This document shows positions 1 to 64,000 of a stretch of DNA of 64,000 nucleotides, in pieces. Numbering within the stretch: the first letter of the stretch is position 1; each line of letters opens with the position of its first letter. The position numbers and the translations under genes were made by a program. Origin of the DNA: Mobula birostris (lineage: Eukaryota); the NCBI RefSeq assembly GCF_030028105.1, contig NC_092384.1, positions 29,756,546 through 29,820,545 of the forward strand, read 5' to 3'. Under the pieces are notes generated by a model. The model ran no database searches, was not told where the DNA came from, and saw only the letters and a list, made by a program, of their open reading frames with translations.

Positions 1-1295
1 CCGGAGCAACAGGTCAACGGCAGATGCCATCTCTCTGACCCTACATTCCTCCTTAGAACACCTGGAGAATAAAGATGCATATGTAAGGCTCCTTTTCATT
101 GACTACAGCTCTGCCTTTAATACCATCATTCCAAATAAACTGATTCCGAAGCTCCGGAACCTGGGCCTCAGCACTCAGATCTACAGCTGGATCCTCAGCT
201 TCCTTAAAGACAGGACCCAGGCTGTAAAAATAGGGGACAATTACTCCTCTACAATCACTCTGAGCACCGGTGCCTCACAAGGCTGTGTACTCAGCCCCCT
301 GCTGTACTCACTGTACACCCATGATTGTGTAGCCAAGTTTCCATCAAACTCAATATATAAGTTTGCTGATGACATAACAATTGTAGGCCGTATCTCGGGT
401 AATGATGAGTTTGAGTACAGAGAGGAAATTAAGAACCTGGTGACATGGTGCAAAGCCAATAACCTATCCCTCAATGTCAGCAAGACGAAGGAATTGGTTG
501 TTAACTTCAGAAGGAGTAGCGGACTGCACGACCCAATTTACATCGGTGGTGCGCAAGTGGAACAGGTCAAAAGCTTTAAGTTCTTTGGGGTCAATATCAT
601 AAGTGACTTGACTTGGTCCAACCAAGCAGAGTTTACTGCCAAGAAGGCCCACCAGCGCCTTTACTTCCTGAGAAAACTAAAGAAATTTGGCCTGTCCCCT
701 AAAACCCTCAAAGTTTTTATAGATGCACTGTAGAAAGCATTTTTCTAGGGTGCATCACAACCTGGTATGGAAGCTGTCCTGTCCAAGACCGAAAGAAGCT
801 GCAGAAGATTGTGAACACGGCATAGCACATCACACAAACCAATCTTCCATCCTTGGACTCACTTTACACCGCACGCTCTCAGAGCAGTGCTTCCAGGATA
901 ATCAAGGACACGACTCACCTAGCCAACACACTTTTCATCCCTCTTCCCTCCGGGAGAAGGCTCAGGAGCTTGAAGACTCATATGGCCAGATTTGGGAACA
1001 GCTTCTTTCCAAATGTGATAAGACTGCTGAACGGATCCTGACCCAGATCAGGGCCGTACCCTCCAAATATCCGGACCTGCCTCTCAGTTTTTTTGTACTA
1101 CCTTACTTTCCATTTTTCTATTTTCTATTTATGATTTATAATTTAAATTTTAAATATTTACTAATTTTTTACTATTTTTATATTATTAATATTTAATATT
1201 TGTAATCCAGGGAGTGGGAAGTGCAGAATCAAATATTGCTGTGATGATTGTACGTTCTAGTATCAATTGTTTGGCGACAATAAAGTATAAAGTAA
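1..1295 (+). mobile_element. Rex1/Babar-clade non-LTR retrotransposon, 3' part (RT plus 3'UTR); starts before the window
   Basis: Translates to RT motifs ([68 protein letters not shown]) with frameshifts and stops; AT-rich 3'UTR ending AATAAAGTATAAAGTAAG. Confidence 0.85.
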
Positions 1296-1299
1296 GATA

Positions 1300-1565
1300 T
1301 GTCTCACTCATCTCCTTTAAATTTCTCCCTGTTACATTAAATCCATATCCTCTAGCACTTGGCATTTCTAATTAGGGAAAAAGATTCTGGCAGTCTACTG
1401 CCTCTCATAATTTATAAACTTGTATCTGGTCTCCCCTCAGCCTCTGACACTCCACTGTAAACACAAATTAATCCAACCTCCTCTTAAAGCTCTTCTCTAA
1501 TCCATGCAGCATCCTAGTAAACCTCTTCTGCAGCTGTTTGCAAAGCCTCCACATCATCCGGTACC
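1300..1565 (-). mobile_element. CR1 LINE 3' fragment
   Basis: ORF 1468-1671 contains LQKRFTRMLHGLE, the CR1 ORF2 C-terminus; boundaries approximate. Confidence 0.65.
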
Positions 1566-1874
1566 TAAGAAATATAAAGTAATATGCTTCAGTAACTACT
1601 ACCTGGTGGCTCTGACATTTACCATCACGAAGGCTGTTTGGGGCACACATTAACTCCAGACCCCCAGACAATCTGACCTACTGCAATTCACCACTGCTGA
1701 AGCAGGTCCACAGTGAAGTCCATTTCTCTAGCTCTACACTCACATCGGAACATTTGGACAGTAAAGATGTCGATAATAGAAAGGGAAGTAGTGCACATGC
1801 TCCTGTTTACATCAATGGTGCTGAGAGCTTCAAGTTCCCTCTGCATTACCCTCTACACCACTATTTCATCATTT

Positions 1875-2715
1875 CATAAAAAGTACAACACAGAAATAGG
1901 ACCTACGGCCCACCATTTAAACTGCCTACATCCATCAAACTGCACCGGGACCAAAGCCCTCCATACCCCTACCATCCATATACCTATCCAAACTTCTCTT
2001 AAACATTGAAATCGAGTTCACATTCACCACTTGCACTAGCAGCTTGTTCCCCACTCTCTGAATTAAGATGTTTTCCCTCATATTTCCCTAAAACTTTTCA
2101 CCTTTCACCCTTAATCCATGACCTCTAGTTGTAGTCCCATCCAACCTCCATGGAAAAATCCTCCTTCCATTTCCCCTATCTATACCACTCATAATTTTGT
2201 ATATCTCTACTAAATCGCTGCTCAATCTTCTACATTCCAAGGAATAAAGTCCTAACCTATCCAATCTTTTCTTATAACTCAGGTCCTCCAGACTCAGCAA
2301 CAACCTTGTAAATTTTCTCTGTACTCTTTCAACCTTGCTTGCATCTTTCCTGCAGGTAGGTGAGTAAAACTGCACACAATATTCCAAATTAGGGCTCACC
2401 AACGTCTAAAACAACTTCAACATAACATCCCATCTCCTGTACTCAATACTTTGATTTATGAGGCTAATATGTCAAAAGCTTTCTTCATTACCCTATCTAC
2501 CTGTGACGCTACCTTCAATGAATTATGGACCTATATTCCTAGATCCCTTTGTCCTACAACACTCCTCAGTGCCCGACCATTCATTGTGTAAGATCTACCC
2601 TGGTTGGTCCTACTGAAGTGCACAGCTCGCACTTGTCTACCTTACATTCCATCTGCAATTTCTCAGCCAGTCCAGATCCCACTGCAAGCTCTGATAGTCT
2701 TCCTCACTGTCCACG
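1875..2715 (-). mobile_element. CR1 LINE 3' fragment
   Basis: ORF 2088-2402: PNLEYCVQF...KVERVQRKFTR...LGLYSLE...TTRGHGLRV. Confidence 0.85.
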
Positions 2716-2789
2716 CACAAATACTTCTGTGTCCAGCGTCACTTTATGGATATACAACCAATTAAGGTACAGTACACAAGCTATCTTGT

Positions 2790-5700
2790 ATATTTCTGAA
2801 CTGTGGTAATTTCTGGATTGCTGCCCGTGCCAAGCGCCAGTGAGGGTAGAAACAGGATGATTTGGCAAATTAATGTGTGGCTGAGAAGCTGGTGCAGGGG
2901 GCAAGGCTTTGGGTTCTTGGATCATTGGGATCTTTTCTCTGGAAGGTATGACCTGTTCAAAAGGGACAGGTTGCACCTGAACCCAAGGGAGACCAATATT
3001 CTTGCGGGCAGGTTTGTTAGAGCTGTTAAGCAAAGATACGGTGCAGTTAGACTGTCAGGAAGGGCAGGGAGATGACAGGACATAATTGCAGCCAGCAGGG
3101 TGAGTATCAGTGCAATAGTGATGCAGAGTCAAAAAGGGTAGCAAATGCAGCACTCAAAGTATTATATCTCATTGCACAGAGTATAAGAAATAAGGTGGAT
3201 GATTTTGTTGCACTATTACAAATTGTCAGGTATGATATTGTGGCCATCACTGAATTGTGGCTGAATTATGGCTGAAGGATGGTTATAGTTGGGAGCTGAA
3301 TGTCCAAGGTTACATGTTGTATCTGAGGGATAGGAAGGTCGGCAGAGGGGGAGGCGTGGCTCTGTTGGTAAATAATGGCATTAAATCAGTAGAAAAATCA
3401 GTAGTAGATAGGATCAGAAGATGTTGAATCCTTGTGAGTTGAGTTAAGAAACTGCAAGGGTAAAAGAACCCTGACGGCAGTTATGTACAGGCCTCCCTAC
3501 AGCGGCTGAGATGTGGGCCAAAGATTACAACAGGAAATAGAAAAGGTGTGTCCAAAGGGCAATGTTATGATAGTCATGGGAGATTTCAAAATGCAGGTCA
3601 GTTGGGAAAATCAGGTTCGAATGGATCTCAAAACGAGAGTGAGTTTATTGAATGCCTATGAAATGGCTTTTTAGAGCAGTTTGATGTTGAGCCTACTCGT
3701 GGATCAGCTATACTGGATTGACTGTCATGTAACGACTCAGAGGTGATTAGGGAGCTTAAGGTAAAAGAACCCTTAGGAGACAGTGATCACAATATGACTA
3801 TCAAAGTTCAACTTGAAATTTGATAGGGAGAAAATAAAGTCTGACGTAGCAGTATTTCTGTGGAGTAAAAGAAATTATAGTGGTATGAGAGGAGCTGGCC
3901 AAAGTAAATTGGAAGGAGATGCTGGCAGGGATGACAGCAGAGCAGCAATGGAATGAGTTTCTTGGAAAAATGAGGAAAGTGCAGGATAGATGTATTCTAA
4001 ACATAAAGCAACACTGAAATGGCAAAATATTACAACAGTGGCTGACAAGGGAGGTCAAAGCTAATGTAAAAGCAAAAGAGAGGGCATACAACAAAACAAA
4101 AATTAGTGGTTAGACAAGAGTATTGGGAAGCTTTTAAAACCCTACAGAGAGCAACTAAAATAATCATTACAGAGAAAAGATGAAATTTGAAAGCAAGCCA
4201 GCAAACAATATTAAAGTGGATAGTAAAAGCTTTTTCAAGCATGTAAAAAATAAAAAAAGAGATGCGAGTGGATATAGGACCACTAGAAAATGAGACCAGA
4301 GAAATAATAACAGGGGCCAAGGAGATGGCAGATGAACAAAATGACTATTTTGCATCAGTCTTCACTGTGGAAAACACCAGCACTGTGCCAGATATTGAAG
4401 GGTGTGACAGATGAGAAGTGAGTGCAGTTACTATTACAAAAATCTCGAGACCTGAAGGTACAGAAGTCACCCAGACCAGATGAACTGCCCCCTAGGGTTC
4501 TGAAAGAGCTAATGGTAGAGATTGTGGCGGCATTAGCAATGATCTTTCAAAAATCATTGGATTCTGGCATGGTGCCAGAAAACTGGAAAATTGTAAATGT
4601 CACTCTACTCTTTAAGAAAGGAGGAAGGCAGCAGAAAGGAAATTATAGACCAGTTAGCCTGACCTCAGTGGTTGGGAAGATATTAGAGTCAATTGTTAAG
4701 GATGAGGATATGGAGTAGTTGGTGACACAGGACGAGATAGGACAAAGTCAGCATGGTTCCTTAACGGAAAATATTGCTTGACAAACCTGTTGGAATTCTT
4801 TGCGGAGATTACACATGGATAGATAAGGTTGGGGGGGGTGGGGGTGCAGTGGATGTTGTACATTTGAACTTTCAGAAGGCCTTTGACAAGGTGCCTCACA
4901 TGAGTCTGCCTACCAGAGCCCATGGTATTACAGTTACCGGCATGGTTAGAGCGTTGGCTGATAGGTAGAAACCATAGAAACTACAGCACAGAAACAGCCC
5001 TTTTGGCCCTTCTTGACTGTGCCGAACCATTTTTCTGCCTAGTCCCACTGACCTGCACACGGACCATATCCCTCCATACACCTCCAATCCATGTATCTGT
5101 CCAACTCATTCTTAAATGTTAAAAAAGAACCCGCATTTACCACCTCATCTGGCAGCTCATTCCATACTCCCACCACTCTCTGTGTGAAGAAGCCCCCCCA
5201 CTAATGTTCCCTTTAAACTTTTCCCCCTTCACCCTTAACCCATGTCCTCTGGTTTTTTCTCCCCTTGCCTCAGTGGAAAAAGCCTGCTTGCATTCACTCT
5301 GTCTATACCCATCATAATTTTATATACCTCAATCAAATCTCCCCTCATTCTTCTACGCTCCAGGGAATAAAGTCCTAACCTATTCAACCTTTCTCTGTAA
5401 CTGAGTTTCTCAAGTCCCGGCAACATCCTTGTAAACCTTCTCTGCACTCTTTCAACCTTATTTATATCCTTCCTGTAATTTGGTGACCAAAACTGAACAC
5501 AATACTCCAGATTCGGCCTCACCAATGCCTTATACAACCTCATCATAACATTCTAGCTCTTATACTCAATACTTTGATTAATAAAGGCCAATGTACCAAA
5601 AGCTCTCTTTACGACCCTATCTACTTATGACGCCACTTTTAGGGAATTTTGTATCTGTATTCCCAGATCCCTCTGTTCTACTGCACTCCTCAGTGCCTTA

Positions 5701-7500
5701 CCATTAACCTTGGTTTACCTATGTTCTACCTTGGTTTGTCCTTCCAACGTGCAATACCTCACACTTGTCTGTATTAAACCATCTGCCATTTTTCAGCCCA
5801 TATTTTCAGCTGGTCCAAGTCCCTCTGCAGGCTCTGAAAACCTTCCTCACTGTCTACTACACCTCCAATATTTGTATCATCAGCAAATTTGCTGATCCAG
5901 TTTACCACATTATCATCCAGATCATTGATATAGATGACAAATAACAATGGACCCAGCACTGATCCCTGTGGCACACCACTAGTCACAGGCCTCCACTCAG
6001 AGAAGCAATCCTCTACCACCACTCTTTGGCTTCTTCCATTGAGCCAATGCCTAACCCAATTTACCACCTCTCCATGTATACCTAGCGACTGAATTTTCCT
6101 AACTAACTCCCATGAGGGACCTTGTCAAAGGCCTTACTGAAATCCATGTAGACAATATCCACTGCCTTCCCTTCATCCACTTTCCTGGTAACCTCCTCAA
6201 AAAACTCCAATAGATTGGTCAAACATGACCTACCGCGCACAAAGCCATGTTGACTCTCCCTAATAAGTCCCTGTCTATCCAAATGCTTGTAGATTCTGTC
6301 TCTTAGTACTCTCTCCAATAACTTACCTACTACCGACATTAAACTCACCGGCCTATAATTTCCCGGATTACTTTTCGATCCTTTTTTAAACAACGGAACA
6401 ACATGAGCCACTCTCCAATCCTCCGGCACCTTACCCGTAGACAGCGACATTTTAAATATTTCTGCCAGGGCCCCCGCAATTTCAACAGGCAGCGAGGCAG
6501 CGAGTTTGCTGGTTGGCGGCCAGTGACGAGTGGTGTTCCACAGGGGTCACTATTAGGACGACTTTATGCTGTATATCGATGATTTAGATGATGGAATAGA
6601 CAGCTTTGTTGCCAAGTTTGCAGATGATACAAAGATTGATGGAGGGGCATGTAGTGTTAAGGAAACAGGTAGGGTGCAGAAGGACTTAGACAGATTAGGA
6701 GAATGGGCAAGAGTGGCAAATGAAATACGATGTTGGAAAATGAATGGTCATGCACTCTAGTGATAGAAATAAATGACAGACCATTTTATAAACAGGGAGA
6801 AATACCAAAAATCTAAGATGCAAAGGGACTTGGGAGCCCTTGAGCAGAACACCCTATAGGTTAACTTGCAAGTAGTCAGCGGTGAGGAAGACAAATGCAA
6901 TGTTAGCATTCATTTCAAGAGGCCTAGAATACAAGAGCAGGGAAGTGATGCCTCACCTTGAATACTGTGAACAATTCTGATTTCCTCATCAAAGATGTGC
7001 TGGCATTGGAGAAGGTTCAGAGGAGGTTCACAAGGATGATTCGGGGAATGAAGGAGTTATCATACAAGGAACGTTTGATAGCTCTGGGTCCATACTCACT
7101 GGAATTTAGAAGGATTGGCGGGGGGGAATCTCATTGAAACCTTCCAAATGTTGAAAGGCCTAGACAGACTAGATGTGGAAAGGATGTTTCCTAGCCTCCC
7201 CCACCATAGGAAAAGATAGCACAGTCTCAGGATAGAGGGGTGTCCATTTAAAACAGAGATGCAAAGTTTCTTTAGCCAAAGGGTGGTGAATTTGTGCAAT
7301 TTATTACCACAGGTAGCTGTGGAGGCCAAGACGTTGGGTGTATTTAAGGCAGAGGTTGATAGGTTCTTGATTGGACATGTGAACAATTACAGGGAGAAGG
7401 CTGGGGAGTGGGACTGAGGAGGGGAAAAAAAGATCCACCATGATTGAATGCTAGAGTAGACTCAACAGGCCAAATGGCCTAATTCTGCTCCTATGTTTAT
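2790..7500 (+). mobile_element. Long degenerate CR1 LINE (ORF1 esterase end, ORF2 endonuclease and RT), interrupted by a nested CR1
   Basis: ORF1 SGNH-like motifs (INVWLRSWC, DRLHLNPR), EN start (YLIAQSIRNK, VAITELWL), NYRPVSLTSVVGKILE, FQKAFDKVPH, KFADDTK; 3' tail near 7490. Confidence 0.85.
4966..6486 (-). mobile_element. Younger 5'-truncated CR1 LINE inserted antisense into the CR1 above
   Basis: Well-preserved ORF2 pieces at 6103-6450, 5774-6067 and 5235-5546; 3' tail TTTCTATGGTTTCTA at 4966-4980; host RT resumes at about 6487. Confidence 0.85.
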
Positions 7501-7859
7501 GGGCTATCTTATGTATTTATATTTATTGTGTTTTTTATTAATGCTTATCTTATTGTGTTTCCTTTTGTGCTACATTGGATCTGAAGTATCAATTATTTCA
7601 TTCTCCTTTACACTTGTCTACTGGAAATGCCATTAAACAATCTGGAAATCATATAAATAATAACAGATCAAGTCGAAGGGGTAGAATTACACAAGAAAGA
7701 TTAACCTTGGGGAAATATAAAAAGGGACAACAGAATCACCATCTCGAATCACCAATGATCGTACTCTTAAAATATCACAACAGCTTTTCAAGTCTGTAAC
7801 TGAATTTTTATGTTAAAATTTAGTGGAACACAAGTTTGAACAGAAACGTATATAAAAAT

Positions 7860-8185
7860 CAGAAAATGTCAAATTTACTCAGCATTCCAGGCAGCACCTG
7901 TCTGTTTTGTGGAGGTAAAAACTGACTTAATGTTTGAGATTCATGACCTTACATAAGATTGCACTCATAAAGCAAAAGTTAGATGCTAAAAATCCAGGGG
8001 GAAAAAATAGGAAATACAGTAGTAACACCTGAAGTGCTGGAGGAACTGAGTGGGTCAGACAGCATCTGTAGAGGGAATGCAGCATCTGCACAGTCTGAAG
8101 GTTCATGACCTGAAATAACAACTGTCCATTTCCCTCCACAAACACTGCCCGACCCATTCAGATCCTCCAGAACTTTGAGCATTGA
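7860..8185 (-). repeat. Penelope-associated terminal-repeat fragments
   Basis: TGCTGGAGGAACTGAG...CAGCATCTG motif shared with copies at about 24.6, 25.5, 31.3, 32.3, 33.2 and 39.8 kb. Confidence 0.5.
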
Positions 8186-8194
8186 CGATGAGCT

Positions 8195-10285
8195 TTATGG
8201 ATGATAGCAGAAGAGCAATGGCTGGAGTTTCTGGGAGAAATTCAGAAGACACACAATTGATACAAAGAAGTAGTATTCTAAAGGCAGGATGACACGACCA
8301 CAGCTAACAATAGAAGTCAAAAACAATATAAAAGCAAAAGAAAGGGCAAATAGCAGTGCAAAAAATTAGTGGGTAGTCAGAGGATCGGAAAGCTTTTAAA
8401 AATCAACAGAAGACAACTAAAAATGCCATAAGGAGGGAAAAGATTAAATATGAAGGCAAGTTAGCCAATAATATCAAAGAGGATACCAAACATTTTCTCA
8501 GATATATGAAGAGTAAAAGAGGGATGAGAGTAGATAATGGACTGCAGGAAAATGAAGATGGAGTTGTGGTAATGCAGGACAACGAAATGGTAGATGAACT
8601 AAATAAGTATTTTGCATCTGTCTTCACTGCAGAAGACACTAACATTATGCTGGATGTTCAAGAGTGTCAGGGGGCAGAAGTAAGTGCAATTGCTATTACT
8701 AGGAAGAAAGTGCTTGGGAAGCTGAAAGGTCCAAAGGTGGATAAGTCACCTGGACACAAATTGACTACACCCCAGGGTTCTGAAAGAGGTGGGTAGAGAG
8801 ATCATGGAGGCACTGGTAATGATCTTTCAAGAATCACTAGATTCCGCCATGGTTCCAGAGGAATGAAAAATGGCAAATGATTCTCCAGTCTTCAAAAAGG
8901 GAGGGAGGCAGGAGAAAAGAAAATACAGGCAGTTAGTCTGATCTCAGTGGTTAGAAACATGTTGGAGTCAATTGTTAAGGATGAAGTCTCAGAGTATTTG
9001 GACGCACATGATAAAATAGGCCAACATGGTTTCCTCAAGGAAAAATCTTGCCTGACAAATCTGTTGGAATTCTGTGAGGAAATAGCAAAGATCACTGACA
9101 GAGGAGAATCGGTGGTTGTTGTGCACTTGGATTTTCAGAAGGCCTTTGACAAGGTGCCACACATGAGGTTACTTTACAAGAGCCCATGGTATTACAGGAA
9201 AAATACTAGTATGGAAAGAGGATTGGCTGACGGGCAGGAGGCAGAGCGGGAATGAAGGGAGCCTTTTCTGGTTGGCTGCCAGTCATTAGTGGTGTTCTTC
9301 AGGTCAGTGTTAGGACCACTGATTTTTATGTCAATGATTTGGATGACAGAATTGATGGCTTTGTGGCCACATTTGCAGATGATATGAAAATAGTTGGAGG
9401 CGCAGGTAATGTTGAGGAAATAGAGAAGCTGCAGAAAAATTTAGACAGATGAGGAGAGTGGGCAAAGAAGTGGCAGAATACAGTGTCGGGAAGCGTACGG
9501 TCATATAGAGGAACAAAGCGTAGACTATTTCCAAAACAGGCAGAAAATTCAAAAATCCAAAGTGCAAATCAACTTGTGAGACCCTATACAGAATTTCCTG
9601 AAGGTTAACTTGCAGGTTGGGTCGGCGCTGAGGAAGGCATATGCAATGTTACCATTCATTTTGTGAGGATTAAAATATAAAAGCAAAGATATAACGTTGA
9701 GGCTTTATAAAGCACTGCTGAGGCCTCACTTGGGGAGGATCGTGAGCAGTTTTGGCCCCTTATCTAATAAAAGATGAGCTAACATTGGAGGAGGTTCAAG
9801 GAGGTTCATGAGAACGATTCTGGGAATGAAAGGGTTATCGTATGAAGAGCGTTTGATGGCTCTGGGCCTGCACTCACCAGAATTTAGAAGAATGAGGGGG
9901 GGAATCTCACTGAAACCAAACAAATGTTGAAAGGCTTAGATAGAGTGGATATGGATAAGATGTTTCCTGTGGTGAGGGAATCCAGGACCAGAGGGCACAG
10001 TCTCAGAATAGAGGGACATCTATTTAGAACAGAGATTAGGAGGAATTTCTTCAGCCACGGGGTGGTGAACCTGTAGGATTTGTCAAGCGACCATGGAGGC
10101 CAGGTCATTGGGTGTATTGAAGGTGGAGGCTGACAGGTTCTTGATTAGTCAAGGCATGAAAGTTTACGGGGGGGGGGAGAAGGTAGAATGGGATTGAGAG
10201 GCAAAATGGATCAGCCATGAAGTGGCAGAACAGCCCCGATGGGCCAAATGGCCTAATTCTGCTCCTATCTCTTATGGTCTTTATC
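8195..10285 (+). mobile_element. CR1 LINE, ORF2 RT region to 3' end, degenerate
   Basis: LNKYFASVFT, QHGFLKEKSCLTNLLEF, DFQKAFDKVPH, FADDMK; 3' tail CTAATTCTGCTCCTATCTCTTATGGTCTTAT. Confidence 0.85.
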
Positions 10286-10649
10286 ACCCTGAAAGTTGTT
10301 GGAATCTGGAATATACCACCTGAGTTGGTGGTGGAGGCAGAAGCTCTCACAACATTCTGGCATATCTAGACAAGCATTTACATCCCCAAAGCGTCAACCT
10401 AAGTGTTGGTAAATGGAATTAGTATCCAAGTATGCACCTGTTTCTGAAGGGCCTGTTTCAGTACTATATGGCTCCATGACAGCAGTCCTATATAGCTTTT
10501 AGAGAGTTTATATGCCAGTGAAAATGGAGTGATGTTAAGTTCAAGTACTGATTACAAAGCTAATACCCATTTACTCCAATTCTTATTGTTCAACGCCACA
10601 GAAAACTGATTTGGCTTGATTAACTCCTAAAAACTTCCATATTCACAAG

Positions 10650-11700
10650 ACCGAACACAGACCGACAGCATCGGATTTTCGGCACCAAGAGTTGCTGTGG
10701 GAAATGCGAGACACACAAGCGCCGACTTTAAACCACGGGAGGAGGCAGCGCGTTGAAGGAGGTACGGAGAAGTGGCCCTCACCTGAATTTCGATCAGTGT
10801 AATCCCCAAACTCTTTCTGCGGGACGGGGAGCATCGGACGCGCACCAGATACACATGTGGACGGCGAGAGGTCACTTCCGCCCGATGATCGCGTCGATTG
10901 CACGCGCCGTCACGTCCTTTGACGGAGGTCGCGAGCGTTGCGAGGCCGCCGCGCGCCCACGGACCGAGCCGGTATGCTGGCGCTCGGGTGCAGGTGTGCG
11001 CGGACACGGGCGCTGCTGAAGGAGGGCCCCGGGGTGCGGTTCTCGGTCGGAGGAGCCGCCCAAGCGCCCGGCGACGACGACCGGCTGCCCGTCATTCGCA
11101 TTCCTCAGAGGCTGCGGCTGCAGCTGCAGCTGCAGGAGAAGTTGGGACGGCCAGGGAGCGAGGCAACGGCGGTCAGGCTGGCTAGGCCCGGGCGCCTGCT
11201 CATTGTGGGCAAGCGGCCTCAGCTGAACCAGCACGCCGGCCACATTTTCAGCAAGTTCGACCAGGTGCCCCTGGTCTCCAAGGGCTGGAAGCACAGGAAA
11301 GCGGCCGGGGATTATTTTGTCATCAACAACACCCGCACCCAGCCGCCCGTCCTGCCGGAGGAGGAGGCGGCCGAGGTCAGGGGAAAGGTGCGGAGCTTCA
11401 GTTCGCTGGGGCTGTGTCAGGAGCTTTTGGACGCCCTGAGCACGATGGGCATCTCCCGCCCCACCATGGTGCAGGCTCATACTGTTGCGGCCCTGATGAG
11501 AAGGAATAACGTGCTGTGTGCCGCCGAAACCGGCAGCGGCAAGACTCTGAGCTACCTGCTGCCTTTAATGCACACCTTAATCTCCGACAGGGCCGAGACT
11601 GAGGCCGACTGTGACGGGCCGCGTGGACTGGTGCTCGTCCCGTCCCGGGAGCTGGCCGACCAGGTTCGGGAAGTGGCTCGATTACTGGCGAACAACCTGA
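10650..11700. promoter_or_regulatory. CpG island and probable bidirectional promoter; ETS site CACTTCCG at 10873-10880, CRE half-site CGTCA at 10908-10912
   Basis: Dense CpG in an otherwise CpG-depleted region; no evident TATA box; minus-strand splice donor CAG|GTGAGG at 10783/10782. Confidence 0.75.
10783..10860 (-). other. Putative non-coding first exon of the divergent gene (DUS2 expected by synteny); 5' end uncertain
   Basis: Strong donor CAG|GTGAGG pointing away from DDX28; DDX28 and DUS2 are head-to-head in human; no DUS2 coding sequence seen in the window. Confidence 0.45.
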
Positions 11701-12626
11701 ACCTCAACGTGCACACGATTGGGGGAGGCCGTGGGATTGGCAGCGTGAAACTGATCTTATCCCAGGGACCGATCGACCTCCTGATATCCACACCTGGAAT
11801 CCTGTGGAAGGCCTTGAAAAGAGACCTTGTCAGCCTTTATGACTTGACCTACCTCGTACTGGATGAGGCGGACACTCTGTTTGATGAAAGCTTTGTGGGT
11901 TTACTGGAGGACATACTCCACCAGACTCAAATTGCTTCAAATGTCTCAGAAACGCATGGGGTGGAAAGAAAAGCTCAGTTGGTGGTGACTGGGGCGACAT
12001 TCCCAGGTGGTGTGGGGAAACTTCTCAGCAAAGTCACTGATTTGGGCAGCATTGCCACCATAAAGAGCAAGGGGCTTCATTACCTTATGCCACATGTGAG
12101 GCAGAAATTTATGAAGGTGAAGCGGACTGATAAACTGTCTGACTTACTACAAATGTTGAAGGAGCTGAATGCAGAAAAGCCTGGCATTGGAATTCTTGTG
12201 TTTTGCAACAGTGCAGCAACAGTTAATTGGCTTGGTTATGTTTTGGAGGACCATGCTATCAAACATGCCCGGCTGCAGGGAAATATGCAGGCTGAAAAGC
12301 GAAGTGGCATCTTTAGTACTTTTCAGCAGGGTCTGATAGATGTACTGCTTTGCACAGACATTGCATCCAGGGGATTGGACACTCAGAGGGTGGAAATTGT
12401 AATTAATTATGATTTCCCACCAACTCTGTGTGATTATATCCATCGAGCTGGGCGGGTGGGACGTGTTGGGAGCAAGGTTTTAGGTACTGTCGTTAGTTTT
12501 GTTACACATCCCTGGGACGTTGAACTGGTGCAGAAAATTGAAACGTCAGCACGCCAGAAAGTGATGCTCCCTGGCTTGGAATCAAAAATCAGCAAATCTG
12601 AGAGTAAAAATGTACCAGATTTATGA
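10974..12626 (+). CDS. DDX28: Mitochondrial DEAD-box RNA helicase DDX28, 550 aa, single exon
   Basis: First ATG at 10974 (the track's 10938 start is TTG); Arg-rich N-terminal targeting-like peptide; LVSKGWKH signature; Q motif, AETGSGKT, PSRELA, TPG, LDEAD, GAT, TDIASRGLD, YIHRAGRVGR. Confidence 0.95.
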   Translation: MLALGCRCARTRALLKEGPGVRFSVGGAAQAPGDDDRLPVIRIPQRLRLQLQLQEKLGRPGSEATAVRLARPGRLLIVGKRPQLNQHAGHIFSKFDQVPLVSKGWKHRKAAGDYFVINNTRTQPPVLPEEEAAEVRGKVRSFSSLGLCQELLDALSTMGISRPTMVQAHTVAALMRRNNVLCAAETGSGKTLSYLLPLMHTLISDRAETEADCDGPRGLVLVPSRELADQVREVARLLANNLNLNVHTIGGGRGIGSVKLILSQGPIDLLISTPGILWKALKRDLVSLYDLTYLVLDEADTLFDESFVGLLEDILHQTQIASNVSETHGVERKAQLVVTGATFPGGVGKLLSKVTDLGSIATIKSKGLHYLMPHVRQKFMKVKRTDKLSDLLQMLKELNAEKPGIGILVFCNSAATVNWLGYVLEDHAIKHARLQGNMQAEKRSGIFSTFQQGLIDVLLCTDIASRGLDTQRVEIVINYDFPPTLCDYIHRAGRVGRVGSKVLGTVVSFVTHPWDVELVQKIETSARQKVMLPGLESKISKSESKNVPDL

Positions 12627-12721
12627 AAATTGAGGTCTTTACACTGACAGATTCAAGTTATGACTGTACCAATGTTTGTAAGTTTGGTTTTTTGAAGTAT
12701 GCTGCTTAAGTTGTTTATAAA

Positions 12722-12727
12722 AATAAA
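12722..12727 (+). terminator. Polyadenylation signal AATAAA of DDX28
   Basis: Canonical hexamer about 95 nt after the stop codon. Confidence 0.6.
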
Positions 12728-13169
12728 CTGTAATTCTTGAAGGAGATGAGGCAGTGCTTCACTTCAGAAAGTAAGAAAACATATTCTTTAAGAGCATAAG
12801 TCATGTCCTGAAGATGCAATGCTTTTGAATAAGATGTAAATGATTGGAGTCGGGGTGGGGTGGTGTTGATACTGCCCTGTCAGTTGAGGCATAATCAGAT
12901 CCATAACAATTTTAAAGATGATCAGAGACGTCTGCAGGTATCCTGATCAATATTGCCTTCCAGTATTGTCATTATCACATTGCCTTTTGCGTTAGTTTGT
13001 TGTGCATAAATTGGCTGTAAAATATTTCATGAAATATTAAAGCAAAAAAAGCTGCTGTTTAAACAACTTTATTTTTTTCTCAATACTCGGTCAGATTAGT
13101 ATCTTGGTACCGGGGTCAATGACTAGTGAACAAGTCGGTCAGAGGCAGAACCTGGATTCTGCATTCTGT

Positions 13170-13620
13170 TTCCAATACCCCACTATTGGAAACGTCCTCT
13201 CAGCCACCACTCTATTTAGGCCTTTTAATATTTGATATGTTTCAATTCTTTCCAGACTCCAACAAGTACAGGCCTAGAGCCATCAAATGCTCCTCATATG
13301 TTAACCCTTTCATTCCCAACGTTCTTCTAGTGAACCTCCTCTGGAACCTCTCCCGACACCAGCACATCCTTTCTTAGATTAGGGGCGCAAAACTGCTCAC
13401 AATACTCCATATGCGGTCTGACCAACGCCTTATAAAGCCTCAGCATTACATCCTTGCTTTTATATTCTAGGCTCAACCTGCGAGTTAACCTTTAGGGAAT
13501 CCTCTACCTGGACTCCATTGACCCTTTGCACCTCTGATTTCTGAAATTGATCCTCATTCAGAAAATAGTCTACAACTTAATTCTTCCCTCAAAGTATATG
13601 ACTGTACATTTCCCTACGTA
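13170..13620 (-). mobile_element. CR1 LINE 3' fragment
   Basis: Reverse complement resembles the CR1 RT C-terminal region at about 9550-10000. Confidence 0.7.
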
Positions 13621-13734
13621 ATCTATAAGCAGCCCTGCATTATCAGAAGCCTTTTTAATAGGCCCATTAATTTTCTTTGCTTTATTATTTGCACCCAAGT
13701 ATTAAGCATTCCTGTTAATTTTAAAGATTGAGGT

Positions 13735-13862
13735 TAGCTTAATTTGTCACATGTACATTGAAACATATACAATACAATCTCCTTACAGATAGTGGTGGGA
13801 ATTGAACCCAGGTCAGTGATTGTTGGCACTGTAAGTGTTGTAATAACTGCTACACTACTGCG
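13735..13862 (-). mobile_element. tRNA-derived SINE remnant
   Basis: Minus strand shows A-box-like GTAGTGTAGCAGTTA and B-box GGGTTCAATTCCC. Confidence 0.5.
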
Positions 13863-14314
13863 TTGATGTTTAACAATCTGGCAACATTAGCTAGTGCTTA
13901 TTACATAAATTACTTTTTTTGTACTTCAGTCCTGATACAGCTGCATTCCATTTATTAAGCATTTTTATAAGTAATTTTTTAATTGCAGAAGCTGGTGTTT
14001 TGGAATAACTGTGAAAGCTTTTATCATCTGCCCCATTGTGGCTTGATGTAAAATCTTAATAAAGCTCCAGCCAGGTGCTTGTTTTGCCATGTTTAAGAAC
14101 CTGCTATAAAAGTCAGTTGTATTTGGCTATGTTTGAGTTAAAGAGGAATTACAGAGTCTAAAAAATCAACTGTATTTACATTTATAAACCATAACAATTT
14201 TGTGTGGTACATTAAAATGTAGAATTTGCCACTCCAAATCTGATGCTCCTCGGTCACCTCATTTGATCCGAAATGCCTGCACCTAATATTTGCTTCCTTT
14301 TTCTTTAACAAGGC

Positions 14315-15282
14315 CTCTTTAACATCCCTTTGCCAGAAAACAACCTATTCCAATCCATGCCTGCCAGATCCTTTCTGACACCATCACAAATGGCCTTTCT
14401 CCAATTTAGAATCTCAACCTGAGGACCAAAATATCCTTTTCTATGATTACCTTGAAACTAAGGCATTGTGATCACTAGATGCAAAGTGTTCCCCTACACA
14501 AACTTCTGTCACCTGGCCAGTCTTATTCCTTAATAGCTGATCAAGTATTGCTCACTGTCATGTTGGGCCATCTATGTACTGATTAAGGAAAGTTTCCTGA
14601 ATACATTTGACAAACTCTATCCTATCTAGTCCACTTACAGTATGGGAGTCCCAGTCAATATGTGGAAAGTTAAATCACCTACTATCACAACCTCATGTTT
14701 CTTGCAACAGTCCAGTCTGTGATCTCTACAAGTTTGTTCCTCTAAATCCTGCTGTTAGGTGGTCTGTAATGTAGCCCATTAATGTGGTCATACCTACCTT
14801 ATTCTTCAGATTCACCCATAAAGACTCACTAGACAAGTTCTCCAGCCTGTCTTGACAGACGACTGCTGTGACTTTTTCCCTGGCTAGTAACACCACCCTT
14901 CCTCCATTAATCCCTCCCACTCTAACATGTCTAAAACAACAGAACTCCAGAATATTGAGCTGTCATCAAAATTAGATTTTTCCTCCATTTATAACCTTAA
15001 CTTTAGGACCAGTCCTATCCTCCATATTTATTTTGAAACTAATGGAACTATGGTCACTAGATCCAAAATGTTCCTCTATGGACACTTGTCACCTATCCTG
15101 TCTCAATCCCTAGGAGGGACCTCTTTCTAGTTGGAACCTCTAGGTATCGTTTAAGAAAACTTACCTGAACACATTGACAAACTATCCCATTCAGTCCTTT
15201 TACAGTATGAGGTTTCCAGTCAAAATGTGGAAAGGTATAATCACTTACCATCACAGCCTTATTTTTCTTGCAGTTGTCTACT
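14315..15282 (-). mobile_element. Old CR1 endonuclease-domain fragments (two tandem pieces); the second continues at 16887-17110
   Basis: Degenerate EN motifs (ESLWVNLKNK, DYTFPHFDW, GDFNFP-like). Confidence 0.6.
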
Positions 15283-16877
15283 GTCTGTCTGTCTAGGTAC
15301 CATATCTGATGCGGACTTCGGTGACCATGGTTTTCCATATAGATCTTTCCTTTGTTTTTTGGATGACTTCCATTTCCTCGATGTGTAGCCACCTGGCTAT
15401 ACTTTTGATGTACATAAGCCGAGGTCTTCCTCTAGGTTTACTCCCCTCAATCTTTCCAGAGAGTATGAGTTTTTCTAGTTCATCTTTCCGCATGATGTGT
15501 CCTAGGAATCTGAGTTGTCTTTCTCTTATTGTTGGTATGAGTGATCGAACTGCTTGGGCTCTTCTGAGAACTTATTCATTTGATGTGTGTGTGGTCCATG
15601 ATATTTTTAACATTCTCCTGTAAAACCATAATTCAGCTGCTTCTAGTCTCTTTTCCATTGCTGGAGAAATGGTCCAGCATTCACTTCCATAAGTCAGGAT
15701 AGAATAAATGTAGCACTGCAGTATTCTGTTTTTAGTGTACGTGCTCATCTTTCTGTCTGATAATATGGTCTTCATTTTTTGGAAAGCTTCTTTCGCCATT
15801 GTTAATTCTGTATTTGATATCTGTGTCACACCTGCCATTACTTGTTATTAGGCTGCCAAGATATTTGAACTTGACTTGTTTAATGTTTGTATTTCCAATC
15901 TTGATCACACATTGTGGGATGTTTGTCTTTCTGGAAATGACCATGCTTTCTGTCTTGGTGTTGATTGAGAGGCCTCTGCGATTACTTTCTGCTGCCACAA
16001 TGGTGAGTAGTTCTTGAAGTTTTGTTTCTGAGTCAGCTATTAGTACGATGTCATCAGCATATCTGATGTTATTTATATTATGGCCTCCAATTGTGGATCC
16101 TTTGATACTTCTCAAGATACTTTCACTATACAGGTTGAATAAATCTGGCGAAAAGACACAACCTTGCCTGACTCCTCTCATGATATTCACATACTCACTC
16201 ACTCCTCCTTCTATTCTGATGGATGCTGTCTAGTCCCAGTATGTTTCTTAAGAAACCTATATCTTTTCCATCTATGTCAAGATCTTGAAGTATTTCCAGA
16301 AGATCTTGCTGTCTGACACTGTCAAAAGCTTTTGTATAGTCAATGAAACATAGGTAGATGTCTTTTTGTACCTGGATGGCTCGTTCACAGATCATCGGTA
16401 GCATGAAAATTGTATTTCTGGTTCCAGTGTTTTCCACAAAGCCGCATTGTTCTTTACTGATTTCTGGTTTTATACAGCGTCTTGCCCTCATCATGATTAC
16501 TCTGAGAATAATTTTTGCCACATGGTTCATCAGACTTATTGTATGATGTAACTCACATTCTGTTGCTCACTCTTTCTTTGGAAGTGTGATGAACACTGAT
16601 TTACTTAAATCATTAGGTATCTCCCCATGATCATAGATTTCATTTGCTATTTCTGTTATTTTCTGTATTCCAAAATCTTCTAAGGCCAGTATCATTTCAA
16701 CAGCGATGTTGTCTGGACCAGTTGCTCTGTTACGTTTTGTTCTATTTACGGCTGCTCGAATTTCTGATTTTGGAATGCTAGGTCCTTCAAGATTCTTCTT
16801 TATGTTCGGTTTTTCTCCTCTTTGGTCTTCAAAAAGTTCTTTTATATATTTTGTCCATCTGTTTAGGAATTCCTCTA
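15283..16877 (-). mobile_element. RTE-clade LINE, 5'-truncated, with 9-bp TSD TTGTCTACT
   Basis: GVRQGCVFSPDLFNLY, NIRYADD, CFIDYTKAFD, LTYGSECWT, GKIEGSKPRGRPR; (AGAC)n tail; TSD at 15274-15282 and 16878-16886. Confidence 0.9.
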
Positions 16878-19619
16878 TTGTCTACTATCTCTACAAATTT
16901 GCTCCTCTAAATACCGCTGACTATTGGGTGATCCAGAATATAATCCCATTAATGTGGCCACCCCTTTTTAAATCCTCAATTCCACCCATATAGCCTCAGT
17001 AAACAAGCCCTCCAGTCTGTCCTGTCTAAGCCCTGCCGTGATAATTTTCTGGACTAGTAATGGCACAACATCTACCCCCATCCTGTCTAAAACGATGGAA
17101 CCTTGGAACATTGTGTAACAGTATTAAGAGGAATGGTGACAGTGGCTTGTGAATGTCTGGTGATTGATTTTTGGACAATCCAGTGGCCAGCTCAAAATAT
17201 ATGTGAATTCTTCAATAAGAATTGAGGAAAAAAAAGTTTAGCTTTATTCAAAAAAGGAAAAAAAATCTGCATGACTGAATTTCAAGAGATAGGGAGGATA
17301 GCAGATAACTAGAATTTTAAAGGTATGGAAGCATAACAATCTTAACTAAAGATTGTCTTTATTCCCTCCTTCCTTTAAATATTTCTGTGAATATCCAGGT
17401 ACTAGTTTTCTAGTAAGAGTTAATTTTTTTTTGACTGGAAGAAATGAAGAGTGCTAGGATTCATTTATCAATTATCCCCGAAGTTTCTGTCTTCCTTTTG
17501 GTACTTCCTTGCGATGTTGCATGGAAATTCTCATTCAGTGATAATGCACTGCCAATTGTGGTTCTGTTTGAGGGTGATATGTGATCAGTAAGCAAAATTA
17601 GAAAAAAAACTAAAGACGTCCAAAAACAAGTCTCATGCTGACCACACATTTTATCAATTTTGAAATTACTTACTACACCACATATTGCAGTTTTATGTAG
17701 ACTTTTCAAGATGAACTGTAGTTTATTTTTCAGCAGAATTTTAATATTGAGTGTATGAGTAACATAATCATGAACAGTTTGGTAACTAACACCTAATGAA
17801 TTAGACATATTTGAACAACATAAAAAACAGGATCGCATGGAATTGTTCATTTGGAACACCAGGTAACTAATGCCACAAGAAAGTTTCAACAGTAAATGCT
17901 GAAGGTTTGCACAGAATACCTTTTTCCAAAAGACTTATAAGAAGAACCTTCAGTCCGAGCAAACTGTGAGGTCATTCCATATGCATGAATGAAATTTGGA
18001 AGGCCACACTGATTTTTTTCTTATCATTTTACAACAAAATACTGATAGATTGTTATGCATCCTTATGAATATTTCTAAGGTTAGGTGGCATTACTGCCAC
18101 TAAAAATAGTAAACAATATTAATTTACATCGCTCAGACTTTTCCAGGAAGTCAAAATTATACATAATTAAAATGGCACCATTCGATTCAATTCTATCTCT
18201 TTACACTTTTCACATTTAACTGTTATTTACAAATAGAGTTGCATTCTTAAATGTGGCTTTCTTTTATTCTGTTAACTTCACATGCAAGCTGTTCAGTTAT
18301 TCATCAGATACTGAATGTTTCTGTTTGCAGCTACAAAAATATACCACATCATTAAGAAGATCTTACTCGTGCTCAAAGACTTGGTTCATTGTTTTTTTTT
18401 CATTTCTGAATTGCATATTTCTGTCTCTGGTTTCTTTCAACAAACTTAAAAGATATATCGTTGATCTTTCTATATAGCACTTTGTAAGCATCCGTTAAAT
18501 AGCTTAAACATTTTTGTCATGAAGGTTGCAAAATCTTAGAATTGGGCAATATTTGTGCAACTCAATTTATATATTTGTGAATGGTGTCTTCAGATCAAGA
18601 TTTCACTTCTGTATTTAACTTCATTACAATATAGTGATGTGCGCAAAGAATCACTGGATATTACAAATACACTGACAGCTAGGTTAACTGGGAAAATTAC
18701 TGTTAATAAACTAGCTTTTGGAAAAAAGGCAGACGGTAAATTCAGAAAGTACAGTATGACACACAATTTTACAATAAGACGAGCCAAATTCATTTTTACA
18801 AAACTACTTCCTCTACAAAATATGAAATAGGTTCCTTTTCTTGGTATTGGAAGAATATAAAAGCACTATTAGTTCCATTGGGCTTTTGGGTTGATATGTA
18901 GTTGCAGTGCTAGACTTGCACATCAATTAGTGTTACAATTATTTATCAAAGTAAAAAGAATAGAGAAGTTAATATTTGGTTAGTACTTAAAATCTATCTC
19001 CCAATGCCATCAATCAAAACATTGTGACAGCAGTTTCTACTTCTATGATCAGCCAAATCAAACTGAGTGGAAAGCAAGAGACAAATGGTAAAGCATGTGG
19101 TTCATAATATAGTCTCCCGAATGGATCAAAATGTGGTTAATAATAGTACTGTGATTCATAGCTTTATATTTTTTAAATAACTGCCACATTCCCTCATGGT
19201 TTATAAATGAATGCAACTGTTAAGGGAAGTTATATTAAAAAAAGAAGGGTCACATTAAAGAAACAATGTTGTCATTTTAAAGGATCACTGCAGTCACAGT
19301 TGGAAGTATAGATCTTCAAAATAAGCATTTGGGAGTTGTGCTTATCTCTCCTGCTGGAGTTTTCTCCAGCTCAAGTCTGTTTGTGTGGAACGTGGAATGA
19401 AAGCCCTTTCTATTAGCACTGAGTTTGTAGACGTGCCCAGTGCTCATTGCAATGCCCTATAAACAAAAAACTACCTAAACGTCTTGAATATACTCAGTGA
19501 CAGAACATTCCTCCAGGGTAGAGTCTTACTATCCTCTGGGTGAAGAAACCTTTCATCTGTGTCCTGACTGGCTATCCAGACTGTGACCTGTGCTTCTAAG
19601 TTAAAGTGATGTCAAGCTT

Positions 19620-19900
19620 GCCCCTTGAGAAATTCTCACCCTACACCCTCTGATTCTTCAATAAAGGCCCAACCTGTTCCCTCTCGTCACACATCAATTT
19701 GCATGGGTCCTAGCTATGTCTGTCTTTTTGTTGGCTATGTGGAACAGACCTTGTTCCAAGTCTATTCCAGCACAAACATCCTAACTGTTAAATTGACAAT
19801 TGCAATGGTGTGACTTTGGGCACTTGTGTAGACCTCATCAATTTCATTACCTTTGCCATCAACAATTTCTTGCCCTCAAAGGCACCTGAAATACTATGAA
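19620..19900 (+). mobile_element. Penelope-like element RT fragment
   Basis: MGPSYVCLFVGYVEQTLF resembles the Penelope-type RT segment MGPSYACLFVGYVEQ. Confidence 0.65.
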
Positions 19901-20704
19901 AATGATAGCATAGGCATTGAAAACAATAAGGCATAGGTTTAAGATGAAGGTTAGGAACCTAGAGGGGATTGGCCCCAGAATGTTTCACCCAGAGCTTGGG
20001 TGGAATCTGGAGTGCACGGCTTGAGTAGATGGTGAAAGCAGGTACTCCTACAATATTTAAGTATTTACATAATCACTAGACTGAGACTAGACGGTTACTG
20101 GACAGGTGCTAAAAAGTGAGAATAGTATAAGTAGGTACTTCAAAGTATGTATACTATATACAAAATTAAGATTTGTCTCTATACACCCAACCACAAAACA
20201 AAGCCCAGACAGGATGGGCTGAAGGGCGTGTTTCCATGTTGTATGACTCTGTAACTCTATGACAGAAATCTATAATCTGCTGCAGTTAGGGTTTCAGTTT
20301 TTCACTTGTGCCTGGAGGTCCTCCCTGTAGAAGTGATGGCCACTATGGAAATTCTAACTAAAGGTCATTCCTATTAGCAGTAGCTGATCTGTGTCATAAA
20401 CTGCAATTTGCTGCTTCCTGCACATTTAACATTTGATATCAGGCAATGGACAGCTATCTGCACAGTCAGTACTGATGATACTGAGTACTGAGTGACGCAA
20501 ATACTAATAACAAGAGTACCAAGTGACTTTCAGGTCAAATATGACAGACTTAGTGGTTTATTTGCTCATGAGGAGATTGTTCACAGAATGATTGAGATGT
20601 TTTCTAGAGACCCTACCTCTGAGCGATGAAGAAACAAATCAAAGTGCATTGGGGGCACGCAGCCAGTTCTGACAAAACAAGGCATTCTTTTTTCAGCAGT
20701 CTAA

Positions 20705-21555
20705 AGTCATAGAGCTTTGCAGCCTGGAGAGAGGCCCTTCAGTCCAATTTGTTATTGCCATCCAAGCTGCCTATGTGAACTAGTCCCATTCCCTGCATTT
20801 AGTCCATCTCCCTTTAAACCTTCCCTACCCATCTAAATAGCTCATTTCATATACGCACCATCCTCAGTGTGGCAAAAGTTGCCCTTCAGATCCCTTTCAA
20901 AGCTGTCCCCTCTCACGTTAACGCCATGCCCTCTAGTTTTATACCTGCATATACTGAGGGGAAAAAACAGTGACCATTCATCTCCATTATGCCCCTCATA
21001 ATTTTAGTAATCTCCTTAAGATTGTGCCTCAACCTCCAACACCCCAGGGAAAAATGTCCCAACCTTTCTCATCTCTCCTTATAGCTCAAGACCTCCAGTC
21101 CCAGCAAGATCCTTGTGAATATTTAATGCCCTCCTTCCAGCTTTCCCATAGTCTGGAAACCAGAACTGCTCCAAGTATTGTCTCACCAATATCTTGTATA
21201 GCCATATCATGACATCACATTTTTGTACTCAATGGCCTGACTGATGAAGGTAAGCATGCCAGATGCCTTCTTCACCATCTATGTTTCTACTTTCAGAGGA
21301 CTATCTATCTGTTCCACAAAACTGTCCAGGCCCTATCATCTACAAAGTAGGTAATACCCTGGCTAAACTCAATAAAGTATAATACCTTGCATTATCAGAG
21401 TTAAATTCCATTTGCCATTTTCTGGTCCACTTTCCAAGTTGGTGCAAATCCCTTTTTAAACTTAGGTAACCGTCATTACTGTTTACAATACCACCAGTTT
21501 TACTGTTGTCCACGAAGTTAGTAGCCATGTTCACAATATGGTCATCCAAGTGTGA
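20705..21555 (-). mobile_element. CR1 LINE 3' fragment
   Basis: NFVDNSKTGGIV...DLHQLGKWTRKWQMEFN; CR1-type 3' tail. Confidence 0.75.
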
Positions 21556-21779
21556 AATAATTGGAACCTACTGGTGAATGAGTTTCTTCAAAAATGAGTA
21601 CTGATTCCTCCACATTAAATCTAACTTGTTTCTCATTTCCTGTGTTCTGACAAAGAGTCTTCTGTCTGAAAATGTAACCCTGTTTTGAAAATATAACCCT
21701 AGTTCTTGTTCCAGCATCCTCTGCTTTAATTTAACTCCTCTATATTAGCTTTGAGGACATGGCTATAATTATATTATTG

Positions 21780-22110
21780 CACAGAGTGTTTAAAATTAGG
21801 AAAGGCAAAGATAGGGATGACTATAGCAGCCTCTTACCCAGCACAGCAGAGTTCAAAACTATGGGTCACATGTTTAAGATGAGAGGAAAACAATTTAAAA
21901 AGGACCTGAGGGGCAACTTATCTACATTTGAGGTTGGTGAGTATATGAATGAGGTGCCAAAGCATAATTTAAGAAGTACCTGGATGGGTATGTAGAGGGA
22001 TATGGGCAGAAGGCAGGATGTTGGGACTAATTGGGTGGGCACAGTGGTTGGCGTGGAAACATTGGGCTGAAGGCCCTATATCTGTGCTGTATTGCTCTAT
22101 GACTATGATC
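21780..22110 (+). mobile_element. CR1 LINE extreme 3' fragment
   Basis: KTMGHMFKMRGKQFKKDLRGN; tail CTATGACTATGA. Confidence 0.65.
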
Positions 22111-23555
22111 CTAATGAATCTTCCACATCTTTAGTCTAAGCGTACATAAGAGTGTTGGTTCACTGTTATTATTAATATTTTAATCACAAAATTATTTGTT
22201 GAGCTGACTCAACTGGAGGAGTGCCAAAATCATTCTGTTTGAAGAGCAATCAACTTGAAGCAAAAGACCAGAAGGGAAAATTGTTGTCAGCACTTCCCAT
22301 TTTCCAGACCTGGTAGTGCATGGAGGCCAGTGAGTACCTGTAGCGATATTGGATGATGCCAATGACAGGTCATTGCAATCAAGCCTGAGGCACCTTCCAC
22401 TAGGTAATTGCCCCTGTAACTTTGGTCTAATAATCATCCCCACCCCTTTCCCTCACTGAGGGACCAATCATCTGTGTCACCTCACTGTCTAATACCCACA
22501 ATTATAGGATCAAGCATCCCCTCATCACCTGTTTGACAGCCCCATCCTCAATATAATTTGTCTAGCTTCTAACCCCTGCAATTACCTGTCACAACTCCTA
22601 CCTCTGCTCTCTCCCCCATCCTGTGAGACATTTCCTCCAAATCACTTGCTCTGCAATGAGGGAAATCACAAAGATAAGGTCTACTATACCATGCATCTTA
22701 TCTTGGATCTTGTATGCGGTCGAATATCGGGGGCAAGAAAACCTTAAGGCAAATTTGGCTTATGAGCTACAAATTCACTGTTGTTGCTCAAAGGCAAAGG
22801 TGGGAACATTAAACATGTTAATGAATTCTAACTCAAAAACTTAATTTCAAGCTTTGTCATCAGTTTTCATGTTTGACTGGAAGCTAAAATGAAATCAAAC
22901 TGCACAGGGTCAATATAGAATCCAGTTTGCAATTCTGGAAGAATTCAGATTGAGACCTGTTTTATTACTCAGAATTGATAAGCTGAATGGCCTAATTTTG
23001 CTTCTGTGTCTTATGATCTGAATTAAAATGTGAGGACATGGTCATGCTGTTTAGGCACCTTCAAACAACAAACCTAAAATTGTGGTTTTAAATAGGAATA
23101 CCACAAAATGCCACAATGACTGTTTGAAAGCCTACTATTCTAACACAACCATTCTATGCATCTGAAGTCTTTCATCTGTTTAGAATTCTCTTCAGTGCCA
23201 ACTGTCTAACCTCATTGCATTTCTCCTATCTCTCAGAACTGCGAAGAACCGTTCATACCCACTTAACATATGAAGATTTTGCTCTTATTAACTGTGTGGT
23301 GGTCACCAAGTGAAATATTTAACCATCATCTGTTCACATTAGATCGTTTGAGGTTGGTGCAAATTTATCTATAAGGAAGCTGGTTTGCAGTCACAGCATT
23401 CTGACATCTGATCTGACATTGTTGTCATCATAATCATCAACATTTTCAGAATGTTTCGAATTCTAGATTCAATTAATGTGACTGTTTATTTCAACTAGAA
23501 GTGCATACCTACAAGCTGTGAACTTAGCCAGCATTCAGGTCTGAAGGCAATGCTT

Positions 23556-23873
23556 TCAAGCGTGTGCTTTTGAATCGTTTGCAGAAAAGTTTTCCATGCG
23601 AATCCTTACAACTTTTTTCTCAATGGGACGTGGGAAGAGGAAATTGCACACAAAGACCTGATGGCAGGATTTCTGAAAATTTTCTGAAAGGAACGCATAT
23701 ATTATGGGGTTCACACAGGAATACCCATACACCATGCAGTGGGAGAAAATTCTGAATGCTAACGATGCATCGGTTAGAGGGAAGCTTCCAAATTGTACAC
23801 ACATGGTTATGATGTGGTCAGGCAACCAGGAGAGAAGAAATACAGCAACGACTAGCATGACCATCTGGGCAGT
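23556..23873 (-). CDS. galr1b: Galanin receptor type 1-like (GALR1b-like), coding exon 3 (TM6, TM7, C-tail, stop)
   Basis: Acceptor TCTCTCCACAG|ACT; TAQMVMLVVAVFLLSWLPDH...FPLT.AS..FRI..HC...VNPIIYAFLSENF; 318 nt, phase 0. Confidence 0.9.
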   Translation of the reverse strand, partial: TAQMVMLVVAVFLLSWLPDHIITMCVQFGSFPLTDASLAFRIFSHCMVYGYSCVNPIIYAFLSENFQKSCHQVFVCNFLFPRPIEKKVVRIRMENFSANDSKAHA

Positions 23874-24609
23874 CTGTGGAGAGAGTAAAGAAGAAACATA
23901 ACTTATTTTCAAGGTTATTGCAATAAAGTACATATATTGAGATCTCAATTATAAAGTTCAGCTGTAATTAATCCTTCGCTCTGTATCATTTCCATGTAGA
24001 TTACCTCAACTGTTTTCATCATTCACATTGTATATGCTTTGATCCAGTTTTTAAAAGGAGCTTTCAGAAAGTTTTGTTTTTTTTCAAAAAGTTTTCACTT
24101 TAAGAGATAAAATGTTTGAAAATTACTTTATGCTACTGTGGTTTATGTACATTAATATTTGGTGGGGTCTCTCTTACCTTAAAGACATTGTGTCTACCAT
24201 GCTTGCAATTTAGTTGAAGACCATCACACAAATCAGGGCTATGCTTATCGAGCTTCATTTGTGATTATTGTGAAAGCCACTTTTATTTTTAGATATATTT
24301 TTATTGTTTTTACCTATACCCAGTTTATGGGCCAAATGCAGGCAAAAGGCACTTGCTCATTAAGACACCTTAGTCATCATGGATAAGTTGGGCCTTAAGA
24401 TCTGTCTCTGTGCTGAATGACTCCAGTAGTCCAGGAGTTAGAGATTCAGATTCCTTCATTGGAGGCCTGATTACCACTCACTCCACCTTGCAGACGGGCA
24501 GGAGAATGGATGCCCGCAGCACAATGGATCCTATGGGGCTGGGTAATGGAAAATTAGCACAGTTTCAGAAATTGTGCAGGGGGCAATATGGGATATGATC
24601 CACCCTACA

Positions 24610-24735
24610 GGACTGAAGGGTCTTGGCCCAAAATGTCAACTGTACTCTTCCACAGGTGATGCCTGGCCTGCTGAGTTCCTCCAGCATTTTGTGTGTGTTG
24701 CTTGGATTTCCAGCATCTGCAGATTTACTCTTGTT
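24610..24735 (+). repeat. Penelope-associated terminal-repeat fragment
   Basis: GAAGGGTCTTGGCCCAAAATGTCAAC...CTGAGTTCCTCCAGCATTTTGTGTG. Confidence 0.55.
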
Positions 24736-27308
24736 TGTGACTCCCTTACAGAAGGAAAGTTCAACAGTTGAAAAGAGCACTTGTTCTGCTCTGGAACTTC
24801 CAATCTATGCCTCCATTTGGTGCTATTTAATGAGCTCAAGAAATTAATTTAAACATTTTAAAATAAGTTAAAATTGTATCTGGTGAAACATTCTTGTATC
24901 TTCTTTCTGAAAGACGTCTGATTAAATTATTTTTAATGTTTCTCGATGGTGATGCACCTAACCTGTCTGAAAAGAAAGTCAGAAAGAAAAAAAGATGATA
25001 TAACGTCAGTTTGAAATAATTTAATGTGTAAAAGCAGATTTGGTAGTATTTACACATGCAGAGCCTTTGACATGTTCTGTAACACTGATTTGACTTGAAT
25101 GCACCCTTGGACAAATATCCACAATAAGAAGCAATACACCATCAGATGTAAGTTGGGAACTTATTAAAAGGCACAGTCTGGTTTTACTTATCACTTTTAC
25201 ATAGGTTGAATGAATGAAAAGAGCTAAACAGCATGAACTTGGACAAAAAGTTTTTAATCATCAAAAGATAAAAGATGAAAAAATAATCAGAAAACAGGTT
25301 TCCTTTCATGAAGGGCAGGCAACAGCCTGTGGTGAAAGGATTTTGCCTGGTTCATGGGCTAAATTCAGTAATACTTCTCTCTCCAGTTCCATAGCAGAAG
25401 AAATAATGGCTAACTTGGTTGGTGGCATTATAACTGGTACCAAGCTTAATGCTCATCTATGCTGCAAAAAAAATGGACTGCTGGGAGAACTCAACAGGGT
25501 GAACAGGATCTGTCAGGAGAAAGAATTTGTCGATATTCAGGTTGAGGCCTGACATTGGCACCTGATGCAAGGTGTTCAACTGAAATGTCAACAGTTCCTT
25601 TTCCCCAACAGATGTTGCTTGATTCACTAAGTCCCTCCCGGAGTTTGCTTTTGTTTGTTCCAGATTCTGGCATCTGCAGTATCTTGTATTCCTTATTCTT
25701 GCTGCCCTTTTATGGCACCATTAAGATCTTAATCAGATTTTCAGAACTCTGTACTCAGCCCTTGCTCATGCCTGTGATAGCTTGAGCTACCCTCTATGCA
25801 GTATGTGCAGCAAATGCTACAATGACAACACTAATGAAATATATGAGTCTGATAGGAAAGAAGGATAGGTAACTAAAGGTTACAGTTGTTTTCATACAGT
25901 TGTTTTTATACAGCTGTGGTATTATTCTGACACACAATTATATTGACTTTTAAATAACACCAAGACCTATATATTCCCCCTCATCTTTTATGTGGGCAAG
26001 AGCATTTGAGGGCACCAGTTTAGGACCACATTTAGAACAAAATAGTTGGATAAACATATTCACTGCCTTAAATATTCACTCCATCTGTTACAGTGGTTGT
26101 AAAGAACACCATCCACAGAACACACTGGAGCAGGTCTTTTCAACAGCATTTCCAAATCTTAAGAAAAGCAAGGCCATCAACTTTAAAATCACTAATTTGG
26201 TATATCTCCATCCTTCCAGTGTGCGGAAACAAAATCTTGGCAGTTCCTACCCAAACATTGTGCAAAAACCTTCCCCAGAATGGCAGTGGTCTAATAAGGT
26301 GGATCAACAGCATCACATTGAGAGCAATTTGCTGACTTCACAACAACTATCACATCTGCATTTATATTATTGTGTTATCAGCACTATTCCAGGTTTCCAT
26401 GCCTGCACCAGCCTTTCTGATTGGTTAATAAAGGTTTTCACATATAATTAATGATACTAATCCCGCCCCCCCACACACACACAACACACACACACACTTT
26501 TCGGGTTTACTTGAACTCTGTCTTGGCTCAACATTTCTTGGATTGCCTTGCTTTCAATGTCCCAGACGAGCTGGAGATCAAAATGTCCATATATCAGATC
26601 TCATGCACCCCCTGGAGCTGGTGGCAGAGCCTCGAGGATCCTGGGAGTGGAGCAGGAGGAGTGTGGAAGGCTGGTAGGCTGACAATAGCCTTGTCACTTA
26701 AATCAGCCCATCGACTCTGGGAAGAAGTAAGTGCAGTTTTACCAGAATCTTTAATTATTTGTTAACTTTGAACCATATTTAATGATTATGGAGACTGTCA
26801 GAAACGTATTAACTGATCTTTTGTAGCATCAAGCTGCCAGTGTTGTTCACTTGTTCACAGTTTGGGCCTTGAGGTGCCCAAGACCTGCTTGCTGTGTTTA
26901 TTCCCAGGATGGATGCCAGTTGTGAGAGCCCAGCTCACTTTGTATCCCTCAGTCAGCCCAGCTCGCTGGGTATCCCCCAGCTGGGGTGCAGCTGTGTGGC
27001 GCAGTGATGAATCTGAACAATTGTGTGGTTCCTGCATTAACCTGCTCATTATAAGTATGTTAGTATAAAAGACACAGTACGAACAGGGTAGAAAGTTCGA
27101 TGACTAATGGAGGTGTGATGGAAAAGCTATCAGGACAAACTAACCACGATAAACAAACTCATCACAGTGCATATGCATTGTGACAGTTTAAATTGCCCAA
27201 AATTTGATTAATAGCTGTTCTGGGAAAACTAGATCATCCATACGCATTTCTGAGATTAAAATAGCAAGCCATCTAATTCAGCAATTGAACACAAGAGCCT
27301 GTGGTGGG

Positions 27309-27508
27309 TGTTATGTTGCTTCTGTTTAAACGTACCATGGATTAACAGTAAAGAATCATATTCTGGAAGAACTAGAGAATGTTTATTTACAGTAATAAAC
27401 AAACAAGTCTTAACCCAGCCACATGCTGGAACATTCTGGCAATCCCACGCATGCTCAGTGCTCTGTCCAGTCATGTACTGGCACATCATTGCATGTGATA
27501 TCACCACA
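27309..27508 (-). repeat. 3' LTR
   Basis: Direct repeat of 30306-30505; preceded on the - strand by PPT AAGAAAAGGAAGA (27509-27521). Confidence 0.95.
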
Positions 27509-27748
27509 TCTTCCTTTTCTTAAAAAGAAAAACAATTAACAATGTTAATCAAAACACATCTATATCAGATAACTGAAACTCTGAAGTTGACTCTTTCTTA
27601 AAACCTTTGCGATTCTTTCTTAACACTGCTCCCTCCTCTGTTTGGACCATGTGTGATCTGGTCTGTGTCCATGTGTTCCTTTTATCTTGTATCCTCACTT
27701 TGTCTCCTTGTCCTTCAGACAAACATCTCCTAGATCAGTCAACTCACG

Positions 27749-27892
27749 TTCCACTTCCATTTGTAATGAAATACGAATCTTCTTTTCTTCATCTAATTCA
27801 CTCATTAACTGTGTAATCTCTTTTTTATGCTGAGACTTCATCATTTCAATAATACTTCTCAATTCCTTCACTTGTGCTTTCACTTCTTCCTC
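27749..27892 (-). pseudogene. SH3KBP1: Captured SH3KBP1/CIN85-like C-terminal coiled-coil fragment
   Basis: [47 protein letters not shown] versus recalled human CIN85 [47 protein letters not shown]. Confidence 0.85.
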
Positions 27893-28165
27893 ATACTGTG
27901 CCCACTGTGAGCGTTCTTGCTCTAGACGGTGATGAAACGGAATCTCATATTCTCTCAATGTCTCTTTCATTATCACTTGCATTGAAGCAACCTCCTCCTG
28001 CCATTGCTTTTTCACATCATCAATTGCCTCCTGTTTGGTCGTCTCAGATACTGCAGCCACTGCTTTTATGTTCTCCATGTCAGCATTTGCCTCCATGGGC
28101 TGGACCTGCAGTCGAGTGACATCACCTTCTGCTGACTGTAATGCAACATTCTGTCACTTCAGCTC
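27893..28165 (-). pseudogene. RABEP1: Captured Rabaptin-5 (RABEP1-like) N-terminal coiled-coil fragment
   Basis: LK*QNVALQ...[65 protein letters not shown] versus recalled human RABEP1 LKRQNAVLQ...EAQAEMENIKAIATVSENTKQEAIDEVKRQWREEVASLQAVMKETVRDYEHQFHLRLEQERTQWAQY. Confidence 0.88.
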
Positions 28166-28510
28166 TGTGTCACTATCCAAGACAAAAATTCCTTTCACCA
28201 AATTAAGTCTTTCACAGGCAGATAAACCCAGAATTGACTGTACATTTTTTGGCACGACCATAAATGAAAGCGTGTGCACAATATTTTTGTGTGATACCTT
28301 TGCCACGCATGTTCCTTTAACTGGAATGTCTGCACCCGAACACCCAGTCACTTTTATATTTGTCTGATGTAACCTCGGTCTTGGCTTTAAAGCATTGATC
28401 TCAGATTCTGCAAGAACATTCACTTGCGCTCCAGTATCAAGTTTAAACAGAATATTGTTTTGATTCACTTGCAACGGAATAGTCCAGTTATTCTTACTTT
28501 GTTTATTTTC
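28166..28510 (-). pseudogene. Retrotransposon aspartic protease domain
   Basis: FKLDTGAQVNVL active-site motif and SILGLSAC. Confidence 0.9.
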
Positions 28511-29060
28511 TCAAAGCACATCTATATAAAATTCCTCACGTTCATCTTCATGCACAGCATTTACTTGTTTCAATTTATTTTCCTTCTTTCTACTTTTACA
28601 ACAGCGTGAAAAATGATTAATCTTACTGCAGCCATTGCAAATTTTGCCATATGTGGGACTCTGATTTGGACGATGTTCCCGCGCACAGTGATCACGTGAC
28701 TTTTTTTCTTTCCAATGCCGTTTTGTTCTCTGTCGGTTTCGTCGACGTATTATTTTATTTCTTGATGTATTCACGCTCTTTTACAGAGTTTACATTGCAG
28801 TTTTCGACAAAAAGCTCTTCAGCCTGCAACGTCACAGTCTCAGAAGCTTTTACAAAATTTAAATCTTGCTCTCTCAACAGCCTTTCTCTCAGAGCATTTT
28901 CTTGAATGTCACAAACAAGTCTATCTTTAGTGAGAGAGCAATCCAAACTCGCATGTTCTATTATGCTTTCTTAACTCAGTAACATACTGATCAATTGTTT
29001 CAGCAGCTCTCCGTGCACATGTGAAGAATTTATATCGCTCATACGTTAAATTACGCTTAG

Positions 29061-29942
29061 TGTTACGTACCCCGTAACTGGGTTGCCAAACCAGCAGAAA
29101 TGGATCACTCAGTTGGAGTCAGGATTACTAGAACTAAGAAAGTTTTATTAAAGAAACAAGCAACACAGTAATCGAAAGGATAATAAATGCAACAGTTCAG
29201 CAATGATAAACACACATGTGCACAGAATTAAGATAACAGCATCAATCAAGCTCTGTTGTTGTCTAGGGGTAAATGACCAATTTCAAAGTGACACAAAGTT
29301 CAGTCCAATTTAGTTCAGTTCACAGTAATCGTTGCCATGGCGATGGACAATGTGGGGGGAAGGAGAGAGAGAACGAGAATGACTGATCATTCAGAACGGC
29401 TTCCACTCACAGACTGGCGATATTGCTCACAAGCAGCTTTCGGGCGGGTCCTTTGTGATGTCACCTGAGGTCACCGACTGTGACCCCTCCTCCAGATGCG
29501 GTCGATCCTCTGCAGTGAACCCGGCACCCAAGCAAGGGTGGACACACACCGGGTTCCCACTGATCGTACCTTTCCACCCTGTGCGTTGAAGGCTGATCTC
29601 CCACTCAGCCGTCCAAGAGCTTCCCACCGACTTGTGAGAGGCGCACCGCTTCCAGGGTCTCGTTACCTCGAGTGTCGTGTGTGTGTTTCCTTAGCGAACC
29701 TGTCCCTTTTTATCCCCCTGCTGGGGTATAGCCTGTCCATCACTTCAAACAGTTCAGGGTTCAAAGGGGGGAGCCGCTCTAGACAATACCCAGACTGATG
29801 GCTCCTTCATTAACATCTCCAAATGCTGCTTCATTGTTCCTTATCTCTCCCTCCCCTGAGGACAGGTGGCAGACCAACTGCTGATGCCACTGGTGCTAGC
29901 CCAGGCCAGCAAACATCTTAATTTATGTGTATCCTCGTCACA
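29061..29942 (-). mobile_element. Solo LTR (882 bp) inserted in gag, with 4-bp TSD TTAG
   Basis: Ends TGTTACG...CGTCACA; TTAG at 29057-29060 and 29943-29946; removing it restores gag CIPKRNLTYERY; minus-strand GATAAAAA and AATAAA. Confidence 0.88.
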
Positions 29943-30290
29943 TTAGGTATACAAAATACTTCAAATCTGTCCATTATCGACTTTAAATTGAAATTATCTC
30001 CATCTTCAAAAACAAAATTATTATATACCTCTACTGTGTCATTCCGGATTACATGGAGCAAAAGCGCAGCTTTGTTTTTTTCCTATTTTTCTTTATAATC
30101 GATCGCTGGTAAGTACAGTTCAAACTGTTGCTTGAATATCCTTCAATTCGCAGCCATATTGCCAGACAGCTGAAGTTTTGGTGGGGGTTGTAAACCTTCC
30201 ATTTTACCGTTTACAGTTCGAAATTTTTTCTTCCTCTCTTTTTTTTTGATTATCTTCGATTCTCGATTCTCCCGTATTATTCTTCCAGAA

Positions 30291-30305
30291 CCACTTCTGA
30301 CACCA
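30291..30305 (-). promoter_or_regulatory. Primer-binding site complementary to the tRNA-Leu 3' end
   Basis: TGGTGTCAGAAGTGG directly after the 5' LTR. Confidence 0.85.
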
Positions 30306-30505
30306 TGTTTTGTTACTTCTGTTTAAATGTACCATGGGTTAACAGTAAAGAATCATATTCTGGAAGAATTAGAGAACTTTTATTTACAGTAATAAACAAA
30401 CACATCTTAACCCAGCCACGTGCTGGAACATTCTGGCAATCCCATGTATGCTCAGTGCTCTGTCCAATCATGTACTGGCACATCATTGCATGTGATATCA
30501 CCACA
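30306..30505 (-). repeat. 5' LTR
   Basis: Direct repeat of 27309-27508, followed on the - strand by the PBS. Confidence 0.95.
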
Positions 30506-31227
30506 GTGGGAATATAAGACATGTATGAAGAAGGTTTATCAGTCTGGACTTTATGGCCAGCTGTGAGGTGCTCAAACTCACTACAGATGTACAAATAAGA
30601 GCAATTTGGCTTGGCTCCGTCTAGATATTTCTTAAATATTTTATCTTCAATTATCAATCCAATTTATTTTGAAAACTGCAATTTTTGTACTTCCATCACA
30701 CTCTCAGGCCTTGCACTCCATATCCAGACAAGCCGTTGAATTGCTCTTTGTTGTATCTCTACTGAAAGTCTCTATTTGAAAGTATCATTAAAACTGTGTC
30801 CTATGGTTCCCAACAATTTCACCAATGGGAACAATGCCTTCTTGTTCACATTGTAGAAAAACTCTAATAATCCAGCACCACTGGGTCTTTGGGAATGCTG
30901 GATTAGCAAAATTTCATTTTATTGGATGTTATTTCCATCAATGCATCAACGCACTTTTATTTCACAGTTTTTGTGCTTTACCCATTAATATAAAATTTCC
31001 AGTGAAACACATGAAGGGAGTGGCAAATATAGCACTCTGGAGACCAGTTCTGGTTCTGAACTGACAAATATTCCTTACCAGGCACAGGAGCCCAACATTG
31101 GTTTCAACCTGTGGTCCTGATCCCAGCTCAGCCATAGTTTGGCTGCATTCCCTGTTTGCACTCTGGACCCTGGCTCATACTATGTATTAGTGAGTGAGCC
31201 AGATGGAGGACCATCATCATTTCCAAA

Positions 31228-31360
31228 GCGCAAACACGAGGAAATCTGCAGTTGCTGGAAATTCAAGCCACACACATCAAAGTTGCTGGTGAACACAGCA
31301 GGCCAGGCAGCATCTCTAGGAAAAGGTACAGTCGACGTTTCAGACCGAGACCCTTCCAAA
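31228..31360 (-). repeat. Penelope-associated terminal-repeat fragment
   Basis: Reverse complement reads GAAGGGTCTCGGTCTGAAACGTCGACTGTACC. Confidence 0.6.
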
Positions 31361-31749
31361 GCATTGGATTTCACATTATCATAGTTTCATTGTATTTAGT
31401 TTAATGATGATTTTGAACATTTCTGTCAAATCTCTTCTCAATTTTCTCGGCTCTAAGAGAAATTCCTAATTGTTCATGTTTATCCATAATACCAGCAAAA
31501 TCTCTGGTGTATTCTCTTCATAACTTTCAAATACTTCCTATTGTGTGATACTTGGTAATGGAACTATTTTTTAATTGGAAGTTTAGCATAATGTTCTAGT
31601 GTTGTTCATTATGTCTCTATTTCCAAAGCTCAGGATCTTGAACTTGTCTTAACAGCTGTCTAAAACTGTCCAGAGATTTCTTGTAGTGCCTTTGGAATTA
31701 TATTCTTCATATTACATTGCCTATCTCCATTTAGTGTTAAACTGATATC

Positions 31750-32190
31750 ATATAATGAGATGAAAGGATTTACGAAAATAATTCCGGGAATGTAAGAGTT
31801 ATCATATAAGGAGCATTTGATGGCTCTGGGCTTATATTCACAGGAGTTTAGAAGAATGTGGAAAGATCTCATGGAAATTTATTGAATGTTGAGGGCACAG
31901 CCTCAGAATAAAGGGACATCCATTTAGAATGAAGATAAGGCAGAATTTATTGGCCAGAATATGGTGAATCTGTGGAATTCGTTACCAGAGGCAGTCGTGG
32001 AGGCCAGGACATTGTTTTTATTTAAGGCAGAGGTTGATAAGTTCTTGATTTATCAGGGCATGAAAGGTTATGGAGAGAAGTCGGGAGAAGGGGTTTGAAA
32101 GGAAAAATAAATCAGCCATTATGAAATGGTGGAGCAGACTCGATGAGCTGAATGGCCAAATTCTGCTCCGCTCTCTTATTGTCTTCTGGT
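31750..32190 (+). mobile_element. CR1 LINE 3' fragment
   Basis: Similar to 9800-10280. Confidence 0.7.
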
Positions 32191-32494
32191 CACCACTTAT
32201 AACCTCCCAGCTTCTCATATCACTGCCCTCCCCATCCACTCACCTACCTTCCCCCTCACCTATCACCTGACATCTTATTCTGACATCTGTCCTCTTCCTT
32301 TCCAGTCATGCTGAAGATTTTCACTGGAATCATTGACTGTTTATTTCCCTCCATAGATGCTGCCTGACTTGCTGAATTTCTCCAGAATTTTGTGTGAGTT
32401 CATTCAGATGTCCAACATCTGCAGAATCTCTTGTGCAAAGGACCATGTTTTCATTACAGTTTACGTTCTTCCTTGATGTCAATTGATAATTATT

Positions 32495-32875
32495 GTTCTC
32501 TACCCATGCTAGTATCATGGGCTCTTAACTTGTTAAGCAGCCTCATGTGCAGCACCTTGTCAAAGGCCTTCTGAAAATCCAAGTACACAACATCCACTGA
32601 TTCTCCTTTGTCTATCCTGCTTGTTATTTCCTCAAAGAATTCCAACAGATTTGTCAGGCAAGGTTTTCTTTTAAGGAAAGCATGCTCACTTTGGCCTATT
32701 TTATCATGTGCCTCCATGTACCTTGAGACCTCAAGTTTAACAATCAACTCCAACATCTTCCCAATCACTGAGGTCAGGCTAACTGGACTATAATTTCCTT
32801 TCTTCTACCTCCCATTCTTCTTGAACAGCGGAGAGAAATTTGCAAAGTTCCGGTTCTCTGGAACCCTGCCAGGTC
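32495..32875 (-). mobile_element. CR1 RT fragment
   Basis: CLTNLLEFFEEIT...VDVVYLDFQKAFDKV. Confidence 0.8.
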
Positions 32876-32919
32876 CTTGGACTAAAGAAGAGATGATTGT
32901 TTAAGAGGTATAAGGTACC

Positions 32920-33295
32920 TTCTTACCTTTTCTCTTCTCCTCCTCAGTCCTCATGAGCTGCCCATCACCTCCCTCTGGTTCCCCACCTCCTTCCTTTTAT
33001 TTCATGGTCCACTGTCCTCTCCTATTAGATTCCTTATTCAGCTCTTTACCTGTTCTACCTATCAACTCTCAGATTGTCACATCATCCCCCTTGCCCACCT
33101 ACCCACTTGCACCTCACCAGGTCTCACTGATCACCTGTCTCCTTGCCCTTCCAACCCACCACTTTCTTATCCTGGCTTCTGCCCTCTTCCTTTCCAATTC
33201 TGATGAAGGGTCACGGCCCAACACGAGTACGGTTTATACCCCTCCATAGATGTTGCCTGAATTGCTAAGTTCCTCGAGCATTTTGAGTGTGGTAC
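32920..33295 (+). repeat. Penelope-like 3' end (pyrimidine-rich stretch plus terminal repeat)
   Basis: C/T-rich tract followed by CTGATGAAGGGTCACGGCCC...AGATGTTGCCTGA; a shorter similar copy lies at 32195-32435. Confidence 0.55.
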
Positions 33296-34277
33296 TTCTC
33301 TTTCTCAGCGTTCCCCTGCAGTGTACTAATCATACAGGTAAAACCATTTTGTTGTGACCTTGCTGATGGCTTTGCCTTCCAACTGATTTTGGCATGGTCA
33401 GCTTTCCAGAGCTTGCTAGCTGTATCTGACCTTTCTATGACCTGTTTATCCAAAGAAAATCATTATGCTGCATTTAGTACAGGTTCTGCCCAAAGTCCGG
33501 AGATCCCCTAACTTCTCTAACATGTGGGAAAGTTGTAACATATGTGCATGACATCTTGCTTTGGTCTTAAAATGACTGCAACATGATTCATTCAGTACTT
33601 ATTAGTCAATAAGAATTCTTACCAGTTGATCTTGTGGTTAAGATTGCAATTAGGGAGGGAGGATTTAAATACAATAAAACTTCACTCAAATGTTATCAGA
33701 TAATGGTTGACTTTATTTGCCATATGTACAAATAAAGAACATGTCCTAATAAATAAAGGAACAAAAAGTTTGCAAAGATTTGGCAAGACACCTAAAACTT
33801 CAACAAATTTCTACCCAGTAGTTGCATCACAGCCTGTTATGGAAACACCAATGCCCTTGAATGAAAAATTCAACAAAAGGTGGAGGATACGGCCCAGTCC
33901 ATAATGCGAAAAGCCCTCCCCACCATTGAGCTCATCCACACGGAGTCCTATCACAAAAATCAGCATCCATCATGAAGGATCACCACCACCCAGGCCATGC
34001 TCTCTTCTTGTTGCTGCCATCAGGAAAAAGGTACAAGAGCCTTGGGACCCACACCATCAGGTTCAGGAACAGTTATTACGCCTCAAACATCAGGCTCCCG
34101 AACCAGAGGGAATGACTTCACCCAACTTCACTCACCCTATCAACCTATGGACTCTGTTCCCAGGATTCTTCATCTCATGTTATTGATGCTTATTGCTTAA
34201 GTATTTATTATTATCATTACATTTTTCATTTCTTTTGTATTTTCAGTTTGTACATTGGTTGTTGTTGTTGTTGTTGT

Positions 34278-37200
34278 TGTAAGGGGAGTGGGGCGTTGGG
34301 AATGGACCTAAATGCAAGACACAGACACTAAGTACTAGGAACAGGACTTGACTGGAGAACTAGGGTTAGGGACGGGACTGTATGCAGACAAGAAGTTGGG
34401 ACAGGAACACAGACTAGGCTAGGGAAGCAGGACCTGGACGAGGGACTGGGAACAAGGTGCCTGGGCGTGGACTCTGAGCCAGAGACTGGACAAGGACCCA
34501 GAACCTGGGTCTTGACTTGGGCTCGGACTCCAAAACTAGGGGAAGATGTGACGAGGCTTGGGTTCCTGGAGACCAGGCGAAGATGCGACGAGGCTTGGGT
34601 TCCTGGAGATGCGAGGGTACTTCGAGGCTTGGGTATGGGCAACGAACCAGAATCTGGGACTTGCTGCGGGCTCGGACTCCAGAACTAGGTGAGGACAAGA
34701 CGTGGCTCCAGGACAAGGAGTGGCAACAGGACTGGACGTGAGACTTCTGGACAGGACAAGGGAACCCCAGCACAGGATGAGGGAACCCCAGCACTGGGCT
34801 GGGCAAGGTACTCCTGGGCTGGGTGAGACACATGGACAAGACGAGAACACAAAGCCATGGCTTGGACAGGACAAGGTTCTTGGATCGTGGCTAGGACTGG
34901 ACGAGACCCCGAAGACTTGACTTGGTTGAGGGAGAGACAGGAACGCAGAGCCTTGGTCAAGGGAGAGACAGGAATATGGAACACAGAGCCAGGACCCCTC
35001 CTTGGAAACAGGACGTAGGGCTGGGACTCATTACACAGAATGCAGAATACAATGAAATGGTTCCCAACACTAGGTAGCGGCAAACGGCCGGACATACCTA
35101 GCAAAGGCGCGGACACAGAAGGTTCCCAACACTAGGTAGCGACAAATAGCCAGACCTACCTAGTGAAGGTGTGGACACAGAGACAGTTCAAAACAACGAT
35201 AGACAGTTCCTTATCATGCTCCGGCGATTGAACTAGACAGTGGTGCAGGCGAGGGTTACAGGCAAGGCGAGGCTTCAGACGAGGCAAGGCAAGGTGAGGC
35301 AACAGAAGGAAGGGGAACAGAAGCAATTCAGACAGGTGGTATGGACAGGAACAATCCAGCAGCCAGAGGCTTCTTCTTCTTCTTTTTTGTTTTATGGTAG
35401 TTGGCAACCAGTTTTTCAGTGCATTATCGCCACCTTCTAGACTTGTAGTGTTCCAACCAAATGTGTCCTGGAGTTCTGTACTTTAGACAATCTAGTTCAG
35501 CCTGCAGTTCTCTATTAGCATCACCCTGTAGCTGCAGTTCCTCGTGACTGCTTAATGCATTCATTAGATAATGCCACAAACTGCTATTCTTCCCTAATTT
35601 TGTCACGTTTTCATGTAGTTGCGTTACCTCAATTACATTGATTTCATCTATATCACTTGTAAGACTAAAACCATCTTGTTAAAGAATAGTAATTATTGCA
35701 TGTTATACTTTAAAAATTGCTGGTTTTCCAAGTCTATTTGCTTTTTCAGGTTTTCCTTCTCTTGGATCGTAGCCTACAGTTGTTTACTGAGACCTCGAAG
35801 TTCTTCTTCATTTGCTTCCATGTTTTCATTTTATAATCTGAATGTAGATAATTCACTTTGTAACAAATTCCTTTTCCTTTTGTATCCTCGTAATAATTTC
35901 CTCCATTTTCCAATCTCTTTCCAACTCACAGTTGTTATTGCCGGGTACTTCTATTTGTTGTTGGAATTCTGAACATGTACCCTGGGCTTCAACCATAAAA
36001 TCTGAGGATTTTCCTTAAGTTCTGAAACATATTTCTTAAATTCTTGACCATTTGCGATAAATATACTGCCATTAAGATTCCATCTCCCCTGCCTGTGAAC
36101 TGTTGAATCCTCCATTCAGTGTTTCTTTGACTTCTTCCTACCTAATCCTTTTAATACCAAGATACTTTTCTGCAGACTTGATGATAATTTTAATTTTCTC
36201 AGTTCTTTTGCTTGTTTGCACTGAACAATTAATTGCATACACCATAAAAAGTACGAAATCCTTTCTACTCATTAATAGTGTATCCTTATTTTTTATATTA
36301 CAGCCCTCACAATTCACCAGTTTATTATTCCCTGTATTTGCTTGCTTAACAGCCTTTTTCAGCAAATTCTTTCACTGCCTCTGCATAACTGATTCCTTAA
36401 GTTACTTTTACATATTGTATCTCAGCTGCCTTCTTGCTATAAATGCACCCTCAATAAGCTGCGTTTTGTTCCTCACCACAATTGCAGCATTTCAGCCTAG
36501 CTCCCGCTTCACATTTCCCATATTCATGTTCTCCAGCGCATCTCCCACATCTTCGCTTTCCTCTGCGGACCGCCGCAATGTGTCTGAATTTCTGACATTT
36601 ATAGCATCTTAAAGACAGTGGTATATATATTCTAACCACATAACACATATGCCTTAAGTAAACGTTAGTCGGCAATCTCTCTTCATCAAAGTTAATCATT
36701 ACTGATAAACTATCATACTCTTTCCCGTTTCTTGTAACTTTCAAACATTTGGCCTCAATAATTTTTGCTCCTTTTATGTTCTGCTTAATCTCATCCATAG
36801 TAACTTTTGTTGGTATCCCCAAAATAACTCCTCTAGTCCACTTTCTATTGTTGGGTATTGAGCATTGTACTTCTTTGCCATCTATTTTACTTAATCTTAT
36901 CACTTTGCCTTGCTGAGCACTATCTCAACAAATCACTAATAGCAATCCATTTTGTAAAATCTTTGCTCCTTTAATCTCACCTATAATTTTGTAGAGCATC
37001 TTCGTCAAACGAATTGGGTTTCAATCACCAAAAGACACCCTGTCTTCGCCTGGTTTTATAATTGCTTTAATCTCATCTTCTTTCCATTGTTTTGCTGTCT
37101 TGCTTTGATCATCCACTGACTCCTCAGAGTTTGATATCCCGTACCTCTGCTTTCTTTTCTTCCTCTTTCCATTCCTTTCCTCTTTCCCACCGACCTCCAT

Positions 37201-37522
37201 CTCTAGTTCACTTCCACTCTCGCCAAAAACTTCCTTCAATAGCTTGGCTCTTTCCTTCATATTCTCTCTCTTCACCATTTTCTAGTCAGCCGTCTCGACC
37301 CACTCCCAGCTCACCTACCACCAGCCAGCCATCGGGTGTTCTACTTCACCTGAATATCCGCTGGAACCCAGCCAGAGGCTGAATCCTGAAGCTATTTATG
37401 AAGCCAGCACAAACGAGAATCTGCTGCCTCAATAGAAACTGGGGAAAACCAGAAAACCTGGAATAAGGAACCTGGACTGGATCATGAACGGGAAAGCAGA
37501 TTTCAAGGACCGGACCATGACA
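34278..37522. mobile_element. Long solo-LTR-like element (about 1.24 kb net) with internal duplications, interrupted by a LINE
   Basis: TGTAAGG...CATGACA ends; flanks GTTGT and GTCGT; internal repeats ACGAGGCTTGGGTTCCTGGAGA, GGCTCGGACTCCA, GGGAACCCCAGCAC, GGTTCCCAACACTAGGTAGCG. Confidence 0.65.
35372..37368 (-). mobile_element. Non-autonomous I-group (Nimb-like) LINE: degenerate ORF1 with zinc knuckles, ORF2 mostly replaced; 12-bp TSD
   Basis: TSD CAGCCAGAGGCT at 35360-35371 and 37369-37380; (GAA)n tail; ORF1 CYKCQKFRH..CGRCAGEH..CCNCGEE; EN start IANGQEFKKYV. Confidence 0.85.
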
Positions 37523-37679
37523 GTCGTCCATTATGTTGAGTGTGATCTTTTATTGATTCTATTATGTTTCTTGGATTTACTGTGTATCATTGTAAGAAAA
37601 TGAATCTCAGGGTTGTATATAGTGACACATATGTACTTTGATAATAAATTAACTTTGTATTTTGTACCTTTGTAAGTTG

Positions 37680-37978
37680 AAACATACAGCTAAGAACTTG
37701 ATTTGCGTCAATGACCAATCTGTCCAAACACGTGCTGGCACTGGCCCGCAAGTGTCACCATGCTTCTGGCATCAACATAGCAAGCCCACAACTTACTAAA
37801 CCTTACTAATCCATACGTCTTTGGAATGTGGCATAAACCGGAGCACCTGGAGGAAACCCACATGGCCACGGGGAGAAAGTACAAACTCCTTATGGACAGC
37901 AGTGGGAAATGAACACCCATCGCTGATCACTGGTGTTGTAACAGGTTTATGCTAACCATTCCACCACTGCGCTGCCTT
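37680..37978 (-). mobile_element. tRNA-derived V-SINE
   Basis: A/B-box-like head and V-domain GAGTTTGTACTTTCTCCCCGTGGCCATGTGGGTTTCCTCCAGGTGCTCCGGTTT. Confidence 0.8.
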
Positions 37979-38064
37979 AAAATAAACAGAACCATCGTCA
38001 GACTCAATGAGATGTAAGTGTCCCAACTGCTGTTGCTGCGAAGAATAACTATTCTAATTCATAG

Positions 38065-38590
38065 AGAGAGCTCAGGTTCAAAGATGCCACACAAGTTGAT
38101 AGATGGCTAGGAAGGCATATGATGTATTGCCTTTCATTAATCAGGGGATGGAGTTCAAGAGTGAGGTAGTGTTGTAGGTGTATACTCTGGTTGAACAACA
38201 CTTGGAATACTGTGTTCAGTTCTGGCTGCCTCATTATAGGAAGGATGTGGAAGCTTTAGGGCATGCAGAGGAGTTTTACCAGGATGCCGCCTGGTTTGGA
38301 GACCATGTCTTATGAGGGTAGGTTGAGTGAGCTGGGGCTTTTCTCCTTGGAGCAAAAAGGGAGATGAGAGATGACTTGATGGAGAGTACAAAATGATAAC
38401 AGGCATCTATCAAGTGAATAGCCAGAGACTTTCTCCAAGGTTGGAAATAGCTAGTACAAGGGGACATAAATTTAAGGTGATTGGAGGAAAGTATAGGGGG
38501 GATGTCAGACATAGGTTTTTTACACAGAGAGAGGAATGACGGGTGTGGTGGTAGAAGCAGATACGTTACAGTCATATAAGAATCTCCTGC
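38065..38590 (+). mobile_element. CR1 LINE 3' fragment
   Basis: Coding remnants of HLEYCVQFW.PHYRKDV and LSELGLFSLE. Confidence 0.75.
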
Positions 38591-38705
38591 GGCTATTAAC
38601 GCATGTGAACTTTTACAATTAATGCAATCTAATAATGAACATTGACAGCAATATTGCTATAGAATTATCAAATGAAGCAGCACTAATAAGCATTCTCATG
38701 GCATA

Positions 38706-39215
38706 ATCAGTGGTCAGTTTATTACATATCTTCTGTATGTTCATGGTCTTCTGCAGCTGTAGTCCATCCACTTTAAGGTTCGATGTGTTGTGCCTTCAGA
38801 GAGCCTCTTCTGTACACCACCGTTGTAGCGTGTGGTTATTTGAGTTACTGTCAGCTTGAACCAGTCTGGCCATTCTCTTCTGACCTCTCTCTAAGTAACA
38901 TGATGTTTTTACCAATAGAACTGCCACTCACTGTATGTTTTTTGTTGTTTTTCACACCTTTCTCTAGAGACTGTTGTGTGTGAGATCAGCAGTTTCTGTG
39001 TCACTCAAACCACCTCGTCTGGCACCAACAATCATTCCAAGGGTCAAAGTCACTTAGATCACATTCCTTCCCTTTCTGATGTTTAGTCTGAACAACAACT
39101 GAACCTCTTGACTATTTTTGCATGCTTTTATGCATTGAGTTGCTGCCACATGATTGCCTGATTATACATGTGCATTAATGAGCGGGTGTACCTAATAATG
39201 TGGCCTCTGAGTGTA
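38706..39215. mobile_element. Non-autonomous Tc1/mariner-type element
   Basis: Imperfect TIRs CAGTGGTCAGTTTATTA and TAATAATGTGGCCTCTGAGTG, the latter followed by TA. Confidence 0.6.
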
Positions 39216-39771
39216 ACTGACTGACTTCAGAATCACGCAGTTTCAATACGGTCATCTATTTAACTTACTGTCTTTTGGATCATCATTGAAATATTTTTCA
39301 GCAACTGTCTAATAGCCATGCTATTATGAAATTATTAGCAAAATTAATTCATGAAATTAATGGCAGATGAAATTTCCTATTTAAGTGAGATTGCCTTCAG
39401 AATTAGAATTTCATTTAATTATTTAAAATATATTTATGGGATGATCTCAATTGTTCTTGAGTTGGTGATGGGAAGCCACATTCTCCAACCATTCTAACCA
39501 CAGTGATTTTGGTTGACATATTCCAGACTTCATATCCTGGAACATTGAAGGAACAGTGATATATTTCCAAGAGGGGATATACTGTATATGACAGAGGGAA
39601 ACTGACTGTGCAAGTGATATTTTATGCAAGGTTTTGGTTTTTGTACACATACACATCTGCAGCTCTTTCAGAATAACATGAGAAATAGGGAGGTTTGCTG
39701 TTGATTGATAGTCAATATCATTTAGTTACAGGCTGACATTTCATACTACTCAAGTGTCACAAAAAAAGCAT

Positions 39772-39878
39772 CCTTCTGAAGGGTTTCGGCCTGAAACGTC
39801 GACTGTACTCTTTTCCTAGATGCTGCCTGGTTTGCTGAGTTCCTCCAGCATTTTGTGTGTGCTGCTCGGATCTCCAGT
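39772..39878 (+). repeat. Penelope-associated terminal-repeat fragment
   Basis: CTGAAGGGTTTCGGCCTGAAACGTCGACTGTACTC...CTGAGTTCCTCCAGC. Confidence 0.6.
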
Positions 39879-42800
39879 AGAAGATTGTCTAACTACCTAC
39901 TCTTGCCATTCAAATGTAAAGCCATCACTGAATCCTTCACCATCATTAATCTGAAGGGTCAGTATTAACCAGAGAATTAGCTGAATTAGTCACTTAAACA
40001 ACAGATTAAAGGCTAAGTAATCCCCCCTCAGAAGACACCGCAGACTCTTCCCATCATTTACAGGTTATACTATGCTGGAATATTTTTTGCTTGCTTGGAT
40101 GGTGTACCATTTAAATAATACTCAAGAAGCTTCACACTATTAAAGACAAAGCAATCCACTCAACTGTGGCACTATTTATCACTATAATGTTAGCTCCCAC
40201 CTTTGGTATGTGATGGTATGGTAGTCTACCATCACTGCAGGAATTGTATGTGTTCGGGACATAGAAGCAAGCAGGAAAAATTATTGTGGACATGAGCCAC
40301 CCTGCAAACTGCCTTTTCCAAAATTTCCCTTCTGCAAAATGCTATAGGGCTAATAAAAAAAAACTTCATGCCTTCTTAAAAGTTTCTTCCCCCACATTAT
40401 CTATTACCTCATTCACTGTAAACACTTTAAAACACTTTTTATAATGCTGTTTATATTCCAAATACATTCTGGTATTTATGTAGTAATGCACATTTAAATC
40501 CACATCTGTACTTTAACCTCGAACTTATTTTTATATAATTCATCATTCTTTATAATTACTGCTTGTTGTCTTGCATGTCACACCAATACACCACCGCAAA
40601 TATCTAAAACATGTACATTTATATGGCGAATAAAGTTGATCCTTGATGATAGCTGCAGTGCATACCATCTGCAAAACACACTGCAATTAATTGTCAAGAC
40701 TACTCTGATATTATTTCCCAAAACTCAGACCTCATACTGGATTTGTTCATGAGTGATGGACCAACTTCAGTCAATATTCTGACAGTGAGTGCATATTTTT
40801 GCTTGTAACGACCAAATTCAATTTAGTTTTTGAAAAGGAGATATATAAAGCAGCTACAATGATTGTAGATTTTGGTTGGGTTGACTCTACTGCGATAAAG
40901 CAGAGATTGCCTGCAGTAAACTATGGGTAGAATGACTGAATAATGAGAAGGCTGAACCTTTCAGGCTGAGGTAGAAGCAAGGATAAGCTTTCATTCGTTA
41001 AGGTGTCTCTATGGTAACCCTCTAGAATAACTCTCCAAGGGGATGCTAAGACTCTCCACGGGGGTGTTCGCATTGTTGGGCTTAGGATTGAAGGATGAAC
41101 ACCTGGTACCTTAAAACCAGAAAATCTGGGCATGTTGGTCATATACAGCAGCTCAACTAAGAGGAAAGCTCTAATATTAAACCATCAATGTGCTATAGGA
41201 AACCTCAATAGAGATTAAGAAATGCAAATTTAGGGAAGCAAAGCCAATAGAAATATGGAGTCGAGCACTGGATATGGTCTGATGCTAATCTTATTATCCT
41301 ACTACAACTGCTGCAGCCAAAGTGATACAGAATTATGTAGGTGCCTGGCCTTGCCTTGGATCATATCAGTAATATCAAAAGGGGTCTTTGGTGTTACTTG
41401 GATGATACAAGACTTCTACATTCTCTACTCCTGGCTTGTAACTTGGAAGGAAACTTCAGATTTGCTTCAGAGCATTGACACAACACAGGAAGTCAGCAAT
41501 TCCCGTAATGAACATTTTCACATTTGGTGCAGAGGATGGGTTCCAGACTCTTGCTGCAGTATTTGGAGAGATCTTCAGATCTTGCTCTACTGCTATTGGT
41601 TATCAAAAGGAGGGTGGCCTCCAGCCAGTTATGGTGCTGCTTCACCACAAGGTACATTGAAATTCAGGGTGTACATCTGACAAGAAGATTGTAGCCACTG
41701 CACAAAGGCAAACAAGACCGAGCTTAAGCTTTCAAATTGCAAGGTGTGAACCATGACAACTGTTCTGTGTGAAGATCTACAGGCAAAATGCAGTGTTCAC
41801 TAGATGGCCACAATTAATAATATTTCAAAACAACTTCACATTGACATAGGTACTCTTCAGGAAACCAGGTATTATCAGTTAGATCCATCAGGAAGAAAAC
41901 TACGACTTCTGACGAAGGAAGAAATTACATGTGACCAAGAAAGATGGAATAGGAATTGCTACAGGACACAGTGTTGAGGATGATAGGGTAACATCAAAGG
42001 ATACTTGTGACACTTGGCCTTCTCCTGAGGCAAAAGATTTGTTTACAATGTACTAAAGCCACCAAATTTCAGTTTCAAACATGAGCAAATCGTATCTTTT
42101 AATGTGAGAGTAGACACTGATCATGATTCCTGGTTATATAGCTTCTGAAAAATAAATTAATATGGCTGAGATTCCTTGCATTTTGCTCTTACCATGAACT
42201 TTGTAGCACCAAATCATTCTTCTAAGATAGCTTTCGAACAAGGTGTCATGAAAACATTCCATCAGGCCATCGGCAACAACTTGTTTATTGCATCATTAGA
42301 CATATCAATCTGAAAGGTATCTTCTTTACCCATAGTTATCCAAGTGTGTGGACTGTGAAGCCAGTCCTTGGAATGTTTCAGTGTCAAACTACAGCCTTAC
42401 TTCCAAGGAAGGTTTGCCATTCTAAGCAGAAAGGAGTTCCTTATATCAAAGATGGCAAAATATTGGAACCAAAGCATTCGAAGAAAGTGCTACTCTCGAG
42501 CGTCTGCCCTGATTTTGCACTGAAGTGGGAACACCTAATAATGCCCTCCACAGCAGCTGGAAAACCACAATGCAGGACAAGAGACTGGTTTATGGTCCAC
42601 TCGATTAGTGAACCTAATTATCCCATTGCAAAGTGCCCAACGATAACGATAGCTAATCCCAAACCAAAAAAATGTTGCCAGCAAGGCAGGTAGAACAGAA
42701 ACACAGTAAAACAAATGGCAAAGGCACTGTACCAATCACGATAGAATGTTGCTGTCTGGAGGAACCCAAACATCATGTAATGAAGGTCCGTCACTGATTA

Positions 42801-42912
42801 CGGATGGCACATGGCGCACTCGGTAAAACGCTCATCCCCAGCAGTAATAGTGACTGGGTCTGAACCAGAGCTGCTGCATGGAGCTGTCTCATATAGAGGC
42901 AGCAGCAACCTG

Positions 42913-43037
42913 TCTGTCTGTCTGTGTTTTGTTTTATGGCAGTTGGCAGCCAGCTTAATAGTGCATTACTGCCACCTTCTGCTCCGGAGTGTGCAATAGA
43001 CGTACAGACATACATTCTAAATCCCTTCACCCAATCA

Positions 43038-43078
<41 letters not shown>

Positions 43079-44325
43079 CCTAACCTATACTTTATCCTCC
43101 CGTCTTTGGCCATCCTAGTACCCTACTCCTGTTTATCCATCATATACTATAACAAACCCCTGTACCCCTTAAGAAAGCTAAAAATACCCTAACCTGTGCT
43201 GTCTCACCTATGCCCAGCAACCCTTTTAATGTGAATTCCTGTACTCCCAATTCCATTGTTTAATTCTCATCATCTCTCTCTGTATCCCATACTTCCTGCG
43301 ACTCAGAACTACATGTTCTACTGAATCCTCTTCCTGACATTCCTCACACAATCCTGTCGGGTGTTTCCCTATCATTTTCAATGTTTTGTTTAATCCACAG
43401 TGTCCCAGCCTTAACCTAGTCCACACAGTTTCCTCTCTTCTGTATCCACTACCTACCCTAGTACCTGCAATACTTTTTTGTATTTGATATAAATGCCTCC
43501 CTTTCCCCTCCCTGTCCCATCTTTCATGCCACATTTGGTTGATTTTTTCCCAGATTACACACTTAACCTCTGCTTTACTGATACTAATGTGCATTTCCAC
43601 ATTTTCTTTCTTTAACGCCCTCTTTGCCAACTCATCCACCCTCTCATTCTCCTTCACTCCTACATATGCTGGAACCCATAGAAATTTTACCTGGCCTCCC
43701 TGATTCGCAATTCTTGCAACTAACTGAAGGACTTCATAAGATACATCTTGCCGACTGTTTGGGTGAAAAGACCTTAAACTTGCTCTAGCATATCTGAGCA
43801 CATCAATGCTTTGATTTGTCTGGCTTTCTGCACCCATTGCAATGCAACCAACACTGCCAGCATCTCCACTGTAAACACCCCTAACTTATTAGATGTTCTT
43901 CTGCTGATTCCAATTTCTTTTGCTGGTATAACCACCCCAAACCCTGCCACTGCTGTTTCGGGTTCCTTCGCACCATCCATATAAATGTGAGTATAATCAC
44001 TATACTTTTCCATCACATGACAGTTAAATGCATTTACCAAATCAGTTTTATATTTTCCTTTCCTTTTTACCTCTAACAAATGCCAGTCTATGTCAGGCCA
44101 TACAAGCTTCCATGGAGCTACAACCGGATAAACTACCGAAGGACTTATCCTTAGATCAAACACTCCACATTCTTTAGCAATATTATTCCCTACCCGACTA
44201 AAGGTATCCCTCTGAAACCTCCCATTTTCACAGCGCTCCTGCAACACTCCTTTAGCAGGGTGAGAATCATTGTGCCCCCCGCAAGTTGGCCCAGTAGTTT
44301 GCCATCAGCTGCATCCTTCTTAGTT
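42913..44325 (-). mobile_element. 5'-truncated Nimb-like (I group) LINE with RNase H domain; 14-bp TSD
   Basis: IYMDGAK, VEMLAVLVALQW, CSD, FLWVPAYVGVKENERVDELAK, RLRLGH, C-terminal CEEC..EH; TSD GCAGCAGCAACCTG at 42899-42912 and 44326-44339; (CAGA)n tail. Confidence 0.9.
43040..43075 (+). repeat. (CA)n microsatellite inside the LINE 3'UTR
   Basis: Perfect CA run. Confidence 0.95.
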
Positions 44326-45427
44326 GCAGCAGCAACCTGCACAGGTGTGCTGATGGTGGAGGATGCCATCTTTAATTGGATAATTGAGTTAATTAGCTTT
44401 TGGTTGGTCTAGGGGGCGGGGCTTAGCGGTTATAAGCCTCAGGTTACCAAGGCTTTGGGGTTAGTTTTCTTTGGTGTTTAGTCTGAGGGTGGCTATATAT
44501 ATATTGTTTTCTTCCCAGTTTTTGTCTTGTTTTGAGGTAAATAAAAGCACCTCAATTTATTTTTGTGACTCAAGCCATCTGGTTATTTTTCTTAAACAAT
44601 TGACCCACAGTTTTTTGTGACACACCAGTGGACAAAGGCAAAAATTAGAGACATGGGTGAGGACAGTAATTGTAATTGGACCACCTTGAAACAAGACAGC
44701 CCGCCTTCAATCAGGACAGTAGATTACAGATGAACAGGCAAAGCAAATAGATCATAGAGCAGTACTCAGAGTTGTACTTCAAAATTTCTGTCAAAGCAAA
44801 GACAGTCAAGCAATACACATGGGAGAAAAGAGCTCACAAGAAAAAAATAGCTACGCCTACTCTTGAGTTCAGCAGATGCTATTGGGAAGACATTACACTG
44901 TGTTGGCTTCCATAAAGAAGATACTGCTCTGCCGCAGATTGAGGATGCAATCTAGGATACAAATTCATGGCCTTTGAGTGGGAACTCTACAGGAAATAAC
45001 ATAATGTGCTTCAATTCCCAACAGAAGGATGAAAAACTTCACCATGATGATGGCTGCCTGGCCTTCCTCTGCAGCAAGCAGATGTTGGCATCTGCTTGGG
45101 GATTCAATGCAGCAGTAACGTTAGTCATCAGATAATGAATTATTGGGTTTGCAGGCGTACAACTACAGTTGCCTACCGAGCCCATATTGGAAAAGCCAGG
45201 ATTCAAACTCAGTTCAGAGCCCCACTTCATGCTCCTTGACAGTGCACAGCATCTGCCAAAGTACTGGGTAGTTCGTTGTGCCCACTTTTCAGCCATCTTC
45301 TGCAAACTCCCCCGTCAAAGTGTGGATTAGACTTCTCTACTGTGCAATGTATGCATGGCTTCTCCTACAGTGGGGGCATCTACTTTATCCTACCTTCCAC
45401 ACCTCTTATCACCACCTACTGAGTAAA

Positions 45428-45800
45428 TAACCATATAACTATATAACAATTACAGCACGGAAACAGGCCATCTTGGCCCTTGTAGTCCGTGCCGAACGCT
45501 TACTCTCACCTAGTCCCACCGACCTGCACTCAGCCCATAACCCTCCATTCCTTTCCTGTCCATCTATCTATCCAATTTAACTTTAAATGACAACATCGAA
45601 GCTGCCTCAACCACTTTTGCTGGAAGCTTGTTCCACCCAGCTACCACTCTCTGACTAAAGAAGTTCCCCCTCATGTTACCCCTAAACTTTTGCCCTTTAA
45701 CTCTCAGCTCACGTCCTCTTGTTTGAATCTCCCCCACTCTCAATGGAAAAAGCCTATCCACATCAACCCTATCTATCCCCCTCATAACTTTAAATACCTC
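45428..45800 (-). mobile_element. CR1 LINE extreme 3' fragment
   Basis: EVFKVMRGIDRVD...RGNFFSQRVV..WNKLP. Confidence 0.8.
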
Positions 45801-46472
45801 TGTCACTGACTTCTGACTTCTGAATAGATTCACTACCCTTCCAATAGTGTGTTAGTGTATTAGTGCAATGTGTCAATGTGTTTGGTGAGATTCCTATCAT
45901 GATTAAGTAATGTATGTGCGAATTTTGAGGCAAAGGTGTGCACCTTGTAGCGAGTTGTGAGAGTACAGACATTAGCTACGAATCCATATTGATAGAGATT
46001 GTTGGACTGTGAGTGATGGAGGTGTGGAATGTCGAGCAGCATCCTAGGTTAGCTAAAATGCTTGGCATTTGAAGATGCATTCACAAACCTTACCCATATT
46101 CAAAGTTAATATTTTTTTTGGAGAAAAATTTCCTGATCATTTGGAACTTGACTCCTGGTGTTGCCTGTCACAGCTATCTCCTCTCTCTTCCTTCACGCTG
46201 AGTTCTTGAAAGGTCACCTTGAACCCGTTTCAAAGAAAAACTTTACATCTCAACAATCTAGTCAAATTTCCTGGTCACCATTACAAAGACTTTTTTTTAA
46301 ATCTAGTTATTTAAATGATCACAGATGTTGTGGTACAATACAATCTAACGCCTCTGTAATGTTAATCCAGCCCTGAGTCCAGAATCCTAACCTTTACCCA
46401 GCCATTGTACCACAGACAGTATTTTTATATGTTCTAGTGTCAGTCATTCACGAGATAAGTGCTTACTCCTCA

Positions 46473-46988
46473 AGGCTGATTTATACTTCTGCGTCAAGTC
46501 AATGCCATGGGTACGGCATCGCCGCAAACCCTACGCGGAGCCTACGGGGATCCCTACGCTGTAGCCTGACGCGCACCTCTCCCAAAATGTTACCACATGT
46601 CGCGGCAACGCAGACCGCAACAACTGTGATTGGTCCGCCTGGTAGCATTACATTTCCTCCTACGCTGCAATAGCTTCCCATTGGGCGACTGAAGGGCAGG
46701 GAAGGAACTCTGGCTGCATGGCTTTCCATAAAGCTTTACAGACCTCCGAAATTATGGAGGACAAATTTCGCTTTTATGAAAAAAGTCGCTCGCTTTAAAC
46801 TTGTTTACCCCGAGAAAGACTACCATGACCATGAAGCCTTGCACGGGCAGGAGTGTGTGCATGCGCGACGTGCCTGAATCGCAGAGTGATGCAGACACAC
46901 CAACGTACAAGTATAAAATGCTCACAACGCGCCTAGCCCACTTGCGTAGGTTACGGCGTCGATTTGACGCAGAAGTATAAGTCAGCCT
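46473..46988. mobile_element. PIF/Harbinger-type MITE (516 bp)
   Basis: 25-bp TIR AGGCTGATTTATACTTCTGCGTCAA with one mismatch; flanks TCA and TAA; CpG-rich interior, no transposase. Confidence 0.85.
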
Positions 46989-49923
46989 TAAGGCAATAAG
47001 CAAATGGAATGCAGTTAACACAGGTACCATACGGTAAACATGCAAACAAGAGGGTAGTGTGAAGTTGTATTTCCTTTATCTGAGGCACTTGTTTGGAATA
47101 ATAGTGACCATCATTTCCATTCTTGTTTTAGGAGAAGTTTAACTCTCTTTAACCTTCATTTATTAGCTATTATATTTTGAAGTTTGTAACAATTTTTTCC
47201 TAGGTTAAGACCTGGTTCTCTGAAAGTTTCCAGTGTTATGATGACAGACCTCTTATTACTGGGTTCAACTCCCTCTTCCTCCCTTGGCACCAGTCTCACA
47301 TTGTAAGGAAAAACGGAGAACAGCGGTCAGGAATTCTATATTTTTTACCCTCACATTTCTCACCAAACTCAACTGCATTCCATCTGGACTGTGTGAATTT
47401 GAATGCTGCCAACATTTTAAGTATCTGCTTTTTACCTATTTTTATCCAATGTCTGAATGTCCTTTACTGCTCTTTGGCAACAATCTCTTCTTTAGTGGTT
47501 TCCAAAATAACTTATTTTTATCTCATTAGTCACCCTCAATTTTCTTTTGACTAACTTTTATTAGTACAGGAAACCCTGTGGCTATTTGGGTTTTGGAAAT
47601 ACACTCCAAGAGAATTCACAAATCGCTACTCAAGAATTTGAGATACAGAATAAAATTTGCTCTTGCAAAATTTATGCAAAAAATGTATATTTTCTAACTT
47701 GCACTTCATGACATATGCAGATGACGCAACCCCACAATGTAGGTAATTAGAGTATAGATTTATAGCATAAGATTATTTGTTAGAAACAGTATAATCTTAA
47801 TTTGGCTGCATTCACTAAATAACAAAGGACTGACACAAGTTACTTTATATAAAGAAAATATTGCATTTAACATACATTTTAACTGTTAAATTTACAAGTG
47901 AGGTCACTTTTATTTAAGTTAATTGGTGTTTCATAGCTTGTGTAGGTTAAATTTGAGAATTCTTTAACTGAGAGCTAAAGCTACTACTAATAATGAAGTT
48001 ACATTTATATGCCTCTTTCTATCCTCAGGATCTCCATTAAAGATTGACAGTCAGGAAAACAATTTTGAAGTAAAAAAAATAAAAACAAATGCAAGTGCAT
48101 TAACAACATAAAATCCATTTTAACAGGGTGAAGGATAAAATTTGGCCAAGTACTTATTCCCCTTGAATTATATCATAAGAGGTTTTGCATCCATGTGGGA
48201 GAGTAGATATCTCTTTGATTTATTATCGAGAATCAGGACTTTCTAGAACTTGATCACCCATTTGGAGTTAAAATAGGATTTTTGAACTTTTCTACCCAAA
48301 TGAATTGTGGTAATCTGTCATTGATTGCACTTAAAACAGATGTAATCTGACTTTTGGAATTGAGGAGTATGGGAATAGATAAAGAAAATGATTCTGAAGT
48401 AGAAGTTCTGCCACGATTTTGTTGAAAGCTGCAGAAGTCTGCAGAGGCTGCATGGCTTTCTCCTGCTCATTTTCCTTCTGTAATTATGTACATATCCTTT
48501 ACTCTCATTGATCACTTTATTATTTGCACCTTCTCAAGGCAGATCAACTGCAAATAACAAGCTTTCACTAACCTCTCTATGCTGATGTCACTGCTTTTTG
48601 TCCTATTCCATCTCTCTCTTGGTCTCTGTTGATCACAGATATTTCCTTTATTCTCTCCTCTCCCATTCCTTCACTGTAACTTTTCCTAATTTTAAAAAAG
48701 GGTCACCAACTTGAAAACTTAGCTCTCTCCACATATGCTGTCTGTCCAACTCAGTATTTTCTCTCCATTGCTCATTTCCTTCCTACAGTTTTCTTCCAGA
48801 GATGGGTAGCTTCTGGAAAGTTGTACACCAAATAAACAAAGTTGCAACCCAGATGCTATCAGATGATTATCCTTAAAATTATACAATCTTAAAGCAGCAT
48901 TGATCTTAACAATCAATATAATGTAGGCACACACAACACAATTTGCATTCATTTCTTTAAAATATTCAGTATTTTTAATATCTTGAGCAATAATTGGTAA
49001 CAGTTTGACTGTTTTCTGTTTTGATATGCAAAACTGATATCATGAAATAAAGTTTGGCAAGATGTATTTATTAAATTAAGATTAATGTTATAGTAAAAAG
49101 CTGATGTCTCTGCTTTTTGATTTCTTTATATGGGGATATTTCAGCTTCCCAATTATGTAATAACATTCTGTACTACCACGATGATTCTACAAACAACAAC
49201 CTTTTCAATTTTGTTTCAAGTCTAGCTTCAATACTGCTTAACATTGCTCAACTGACAGAGATGTGATTGTATTGAGCTCGCAGTTATGTAGATGATCCGC
49301 TTTTGCAGGAGGGTATATTCTATACAAATAGTCTGGAAGCAAAATGTTCCATGATATATCGACAAACTGCAAACATGAACTCTTCATTAGAATATCATTC
49401 CTTAGACATTCTTTCCCTGTGATATATTTCCAGTGTTAACTATCAGATTATTTTGCATTTGAAAGGACAATAAAAAAATAAAATATATTTCTGGATAACT
49501 GCTATAAGATAATGGTTTGGAAATGCAAATCTTAAAAACAATCATTTATATGTTGTATTATATTGAAAAACTGTTAAATGCAAATCAAGGTAAATGAATA
49601 GAATTAATGTTTATGACTGATATTCATCAGAAGACTAGCCCATATTTACATTTCTTGGATGAAACACACTCTGCTTCTGTCACTTGTAATAATAAGAACA
49701 TAATGAGGGTGAAAATGGAACTGAAGGGATTTAATATGGATGCAAATCAAAAATGACAAATAGGAAAGCTGTGGATTAAATAATAAAGGAATATAAAAAT
49801 AAATAGGAACTGCTCTAAACACCTAATACATGATAGAAATCAAGTGACAAACCAATGCTCAAAACTAACTCATGGACAATAACAGTGACTTTTCCTCAGC
49901 ACATAACAGCAAGACTGAAAATC

Positions 49924-50165
49924 TAGATTAGATTAGATTAGATTCAATGTCATTGTCATTGTGCCAAGTACAGATACAAAGCCAATGAAATGCAGTTAGC
50001 ACCTAACCAGAGATGCAAAGAATAGTGTTATTTACAAAATAACTGCGAATAAAAAGTAAGTGCTACAGCACACAAATATAAAAGTACTGGGACAGTACAA
50101 TATGGGTGCAATACTGCTTAGCGCTGTGATGTAAGGTTCAGCAGGGTCACAGCCTCAGGGAAGAA
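49924..50165 (-). mobile_element. Rex1/Babar-type LINE 3' end with (ATCTA)n tail
   Basis: Minus-strand CTTCCCTGAGGCTGTGACCCTGCTGAAC (FPEAVTLLN); AGATT tandem repeats on the + strand. Confidence 0.6.
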
Positions 50166-51834
50166 TAAAAAATATATCCTAACTGCCAAGAATTTAATCC
50201 GATCTGCACTTTGTGTTTGTTACCACCACTGTCCTCTTCATGTACGCCATGGATATAGTAATGAACGAGGGACATACTGAGATCCTGAGCATCCTCCACC
50301 GGGATGCCCTTGTGCCCTCTTAAGGTTCTTTGTTTTAAATGCCCTTCAACTGTTTCTAAATGATAATTAGAAATACGTAAAAGCAGTAGCAATGGATAGT
50401 AAAAATGTCACTTTACATACAAATTAAGTGATATTTAATTTAGAAAACAATAATGATTAAACAAAATACAATCCATTTACCTTTTCAATCCACTCATGTT
50501 TTGTAAGGAAGGTTGGTTTAAAGCTTTAAGGTCATATCAGTAAGAAGTAAGTTAACTTGACTGAGCTCCAGCCCTAGATTCAGTGATAAGTCAGCAGTGG
50601 AATGAAGGGTTAGATGTACTATCATCTGATCTCCAGCTCATTCTTGACTTCCGCACTGCAATCTACAAAATTTAATGTTTAGGAACATGCTGACCTGCTC
50701 AATGTTTCATCTGGTAGTTTTTTTAACTACTGCCAGCTGGATGACTCAGGATTGAATTTCAGGATGATTCAAGACTTTAAGATTGAAGGGTGTGGGATGA
50801 TTGATATTTAAATATAGAGAGCACATTTTATATTACATTTTATGGGGTGCATGTAAAATAACTAGAATCAACCACCAGTACACTACAGTGTGGGATGAAC
50901 ATATTTCATAGAGCTTGTAGTACAGAAACATATCACTTGTTCAGGGCAGTCTCTGCCAACATGCATGTAACCATATGAGCCCCCACATACTTTTTCACAT
51001 CTAACTTATTGGCATCTCTTTCATTCTCTCTAATATTGCTTTACAGCTTCCCCTTAATTACACTTGTGCTATATGTCTTAACTACTTTTTGTCATATATA
51101 TTAAGTTCTATATTCTTATGGCACTTAGCATAAAGAAAATTCATGAATTTCATAATAGATTAAATAATAACTATCTTATTTTATAGACAAATTTGCAGTA
51201 TACCCCATATATTTTCTTGATATCTGTCCTATCAAGTCTCTTGCTAATTTTAAAGGCAATCATTCTTTTATAAGAGAAACAATTCATTATATAAAATACA
51301 AAATACAGTATATGAATAATATACTGTTTAATAAATATAAGATGGTTACATTATTAGGCGAAATAAAGTAAAGGGAAGTAAGTATTTTGAAACCTCTGAA
51401 AGACAGTTATTAGTTTTTATGGTTTAATAATACTGTGGCGGTAGCTCATTACATTCGTTATCAGTGGTTTAAAATCTAATAGAGTGCGTCAACTTTTGAA
51501 TTCAGTTGTCCCCTGAAGAAAATGTTCAAAAAAAGTAGTGGGAATGATTTACAGGTACAGTACCGGGATGGAATTTGATTTTGCTTTCAACAATCGATTA
51601 AAAGTGAATAGAGCTGAACCTGTTTTTGTAAGAAACTATTCCAATGCATCTGAAGCCATTGGTGATTTAGTTCCGTAAAGTTTATTTTGGAAACGGGGTA
51701 ATTGATTCGGGGTTACAATAACATGGGTGGAAAGTGTCAGTGGAGTTGCCAGAGATAAATGGGTGAAAGTATAGAATGTGCCTGCCTGCTGGGACCGGCA
51801 AGGTTTCAGTCCGGAATGCAAGTCGCATTTTTAC

Positions 51835-51900
51835 CTTTTTCTTGGATCGCTTTGATTTCTTCGACATGTTCTTCATCTTCTTATGGAGATGAAACAAGAT
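51835..51900 (-). CDS. galr1b: GALR1b-like coding exon 2 (ICL3, 66 nt)
   Basis: TCTCCTTTAG|ATC...AAG|GTAAAA; ILFHLHKKMKNMSKKSKRSKKK versus human GALR1 VLNHLHKKLKNMSKKSEASKKK. Confidence 0.92.
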
Positions 51901-52539
51901 CTAAAGGAGACACAACTGCGATGAAAGAACAGCTATGCGAAACGCCCCTTTGATTTACAAGTACTTATTAACGATTACTGATAAAATAAAAGTAAGCAAT
52001 TGCGTGTGTATATCTCAACGCAGTTTACTGCGGAGGTAAACATCCAACTTCGCTAAATATTAAACGAATTAGAGAGGCACTTCCAATAATATGGCATAGA
52101 ATTCTGAGCAGTTCCTGTCCGATAAGGGAACAATCCTAGCAACCAGGTTGTATGCACTCCCGGTAATATCAAAACATATCACACTTTATATAAACTTAAT
52201 TAAACTGGACGTGCTCAAGTATTATTCATTGGCGAAGGTGCTCGGATCCGAAACGTTCACTGATTCTCTTTTTACGGACGTTGAGTAGCCTGCCGAGAGT
52301 TCCTCGCATTTTGTTTTACTTCAGATATCTAGCACCCTTAGTTTTTTAAAAAAAATCATGATCTCGGGTTTTGGAATTATACCATGATTTATTGGACTTC
52401 GAAACACACGCAATTAATTGTTTCTTTCGATAAGCAAGACTTCAGAGACTGGATTATAATTCTCTACTCTACCGATTTTTAAATGAAACTGCTGTCTGGA
52501 TTGTGAATAAAAAAAAAGGAAATCGGCTGAGGAAATCAG

Positions 52540-54330
52540 CGCTTCAAGCATTAGGGGGTCGAGTTGTTAGTTGGTCCCGTTATCTTGCTTATCCTCACCT
52601 CTCCCTCCAACCCGTTCTCGGAGTAACTCCCGCGACTTCCTACTCTACCGGCACCGGGTTGTGATGAACTTTCCACCGACTCACGGCGTGGGTGGCTTGC
52701 CTTTTGGGGCAAGGCTCAAATTACCTTAGCATAGCAGAAGCAGATTAGCAGCAAAGGCAGCAGGTACCCGATGATCAGGATGCCCACGCTGTAGACCTGC
52801 TGCTGGATTTTGTTGTGCCATATTCCCCAGCAGAAGGATTTGTTCGGGGCTTCCGAATATTCCGAATACAGATTCTGGTGCTGAGCCACGGGCGCTGCAA
52901 CCAGCAGCGAAAGCAGCCAAATCAGCGCCACTCCCGCCGAGGCGTTCCTCCTGTTCCGGATGCGCGGCCGTCGCTTGCAGTGGACCACAGCGATGTACCT
53001 GTCCACCGACATGGCCACCATGGTGAAGATGCTCACCAGCATTGTCGCCGTCTTAAAATAGTGCACCGTCTTGCAAAGGAAGGCGCCAAATACCCACTCG
53101 GGGAGCGAGTAAATCGTGGCTTCGAAGGGCACACAGAACACCAGGAAGGAGAGGCTGGCAACACTGAGATTCAGGATGAAGGTGTTGGTTGTACTCTCCG
53201 AACTCCTCGATTTGGTCCGTCCCAGGACGACCAACACTAGGGTGTTCCCAACAACGCCGAGAAAGAATATCAAGCCAAAGACAATGGGCACTACCACCGC
53301 CTCTGCTCCGACCTGGAAGGTATCCGAGCTGGCGTTTCCCCGGGAAACGTTGTTGCTGCTGGAGAACATGTTGTCCGTATCCATCCAGAGTGCAGAAAGG
53401 TGCGGCTTCGCCGTCTGGTCCCTGCCGTTACTCCGGTCGGGAGGCGCAGCTGGGTGGAATCACTGAATAACCAGACCGCGGCATAGTCGCAGCGAGTGAC
53501 TGCTGCTCCCGACCCTGGGGCAGGAAGCGCAAGTGGAACTGACTCGCTGCCTCAGCCAGTATCTCCACCTCAGTCCTTCCCATCTCACCTTAACGACGCA
53601 TAGCTGACAGCTACTGCCCAGCTCTGGTGATAAAACAGTCACTCTTCTATTCAGAACTGGAAGACAAATGTACACCCATTCTCCAGATATTAGCCAGCCC
53701 AATTACTTCCCCTCCCCTCCTTTGGAGTTCGGTGTTCCTCTGCAAACACAGATTAACCGCGATTACCTGTCAGAATCTGATTTTAAGAGCACTGGACGCG
53801 TGAAAACAAATTGTCAGCAATTTATAATTAAACCAAAGTGCCGGCGTAATTATTAGTACCCGTAGTCAATTAAGGCTATGTAATCACGAAGAGGATTCCC
53901 GTACAGTCCTTTTCTTGACCGGTACGTATACAATATTCGCAGATCGCTCTCTCGCTGAAACAGTTTCTGTTCGTGAGAGGGTCGCGCCCTGTCAAATCCT
54001 TCCTGTACAGTCAGAAACTCATTCTGACTGCCCTCCTCATTGCAAGGAGGACCCGGGGATGGATGCAAAGTTAAGATTCAACCCGAGAACCAAGACGATT
54101 CTCTAATGTCCTGGCTGATCCCAAGAACATTCACGGAGAAGGACAGACAGTGTTGCTGCAATACCATCGGCTCTTCGGTTTACCCGGAACTCGCTGCTCC
54201 TGCAGTACAAGGAGATGTCGGTAAGGAGATGCCGAAGACTGGCCCACTCTGATGTGCAGGACTGGGTGCTGAGGCTTGGCGTTGGTGACGCGAAGAGTCT
54301 GTGGGGAAGGACTGCAGTCCTAGACATCGC
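52540..54330. promoter_or_regulatory. CpG island over the GALR1b-like promoter and exon 1
   Basis: Marked CpG enrichment relative to AT-rich flanks; limits approximate. Confidence 0.7.
52725..53384 (-). CDS. galr1b: GALR1b-like coding exon 1 (N-terminus to TM5, 220 codons)
   Basis: N-glycosylation sequons, FGLIF.LGV.GN, STTN.FILNLS, MSVDRY, GYLLPLLLICFCYAK|GTAATT. Confidence 0.93.
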
Positions 54331-54419
54331 ATGGTTGGGTCCCATGTGGAAGTCTATCAAAAAACTGTTTCTCACCCATTGAGGCCACACATGTGGCAAT
54401 GGTGCCGTGTAAATAAAAA

Positions 54420-54950
54420 TGTGTTAACACTCCTAACGACACCAAAGGCTCCAGCAATTTTTTTTTACAGATGTACCGTGGGAGAACACACTGTGACTCG
54501 TGGCATCACCTGGTACTATAGAGACCCCAATGCACAGGCTCAGAGAAAGCTGCGGAGGATTCGAGACTCAGTTAGCCTCATCGTGATCACTACCCTTCCC
54601 ACCAATGAGGATACCTTCAACAGGCGATGCCTCAAAAGGGCGGCATCCATCATTAAGGACCCTCACCATCCAGGACCTGTCCTCTTCTCATCACTAACCT
54701 CAGGGAGGAGGTACAGGAGCCTTAAGGATGCACTCTCACTCTTTTAGGAACAGATTCTTCCCTTCTGCTATCATAGTCCCGTGAGGACTATCTCACTATT
54801 TTACTCCCTGTGGCACTATGTATGTATTTGTTTGTTTCTTTTTATTTCTTCATGTAACCTATAATAATTTTTATGTATTACCCCATACCGCTGCTGCAAA
54901 ACAACAAATTTCATGACATATGCCAGTAATAGTAAACTGGTGCTGAATGT
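54420..54950 (+). mobile_element. Rex1/Babar 3' fragment
   Basis: FFYRCTV...RCLKRAASIIKDPHHPG..LFS.L.SGRRYRSL. Confidence 0.8.
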
Positions 54951-55069
54951 ATTGAACAAATGACATTGTGAATGTATAGACACTCCAAAGGTAAAATGCC
55001 ATGCTCTGTCTCTTCTTTTGTACATATATATATTTTCATGAAAAATGTTTGTTTTGAAATGAAAAGTTA

Positions 55070-55800
55070 GACCATACAACCATTAGATATAGGAGTAGAA
55101 TGAGGCCATTTGGCCCATCGAGTGTGCTCCACCATTTCATCATGGCTGATCCATTTTGCCTCTCAGCCCCGGTCTCCTGCCTTCTCCCCATAGCCTTTCA
55201 TGCCCTGACAAATCAATAATCTATTAAACTCTGCCTTGAATATACCCAATGACTTGGCTTCCATAGATGCCTGTGGAAATGAATTCCACAGACCCACCGC
55301 TCTCTGGCTAAATAAATTCCTCTTCATCTCCATTCAAAAAGGACACCCCTCTCTCTGAGGCTGTGTTCTCTGGTCTTAGACTCCCCCACCACAGGAAACA
55401 CCTTTTCCACATCCACTGAATTCAGGCCTTTCAACATTCGATAGACTTCAATGAGGTCACCCCTCATTCTTCTGAATTCTACTAAGTAGAGACCCAGAGC
55501 CATCAAACACATCATATGAGAAAACTCAATCCTGGAATCACTTTTGTGAACCTTCTTTGAACCCTCTCCAATGTCAGCACATCGGGGGCCCAAAACTTCT
55601 CAAAACTCCAAGTGAGACCTCAGCAGTGTTTTATAAAGCCTCAACATAACATTTTTGCTTTTATATCCTGGTCCTCTTGAAATGAATGCTAACACCCCAT
55701 TTGCCTTCCTCACCACTGACTCAGCCTGCAATTTAACCTTTAGAGGATCTTGCACAAGGATTCCCAAGTCCCTTTGCACCTCAGATTTTTGAAGTTTCTG
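55070..55800 (-). mobile_element. CR1 LINE 3' fragment
   Basis: EFRRMRGDLIEVYRMLKGL; CR1 tail. Confidence 0.8.
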
Positions 55801-57356
55801 AAATATGAACTGTTAAACATGATTTATATAACACCAACATTCATAATGGAAAGGAAATGGACTGTAAGTTGCTGGTAGCTCTTTAATTTAACATGCCCCA
55901 GTCACTTTAAAATTGCAAATTGAACATATGTCCTGTGAGAGTCCTGGGGAGATGTGAGAAACCAGGCCAATTGTCAGTAATCTGCCATTACTTTTAATTT
56001 CCCAGGAGAGGAGACTGGTACATCAAAACAAACATGGACCTGGGCTTGGGGTACAAACAACACTTCGGTGATAACTGGTCTATGGCTCAGCAATCATTCT
56101 AACAAATGCCTACCGCTCATTTCAGATTACACTTCCAAGAAAGAAATTATAAATTTCAGAGTAAGGATACCCCTACAGTCAAATGCTTCTGTATTGCCAC
56201 TACCATTAACTTATCCCAGCAACATCATATATGTATTCCTAAATAAACGTTGAGAAACAGATATTATCATGTACAAGTCTCACAGCAAAACATTACATCA
56301 TTGAACTTTGTCTGTAATGTTGACTCAAGTCATACAAAAACTTTTTTTTTCATTTGATTAAGGATTCACTATCTATCTTTGTGTATCTTAGATCCTATGC
56401 ACTTTCTTCAGTGCTGAACGTATATTTACAAAGAATGCTGCTTTAAGTGGTGCAAGTGATATGGTCTCTGTGTGATTTCACAATTAGGCAGATTAAGAGG
56501 GATTTATACAGGCGGTTAGTCACGTATCCATCTAATAACTCTGTCAGTGAAAGCTCCTTGAGAAAGATGGCCATTAGATCCACTCAGATTTCACCAAAAC
56601 ATCTATTTTTTTGTATTCCATTAGTTCAAAACTCACGTTCACTCTGCTTACAGTCCATTTCAAATGCTGATCACTAAATGCATGAAGACTTTCCAAATGT
56701 CACTCCTGAAATGATTGTGTCCGGTTTTAATCCTGTGCTGCCTTGTCTCCCTCTCACACTTTAATGCAAAGTGTTCCAAATAAGCATTTTTCACCCAGTC
56801 TTCCAAGTTTCATGCATGGGTGTGGAAGGGAGGGGTTTGGGGTCCAATTGCTAAATTGCTGAGCCACTAATCCTAAATTCTGGGCTAAAAGGTGCAGAAT
56901 TCAGGTTTGAATATGACTTCTGTGTGGTTTATATTCAGCTAATAATCTGCCGGGGGTGGGGAGGAGGTGGGGCATGAACTAGCCTGTATTATGATGGCCA
57001 CAAAAACCATAGCAAACTCACCGATGTCATTCAGGCAGGGAAGTAAATCTGCTGTCCTTACTTGCTGTAGCTTATGTAACCCCAGGCTTGTCACGTGCAG
57101 TTGATACTAGGATGCCCTAATAAGCCATTTAATTCTCAAGGGGCAATTCAGGGGGAAAAAAGCAGTACACAGGTAAATGCTGAAATTAGCAGCAAGGACC
57201 ATCTTCTAAAAAATAAATATGTTAAAAAAATCCAAGCAAGTGGCTGTGTCTGCCTCACGCTTTAGATTACATTTTCAGGAAAGGAGTTATCAACTTCAGA
57301 CCATGATAAATGGATACTAATAGTTACATTGCAACAATTGATATCTTAGCATGTCT

Positions 57357-58464
57357 CTTCTTCTTCATGTGCCTTGCGCGTTACATGCTTGGACGATCAT
57401 GGCTCTCCACATCGAACGATCCCTCGCAGTGTCAATGATATCTCGCATGCTTAGATCTGTTATCTCTTTCACATTGTCCATATATTTTCATCTTTGCCTT
57501 CTTCTTCTGTATTTCCCAGGCATACGGCCTTGTAACGTAAGGCATTCTATTTCTCCCTTTCTGATGACATGGCCCAGGAATTTAAGTTTCCTCTCATTTA
57601 ATGTTCTCATTAAAGATCTTTTAGTATGGCCATGTTGGAGTACCATCTCATTAATTGCCCTATCTCTATATGATATTTTCAGCATTCTTTTAAGAAACCA
57701 CATTTCTGTTGCTTCTAAGTTTCCTTGGAGATCTGGTGTTATAGTCCATGTTTCGGAAGCATACAGCAAGATTGACCAGATGTAACATTTTAGTAGCCTA
57801 AGCCTTGTTGTCATAGAAATGTGCCTGTTGGTAAAAATGGGTTTCATTTTTTGGAAGTTGGTTTTGGCAACGGCAATTATTCTTTTTTATTTCTACTTTA
57901 CTTCAAGCATCTTGTGATATAAAGCTACCAAGGTAATTAAAGCTGAAGGTTTTCTTAATTTCTTAATTCCAGTAATTTTCTTGTGCATTTCTTTACTGTT
58001 GTTAACATGGCCTTCTACTTCATTGCATTTTTGGGTCGGCCATTCTTCCTTTGCAATATTGCACAATTGTCTGGTCTGTCTGTCTAGCTCTCTGTATTGC
58101 ACTTCATTATTCTTCACTAACCTTCTTTGTTCCATCAGATCTAGAATTTCTTTGGTTATCCACCCCTTGCTGGTGTGTTGGATTTCTTGTACTTGGATTA
58201 TCTCCTCGGCTGATTGCTGTATAGCATATTTAAATCTGACCCAAACAGGTGTTGTTTCGTTTTCGTTGAGGTGTTCATCTACAGCTGTCTTGAATTGTTG
58301 CTGAAGTATGCTATCACTTTTAAGTTCTCCGAGCAGACACTTCTTTCCCTTTTTTCCCACGTTTCAGTTTAATTTTGTTTAAATGATAGCTATTACTGGA
58401 CGGTGATCTGAACCACAGTCTGCTCCTGGGTAGGCTTTAGAATCTGTGATATTATTTCTATATT
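57357..58464 (-). mobile_element. RTE-clade LINE with internal deletion of the RT core
   Basis: LLYASETWT, FLGHVIRK at the 3' end; EN end (YPGADCGSDH) at about 58.4 kb; (GAA)n tail; candidate TSD ATGTCT at 57351-57356 and 58465-58470. Confidence 0.8.
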
Positions 58465-58934
58465 ATGTCTTGGGTGGGAGAAACTATATAATTGCTATTG
58501 GCATTTCCTGATATTTAGTCAGGACCAACCACCCCATACACCCCAATATTAGCATGTAATACAGAATAAACAAAGCAACTCAGCTCCCCAAGCCAACACT
58601 CCCACTGGTCAAACAATACTTTAAGCATGGAGTATCATGGGTTCAGGCGTATCATGCGTACGATAGTGGTTATGGTACTAAACCCACACCTTTGATCTAC
58701 AGCATGAATTCAAACCCGCTATAACCTTAAGCAGAGGTTAAATATAAACAATTAAATTGGATTTTTAAAAAGATATCCAGCCAACATAATAGTAGCTATG
58801 AAACTATTGGATTGTTGTAAAAATTTTATTTGGTTCACCATTGTCCTTCTGAGAAGGAAATCTATTGTTTTTGCTCGCTCTGATGAAATGGGAGTACAGA
58901 CCCATCTATGTGCTTGGTTCTCATTTGTCCTTCA

Positions 58935-59712
58935 CTTCAGGGGTAAATAGGTCAAATATGATGGCAGAATATAGTATTAATGGTAAGACTCCTGGCAGTG
59001 TGGAGGATCAGAGGGATCTTGGGGTGTGAGTCCATAGGACACTCAAAGCTGCTGCGCAGGTTGACTCTATGGTTAAGAAGGCGCACGATGCAAACGGCCT
59101 TCATCAACCATGGGATTGAGTTTAAGAGCCGAGAGGTAATGTTACAGCTAGATGGGATCCTGGTGAGGCCCCACTTGGAGTACTGTGCTCAGTTCTGGTC
59201 ACCACATTACAGGAAGGATGTTGAAACTATAGAAAGGGAGTAGAGGAGATTTACAAGGATATTGCCTGGATTGGGGAGCATGCCTTATCAGAATAGGTTG
59301 AGTGAACTCGGCCTTTTCTCCTTGGAGTGGCGGAGGATGAGAGGTGACCGGATAGAGGTGCATAAGATGACGAGAATCATTGATCATGTGGATAGTCAGA
59401 GGCTTTTCCCCAGGGCTGAAATGGTTGCCACAAGAGGGCACAGTTTTAAGGTTCTTGAAGTAGGTACAGAGGAGATATCAGGGGTAAGTTTTTTTACGCA
59501 GAGAGTGGTGAGTGTGTGGAATGGGCATGTGGCGACGGTGGTGGAGGTGGATACGATAGGGTCTTTTAAGAGACTCCTGGATAGGTACATGGAGCTTAGA
59601 AAAATAGAGGGCTATGGGTAACCCTAGATAATTTCTAAGTAAGTACATGTTCGGCACAGCTTTGTGGGTTGAAGGGCCTGTATTGTGCTGTAAGTTTTCT
59701 GTGCTTCTCTGT
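58935..59712 (+). mobile_element. CR1 LINE 3' fragment
   Basis: LVRPHLEYCAQFWSPHYRKDV, LGLFSLE, TRGHSFKV. Confidence 0.85.
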
Positions 59713-60035
59713 AAATAGAGATGAATATTAAATGTCAGTATTGTCGGTGATGGATACTGTTGTGAACAAATAATTAAAATATCCTCCAAAAGTCTTAGAC
59801 TTTAATAGATACTTAAATTGAGACACCACACACGTTGTATATTTATGTGCATGGTCAAGCTGTAAACTAGAGGTTGCAAGTTTAAAGCTCACCAGTACAG
59901 TTATCATTCAGAATTCACTAAATTTATTCAATCACACAGGAACACAATAATGAATATTTCCAATCTGTTGTAGAGAAGCAAAACTCCTCACTGACAAGTG
60001 ACAGGGAAGAAGCTCCAAAGACCTCATCTCTGGAA

Positions 60036-63017
60036 AGACATAAGATATAAGACCATAGGACCATAAGATGTAGGATCAGAAGTAGGCCATTCGGCCCATC
60101 GAGTCTGCTCTGCCATTCAATCATGGGCTGATCCTATTCTTTCAGTCATCCCCACTCCCCTGCCTTCTTCCCATACCTTTTGATGCCCTGGCTAATCAAG
60201 AACCTATCTATCTCTGCATTAAATGCACCCAAAGACCTAGCTTCCACAGCTACTCATGGCAATAAATTCCACAGATTTACCACCCTCTGACTAAAGTAAT
60301 TTTTCTGCATCTCTGTTCTAAATGGACGTCCTTCAATCCTGAAGTCGTACCCTCTTGTCCTAGAATCCCCTACCATGGGAAATAACTTTGCCATATCTAA
60401 TCTGTTCAGGTCTTTTAATATTCAGAATATTTCAATGAGATCTCCCCTCATTCTCCTGAACTTCAGGGAATACAGCCTAAGAACTGTCAGACAATCTGCA
60501 TACAGTAACCCTTTCACTCCTGGAATCATTCTCGTGAATCTTCTCTGAACCCTCTCCAATGTCAGTATATCTTTTTTAAAATGAGCCCAAAACTGCACAC
60601 AATACTCCAAGTGTGGTCTCATGAGTGCCTTATAGACCCTCAACATCACATCTCTGCTCTTATATTCTATACCTCCAGAAATGAATGACAACATTGCATT
60701 TGCCTTCTGCACCACCAACTCAACCTTTAGGGTATTCTACTCAACAACTCCCAAGTCCCTTTGCATCTCTGCATTTCGAATTCTCTCCCCAGCTAAATGA
60801 TAGCCACAAATCCATTAATCCCATAGTCCAATTCATTGATATACATCATAAAAAGCAGCGGTCCCAAGACCAACCCCTGTGGAACTCCACTGGTAACCAG
60901 CAGCCAGCCAGAGTAGGATCCCTTTATTCCCACTGTATGTTTTCTGCCAATCAGCCAATGCTCCACCCATGCTAGTAACTTCCCTGTAATTCCATGGGCT
61001 CTTATCTTGCTACCAGCCTCATGTGCAGCACCTTGTCAAAAGCATTCTGAAAATCCAAGTACACCACAGCTACTGCATCTCCTTTGTCTACCCTACTTAT
61101 AATTTCCCCCAAAAATTGCAGTAGGTTAGTCAGGCAAGATTTTCCTTTCAGAAACCATGCTGGCTTTGGCCTATCTTGTCATGTGCCTCCAGGTACTTTG
61201 TAATTTCATCCATAACAATCAATTCCAACAACCACCCAACCACTGATGTCAGGCTAACAGGTCTATAGTTTCCTTTTTGCTGCCTCCCACCCTTCTTAAA
61301 TAGTGGAGTAACATTTGCAATTTTCCAGTCATCTGGTACAATGCCAGAATCTATCGATTCTTGAAAGATCATTGTTAATGCCTCCACAATCTCTCCAGCT
61401 ACTTCCTTCAGAACCCAAGGGTGCATTCCATCAGGTCCCGGAGATTTATTCACCCTCAGACCACTAAGCTTACTGAGCACCTTCTCAGTTGTAATTTTCA
61501 CAGCACATCCTTCAGTTCCCTGACACTCTTGAATGTGCGGTATACTTCAGATGTCTTCCACTGTGAAGACTGATGCAAAAGATGCATTCAGTTCTTTTGC
61601 CATCTCTGTGTCTTTCATTACAATATCTCCTGCATCACTTTCTATTGTCCTATATTTACCCTCAACTCTCTTTTACCCTTTATGTACTTAAAAAAGCTTT
61701 TAGTATCTTCTTTGATATTAGTTGTCAGCTTCCTTTCATAATTCTTCTTTTTCTTCCTAATGACTTTCTTAGTTTCCTTCTGCAAGTTTTTAAAAGCTTC
61801 CCAGTCATCTATCTTTCCACTAGCTTTGGCTTCGCTTCCTTGTATGCCCTCTCTTTTGCTTTTACTTTGGCTCTGACTTCACTTATCAGCCATGGGTAGT
61901 ATCCTTCTTCCATTTGAAAATTTCTTCTTATCTGGAATATACTGTATCTGTTTGCACTTCCCTCATTTTTCACAGAAATTCCAGACACTGCTGCTCTGCT
62001 GTCCTTCCTGCTAGTGTCCCTTTCCAGTCGACTTTGGCCAGTTCCCCTCTCATGTTATTGTAATTTCCTTTATTCCCTTGAAATACCGACACCTTGGAAT
62101 TTAGTTTCTCCTTCTCAAATTTCAGAGTGAACTCGATTATATTGTCAACACTGTTCCCTAAGGATTCCTTAACCTTAAGCTCTCTTATCACCTCCAGATC
62201 ATTGCACAACACTTAATCCATCACAGCCAATCCCCTAGTGGGCTCAACAACAAGCTGTTCTGAAAAGCCATCCCTTAGACATTCTACAAATTCTCTCTCT
62301 TGAGGTCCAGTACTGGTTTCACAATCCATTTTCATGTTAAAATCCCCAACAACTTTGCCCTTTTGACATGCCTTTTCTATCTCCTGCTGTAATTTGTAGT
62401 TCACATCCCAGTTGCTGTTTGGTGGCCTGTATACAACCGCCATTAGAGTCCTTTTACCCTTGCCATTTCTTAACTCAACCCACAGAGACTCCACACCTTC
62501 CAATCCTATGTTATTCCTTTCTAATGATTTAATATTATTTCCTATACACAGGGTCAACACCACCCCCTCTGCCTACTAACCTATCTTTCTGATACACTGT
62601 ATATCCTTGGACGTTCCACTCCCAATGGCAGCCATCCTTTAGCCAAGTGTCAGAGATGGCCACAATCTGTAGCAGAATTTCAAGTTGGTCCATTTTATTT
62701 CTTATGCTGTGTGCATTCAAATATAACACTTTCAGTCCAGTATTTGTTGCTTTCTGTTGTAACTACACCATGTCTTTATTGCCCTGCAAATCATCCCACT
62801 GGCTGTGATTATACCTCATCTCCTGCCTGTCCTTTCTGTTGCACGCTATCTTTGATTTATTTCTGTTTCCCCCTTCCTCAGCCCTATCAATCTGGTTCCC
62901 ATCGCCCTGCCAAATAGTTTAAACCCTCCCTAACAGCTCTATTAAACCTGCCTGCTAGGATATTGGACCCCTTTGGGTTCAGATGTAACCCATCCTTTTT
63001 GTACATGTTGTACCTCC
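60036..63017 (-). mobile_element. Long degenerate CR1 LINE (ORF1 end, EN, RT, 3' tail)
   Basis: YLNAHSIRNK, VYRPPN, GDFN, KSPGPDGMHP, NYRPVSLTS, PHLEYCVQFW; ORF1 DGLHLNP at about 62.98 kb. Confidence 0.88.
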
Positions 63018-63743
63018 CAGGGGCTTATCTATGGAAAATAGCGCCTATGGCAAGCACTGAAAGTGCACTCCTGTCCAATCATCTGACACCCATCTTTTGG
63101 ATAACTTTACCATAATATCAGCTCAAAAATACAAGTCAAGCTCGTTAATCTTTTAATTAACAAATTATGGCACTACATGAAAATTATAACTGCACCTTCC
63201 CTGCTTTCACTGATGCAAATTGGTCTATGATGAGATCAAAGTTAATTTTTTCAGTTTCTTCTCTTTCTACACTCAGCAGAGCAAGATCACAGAGTCTGCC
63301 TTGACCCATGGAGGCTCCCAAATATGAAAATATTAGTTTTAACTTGCTGAATGACCTCTCTCAGCTGGCGATGGAAACTGCGATGGTTAACATGATCTGA
63401 ATAGCAATGCAAAGATTGGGGAAGACGCTCTCATCTCCATACTGAACAATAAATTCAAGGAGCTCTTCAGGTGTAGATATTTTCATGTTGATCCGCCTTG
63501 ATAGCAACATTCTGCAATCCAAAATTTCTTCATATAGCTGCTGTCCATCGACATCAGAACTGTACAATTCGCCCAAATTTTCACACTTCTTTAGGTCATT
63601 ACTGTCGGCGCCGTAACACAGTCCCTTGACATCGAGAAGGAACCCAAACTTGGCTTCAGCGTCGTGCAAATGAGCGAACCTTTTGTCCATTTCTCTGTGA
63701 AGACAGTTGAGTGTTCCCTTCATGACTCTTTCCATTTCCTCCT
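63018..63743 (-). mobile_element. hAT DNA transposon, 3' part with transposase C-terminal dimerisation domain (pseudogenised)
   Basis: FPNLCIAIQIMLTIAVSIAS*ERSFSKLKLI..YL..SMGQGRL.DLALLSVE; terminus CAGGGGC at 63018. Confidence 0.85.
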
Positions 63744-64000
63744 TACTTTACACTTATACTTTATACAAACGTTTGTACTTTATTGTCGCCAAACAATTGG
63801 TACTACAACGTTCAATCATCACAGCGATATTTGATTCTGCGCTTCCTGCTCCCTGGATTACAAATATTAAATATTAAAAATAGTAAAAATTAGTAAATAG
63901 TAAAAATTTAAATTATAAATCATAAGTAGAAAATAGAAAAATGGAAAGTGAGGTAGTGCAAAAAAAACCGAGAGGCAGGTCGGGATATTTCGAGGATACA
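63744..64000 (-). mobile_element. Rex1/Babar 3'UTR and tail (same family as 1-1295); continues beyond the window
   Basis: Reverse complement closely matches about 1055-1295. Confidence 0.85.

Follow-up and report, generated by a model that had tools for sequence, protein, structure and literature searches.

A pol-less Ty3/Gypsy element of Mobula birostris with spliced RABEP1 and SH3KBP1 sequence in the gag frame and its likely origin by template switching

The element described here is a decayed member of a multicopy, pol-less Ty3/Gypsy family in which the pol core has been replaced by spliced RABEP1 and SH3KBP1 sequence in the frame of gag, likely through successive template switches of reverse transcriptase (RT) and likely with spread by co-packaging with pol-bearing relatives. 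We give this overall reading a probability of about 0.8. The window, i.e. the whole stretch of DNA that was analysed, comprises 64,000 nt of the Mobula birostris genome (GCF_030028105.1, NC_092384.1:29,756,546-29,820,545), and all element coordinates are window-based (Table 1).

The window copy lies on the minus strand and contains the parts that a sequence-only reading of the same DNA had listed, namely LTRs of 200 bp (with 13 mismatches between the two), the GTGGG duplication, the polypurine tract and the primer-binding site together with gag and protease. In a Pfam scan of eight stretches of the element, the protease (E 3e-8) and Rabaptin (PF03528, E 1e-39) were recognized. No match to the RT, RNase H or integrase families was obtained among these eight stretches, in agreement with the reported lack of a pol core, and the integrase C-terminal remnant named in the same reading aligns with the pol-bearing parents introduced below. 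Gag is present as well, but an 882-nt insertion with a TTAG duplication that splits it had been missed. This insertion has no match in the other 29 fetched loci and is thus private to the window copy, the gag joint without it is found in other sequencing runs, and it is about 80% similar to an LTR pair flanking gag-like frames elsewhere; it probably represents a solo LTR from a different LTR family. Further damage to the window copy includes several stops and frameshifts in gag, an early stop in the RABEP1 piece and a frameshift in the second RABEP1 piece. As for the primer, the primer-site pattern has eight genomic matches, compared with zero for the reversed control. Of four matches retrieved, two can be folded into tRNAs that have an intron and a long variable arm, and ARAGORN labels these as Thr; with default settings, the program found no tRNA. 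Because of the long variable arm and the intron position, the primer is read here, against this label, as probably being tRNA-Leu(CAA), so that the earlier tRNA-Leu assignment is retained.

Table 1 Features of the window copy and its flanks (window coordinates)
Feature	Position	Strand	Remarks
Target-site duplication GTGGG, 5' side of element	30506..30510	.	read on both flanks
5' LTR, 200 nt, TG...CA	30306..30505	-	92-96% to LTRs of pol-bearing parents
Primer-binding site, complement of tRNA 3' end (intron-containing, long variable arm; likely Leu-CAA)	30291..30305	-	
gag, 5' part, decayed	29943..30202	-	no net divergence from pol-bearing parents over tested gag stretch
Nested later insertion, 882 nt, TG...CA, TTAG duplication; likely solo LTR of other LTR family	29061..29942	.	
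gag, 3' part, Cys/His knuckles, decayed	28511..29060	-	
Aspartic protease	28167..28510	-	PF13650 and PF13975, E 3e-8
RABEP1 cargo, first exon, 203 nt	27964..28166	-	95% to host exon
RABEP1 cargo, 5' part of next exon	27878..27965	-	9-kb host intron absent
SH3KBP1/CIN85 C-terminal coiled-coil cargo, three host exons, two introns absent	27749..27889	-	net 129 nt inside RABEP1 exon
RABEP1 cargo again, 3' part of interrupted exon; has frameshift of window copy	27700..27755	-	93% to host
Integrase C-terminal remnant	27549..27702	-	alignment to pol-bearing parents; family-wide 27-nt and 117-nt deletions relative to them
Polypurine tract	27509..27521	-	read directly
3' LTR, 200 nt, TG...CA	27309..27508	-	
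Target-site duplication GTGGG, 3' side	27304..27308	.	

The proposed identity of the cargo is borne out by several comparisons. Besides the Rabaptin match, the SH3KBP1 piece finds the coiled coil of that protein in a PDB sequence search (E 7e-14), its best protein relatives come from rays (96% identity), and the cargo DNA is 93-98% identical to the genome's own host exons. In the host RABEP1 gene (contig C29), two exons lying 9 kb apart match the cargo at 95% and 93%, and the intron between them is precisely missing from the element. Likewise, the exons of host SH3KBP1 (contig C7), one of which encodes 84 residues identical to a devil-ray protein, match a cargo piece from which both introns are missing. 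Introns with GT-AG borders are absent from all three cargos found, the third being SLU7 in a sister family; for RABEP1 and SH3KBP1 these borders were read directly in the host. Past the SH3KBP1 piece, the element re-enters the RABEP1 exon at the very point of departure. Since the sequence resumes in the interrupted exon, the structure is RABEP1-SH3KBP1-RABEP1 (R-S-R). Hence, the direct joining of RABEP1 to SH3KBP1 claimed earlier is real, but SH3KBP1 sits inside a RABEP1 exon and RABEP1 continues behind it.

Capture of spliced mRNA by template switching, as originally suggested, agrees both with the absent introns and with the microhomology present at all four junctions displayed. Poly(A) and duplications were looked for at the cargo borders and are absent, the pieces being joined directly at these microhomologies. 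An L1 processed pseudogene as source of the cargo is ruled out by the absence of a poly(A) tail and of a target duplication of its own. Splicing of the element into RABEP1 was also considered, the 5' switch lying near the exon start, yet the parent has no GT donor at this position and a shared word accounts for the join. On both sides the cargo is bordered by a discontinuous LTR retrotransposon, with protease upstream and the integrase tail downstream, both matched to the parents. The captured pieces are purine-rich (0.58-0.69 versus 0.54 for pol), which may explain why helices rich in Glu and Lys were captured. The role of both proteins in endocytic trafficking, to which attention had been drawn, is without support as a reason for their capture, since SLU7, the third cargo, encodes a splicing factor and what the pieces have in common is not a pathway but their purine-rich codons. 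In a single-sequence structure model, the chimera is predicted to form one continuous helix over residues 21-139 (119 residues, mean pLDDT 84, pTM 0.44). This model would indicate that the joins leave the helix unbroken and nothing more, as a single chain says nothing on binding.

With the cargo as query, 490 candidates were found in the genome, a figure that takes in partial matches from sister families and is not the copy number of R-S-R, which would rather lie in the low hundreds. The expectation of a multicopy element was thereby confirmed: all 40 candidates scored hold nearly the whole cargo at 92-100% identity and are spread over many contigs, and among 30 fetched loci, R-S-R accounts for 29 and R-S for one. 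Target-site duplications of 5 bp (with at most one mismatch) were counted at loci for which the position of both LTR ends was clear, and they occur in 15/17 R-S-R, 11/11 R-S-SLU7, 1/1 R-S and 6/7 parental copies, compared with 43/288 displaced controls; 31 of 33 are distinct. Shared switch points at new target sites across R-S-R copies thus reflect secondary retroposition. The RABEP1-SH3KBP1 join is also bridged by short-read contigs under three other organism labels (among the pieces listed). Contigs bridging junctions occur as well in runs guessed to be RNA, which may contain DNA. In addition, the same junction peptides recur in database proteins from Hemitrygon and Hypanus, and the chimera therefore likely predates the split of those stingrays from this lineage. 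The median K2P distances between the LTRs of cargo families range from 0.07 to 0.09. With a measured elasmobranch mutation rate of 7e-10 per generation, as given in the available text of PMC10587355, an absolute date of about 6e7 generations results, which was judged too old in view of CpG decay and the unknown ray rate. The age bracket hence rests on the other genera only and not on an LTR divergence clock.

Intermediates of the assumed pathway survive as families of their own, and RABEP1, long SH3KBP1 and SLU7 pieces are carried by at least 86, 66 and 69 loci, respectively. The RABEP1-only family (R) keeps the start of RT and an uninterrupted RABEP1 exon; among 30 loci fetched, it is represented by nine dispersed copies and 13 duplicated copies on contig C17, the latter all sharing the same interruptions. 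The SH3KBP1-only family (S), for which 66 candidates were scored in one search and 242 candidates obtained in another, has a longer piece of four exons and several types of 5' junction. Forms with RABEP1 and SH3KBP1 (R-S) end in the exact 3' junction of the S family, and one locus (L057) displays an independent switch from R to S. In the R-S-SLU7 family, about 190 nt of SLU7 have been added, again spliced, from three host exons on contig C8; 93 candidates were obtained for this family, and 69 of 78 SLU7 matches in the genome are non-host. Most fetched R-S-SLU7 copies lack the protease, with Gag fused directly to RABEP1. As the cargos of R and R-S-R end at identical positions and their net divergence is about 0.002, RABEP1 was likely captured only once. 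Transduction of two separate mRNAs by one element had been proposed. Two mRNAs were indeed captured, but most likely by separate elements whose cargos were joined later by recombination between elements, because R-only and S-only families exist and the intermediates carry the exact 3' junction of S; moreover, a third gene, SLU7, has been taken up in a sister family. The simplest order would then be capture of RABEP1, capture of SH3KBP1, recombination of R with S and, finally, either a switch back to RABEP1 or the capture of SLU7. No fourth cargo was found among the top-scoring matches to the RT start, the leader and the integrase tail (30 loci each).

The autonomous partner that had been predicted was found in the form of pol-bearing parents having the same LTR and a similar LTR-pair identity. 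When 30 loci matching the RT start were inspected, 23 continued into RT, five were S and two were R. Of 30 matches to the leader of the window copy with LTRs of the window type, eight run into the RT core, and their LTRs are 92-96% identical to those of the window copy. The parents measure about 4.4 kb and contain RT, RNase H and integrase by Pfam, in the order protease-RT-RNase H-integrase between the LTRs. This domain order, the tRNA primer site, the polypurine tract and the short target duplication are features of Ty3/Gypsy elements. With this length and an integrase tail ending about 180 nt from the 3' LTR, there is no room for env, which the parents therefore lack. By description only (short LTRs, 5-bp target duplication, a single gag-pol frame, no env), they presumably resemble the Mag clade. 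All eight parents examined are decayed, and their LTR-LTR identity of 90-94% is similar to that of the cargo copies. Net divergence in gag and protease between R-S-R and the parents with the window LTR is close to zero. Two parental groups can be distinguished, separated by a net dS of 0.14-0.30 (dN/dS 0.06-0.40). In a tree built from the gag of 51 copies (at most nine per family, drawn at random from 103 usable ones), copies of R-S-R are intermingled with those of one parental group, and copies of R and S with those of the other, R being placed in several sublineages. Recombination in LTR elements occurs between co-packaged RNAs. Hence, nearly identical cargo on diverged backbones implies that the cassettes have repeatedly recombined with helper genomes and, thus, were packaged together with them; mobilization of the cargo families by co-packaging with pol-bearing relatives is accordingly likely.

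Fifteen junctions, which include captures, crossovers and internal deletions, recur at more than one locus, and in all 15 the reading frame is preserved from gag through to the integrase tail; the common 117-nt deletion, which takes out the natural stop region, was not counted among them. For comparison, 54 of 245 private indels have a length divisible by three. Exact words shared between these sequences are in frame at a proportion of 0.39-0.67 depending on length, with 0.5-0.67 for longer words, so that microhomology by itself favours in-frame joins. By our own arithmetic, 15 out of 15 junctions in frame would be expected by chance at about 3e-5 for a proportion of 0.5 and at 0.002 for 0.67, the junctions not being fully independent and some families having been discovered by protein search, which biases toward in-frame cargo. 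The shared non-CpG variants of gag include fewer amino-acid changes than expected in R-S-SLU7 (p 0.0006) and in S (p 0.014). For R-S-R, the signal of purifying selection from shared variants is not significant in any part (gag, p 0.24; protease, p 0.10; cargo, p 0.76). For the cargo, the corresponding values are p 0.034 in R-S-SLU7, with fewer shared amino-acid changes than expected (21/12 versus 135/33), and p 0.58 in S; the former does not survive three tests. Net dN/dS of the cargo between families has almost no divergence to work with. Low cargo-versus-host ω values of 0.01-0.12 (SLU7 left out) were rejected as a selection signal, their most likely cause being synonymous changes on the side of the host gene. 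Candidate shared gag indels stemmed mostly from the anchor copy and from homopolymers and were set aside. On sequence grounds, translation of the fusion looks constrained, and the keeping of the frame suggests, by analogy with mouse IAP 1-delta-1, selection for translation in cis.

A rival account takes the frame as a by-product: switches between codon-periodic, purine-rich sequences would often land in frame, and the families would travel as passive RNA cargo with no need for translation of their own. The in-frame proportion of up to 0.5-0.67 for longer shared words and the missing selection signal in R-S-R speak for it, as does the efficient spread of the non-coding passengers mouse ETn and bovine D-type ERVs, according to the available parts of PMC6466679 and PMC10924933. 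Still, 15 junctions out of 15 are improbable even at 0.67, and the depletion of amino-acid changes in the gag of R-S-SLU7 and S argues in the other direction, unless recombination with coding parents explains it. On balance, we consider this account possible but doubtful.

Alternatively, the cargo itself may have been selected for function, the host coiled coils on Gag serving as oligomerization or condensate tags by which defective Gag and its RNA preferentially enter helper particles, so that derivatives with captured coils out-spread others. Two independent captures both hold known coiled-coil regions, and later deletions have trimmed RT, protease, the proline-rich part of SH3KBP1 and the integrase tail, yet spared the coils. 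The unbroken 119-residue helix predicted for the chimera, the depletion in the R-S-SLU7 cargo and the seemingly greater numbers of the chimeric families relative to R alone point the same way. However, two of the three cargo tests are null and the third fails after correction for three tests, cargo divergence between families is too small for testing, and a single-chain helix model is mute on binding. Coding sequence rich in Glu and Lys is purine-rich anyway (0.65-0.69 versus 0.54 in pol), microhomology alone could thus favour coils, and the SLU7 piece is a Lys-rich stretch with no known coil. Functional selection of the cargo is hence regarded as unlikely. Equally improbable is its fullest version, in which the RABEP1/CIN85 rod would be a selected module hijacking helper particles and R, S, R-S, R-S-R and R-S-SLU7 would record its stepwise optimization in the course of tens of millions of years of stingray and devil-ray evolution. 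Finally, we considered an assembly chimera, L1-type processed pseudogenes that landed later in the element, and segmental duplication of a single locus. Duplication does take place, as the 13 R copies on C17 with their common interruptions show. For the family, these accounts are nevertheless refuted by the dozens of loci, which are spread over many contigs and differ in their target duplications, by the bare cargo borders, by the short-read contigs from three other organism labels and by the same junctions in two other genera.

The preferred reading, a pol-less family that arose by template switching and moved with helpers, can be laid out in five steps. The 4.4-kb parent family encoding gag, protease, RT, RNase H and integrase exists in the genome. 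From such parents, the region from RT to integrase would have been exchanged for RABEP1 mRNA (R) and, in another lineage, for SH3KBP1 mRNA (S) at microhomologies of 6-17 nt; the products of these exchanges are at hand. Recombination of R RNA with S RNA, as indicated by the shared junctions, would then have given R-S, from which a further switch back to RABEP1 may have produced the R-S-R family of the window and capture of SLU7 mRNA the R-S-SLU7 family, most copies of which would subsequently have lost the protease. The cargo cassettes are found on several parental backbones, implying repeated recombination with helper RNA and, hence, co-packaging. Lastly, and with somewhat better than even confidence, only products with one frame from gag to the integrase tail would have spread because their own translated Gag fusion aids the RNA of the element in cis, in packaging or in escape from decay. 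The cargo would then be mostly filler, its choice decided by purine-rich microhomology and a lack of stops.

Captures of genes by LTR elements are generally regarded as rare end products present in few copies. In the ray, each step survives as a family of its own, in numbers sufficient for statistics, and donors, helpers and recombinants reside in one vertebrate genome. Captured exons that are passed between elements and stacked amount to exon shuffling inside a transposon population. From sequence alone, it can also be tested if non-autonomous LTR elements depend on translation of a Gag of their own, and if captured cargo ever comes under selection to the advantage of the element. On the practical side, ray proteomes annotate copies as 'RABEP1-like' or 'uncharacterized' genes, which can inflate paralogue counts. 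The literature search gave no account of the ray family, though the repeat databases Repbase and Dfam, closed journals or the supplements of PMC5131818 may list it; nor were its scale, its preserved intermediates and its strict frame-keeping found described in the literature searched.

The mechanism as such is already known from LTR-mediated retroposition, including chimeras of several genes (Tan et al. 2016; PMC5131818), and from maize Bs1. According to the available text of Tan et al., their retrocopies share with the ray families the partial spliced mRNA between the arms of an LTR element, the microsimilarity at switch points, several parental genes per chimera and further rounds of non-autonomous retroposition. 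They are, however, young loci of low copy number (18 insertion sites for nine fly retrocopies; 5/7 zebrafish cases), whereas the ray families comprise at least 86, 66 and 69 loci, have surviving intermediates and maintain the frame of gag at every junction. Maize Bs1, as described in the same source, is likewise a defective LTR element with three host-gene pieces and shared switch points, but it has one to five copies with one piece out of frame, in contrast to the vertebrate case, where copies number in the tens to hundreds and every piece is in frame. Mouse IAP 1-delta-1 (PMC6466679, in the part available) is similar in being a helper-dependent, non-autonomous deletion derivative with an in-frame Gag fusion, a fusion protein reported to act in cis; in the ray families, too, internal loss leaves an in-frame Gag fusion. 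Unlike them, IAP is retrovirus-derived and a simple gag-pol deletion with no host cargo, and a cis effect in the ray is suggested by analogy with it. Crocodilian ERVs with KIT-ligand or nectin3 mRNA, again in the accessible portion of the source (PMC4299795), resemble the ray families as vertebrate LTR elements in which host mRNA was captured and then copied. Those elements are retroviral and carry near-complete single ORFs under purifying selection in six to nine copies, whereas in the ray an env-less Gypsy element contains short pieces of several genes fused to one another.

Thirteen copies of the RABEP1-only element family (loci L082-L094) are located on a single contig and carry identical interruptions of about 560 or 1,370 nt. 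Since these interruptions are common to all 13 copies, spread was likely achieved by large multi-copy duplication and not by retrotransposition. In SH3KBP1-only elements at three loci (L043, L044 and L047), the 5' junction lies approximately 45 nt farther upstream in the host exon than in the RT-linked form of this family, which suggests that the reverse transcriptase either moved onto host SH3KBP1 mRNA a second time or took up a longer piece in the initial capture. Another contig holds a sequence that matches the middle region of SH3KBP1 at 58%; it is probably the paralogue CD2AP and did not donate the cargo.

Two rearrangements were each encountered at one locus. L057 displays an independent in-frame crossover from RABEP1 to SH3KBP1 that uses another shared word and is carried by the other of the two backbones (parental gag groups). 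In L240, a cargo-free deletion fuses gag straight to the end of integrase and likewise preserves the reading frame. At L012, a second, partial RABEP1-SH3KBP1-RABEP1 cargo fragment is found just beyond the 3' LTR, at a distance of about 155 nt from it.

The nested LTR in the window is a very high-copy repeat, and its contig depth far exceeds that of the host element in three of four runs, which were only guessed to be RNA and may contain DNA. In two window intervals, contigs of other organisms contain junction variants that are absent from the loci fetched here, arguing that more subfamilies exist in related rays.

Coordinates of the features discussed
Feature	Location
RABEP1-only copies L082-L094	G000:C17, 45.9-87.1 Mb
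SH3KBP1 middle-region match	G000:C3:220417130-220417243
L057	G000:C34:23565500-23572000
L240	G000:C24:22694899-22698128
L012	
Nested LTR	window 29061-29942
Junction variants, other organisms	window 27595-27800 and 27957-28163

Follow-up and report, generated by a model that had tools for sequence, protein, structure and literature searches.

A decayed retroelement of Mobula birostris is a dead copy of a non-autonomous Gypsy family whose pol was mostly replaced by spliced host mRNA. It is reasonably probable that the frame across its joins was kept for the copying in cis of a translatable Gag-fusion RNA, and that the captured cargo is frame-keeping filler. The copy lies on the minus strand (27304-30510) of a 64,000-nt stretch of NC_092384.1, referred to here as the window. 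It carries the hallmarks of an LTR retrotransposon, namely two TG...CA LTRs, a target-site duplication, a putative primer-binding site behind the 5′ LTR and a polypurine tract before the 3′ LTR (Table 1). Reverse transcriptase (RT), RNase H and most of the integrase have been replaced by spliced host mRNA, with the cargo running in the order RABEP1, SH3KBP1, RABEP1 and then an integrase tail.

Table 1. Features of the Gypsy element in the window, listed from its 5′ to its 3′ end
Feature	Position	Strand	Evidence or remark
Target-site duplication, 5 bp, 5′ side	30506..30510	-	same 5-mer at both flanks
5′ LTR, 200 nt, TG...CA	30306..30505	-	94% identity to 3′ LTR
Primer-binding site (putative), starts TGG directly behind LTR	30291..30305	-	sequence
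gag, 5′ part	29943..30202	-	start codon 30202; codon 20 is a stop; 88-92% identity with copies of helper subfamily A
Unrelated insertion, 882 nt, TG...CA ends, 4-bp duplication	29061..29942	.	private to window copy
gag, 3′ part, and zinc-knuckle remnant	28514..29060	-	aligns to gag of P0241-type helpers
Stop between gag and protease, private	28511..28513	-	TGA; 1/32 covered sister copies
Aspartyl protease, LDTGA motif	28167..28510	-	Pfam PF13650 E 3e-8, PF13975 E 3e-8
Captured RABEP1 mRNA, aa 60-156, two exons without intron	27878..28166	-	273/289 nt to host gene
Cargo stop at CpG site	28154..28156	-	TGA; among 36 covered sisters 27 sense, 9 stop
SH3KBP1 (CIN85) C-terminal coil, aa 616-662, captured; three exons, their two introns absent	27749..27889	-	139/141 nt to host; PDB 2n64
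RABEP1 second piece, ~aa 154-157 to 172	27700..27755	-	53/56 nt to host gene
Integrase C-terminal tail	27550..27700	-	131/147 nt to helper copy; lineage-wide 27-nt and 117-nt deletions
Polypurine tract	27509..27524	-	sequence
3′ LTR	27309..27508	-	94% identical to 5′ LTR
Target-site duplication, 5 bp, 3′ side	27304..27308	-	same 5-mer as 5′ flank

The original prediction had placed the protease, RABEP1 and SH3KBP1 fragments in one reading frame, with the zinc-knuckle ORF in the same frame across one more TGA, and both statements hold. The minus-strand stop-to-stop frames 28511-28780, 28154-28510 and 27695-28153 share one frame, with TGA codons at 28511-28513 and 28154-28156 between them, and the last of the three matches Rabaptin in Pfam (E 1e-39) and the SH3KBP1 coil in PDB 2n64 (E 7e-14). 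A Pfam search of the 3′ gag piece (28514-29060) returned no match. Only two junctions had been counted, where in fact there are four, as RABEP1 resumes after SH3KBP1 and is followed by the integrase tail; this second RABEP1 piece had been overlooked because a 1-nt gap near 27731 hid it.

Exons of a rhodopsin-family receptor (Pfam 7tm_1), which we take to be galanin-receptor-like, occur on the minus strand on either side of the element (23556-23948 and 52716-53459), and the element therefore likely sits in an intron of the receptor gene, on the same strand. Elsewhere in the window, the plus strand at 10923-12626 holds a single 567-codon frame with DEAD and Helicase_C domains in a GC-rich patch, presumably a DDX28-like gene. 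Stretches at 15732-16229, 36451-36924 and 43226-44304 look by eye like decayed LINE pieces (RT, ORF1 zinc knuckle and RNase H). The 882-nt insertion in gag is likely a solo LTR; relatives at 80% identity occur elsewhere, two of them ~4 kb apart within the RABEP1 region of the host (L047) and a third close to a copy of the element (L075).

The route by which the host sequence arrived was assessed by comparing the cargo with host genes taken from the same genome, where the RABEP1 exons translate with 251/251 identity to P0002, a protein labelled Mobula birostris. One RABEP1 intron (~9 kb) is absent from the window cargo, as are two SH3KBP1 introns (three in copies carrying SH3KBP1 alone) and the two introns of a further piece, from SLU7, found in related copies. 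The missing introns show that capture took place as RNA, as originally proposed. In each case the host piece sits in place of internal ORF sequence, and both LTRs are retained. The joins carry microhomology, recognized by eye as short shared stretches where both sides were displayed, the RABEP1/integrase join being seen from its cargo side. Splicing was considered as the source of the RABEP1 join; it lies 1 nt inside exon 3 and has a 6-nt microhomology, so template switching fits better.

The SLU7 piece consists of three spliced host exons that lie directly downstream of five Pfam Slu7 matches, on the same strand and in the host frame. Pfam, the Atlas and a representative search left this cargo unnamed, returning two irrelevant repeat proteins, and its source was recognized as the one non-element match among 87. 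At the host locus (L288, L301-L302; G000:C8 ~121.97-121.99 Mb), the second of the three captured exons has a GC splice donor at its end. Cargo from other genes was not seen among 30 loci sampled by their integrase tail, of which L167, L170 and L171 have unexplained upstream sequence.

The interruptions in the window copy were then set against 38 sister copies, 36 of which cover the cargo stop and 32 the gag/protease stop. The suggestion that the cargo stop arose by CGA>TGA decay is borne out: the host codon at 28154-28156 is a CpG site, most sisters are sense there, and the frequency of the stop (10/37) is no different from the ~19% of decay seen at the remaining CpG sites of the cargo (p=0.21). 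Nor do its carriers cluster when 43 copies are placed on a tree, which is star-like (4 changes, against a shuffled mean of 4.3). The cargo stop is recurrent CpG decay. The 1-nt gap near 27731 shifts the frame in the window copy, and among 36 covered sisters 34 have the extra base, one is like the window and one has another deletion. Both stops and the gap are thus private or recurrent decay, and most sisters read through. An ancestral continuous Gag-PR-cargo frame, as originally put forward, is supported by this reading through of both stops and by two gene models (P0001 and P0134) that read through the same joins. The window copy itself is dead, as had been stated, with both TGA stops, a gag stop at codon 20 (30143-30145), the 882-nt insertion and gag indels, which in the 3′ part include private losses of 8 and 18 nt as well as one inserted nt. 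Among 170 loci examined, none of the 119 copies with both ends is open from the start codon to the tail.

The parent type is a single-ORF Gypsy element, which we take to be Mag-type, which encodes protease, RT, RNase H and integrase but lacks env (P0241, Pfam order), its ORF ending ~45 nt before the polypurine tract. Such K02A2.6-like elements (P0241, P0242, P0249) are the source of the chimera's gag, protease, RT start, integrase tail, LTRs and primer-binding site, as well as its polypurine tract, whereas its RT, RNase H and integrase core have been replaced by host sequence. An RT search found RT-bearing relatives of P0241 at 150 or more places in the genome, all of them matching, and the 20 copies fetched align along P0241, are all decayed and belong mostly to two helper subfamilies, A and B. 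Subfamily A is 85-92% like the window element in LTR and gag (6 copies), as against ~70-78% for subfamily B. With regard to P0242 and P0241, a protein of the toad Spea bombifrons was 70% identical to the ray protease/RT-start region, with fish matches at 52%; horizontal transfer may have been involved.

Four chimeric lineages, with more than 200 matches in total, were found in the genome. Lineage R carries RABEP1 only (14 loci analyzed), while lineage S carries SH3KBP1 only, aa ~540-667 (66 loci matched, 26 checked). The window type gave 43 matches to a pattern that catches 27/45 known copies, which corresponds to ~70 copies. The SLU7 lineage carries RABEP1, SH3KBP1 and SLU7, mostly without protease, and gave 87 matches, one of which is the host exon. 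Since RABEP1 and SH3KBP1 each occur in a lineage of their own, the window type is best read as a recombinant of R- and S-like elements, and not as two captures into one element. The LTRs are of type B in R and S and of type A in the window type and the SLU7 lineage, and gag shows little net divergence from the respective helper in three of the four lineages; given this match to their helper subfamilies, cargo likely moved between helpers by recombination. Dispersed copies with identical joins represent secondary retroposition, and the median divergence between paired LTRs (0.07-0.08 in each of the four lineages, 0.08-0.10 among helpers) reflects one old period of activity.

Several smaller variants accompany these lineages. 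On contig C17 a RABEP1-only copy that contains an insertion recurs at 13 places (L193, L197-L203, L206, L207 and L212), most likely through segmental duplication, and was counted once or twice. Three SH3KBP1-only copies (L056, L057, L060) have a third 5′ linker length, with 87-93 nt between anchors as against 54 and 204, and stand outside the junctions scored below. Single-copy junction variants also occur (L078, L154, L159, L162, L191, L247), of which L078, L162 and L247 are in frame and L154 is out of frame. Contigs assembled from four sequencing runs presumed to be RNA, but possibly DNA, cover the element stretch, and some bridge the protease/RABEP1 join; none of the runs is recorded as RNA, and the contigs are given no weight as evidence of expression. 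Contigs from four further runs of unrecorded kind, coded as four organisms, also contain the family, with protease-deletion joints listed in three, and indicate presence only.

The evidence for selection comes from the frame at the joins. Thirteen junctions common to many copies were scored over 222 loci: six arose by capture, two by recombination between one cargo and another, and five by internal deletion. The in-frame form was the commonest at 13/13. By junction, the copies in frame were 8/9, 46/46, 19/19, 18/28, 15/15, 38/40, 101/106, 37/39, 38/39, 75/77, 71/73, 43/43 and 63/63. The host's own frame was also kept at all six capture joins, that of SLU7 included. Five of the joins are pure internal deletions that are in frame as well, so the frame rule is not tied to one cargo. 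Moreover, the protease itself was deleted in frame in 63 loci, which indicates that the invariant is Gag plus an open frame and not a Gag-PR-coil arrangement.

How surprising this is depends on the null. It had been supposed that two random junctions would both be in frame and sense about 1 time in 9. That figure does not suit these joins: where the coding sequences share microhomology, the match falls in frame in 40-56% of cases. Such matches follow codon phase, so one third is unfit as a null. Exact 6-7-nt microhomologies between the donors gave 0.40-0.47 in frame, with 0.56 for one small 8-nt class, and imperfect matches scoring 4-9 gave 0.37-0.51, the strongest and smallest class being unstable (0.27-0.71). 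Among single-copy deletions of at least 20 nt, 6/11 were in frame, with 7 events that were ambiguous between references dropped. The probability of 13/13 is then 0.5^13 = 1.2e-4, or 0.56^13 = 5.3e-4. Taken together, these values favour selection for a continuous Gag-fusion frame.

One alternative is that the frame was never selected, and that codon-phased microhomology, chance and the ascertainment of lineages account for the pattern. On the two sides of a join the microhomology often codes for identical residues, the null is raised to about 0.4-0.55, and two frameshift alleles have reached a third of their lineages. Nonetheless, 13/13 would be unremarkable only at a per-junction bias near 0.8, and the measured values are far lower. 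As to ascertainment, it was protein searches that first brought R and S to light, and lineages that are out of frame and carry other cargo may have escaped notice; most loci, however, came from DNA or pattern searches that are blind to frame. An absence of selection is therefore unlikely, and selection on the open frame is the reading retained here.

The frameshift alleles do bear on how strong that selection can have been. A common 1-nt loss in lineage S, five codons upstream of the SH3KBP1/integrase join, is present in 9/26 copies; it ends the frame after ~31 codons instead of ~87 (~55 codons early) and accounts for the 18/28 at that join. In lineage R, an A-run of the RABEP1 piece has lost 1 nt in 4/12 covered copies, compared with 4/123 in the two large lineages (p=0.002). 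Frameshift carriers formed no clade in S or R, on trees that are poorly resolved. Such carrier rates would be hard to reach by recurrence, and frameshifted RNAs were therefore probably also copied. Many further shared shifts occur in gag, mostly in A-runs or short repeats, and these are indistinguishable from slippage. The benefit of an open frame is therefore partial at best and not absolute. In cattle, D-type ERVs without an intact ORF are even reported to be preferentially mobilized (PMC10924933).

A second question is whether the cargo does anything of its own. The original prediction envisaged a hybrid coiled coil that could scaffold particles or bind host Rabaptin-5/CIN85, and a related proposal would have host coiled coils replacing Pol as a multimerizing module behind Gag/protease, with the SLU7 lysine run replacing a basic patch of the integrase. 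The RABEP1 and SH3KBP1 pieces are helical, and AlphaFold2 without an alignment predicted one helix (residues 20-134) across the RABEP1/SH3KBP1 join, with a mean pLDDT of 86 and a pTM of 0.44. Such a single helix would, however, be expected of any two helical pieces, so the model says little. The two lineages with both pieces are the large ones (about 70 and at least 87), and the lysine run occupies the place of the helper's basic integrase stretch RRNRKDLKK, a position that hints, from sequence, at a choice made at the protein level. Precedent comes from HIV-1, where a leucine zipper behind the protease is reported to have increased Gag-PR multimerization and cleavage; it also lowered particle output (PMC3291649), which speaks against the proposal as much as for it. 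Furthermore, K/E-rich, purine-rich mRNAs would offer microhomology to this pol anyway, with no function needed.

Comparison of substitution rates was among the checks proposed for the cargo, and it was computed both among copies and against host genes. Between lineages, the net divergence of the cargo is close to zero for dN as well as dS, which leaves dN/dS almost powerless. Against host RABEP1, net dS is ~0.09 and dN is 0.003-0.006, alike in all lineages, and the low ratio is explained by change on the host side. Within lineages, cargo piN/piS is 0.68-0.80 in R, S and the window type, a baseline of neutral-looking decay, and 0.41-0.55 in the SLU7 lineage. There, variants in at least 3 copies are 30 nonsynonymous to 21 synonymous, compared with 160:41 for singletons (p=0.003; 47 of 83 loci), a synonymous excess that speaks for a cargo role. 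This excess is gone for variants in at least 5 copies (13:6, p=0.25), no such synonymous excess among shared variants was seen in R, S or the window type, and recurrent transitions may account for its presence in one of four lineages.

The frame data bear on the hybrid coil as well. Frameshift alleles within or at the end of the cargo have spread through about a third of R and of S, and the largest lineage has for the most part lost even its protease. These results do not demonstrate a function specific to the cargo, a job of its own for the hybrid coil is not supported so far, and a scaffold function is best kept as a hypothesis; that the pieces took over jobs from Pol seems quite unlikely. 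Broader still would be a scenario in which this Gypsy family time and again took up host coiled coils, along with a polybasic segment, to do the work of Pol domains and shuffled them between co-packaged RNAs under protein-level selection, yielding a mobile Gag-coil scaffold in hundreds of copies across stingrays and devil rays. We hold this to be decidedly unlikely. The cargo as likely filler that keeps the frame open remains the preferred reading.

The host, instead, might have domesticated the chimera, either to serve as a gene or to act as a dominant-negative Gag. Gene models that share its joins are indeed annotated in Hypanus sabinus (P0001) and Hemitrygon akajei (P0125 and P0134). These models are partial, though, and the lack of an open frame in all 119 copies with both ends, the star-like tree and the neutral-looking cargo piN/piS in R, S and the window type make domestication very improbable.

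The preferred reading, selection in cis on an open Gag-fusion frame, can be arranged into a series of steps. Template switching inside helper-made particles likely put the host mRNA pieces into the element, and RABEP1 and SH3KBP1 would have been captured separately. Recombination of co-packaged RNAs may then have generated the window type, and SLU7 was probably gained later, with loss of the protease. The gag and LTRs, meanwhile, would have been swapped between helper subfamilies B and A. Throughout, a translated Gag fusion may have conferred a cis advantage, partial and not absolute, as suggested by the junction statistics and by analogy with the mouse IAP 1delta1 element.

Parts of this route are known from other systems. 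LTR-mediated retrocopies have been described across animals, with microsimilarity joins, multi-gene chimeras and secondary retroposition, and they share with the ray family the replacement of part of the ORF between two LTRs by a partial spliced mRNA (Tan et al. 2016, PMC5131818). Those retrocopies are young or low-copy, and frame is reported relative to the parental protein. The ray family, by contrast, has more than 200 matches in four lineages that recombined with each other and with two helper subfamilies, and it stays in the frame of the element itself as far as the integrase tail. Maize Bs1 is likewise an LTR element with three host-gene fragments in a hybrid ORF; it has 1-5 copies, one of its three pieces is out of the parental frame, and it is reported to be transcribed and translated (PMC5131818, PMC13317346). 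In the ray family each of the three pieces retains the frame of its host gene, copy number is high, and no intact copy turned up among those examined.

Two non-autonomous elements offer further parallels. Mouse IAP 1delta1 is helper-dependent and has an in-frame Gag-Pol fusion reported to aid its own copying in cis; it is an ERV that has undergone a simple deletion and contains no host sequence, and the cis effect was tested there, while in rays it is only inferred (PMC6466679, PMC7411935). Wheat RLG_Quinta is a non-autonomous Gypsy partner that kept its Gag ORF and needs an autonomous helper; it differs in being centromere-targeted, and its abstract mentions no captured host exons (PMC11302176). 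Literature searches found no paper on this ray family or on RABEP1/SH3KBP1/SLU7 capture, with repeat libraries and most subscription journals outside their reach and SLU7 not sought by name. The route of LTR-mediated capture is thus known, and such scale and frame-keeping in a vertebrate were not found in these searches.

With this family nature has in effect run an experiment on which parts a parasitic retroelement has to retain. A cis benefit of a Gag fusion has so far rested on mouse IAP 1delta1, and 13 independent joins, involving three host genes and two helper subfamilies, provide a genome-only test of whether an open Gag-fusion frame aids copying in cis. The frame-keeping across these 13 joins is the part most worth the attention of specialists. 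On the practical side, the copies lead ray annotations to list spurious gene models that resemble RABEP1 and SH3KBP1 (P0001, P0125, P0134). More generally, LTR elements shuffle host exons in frame and at high copy number in a vertebrate, which is a route to new chimeric genes.
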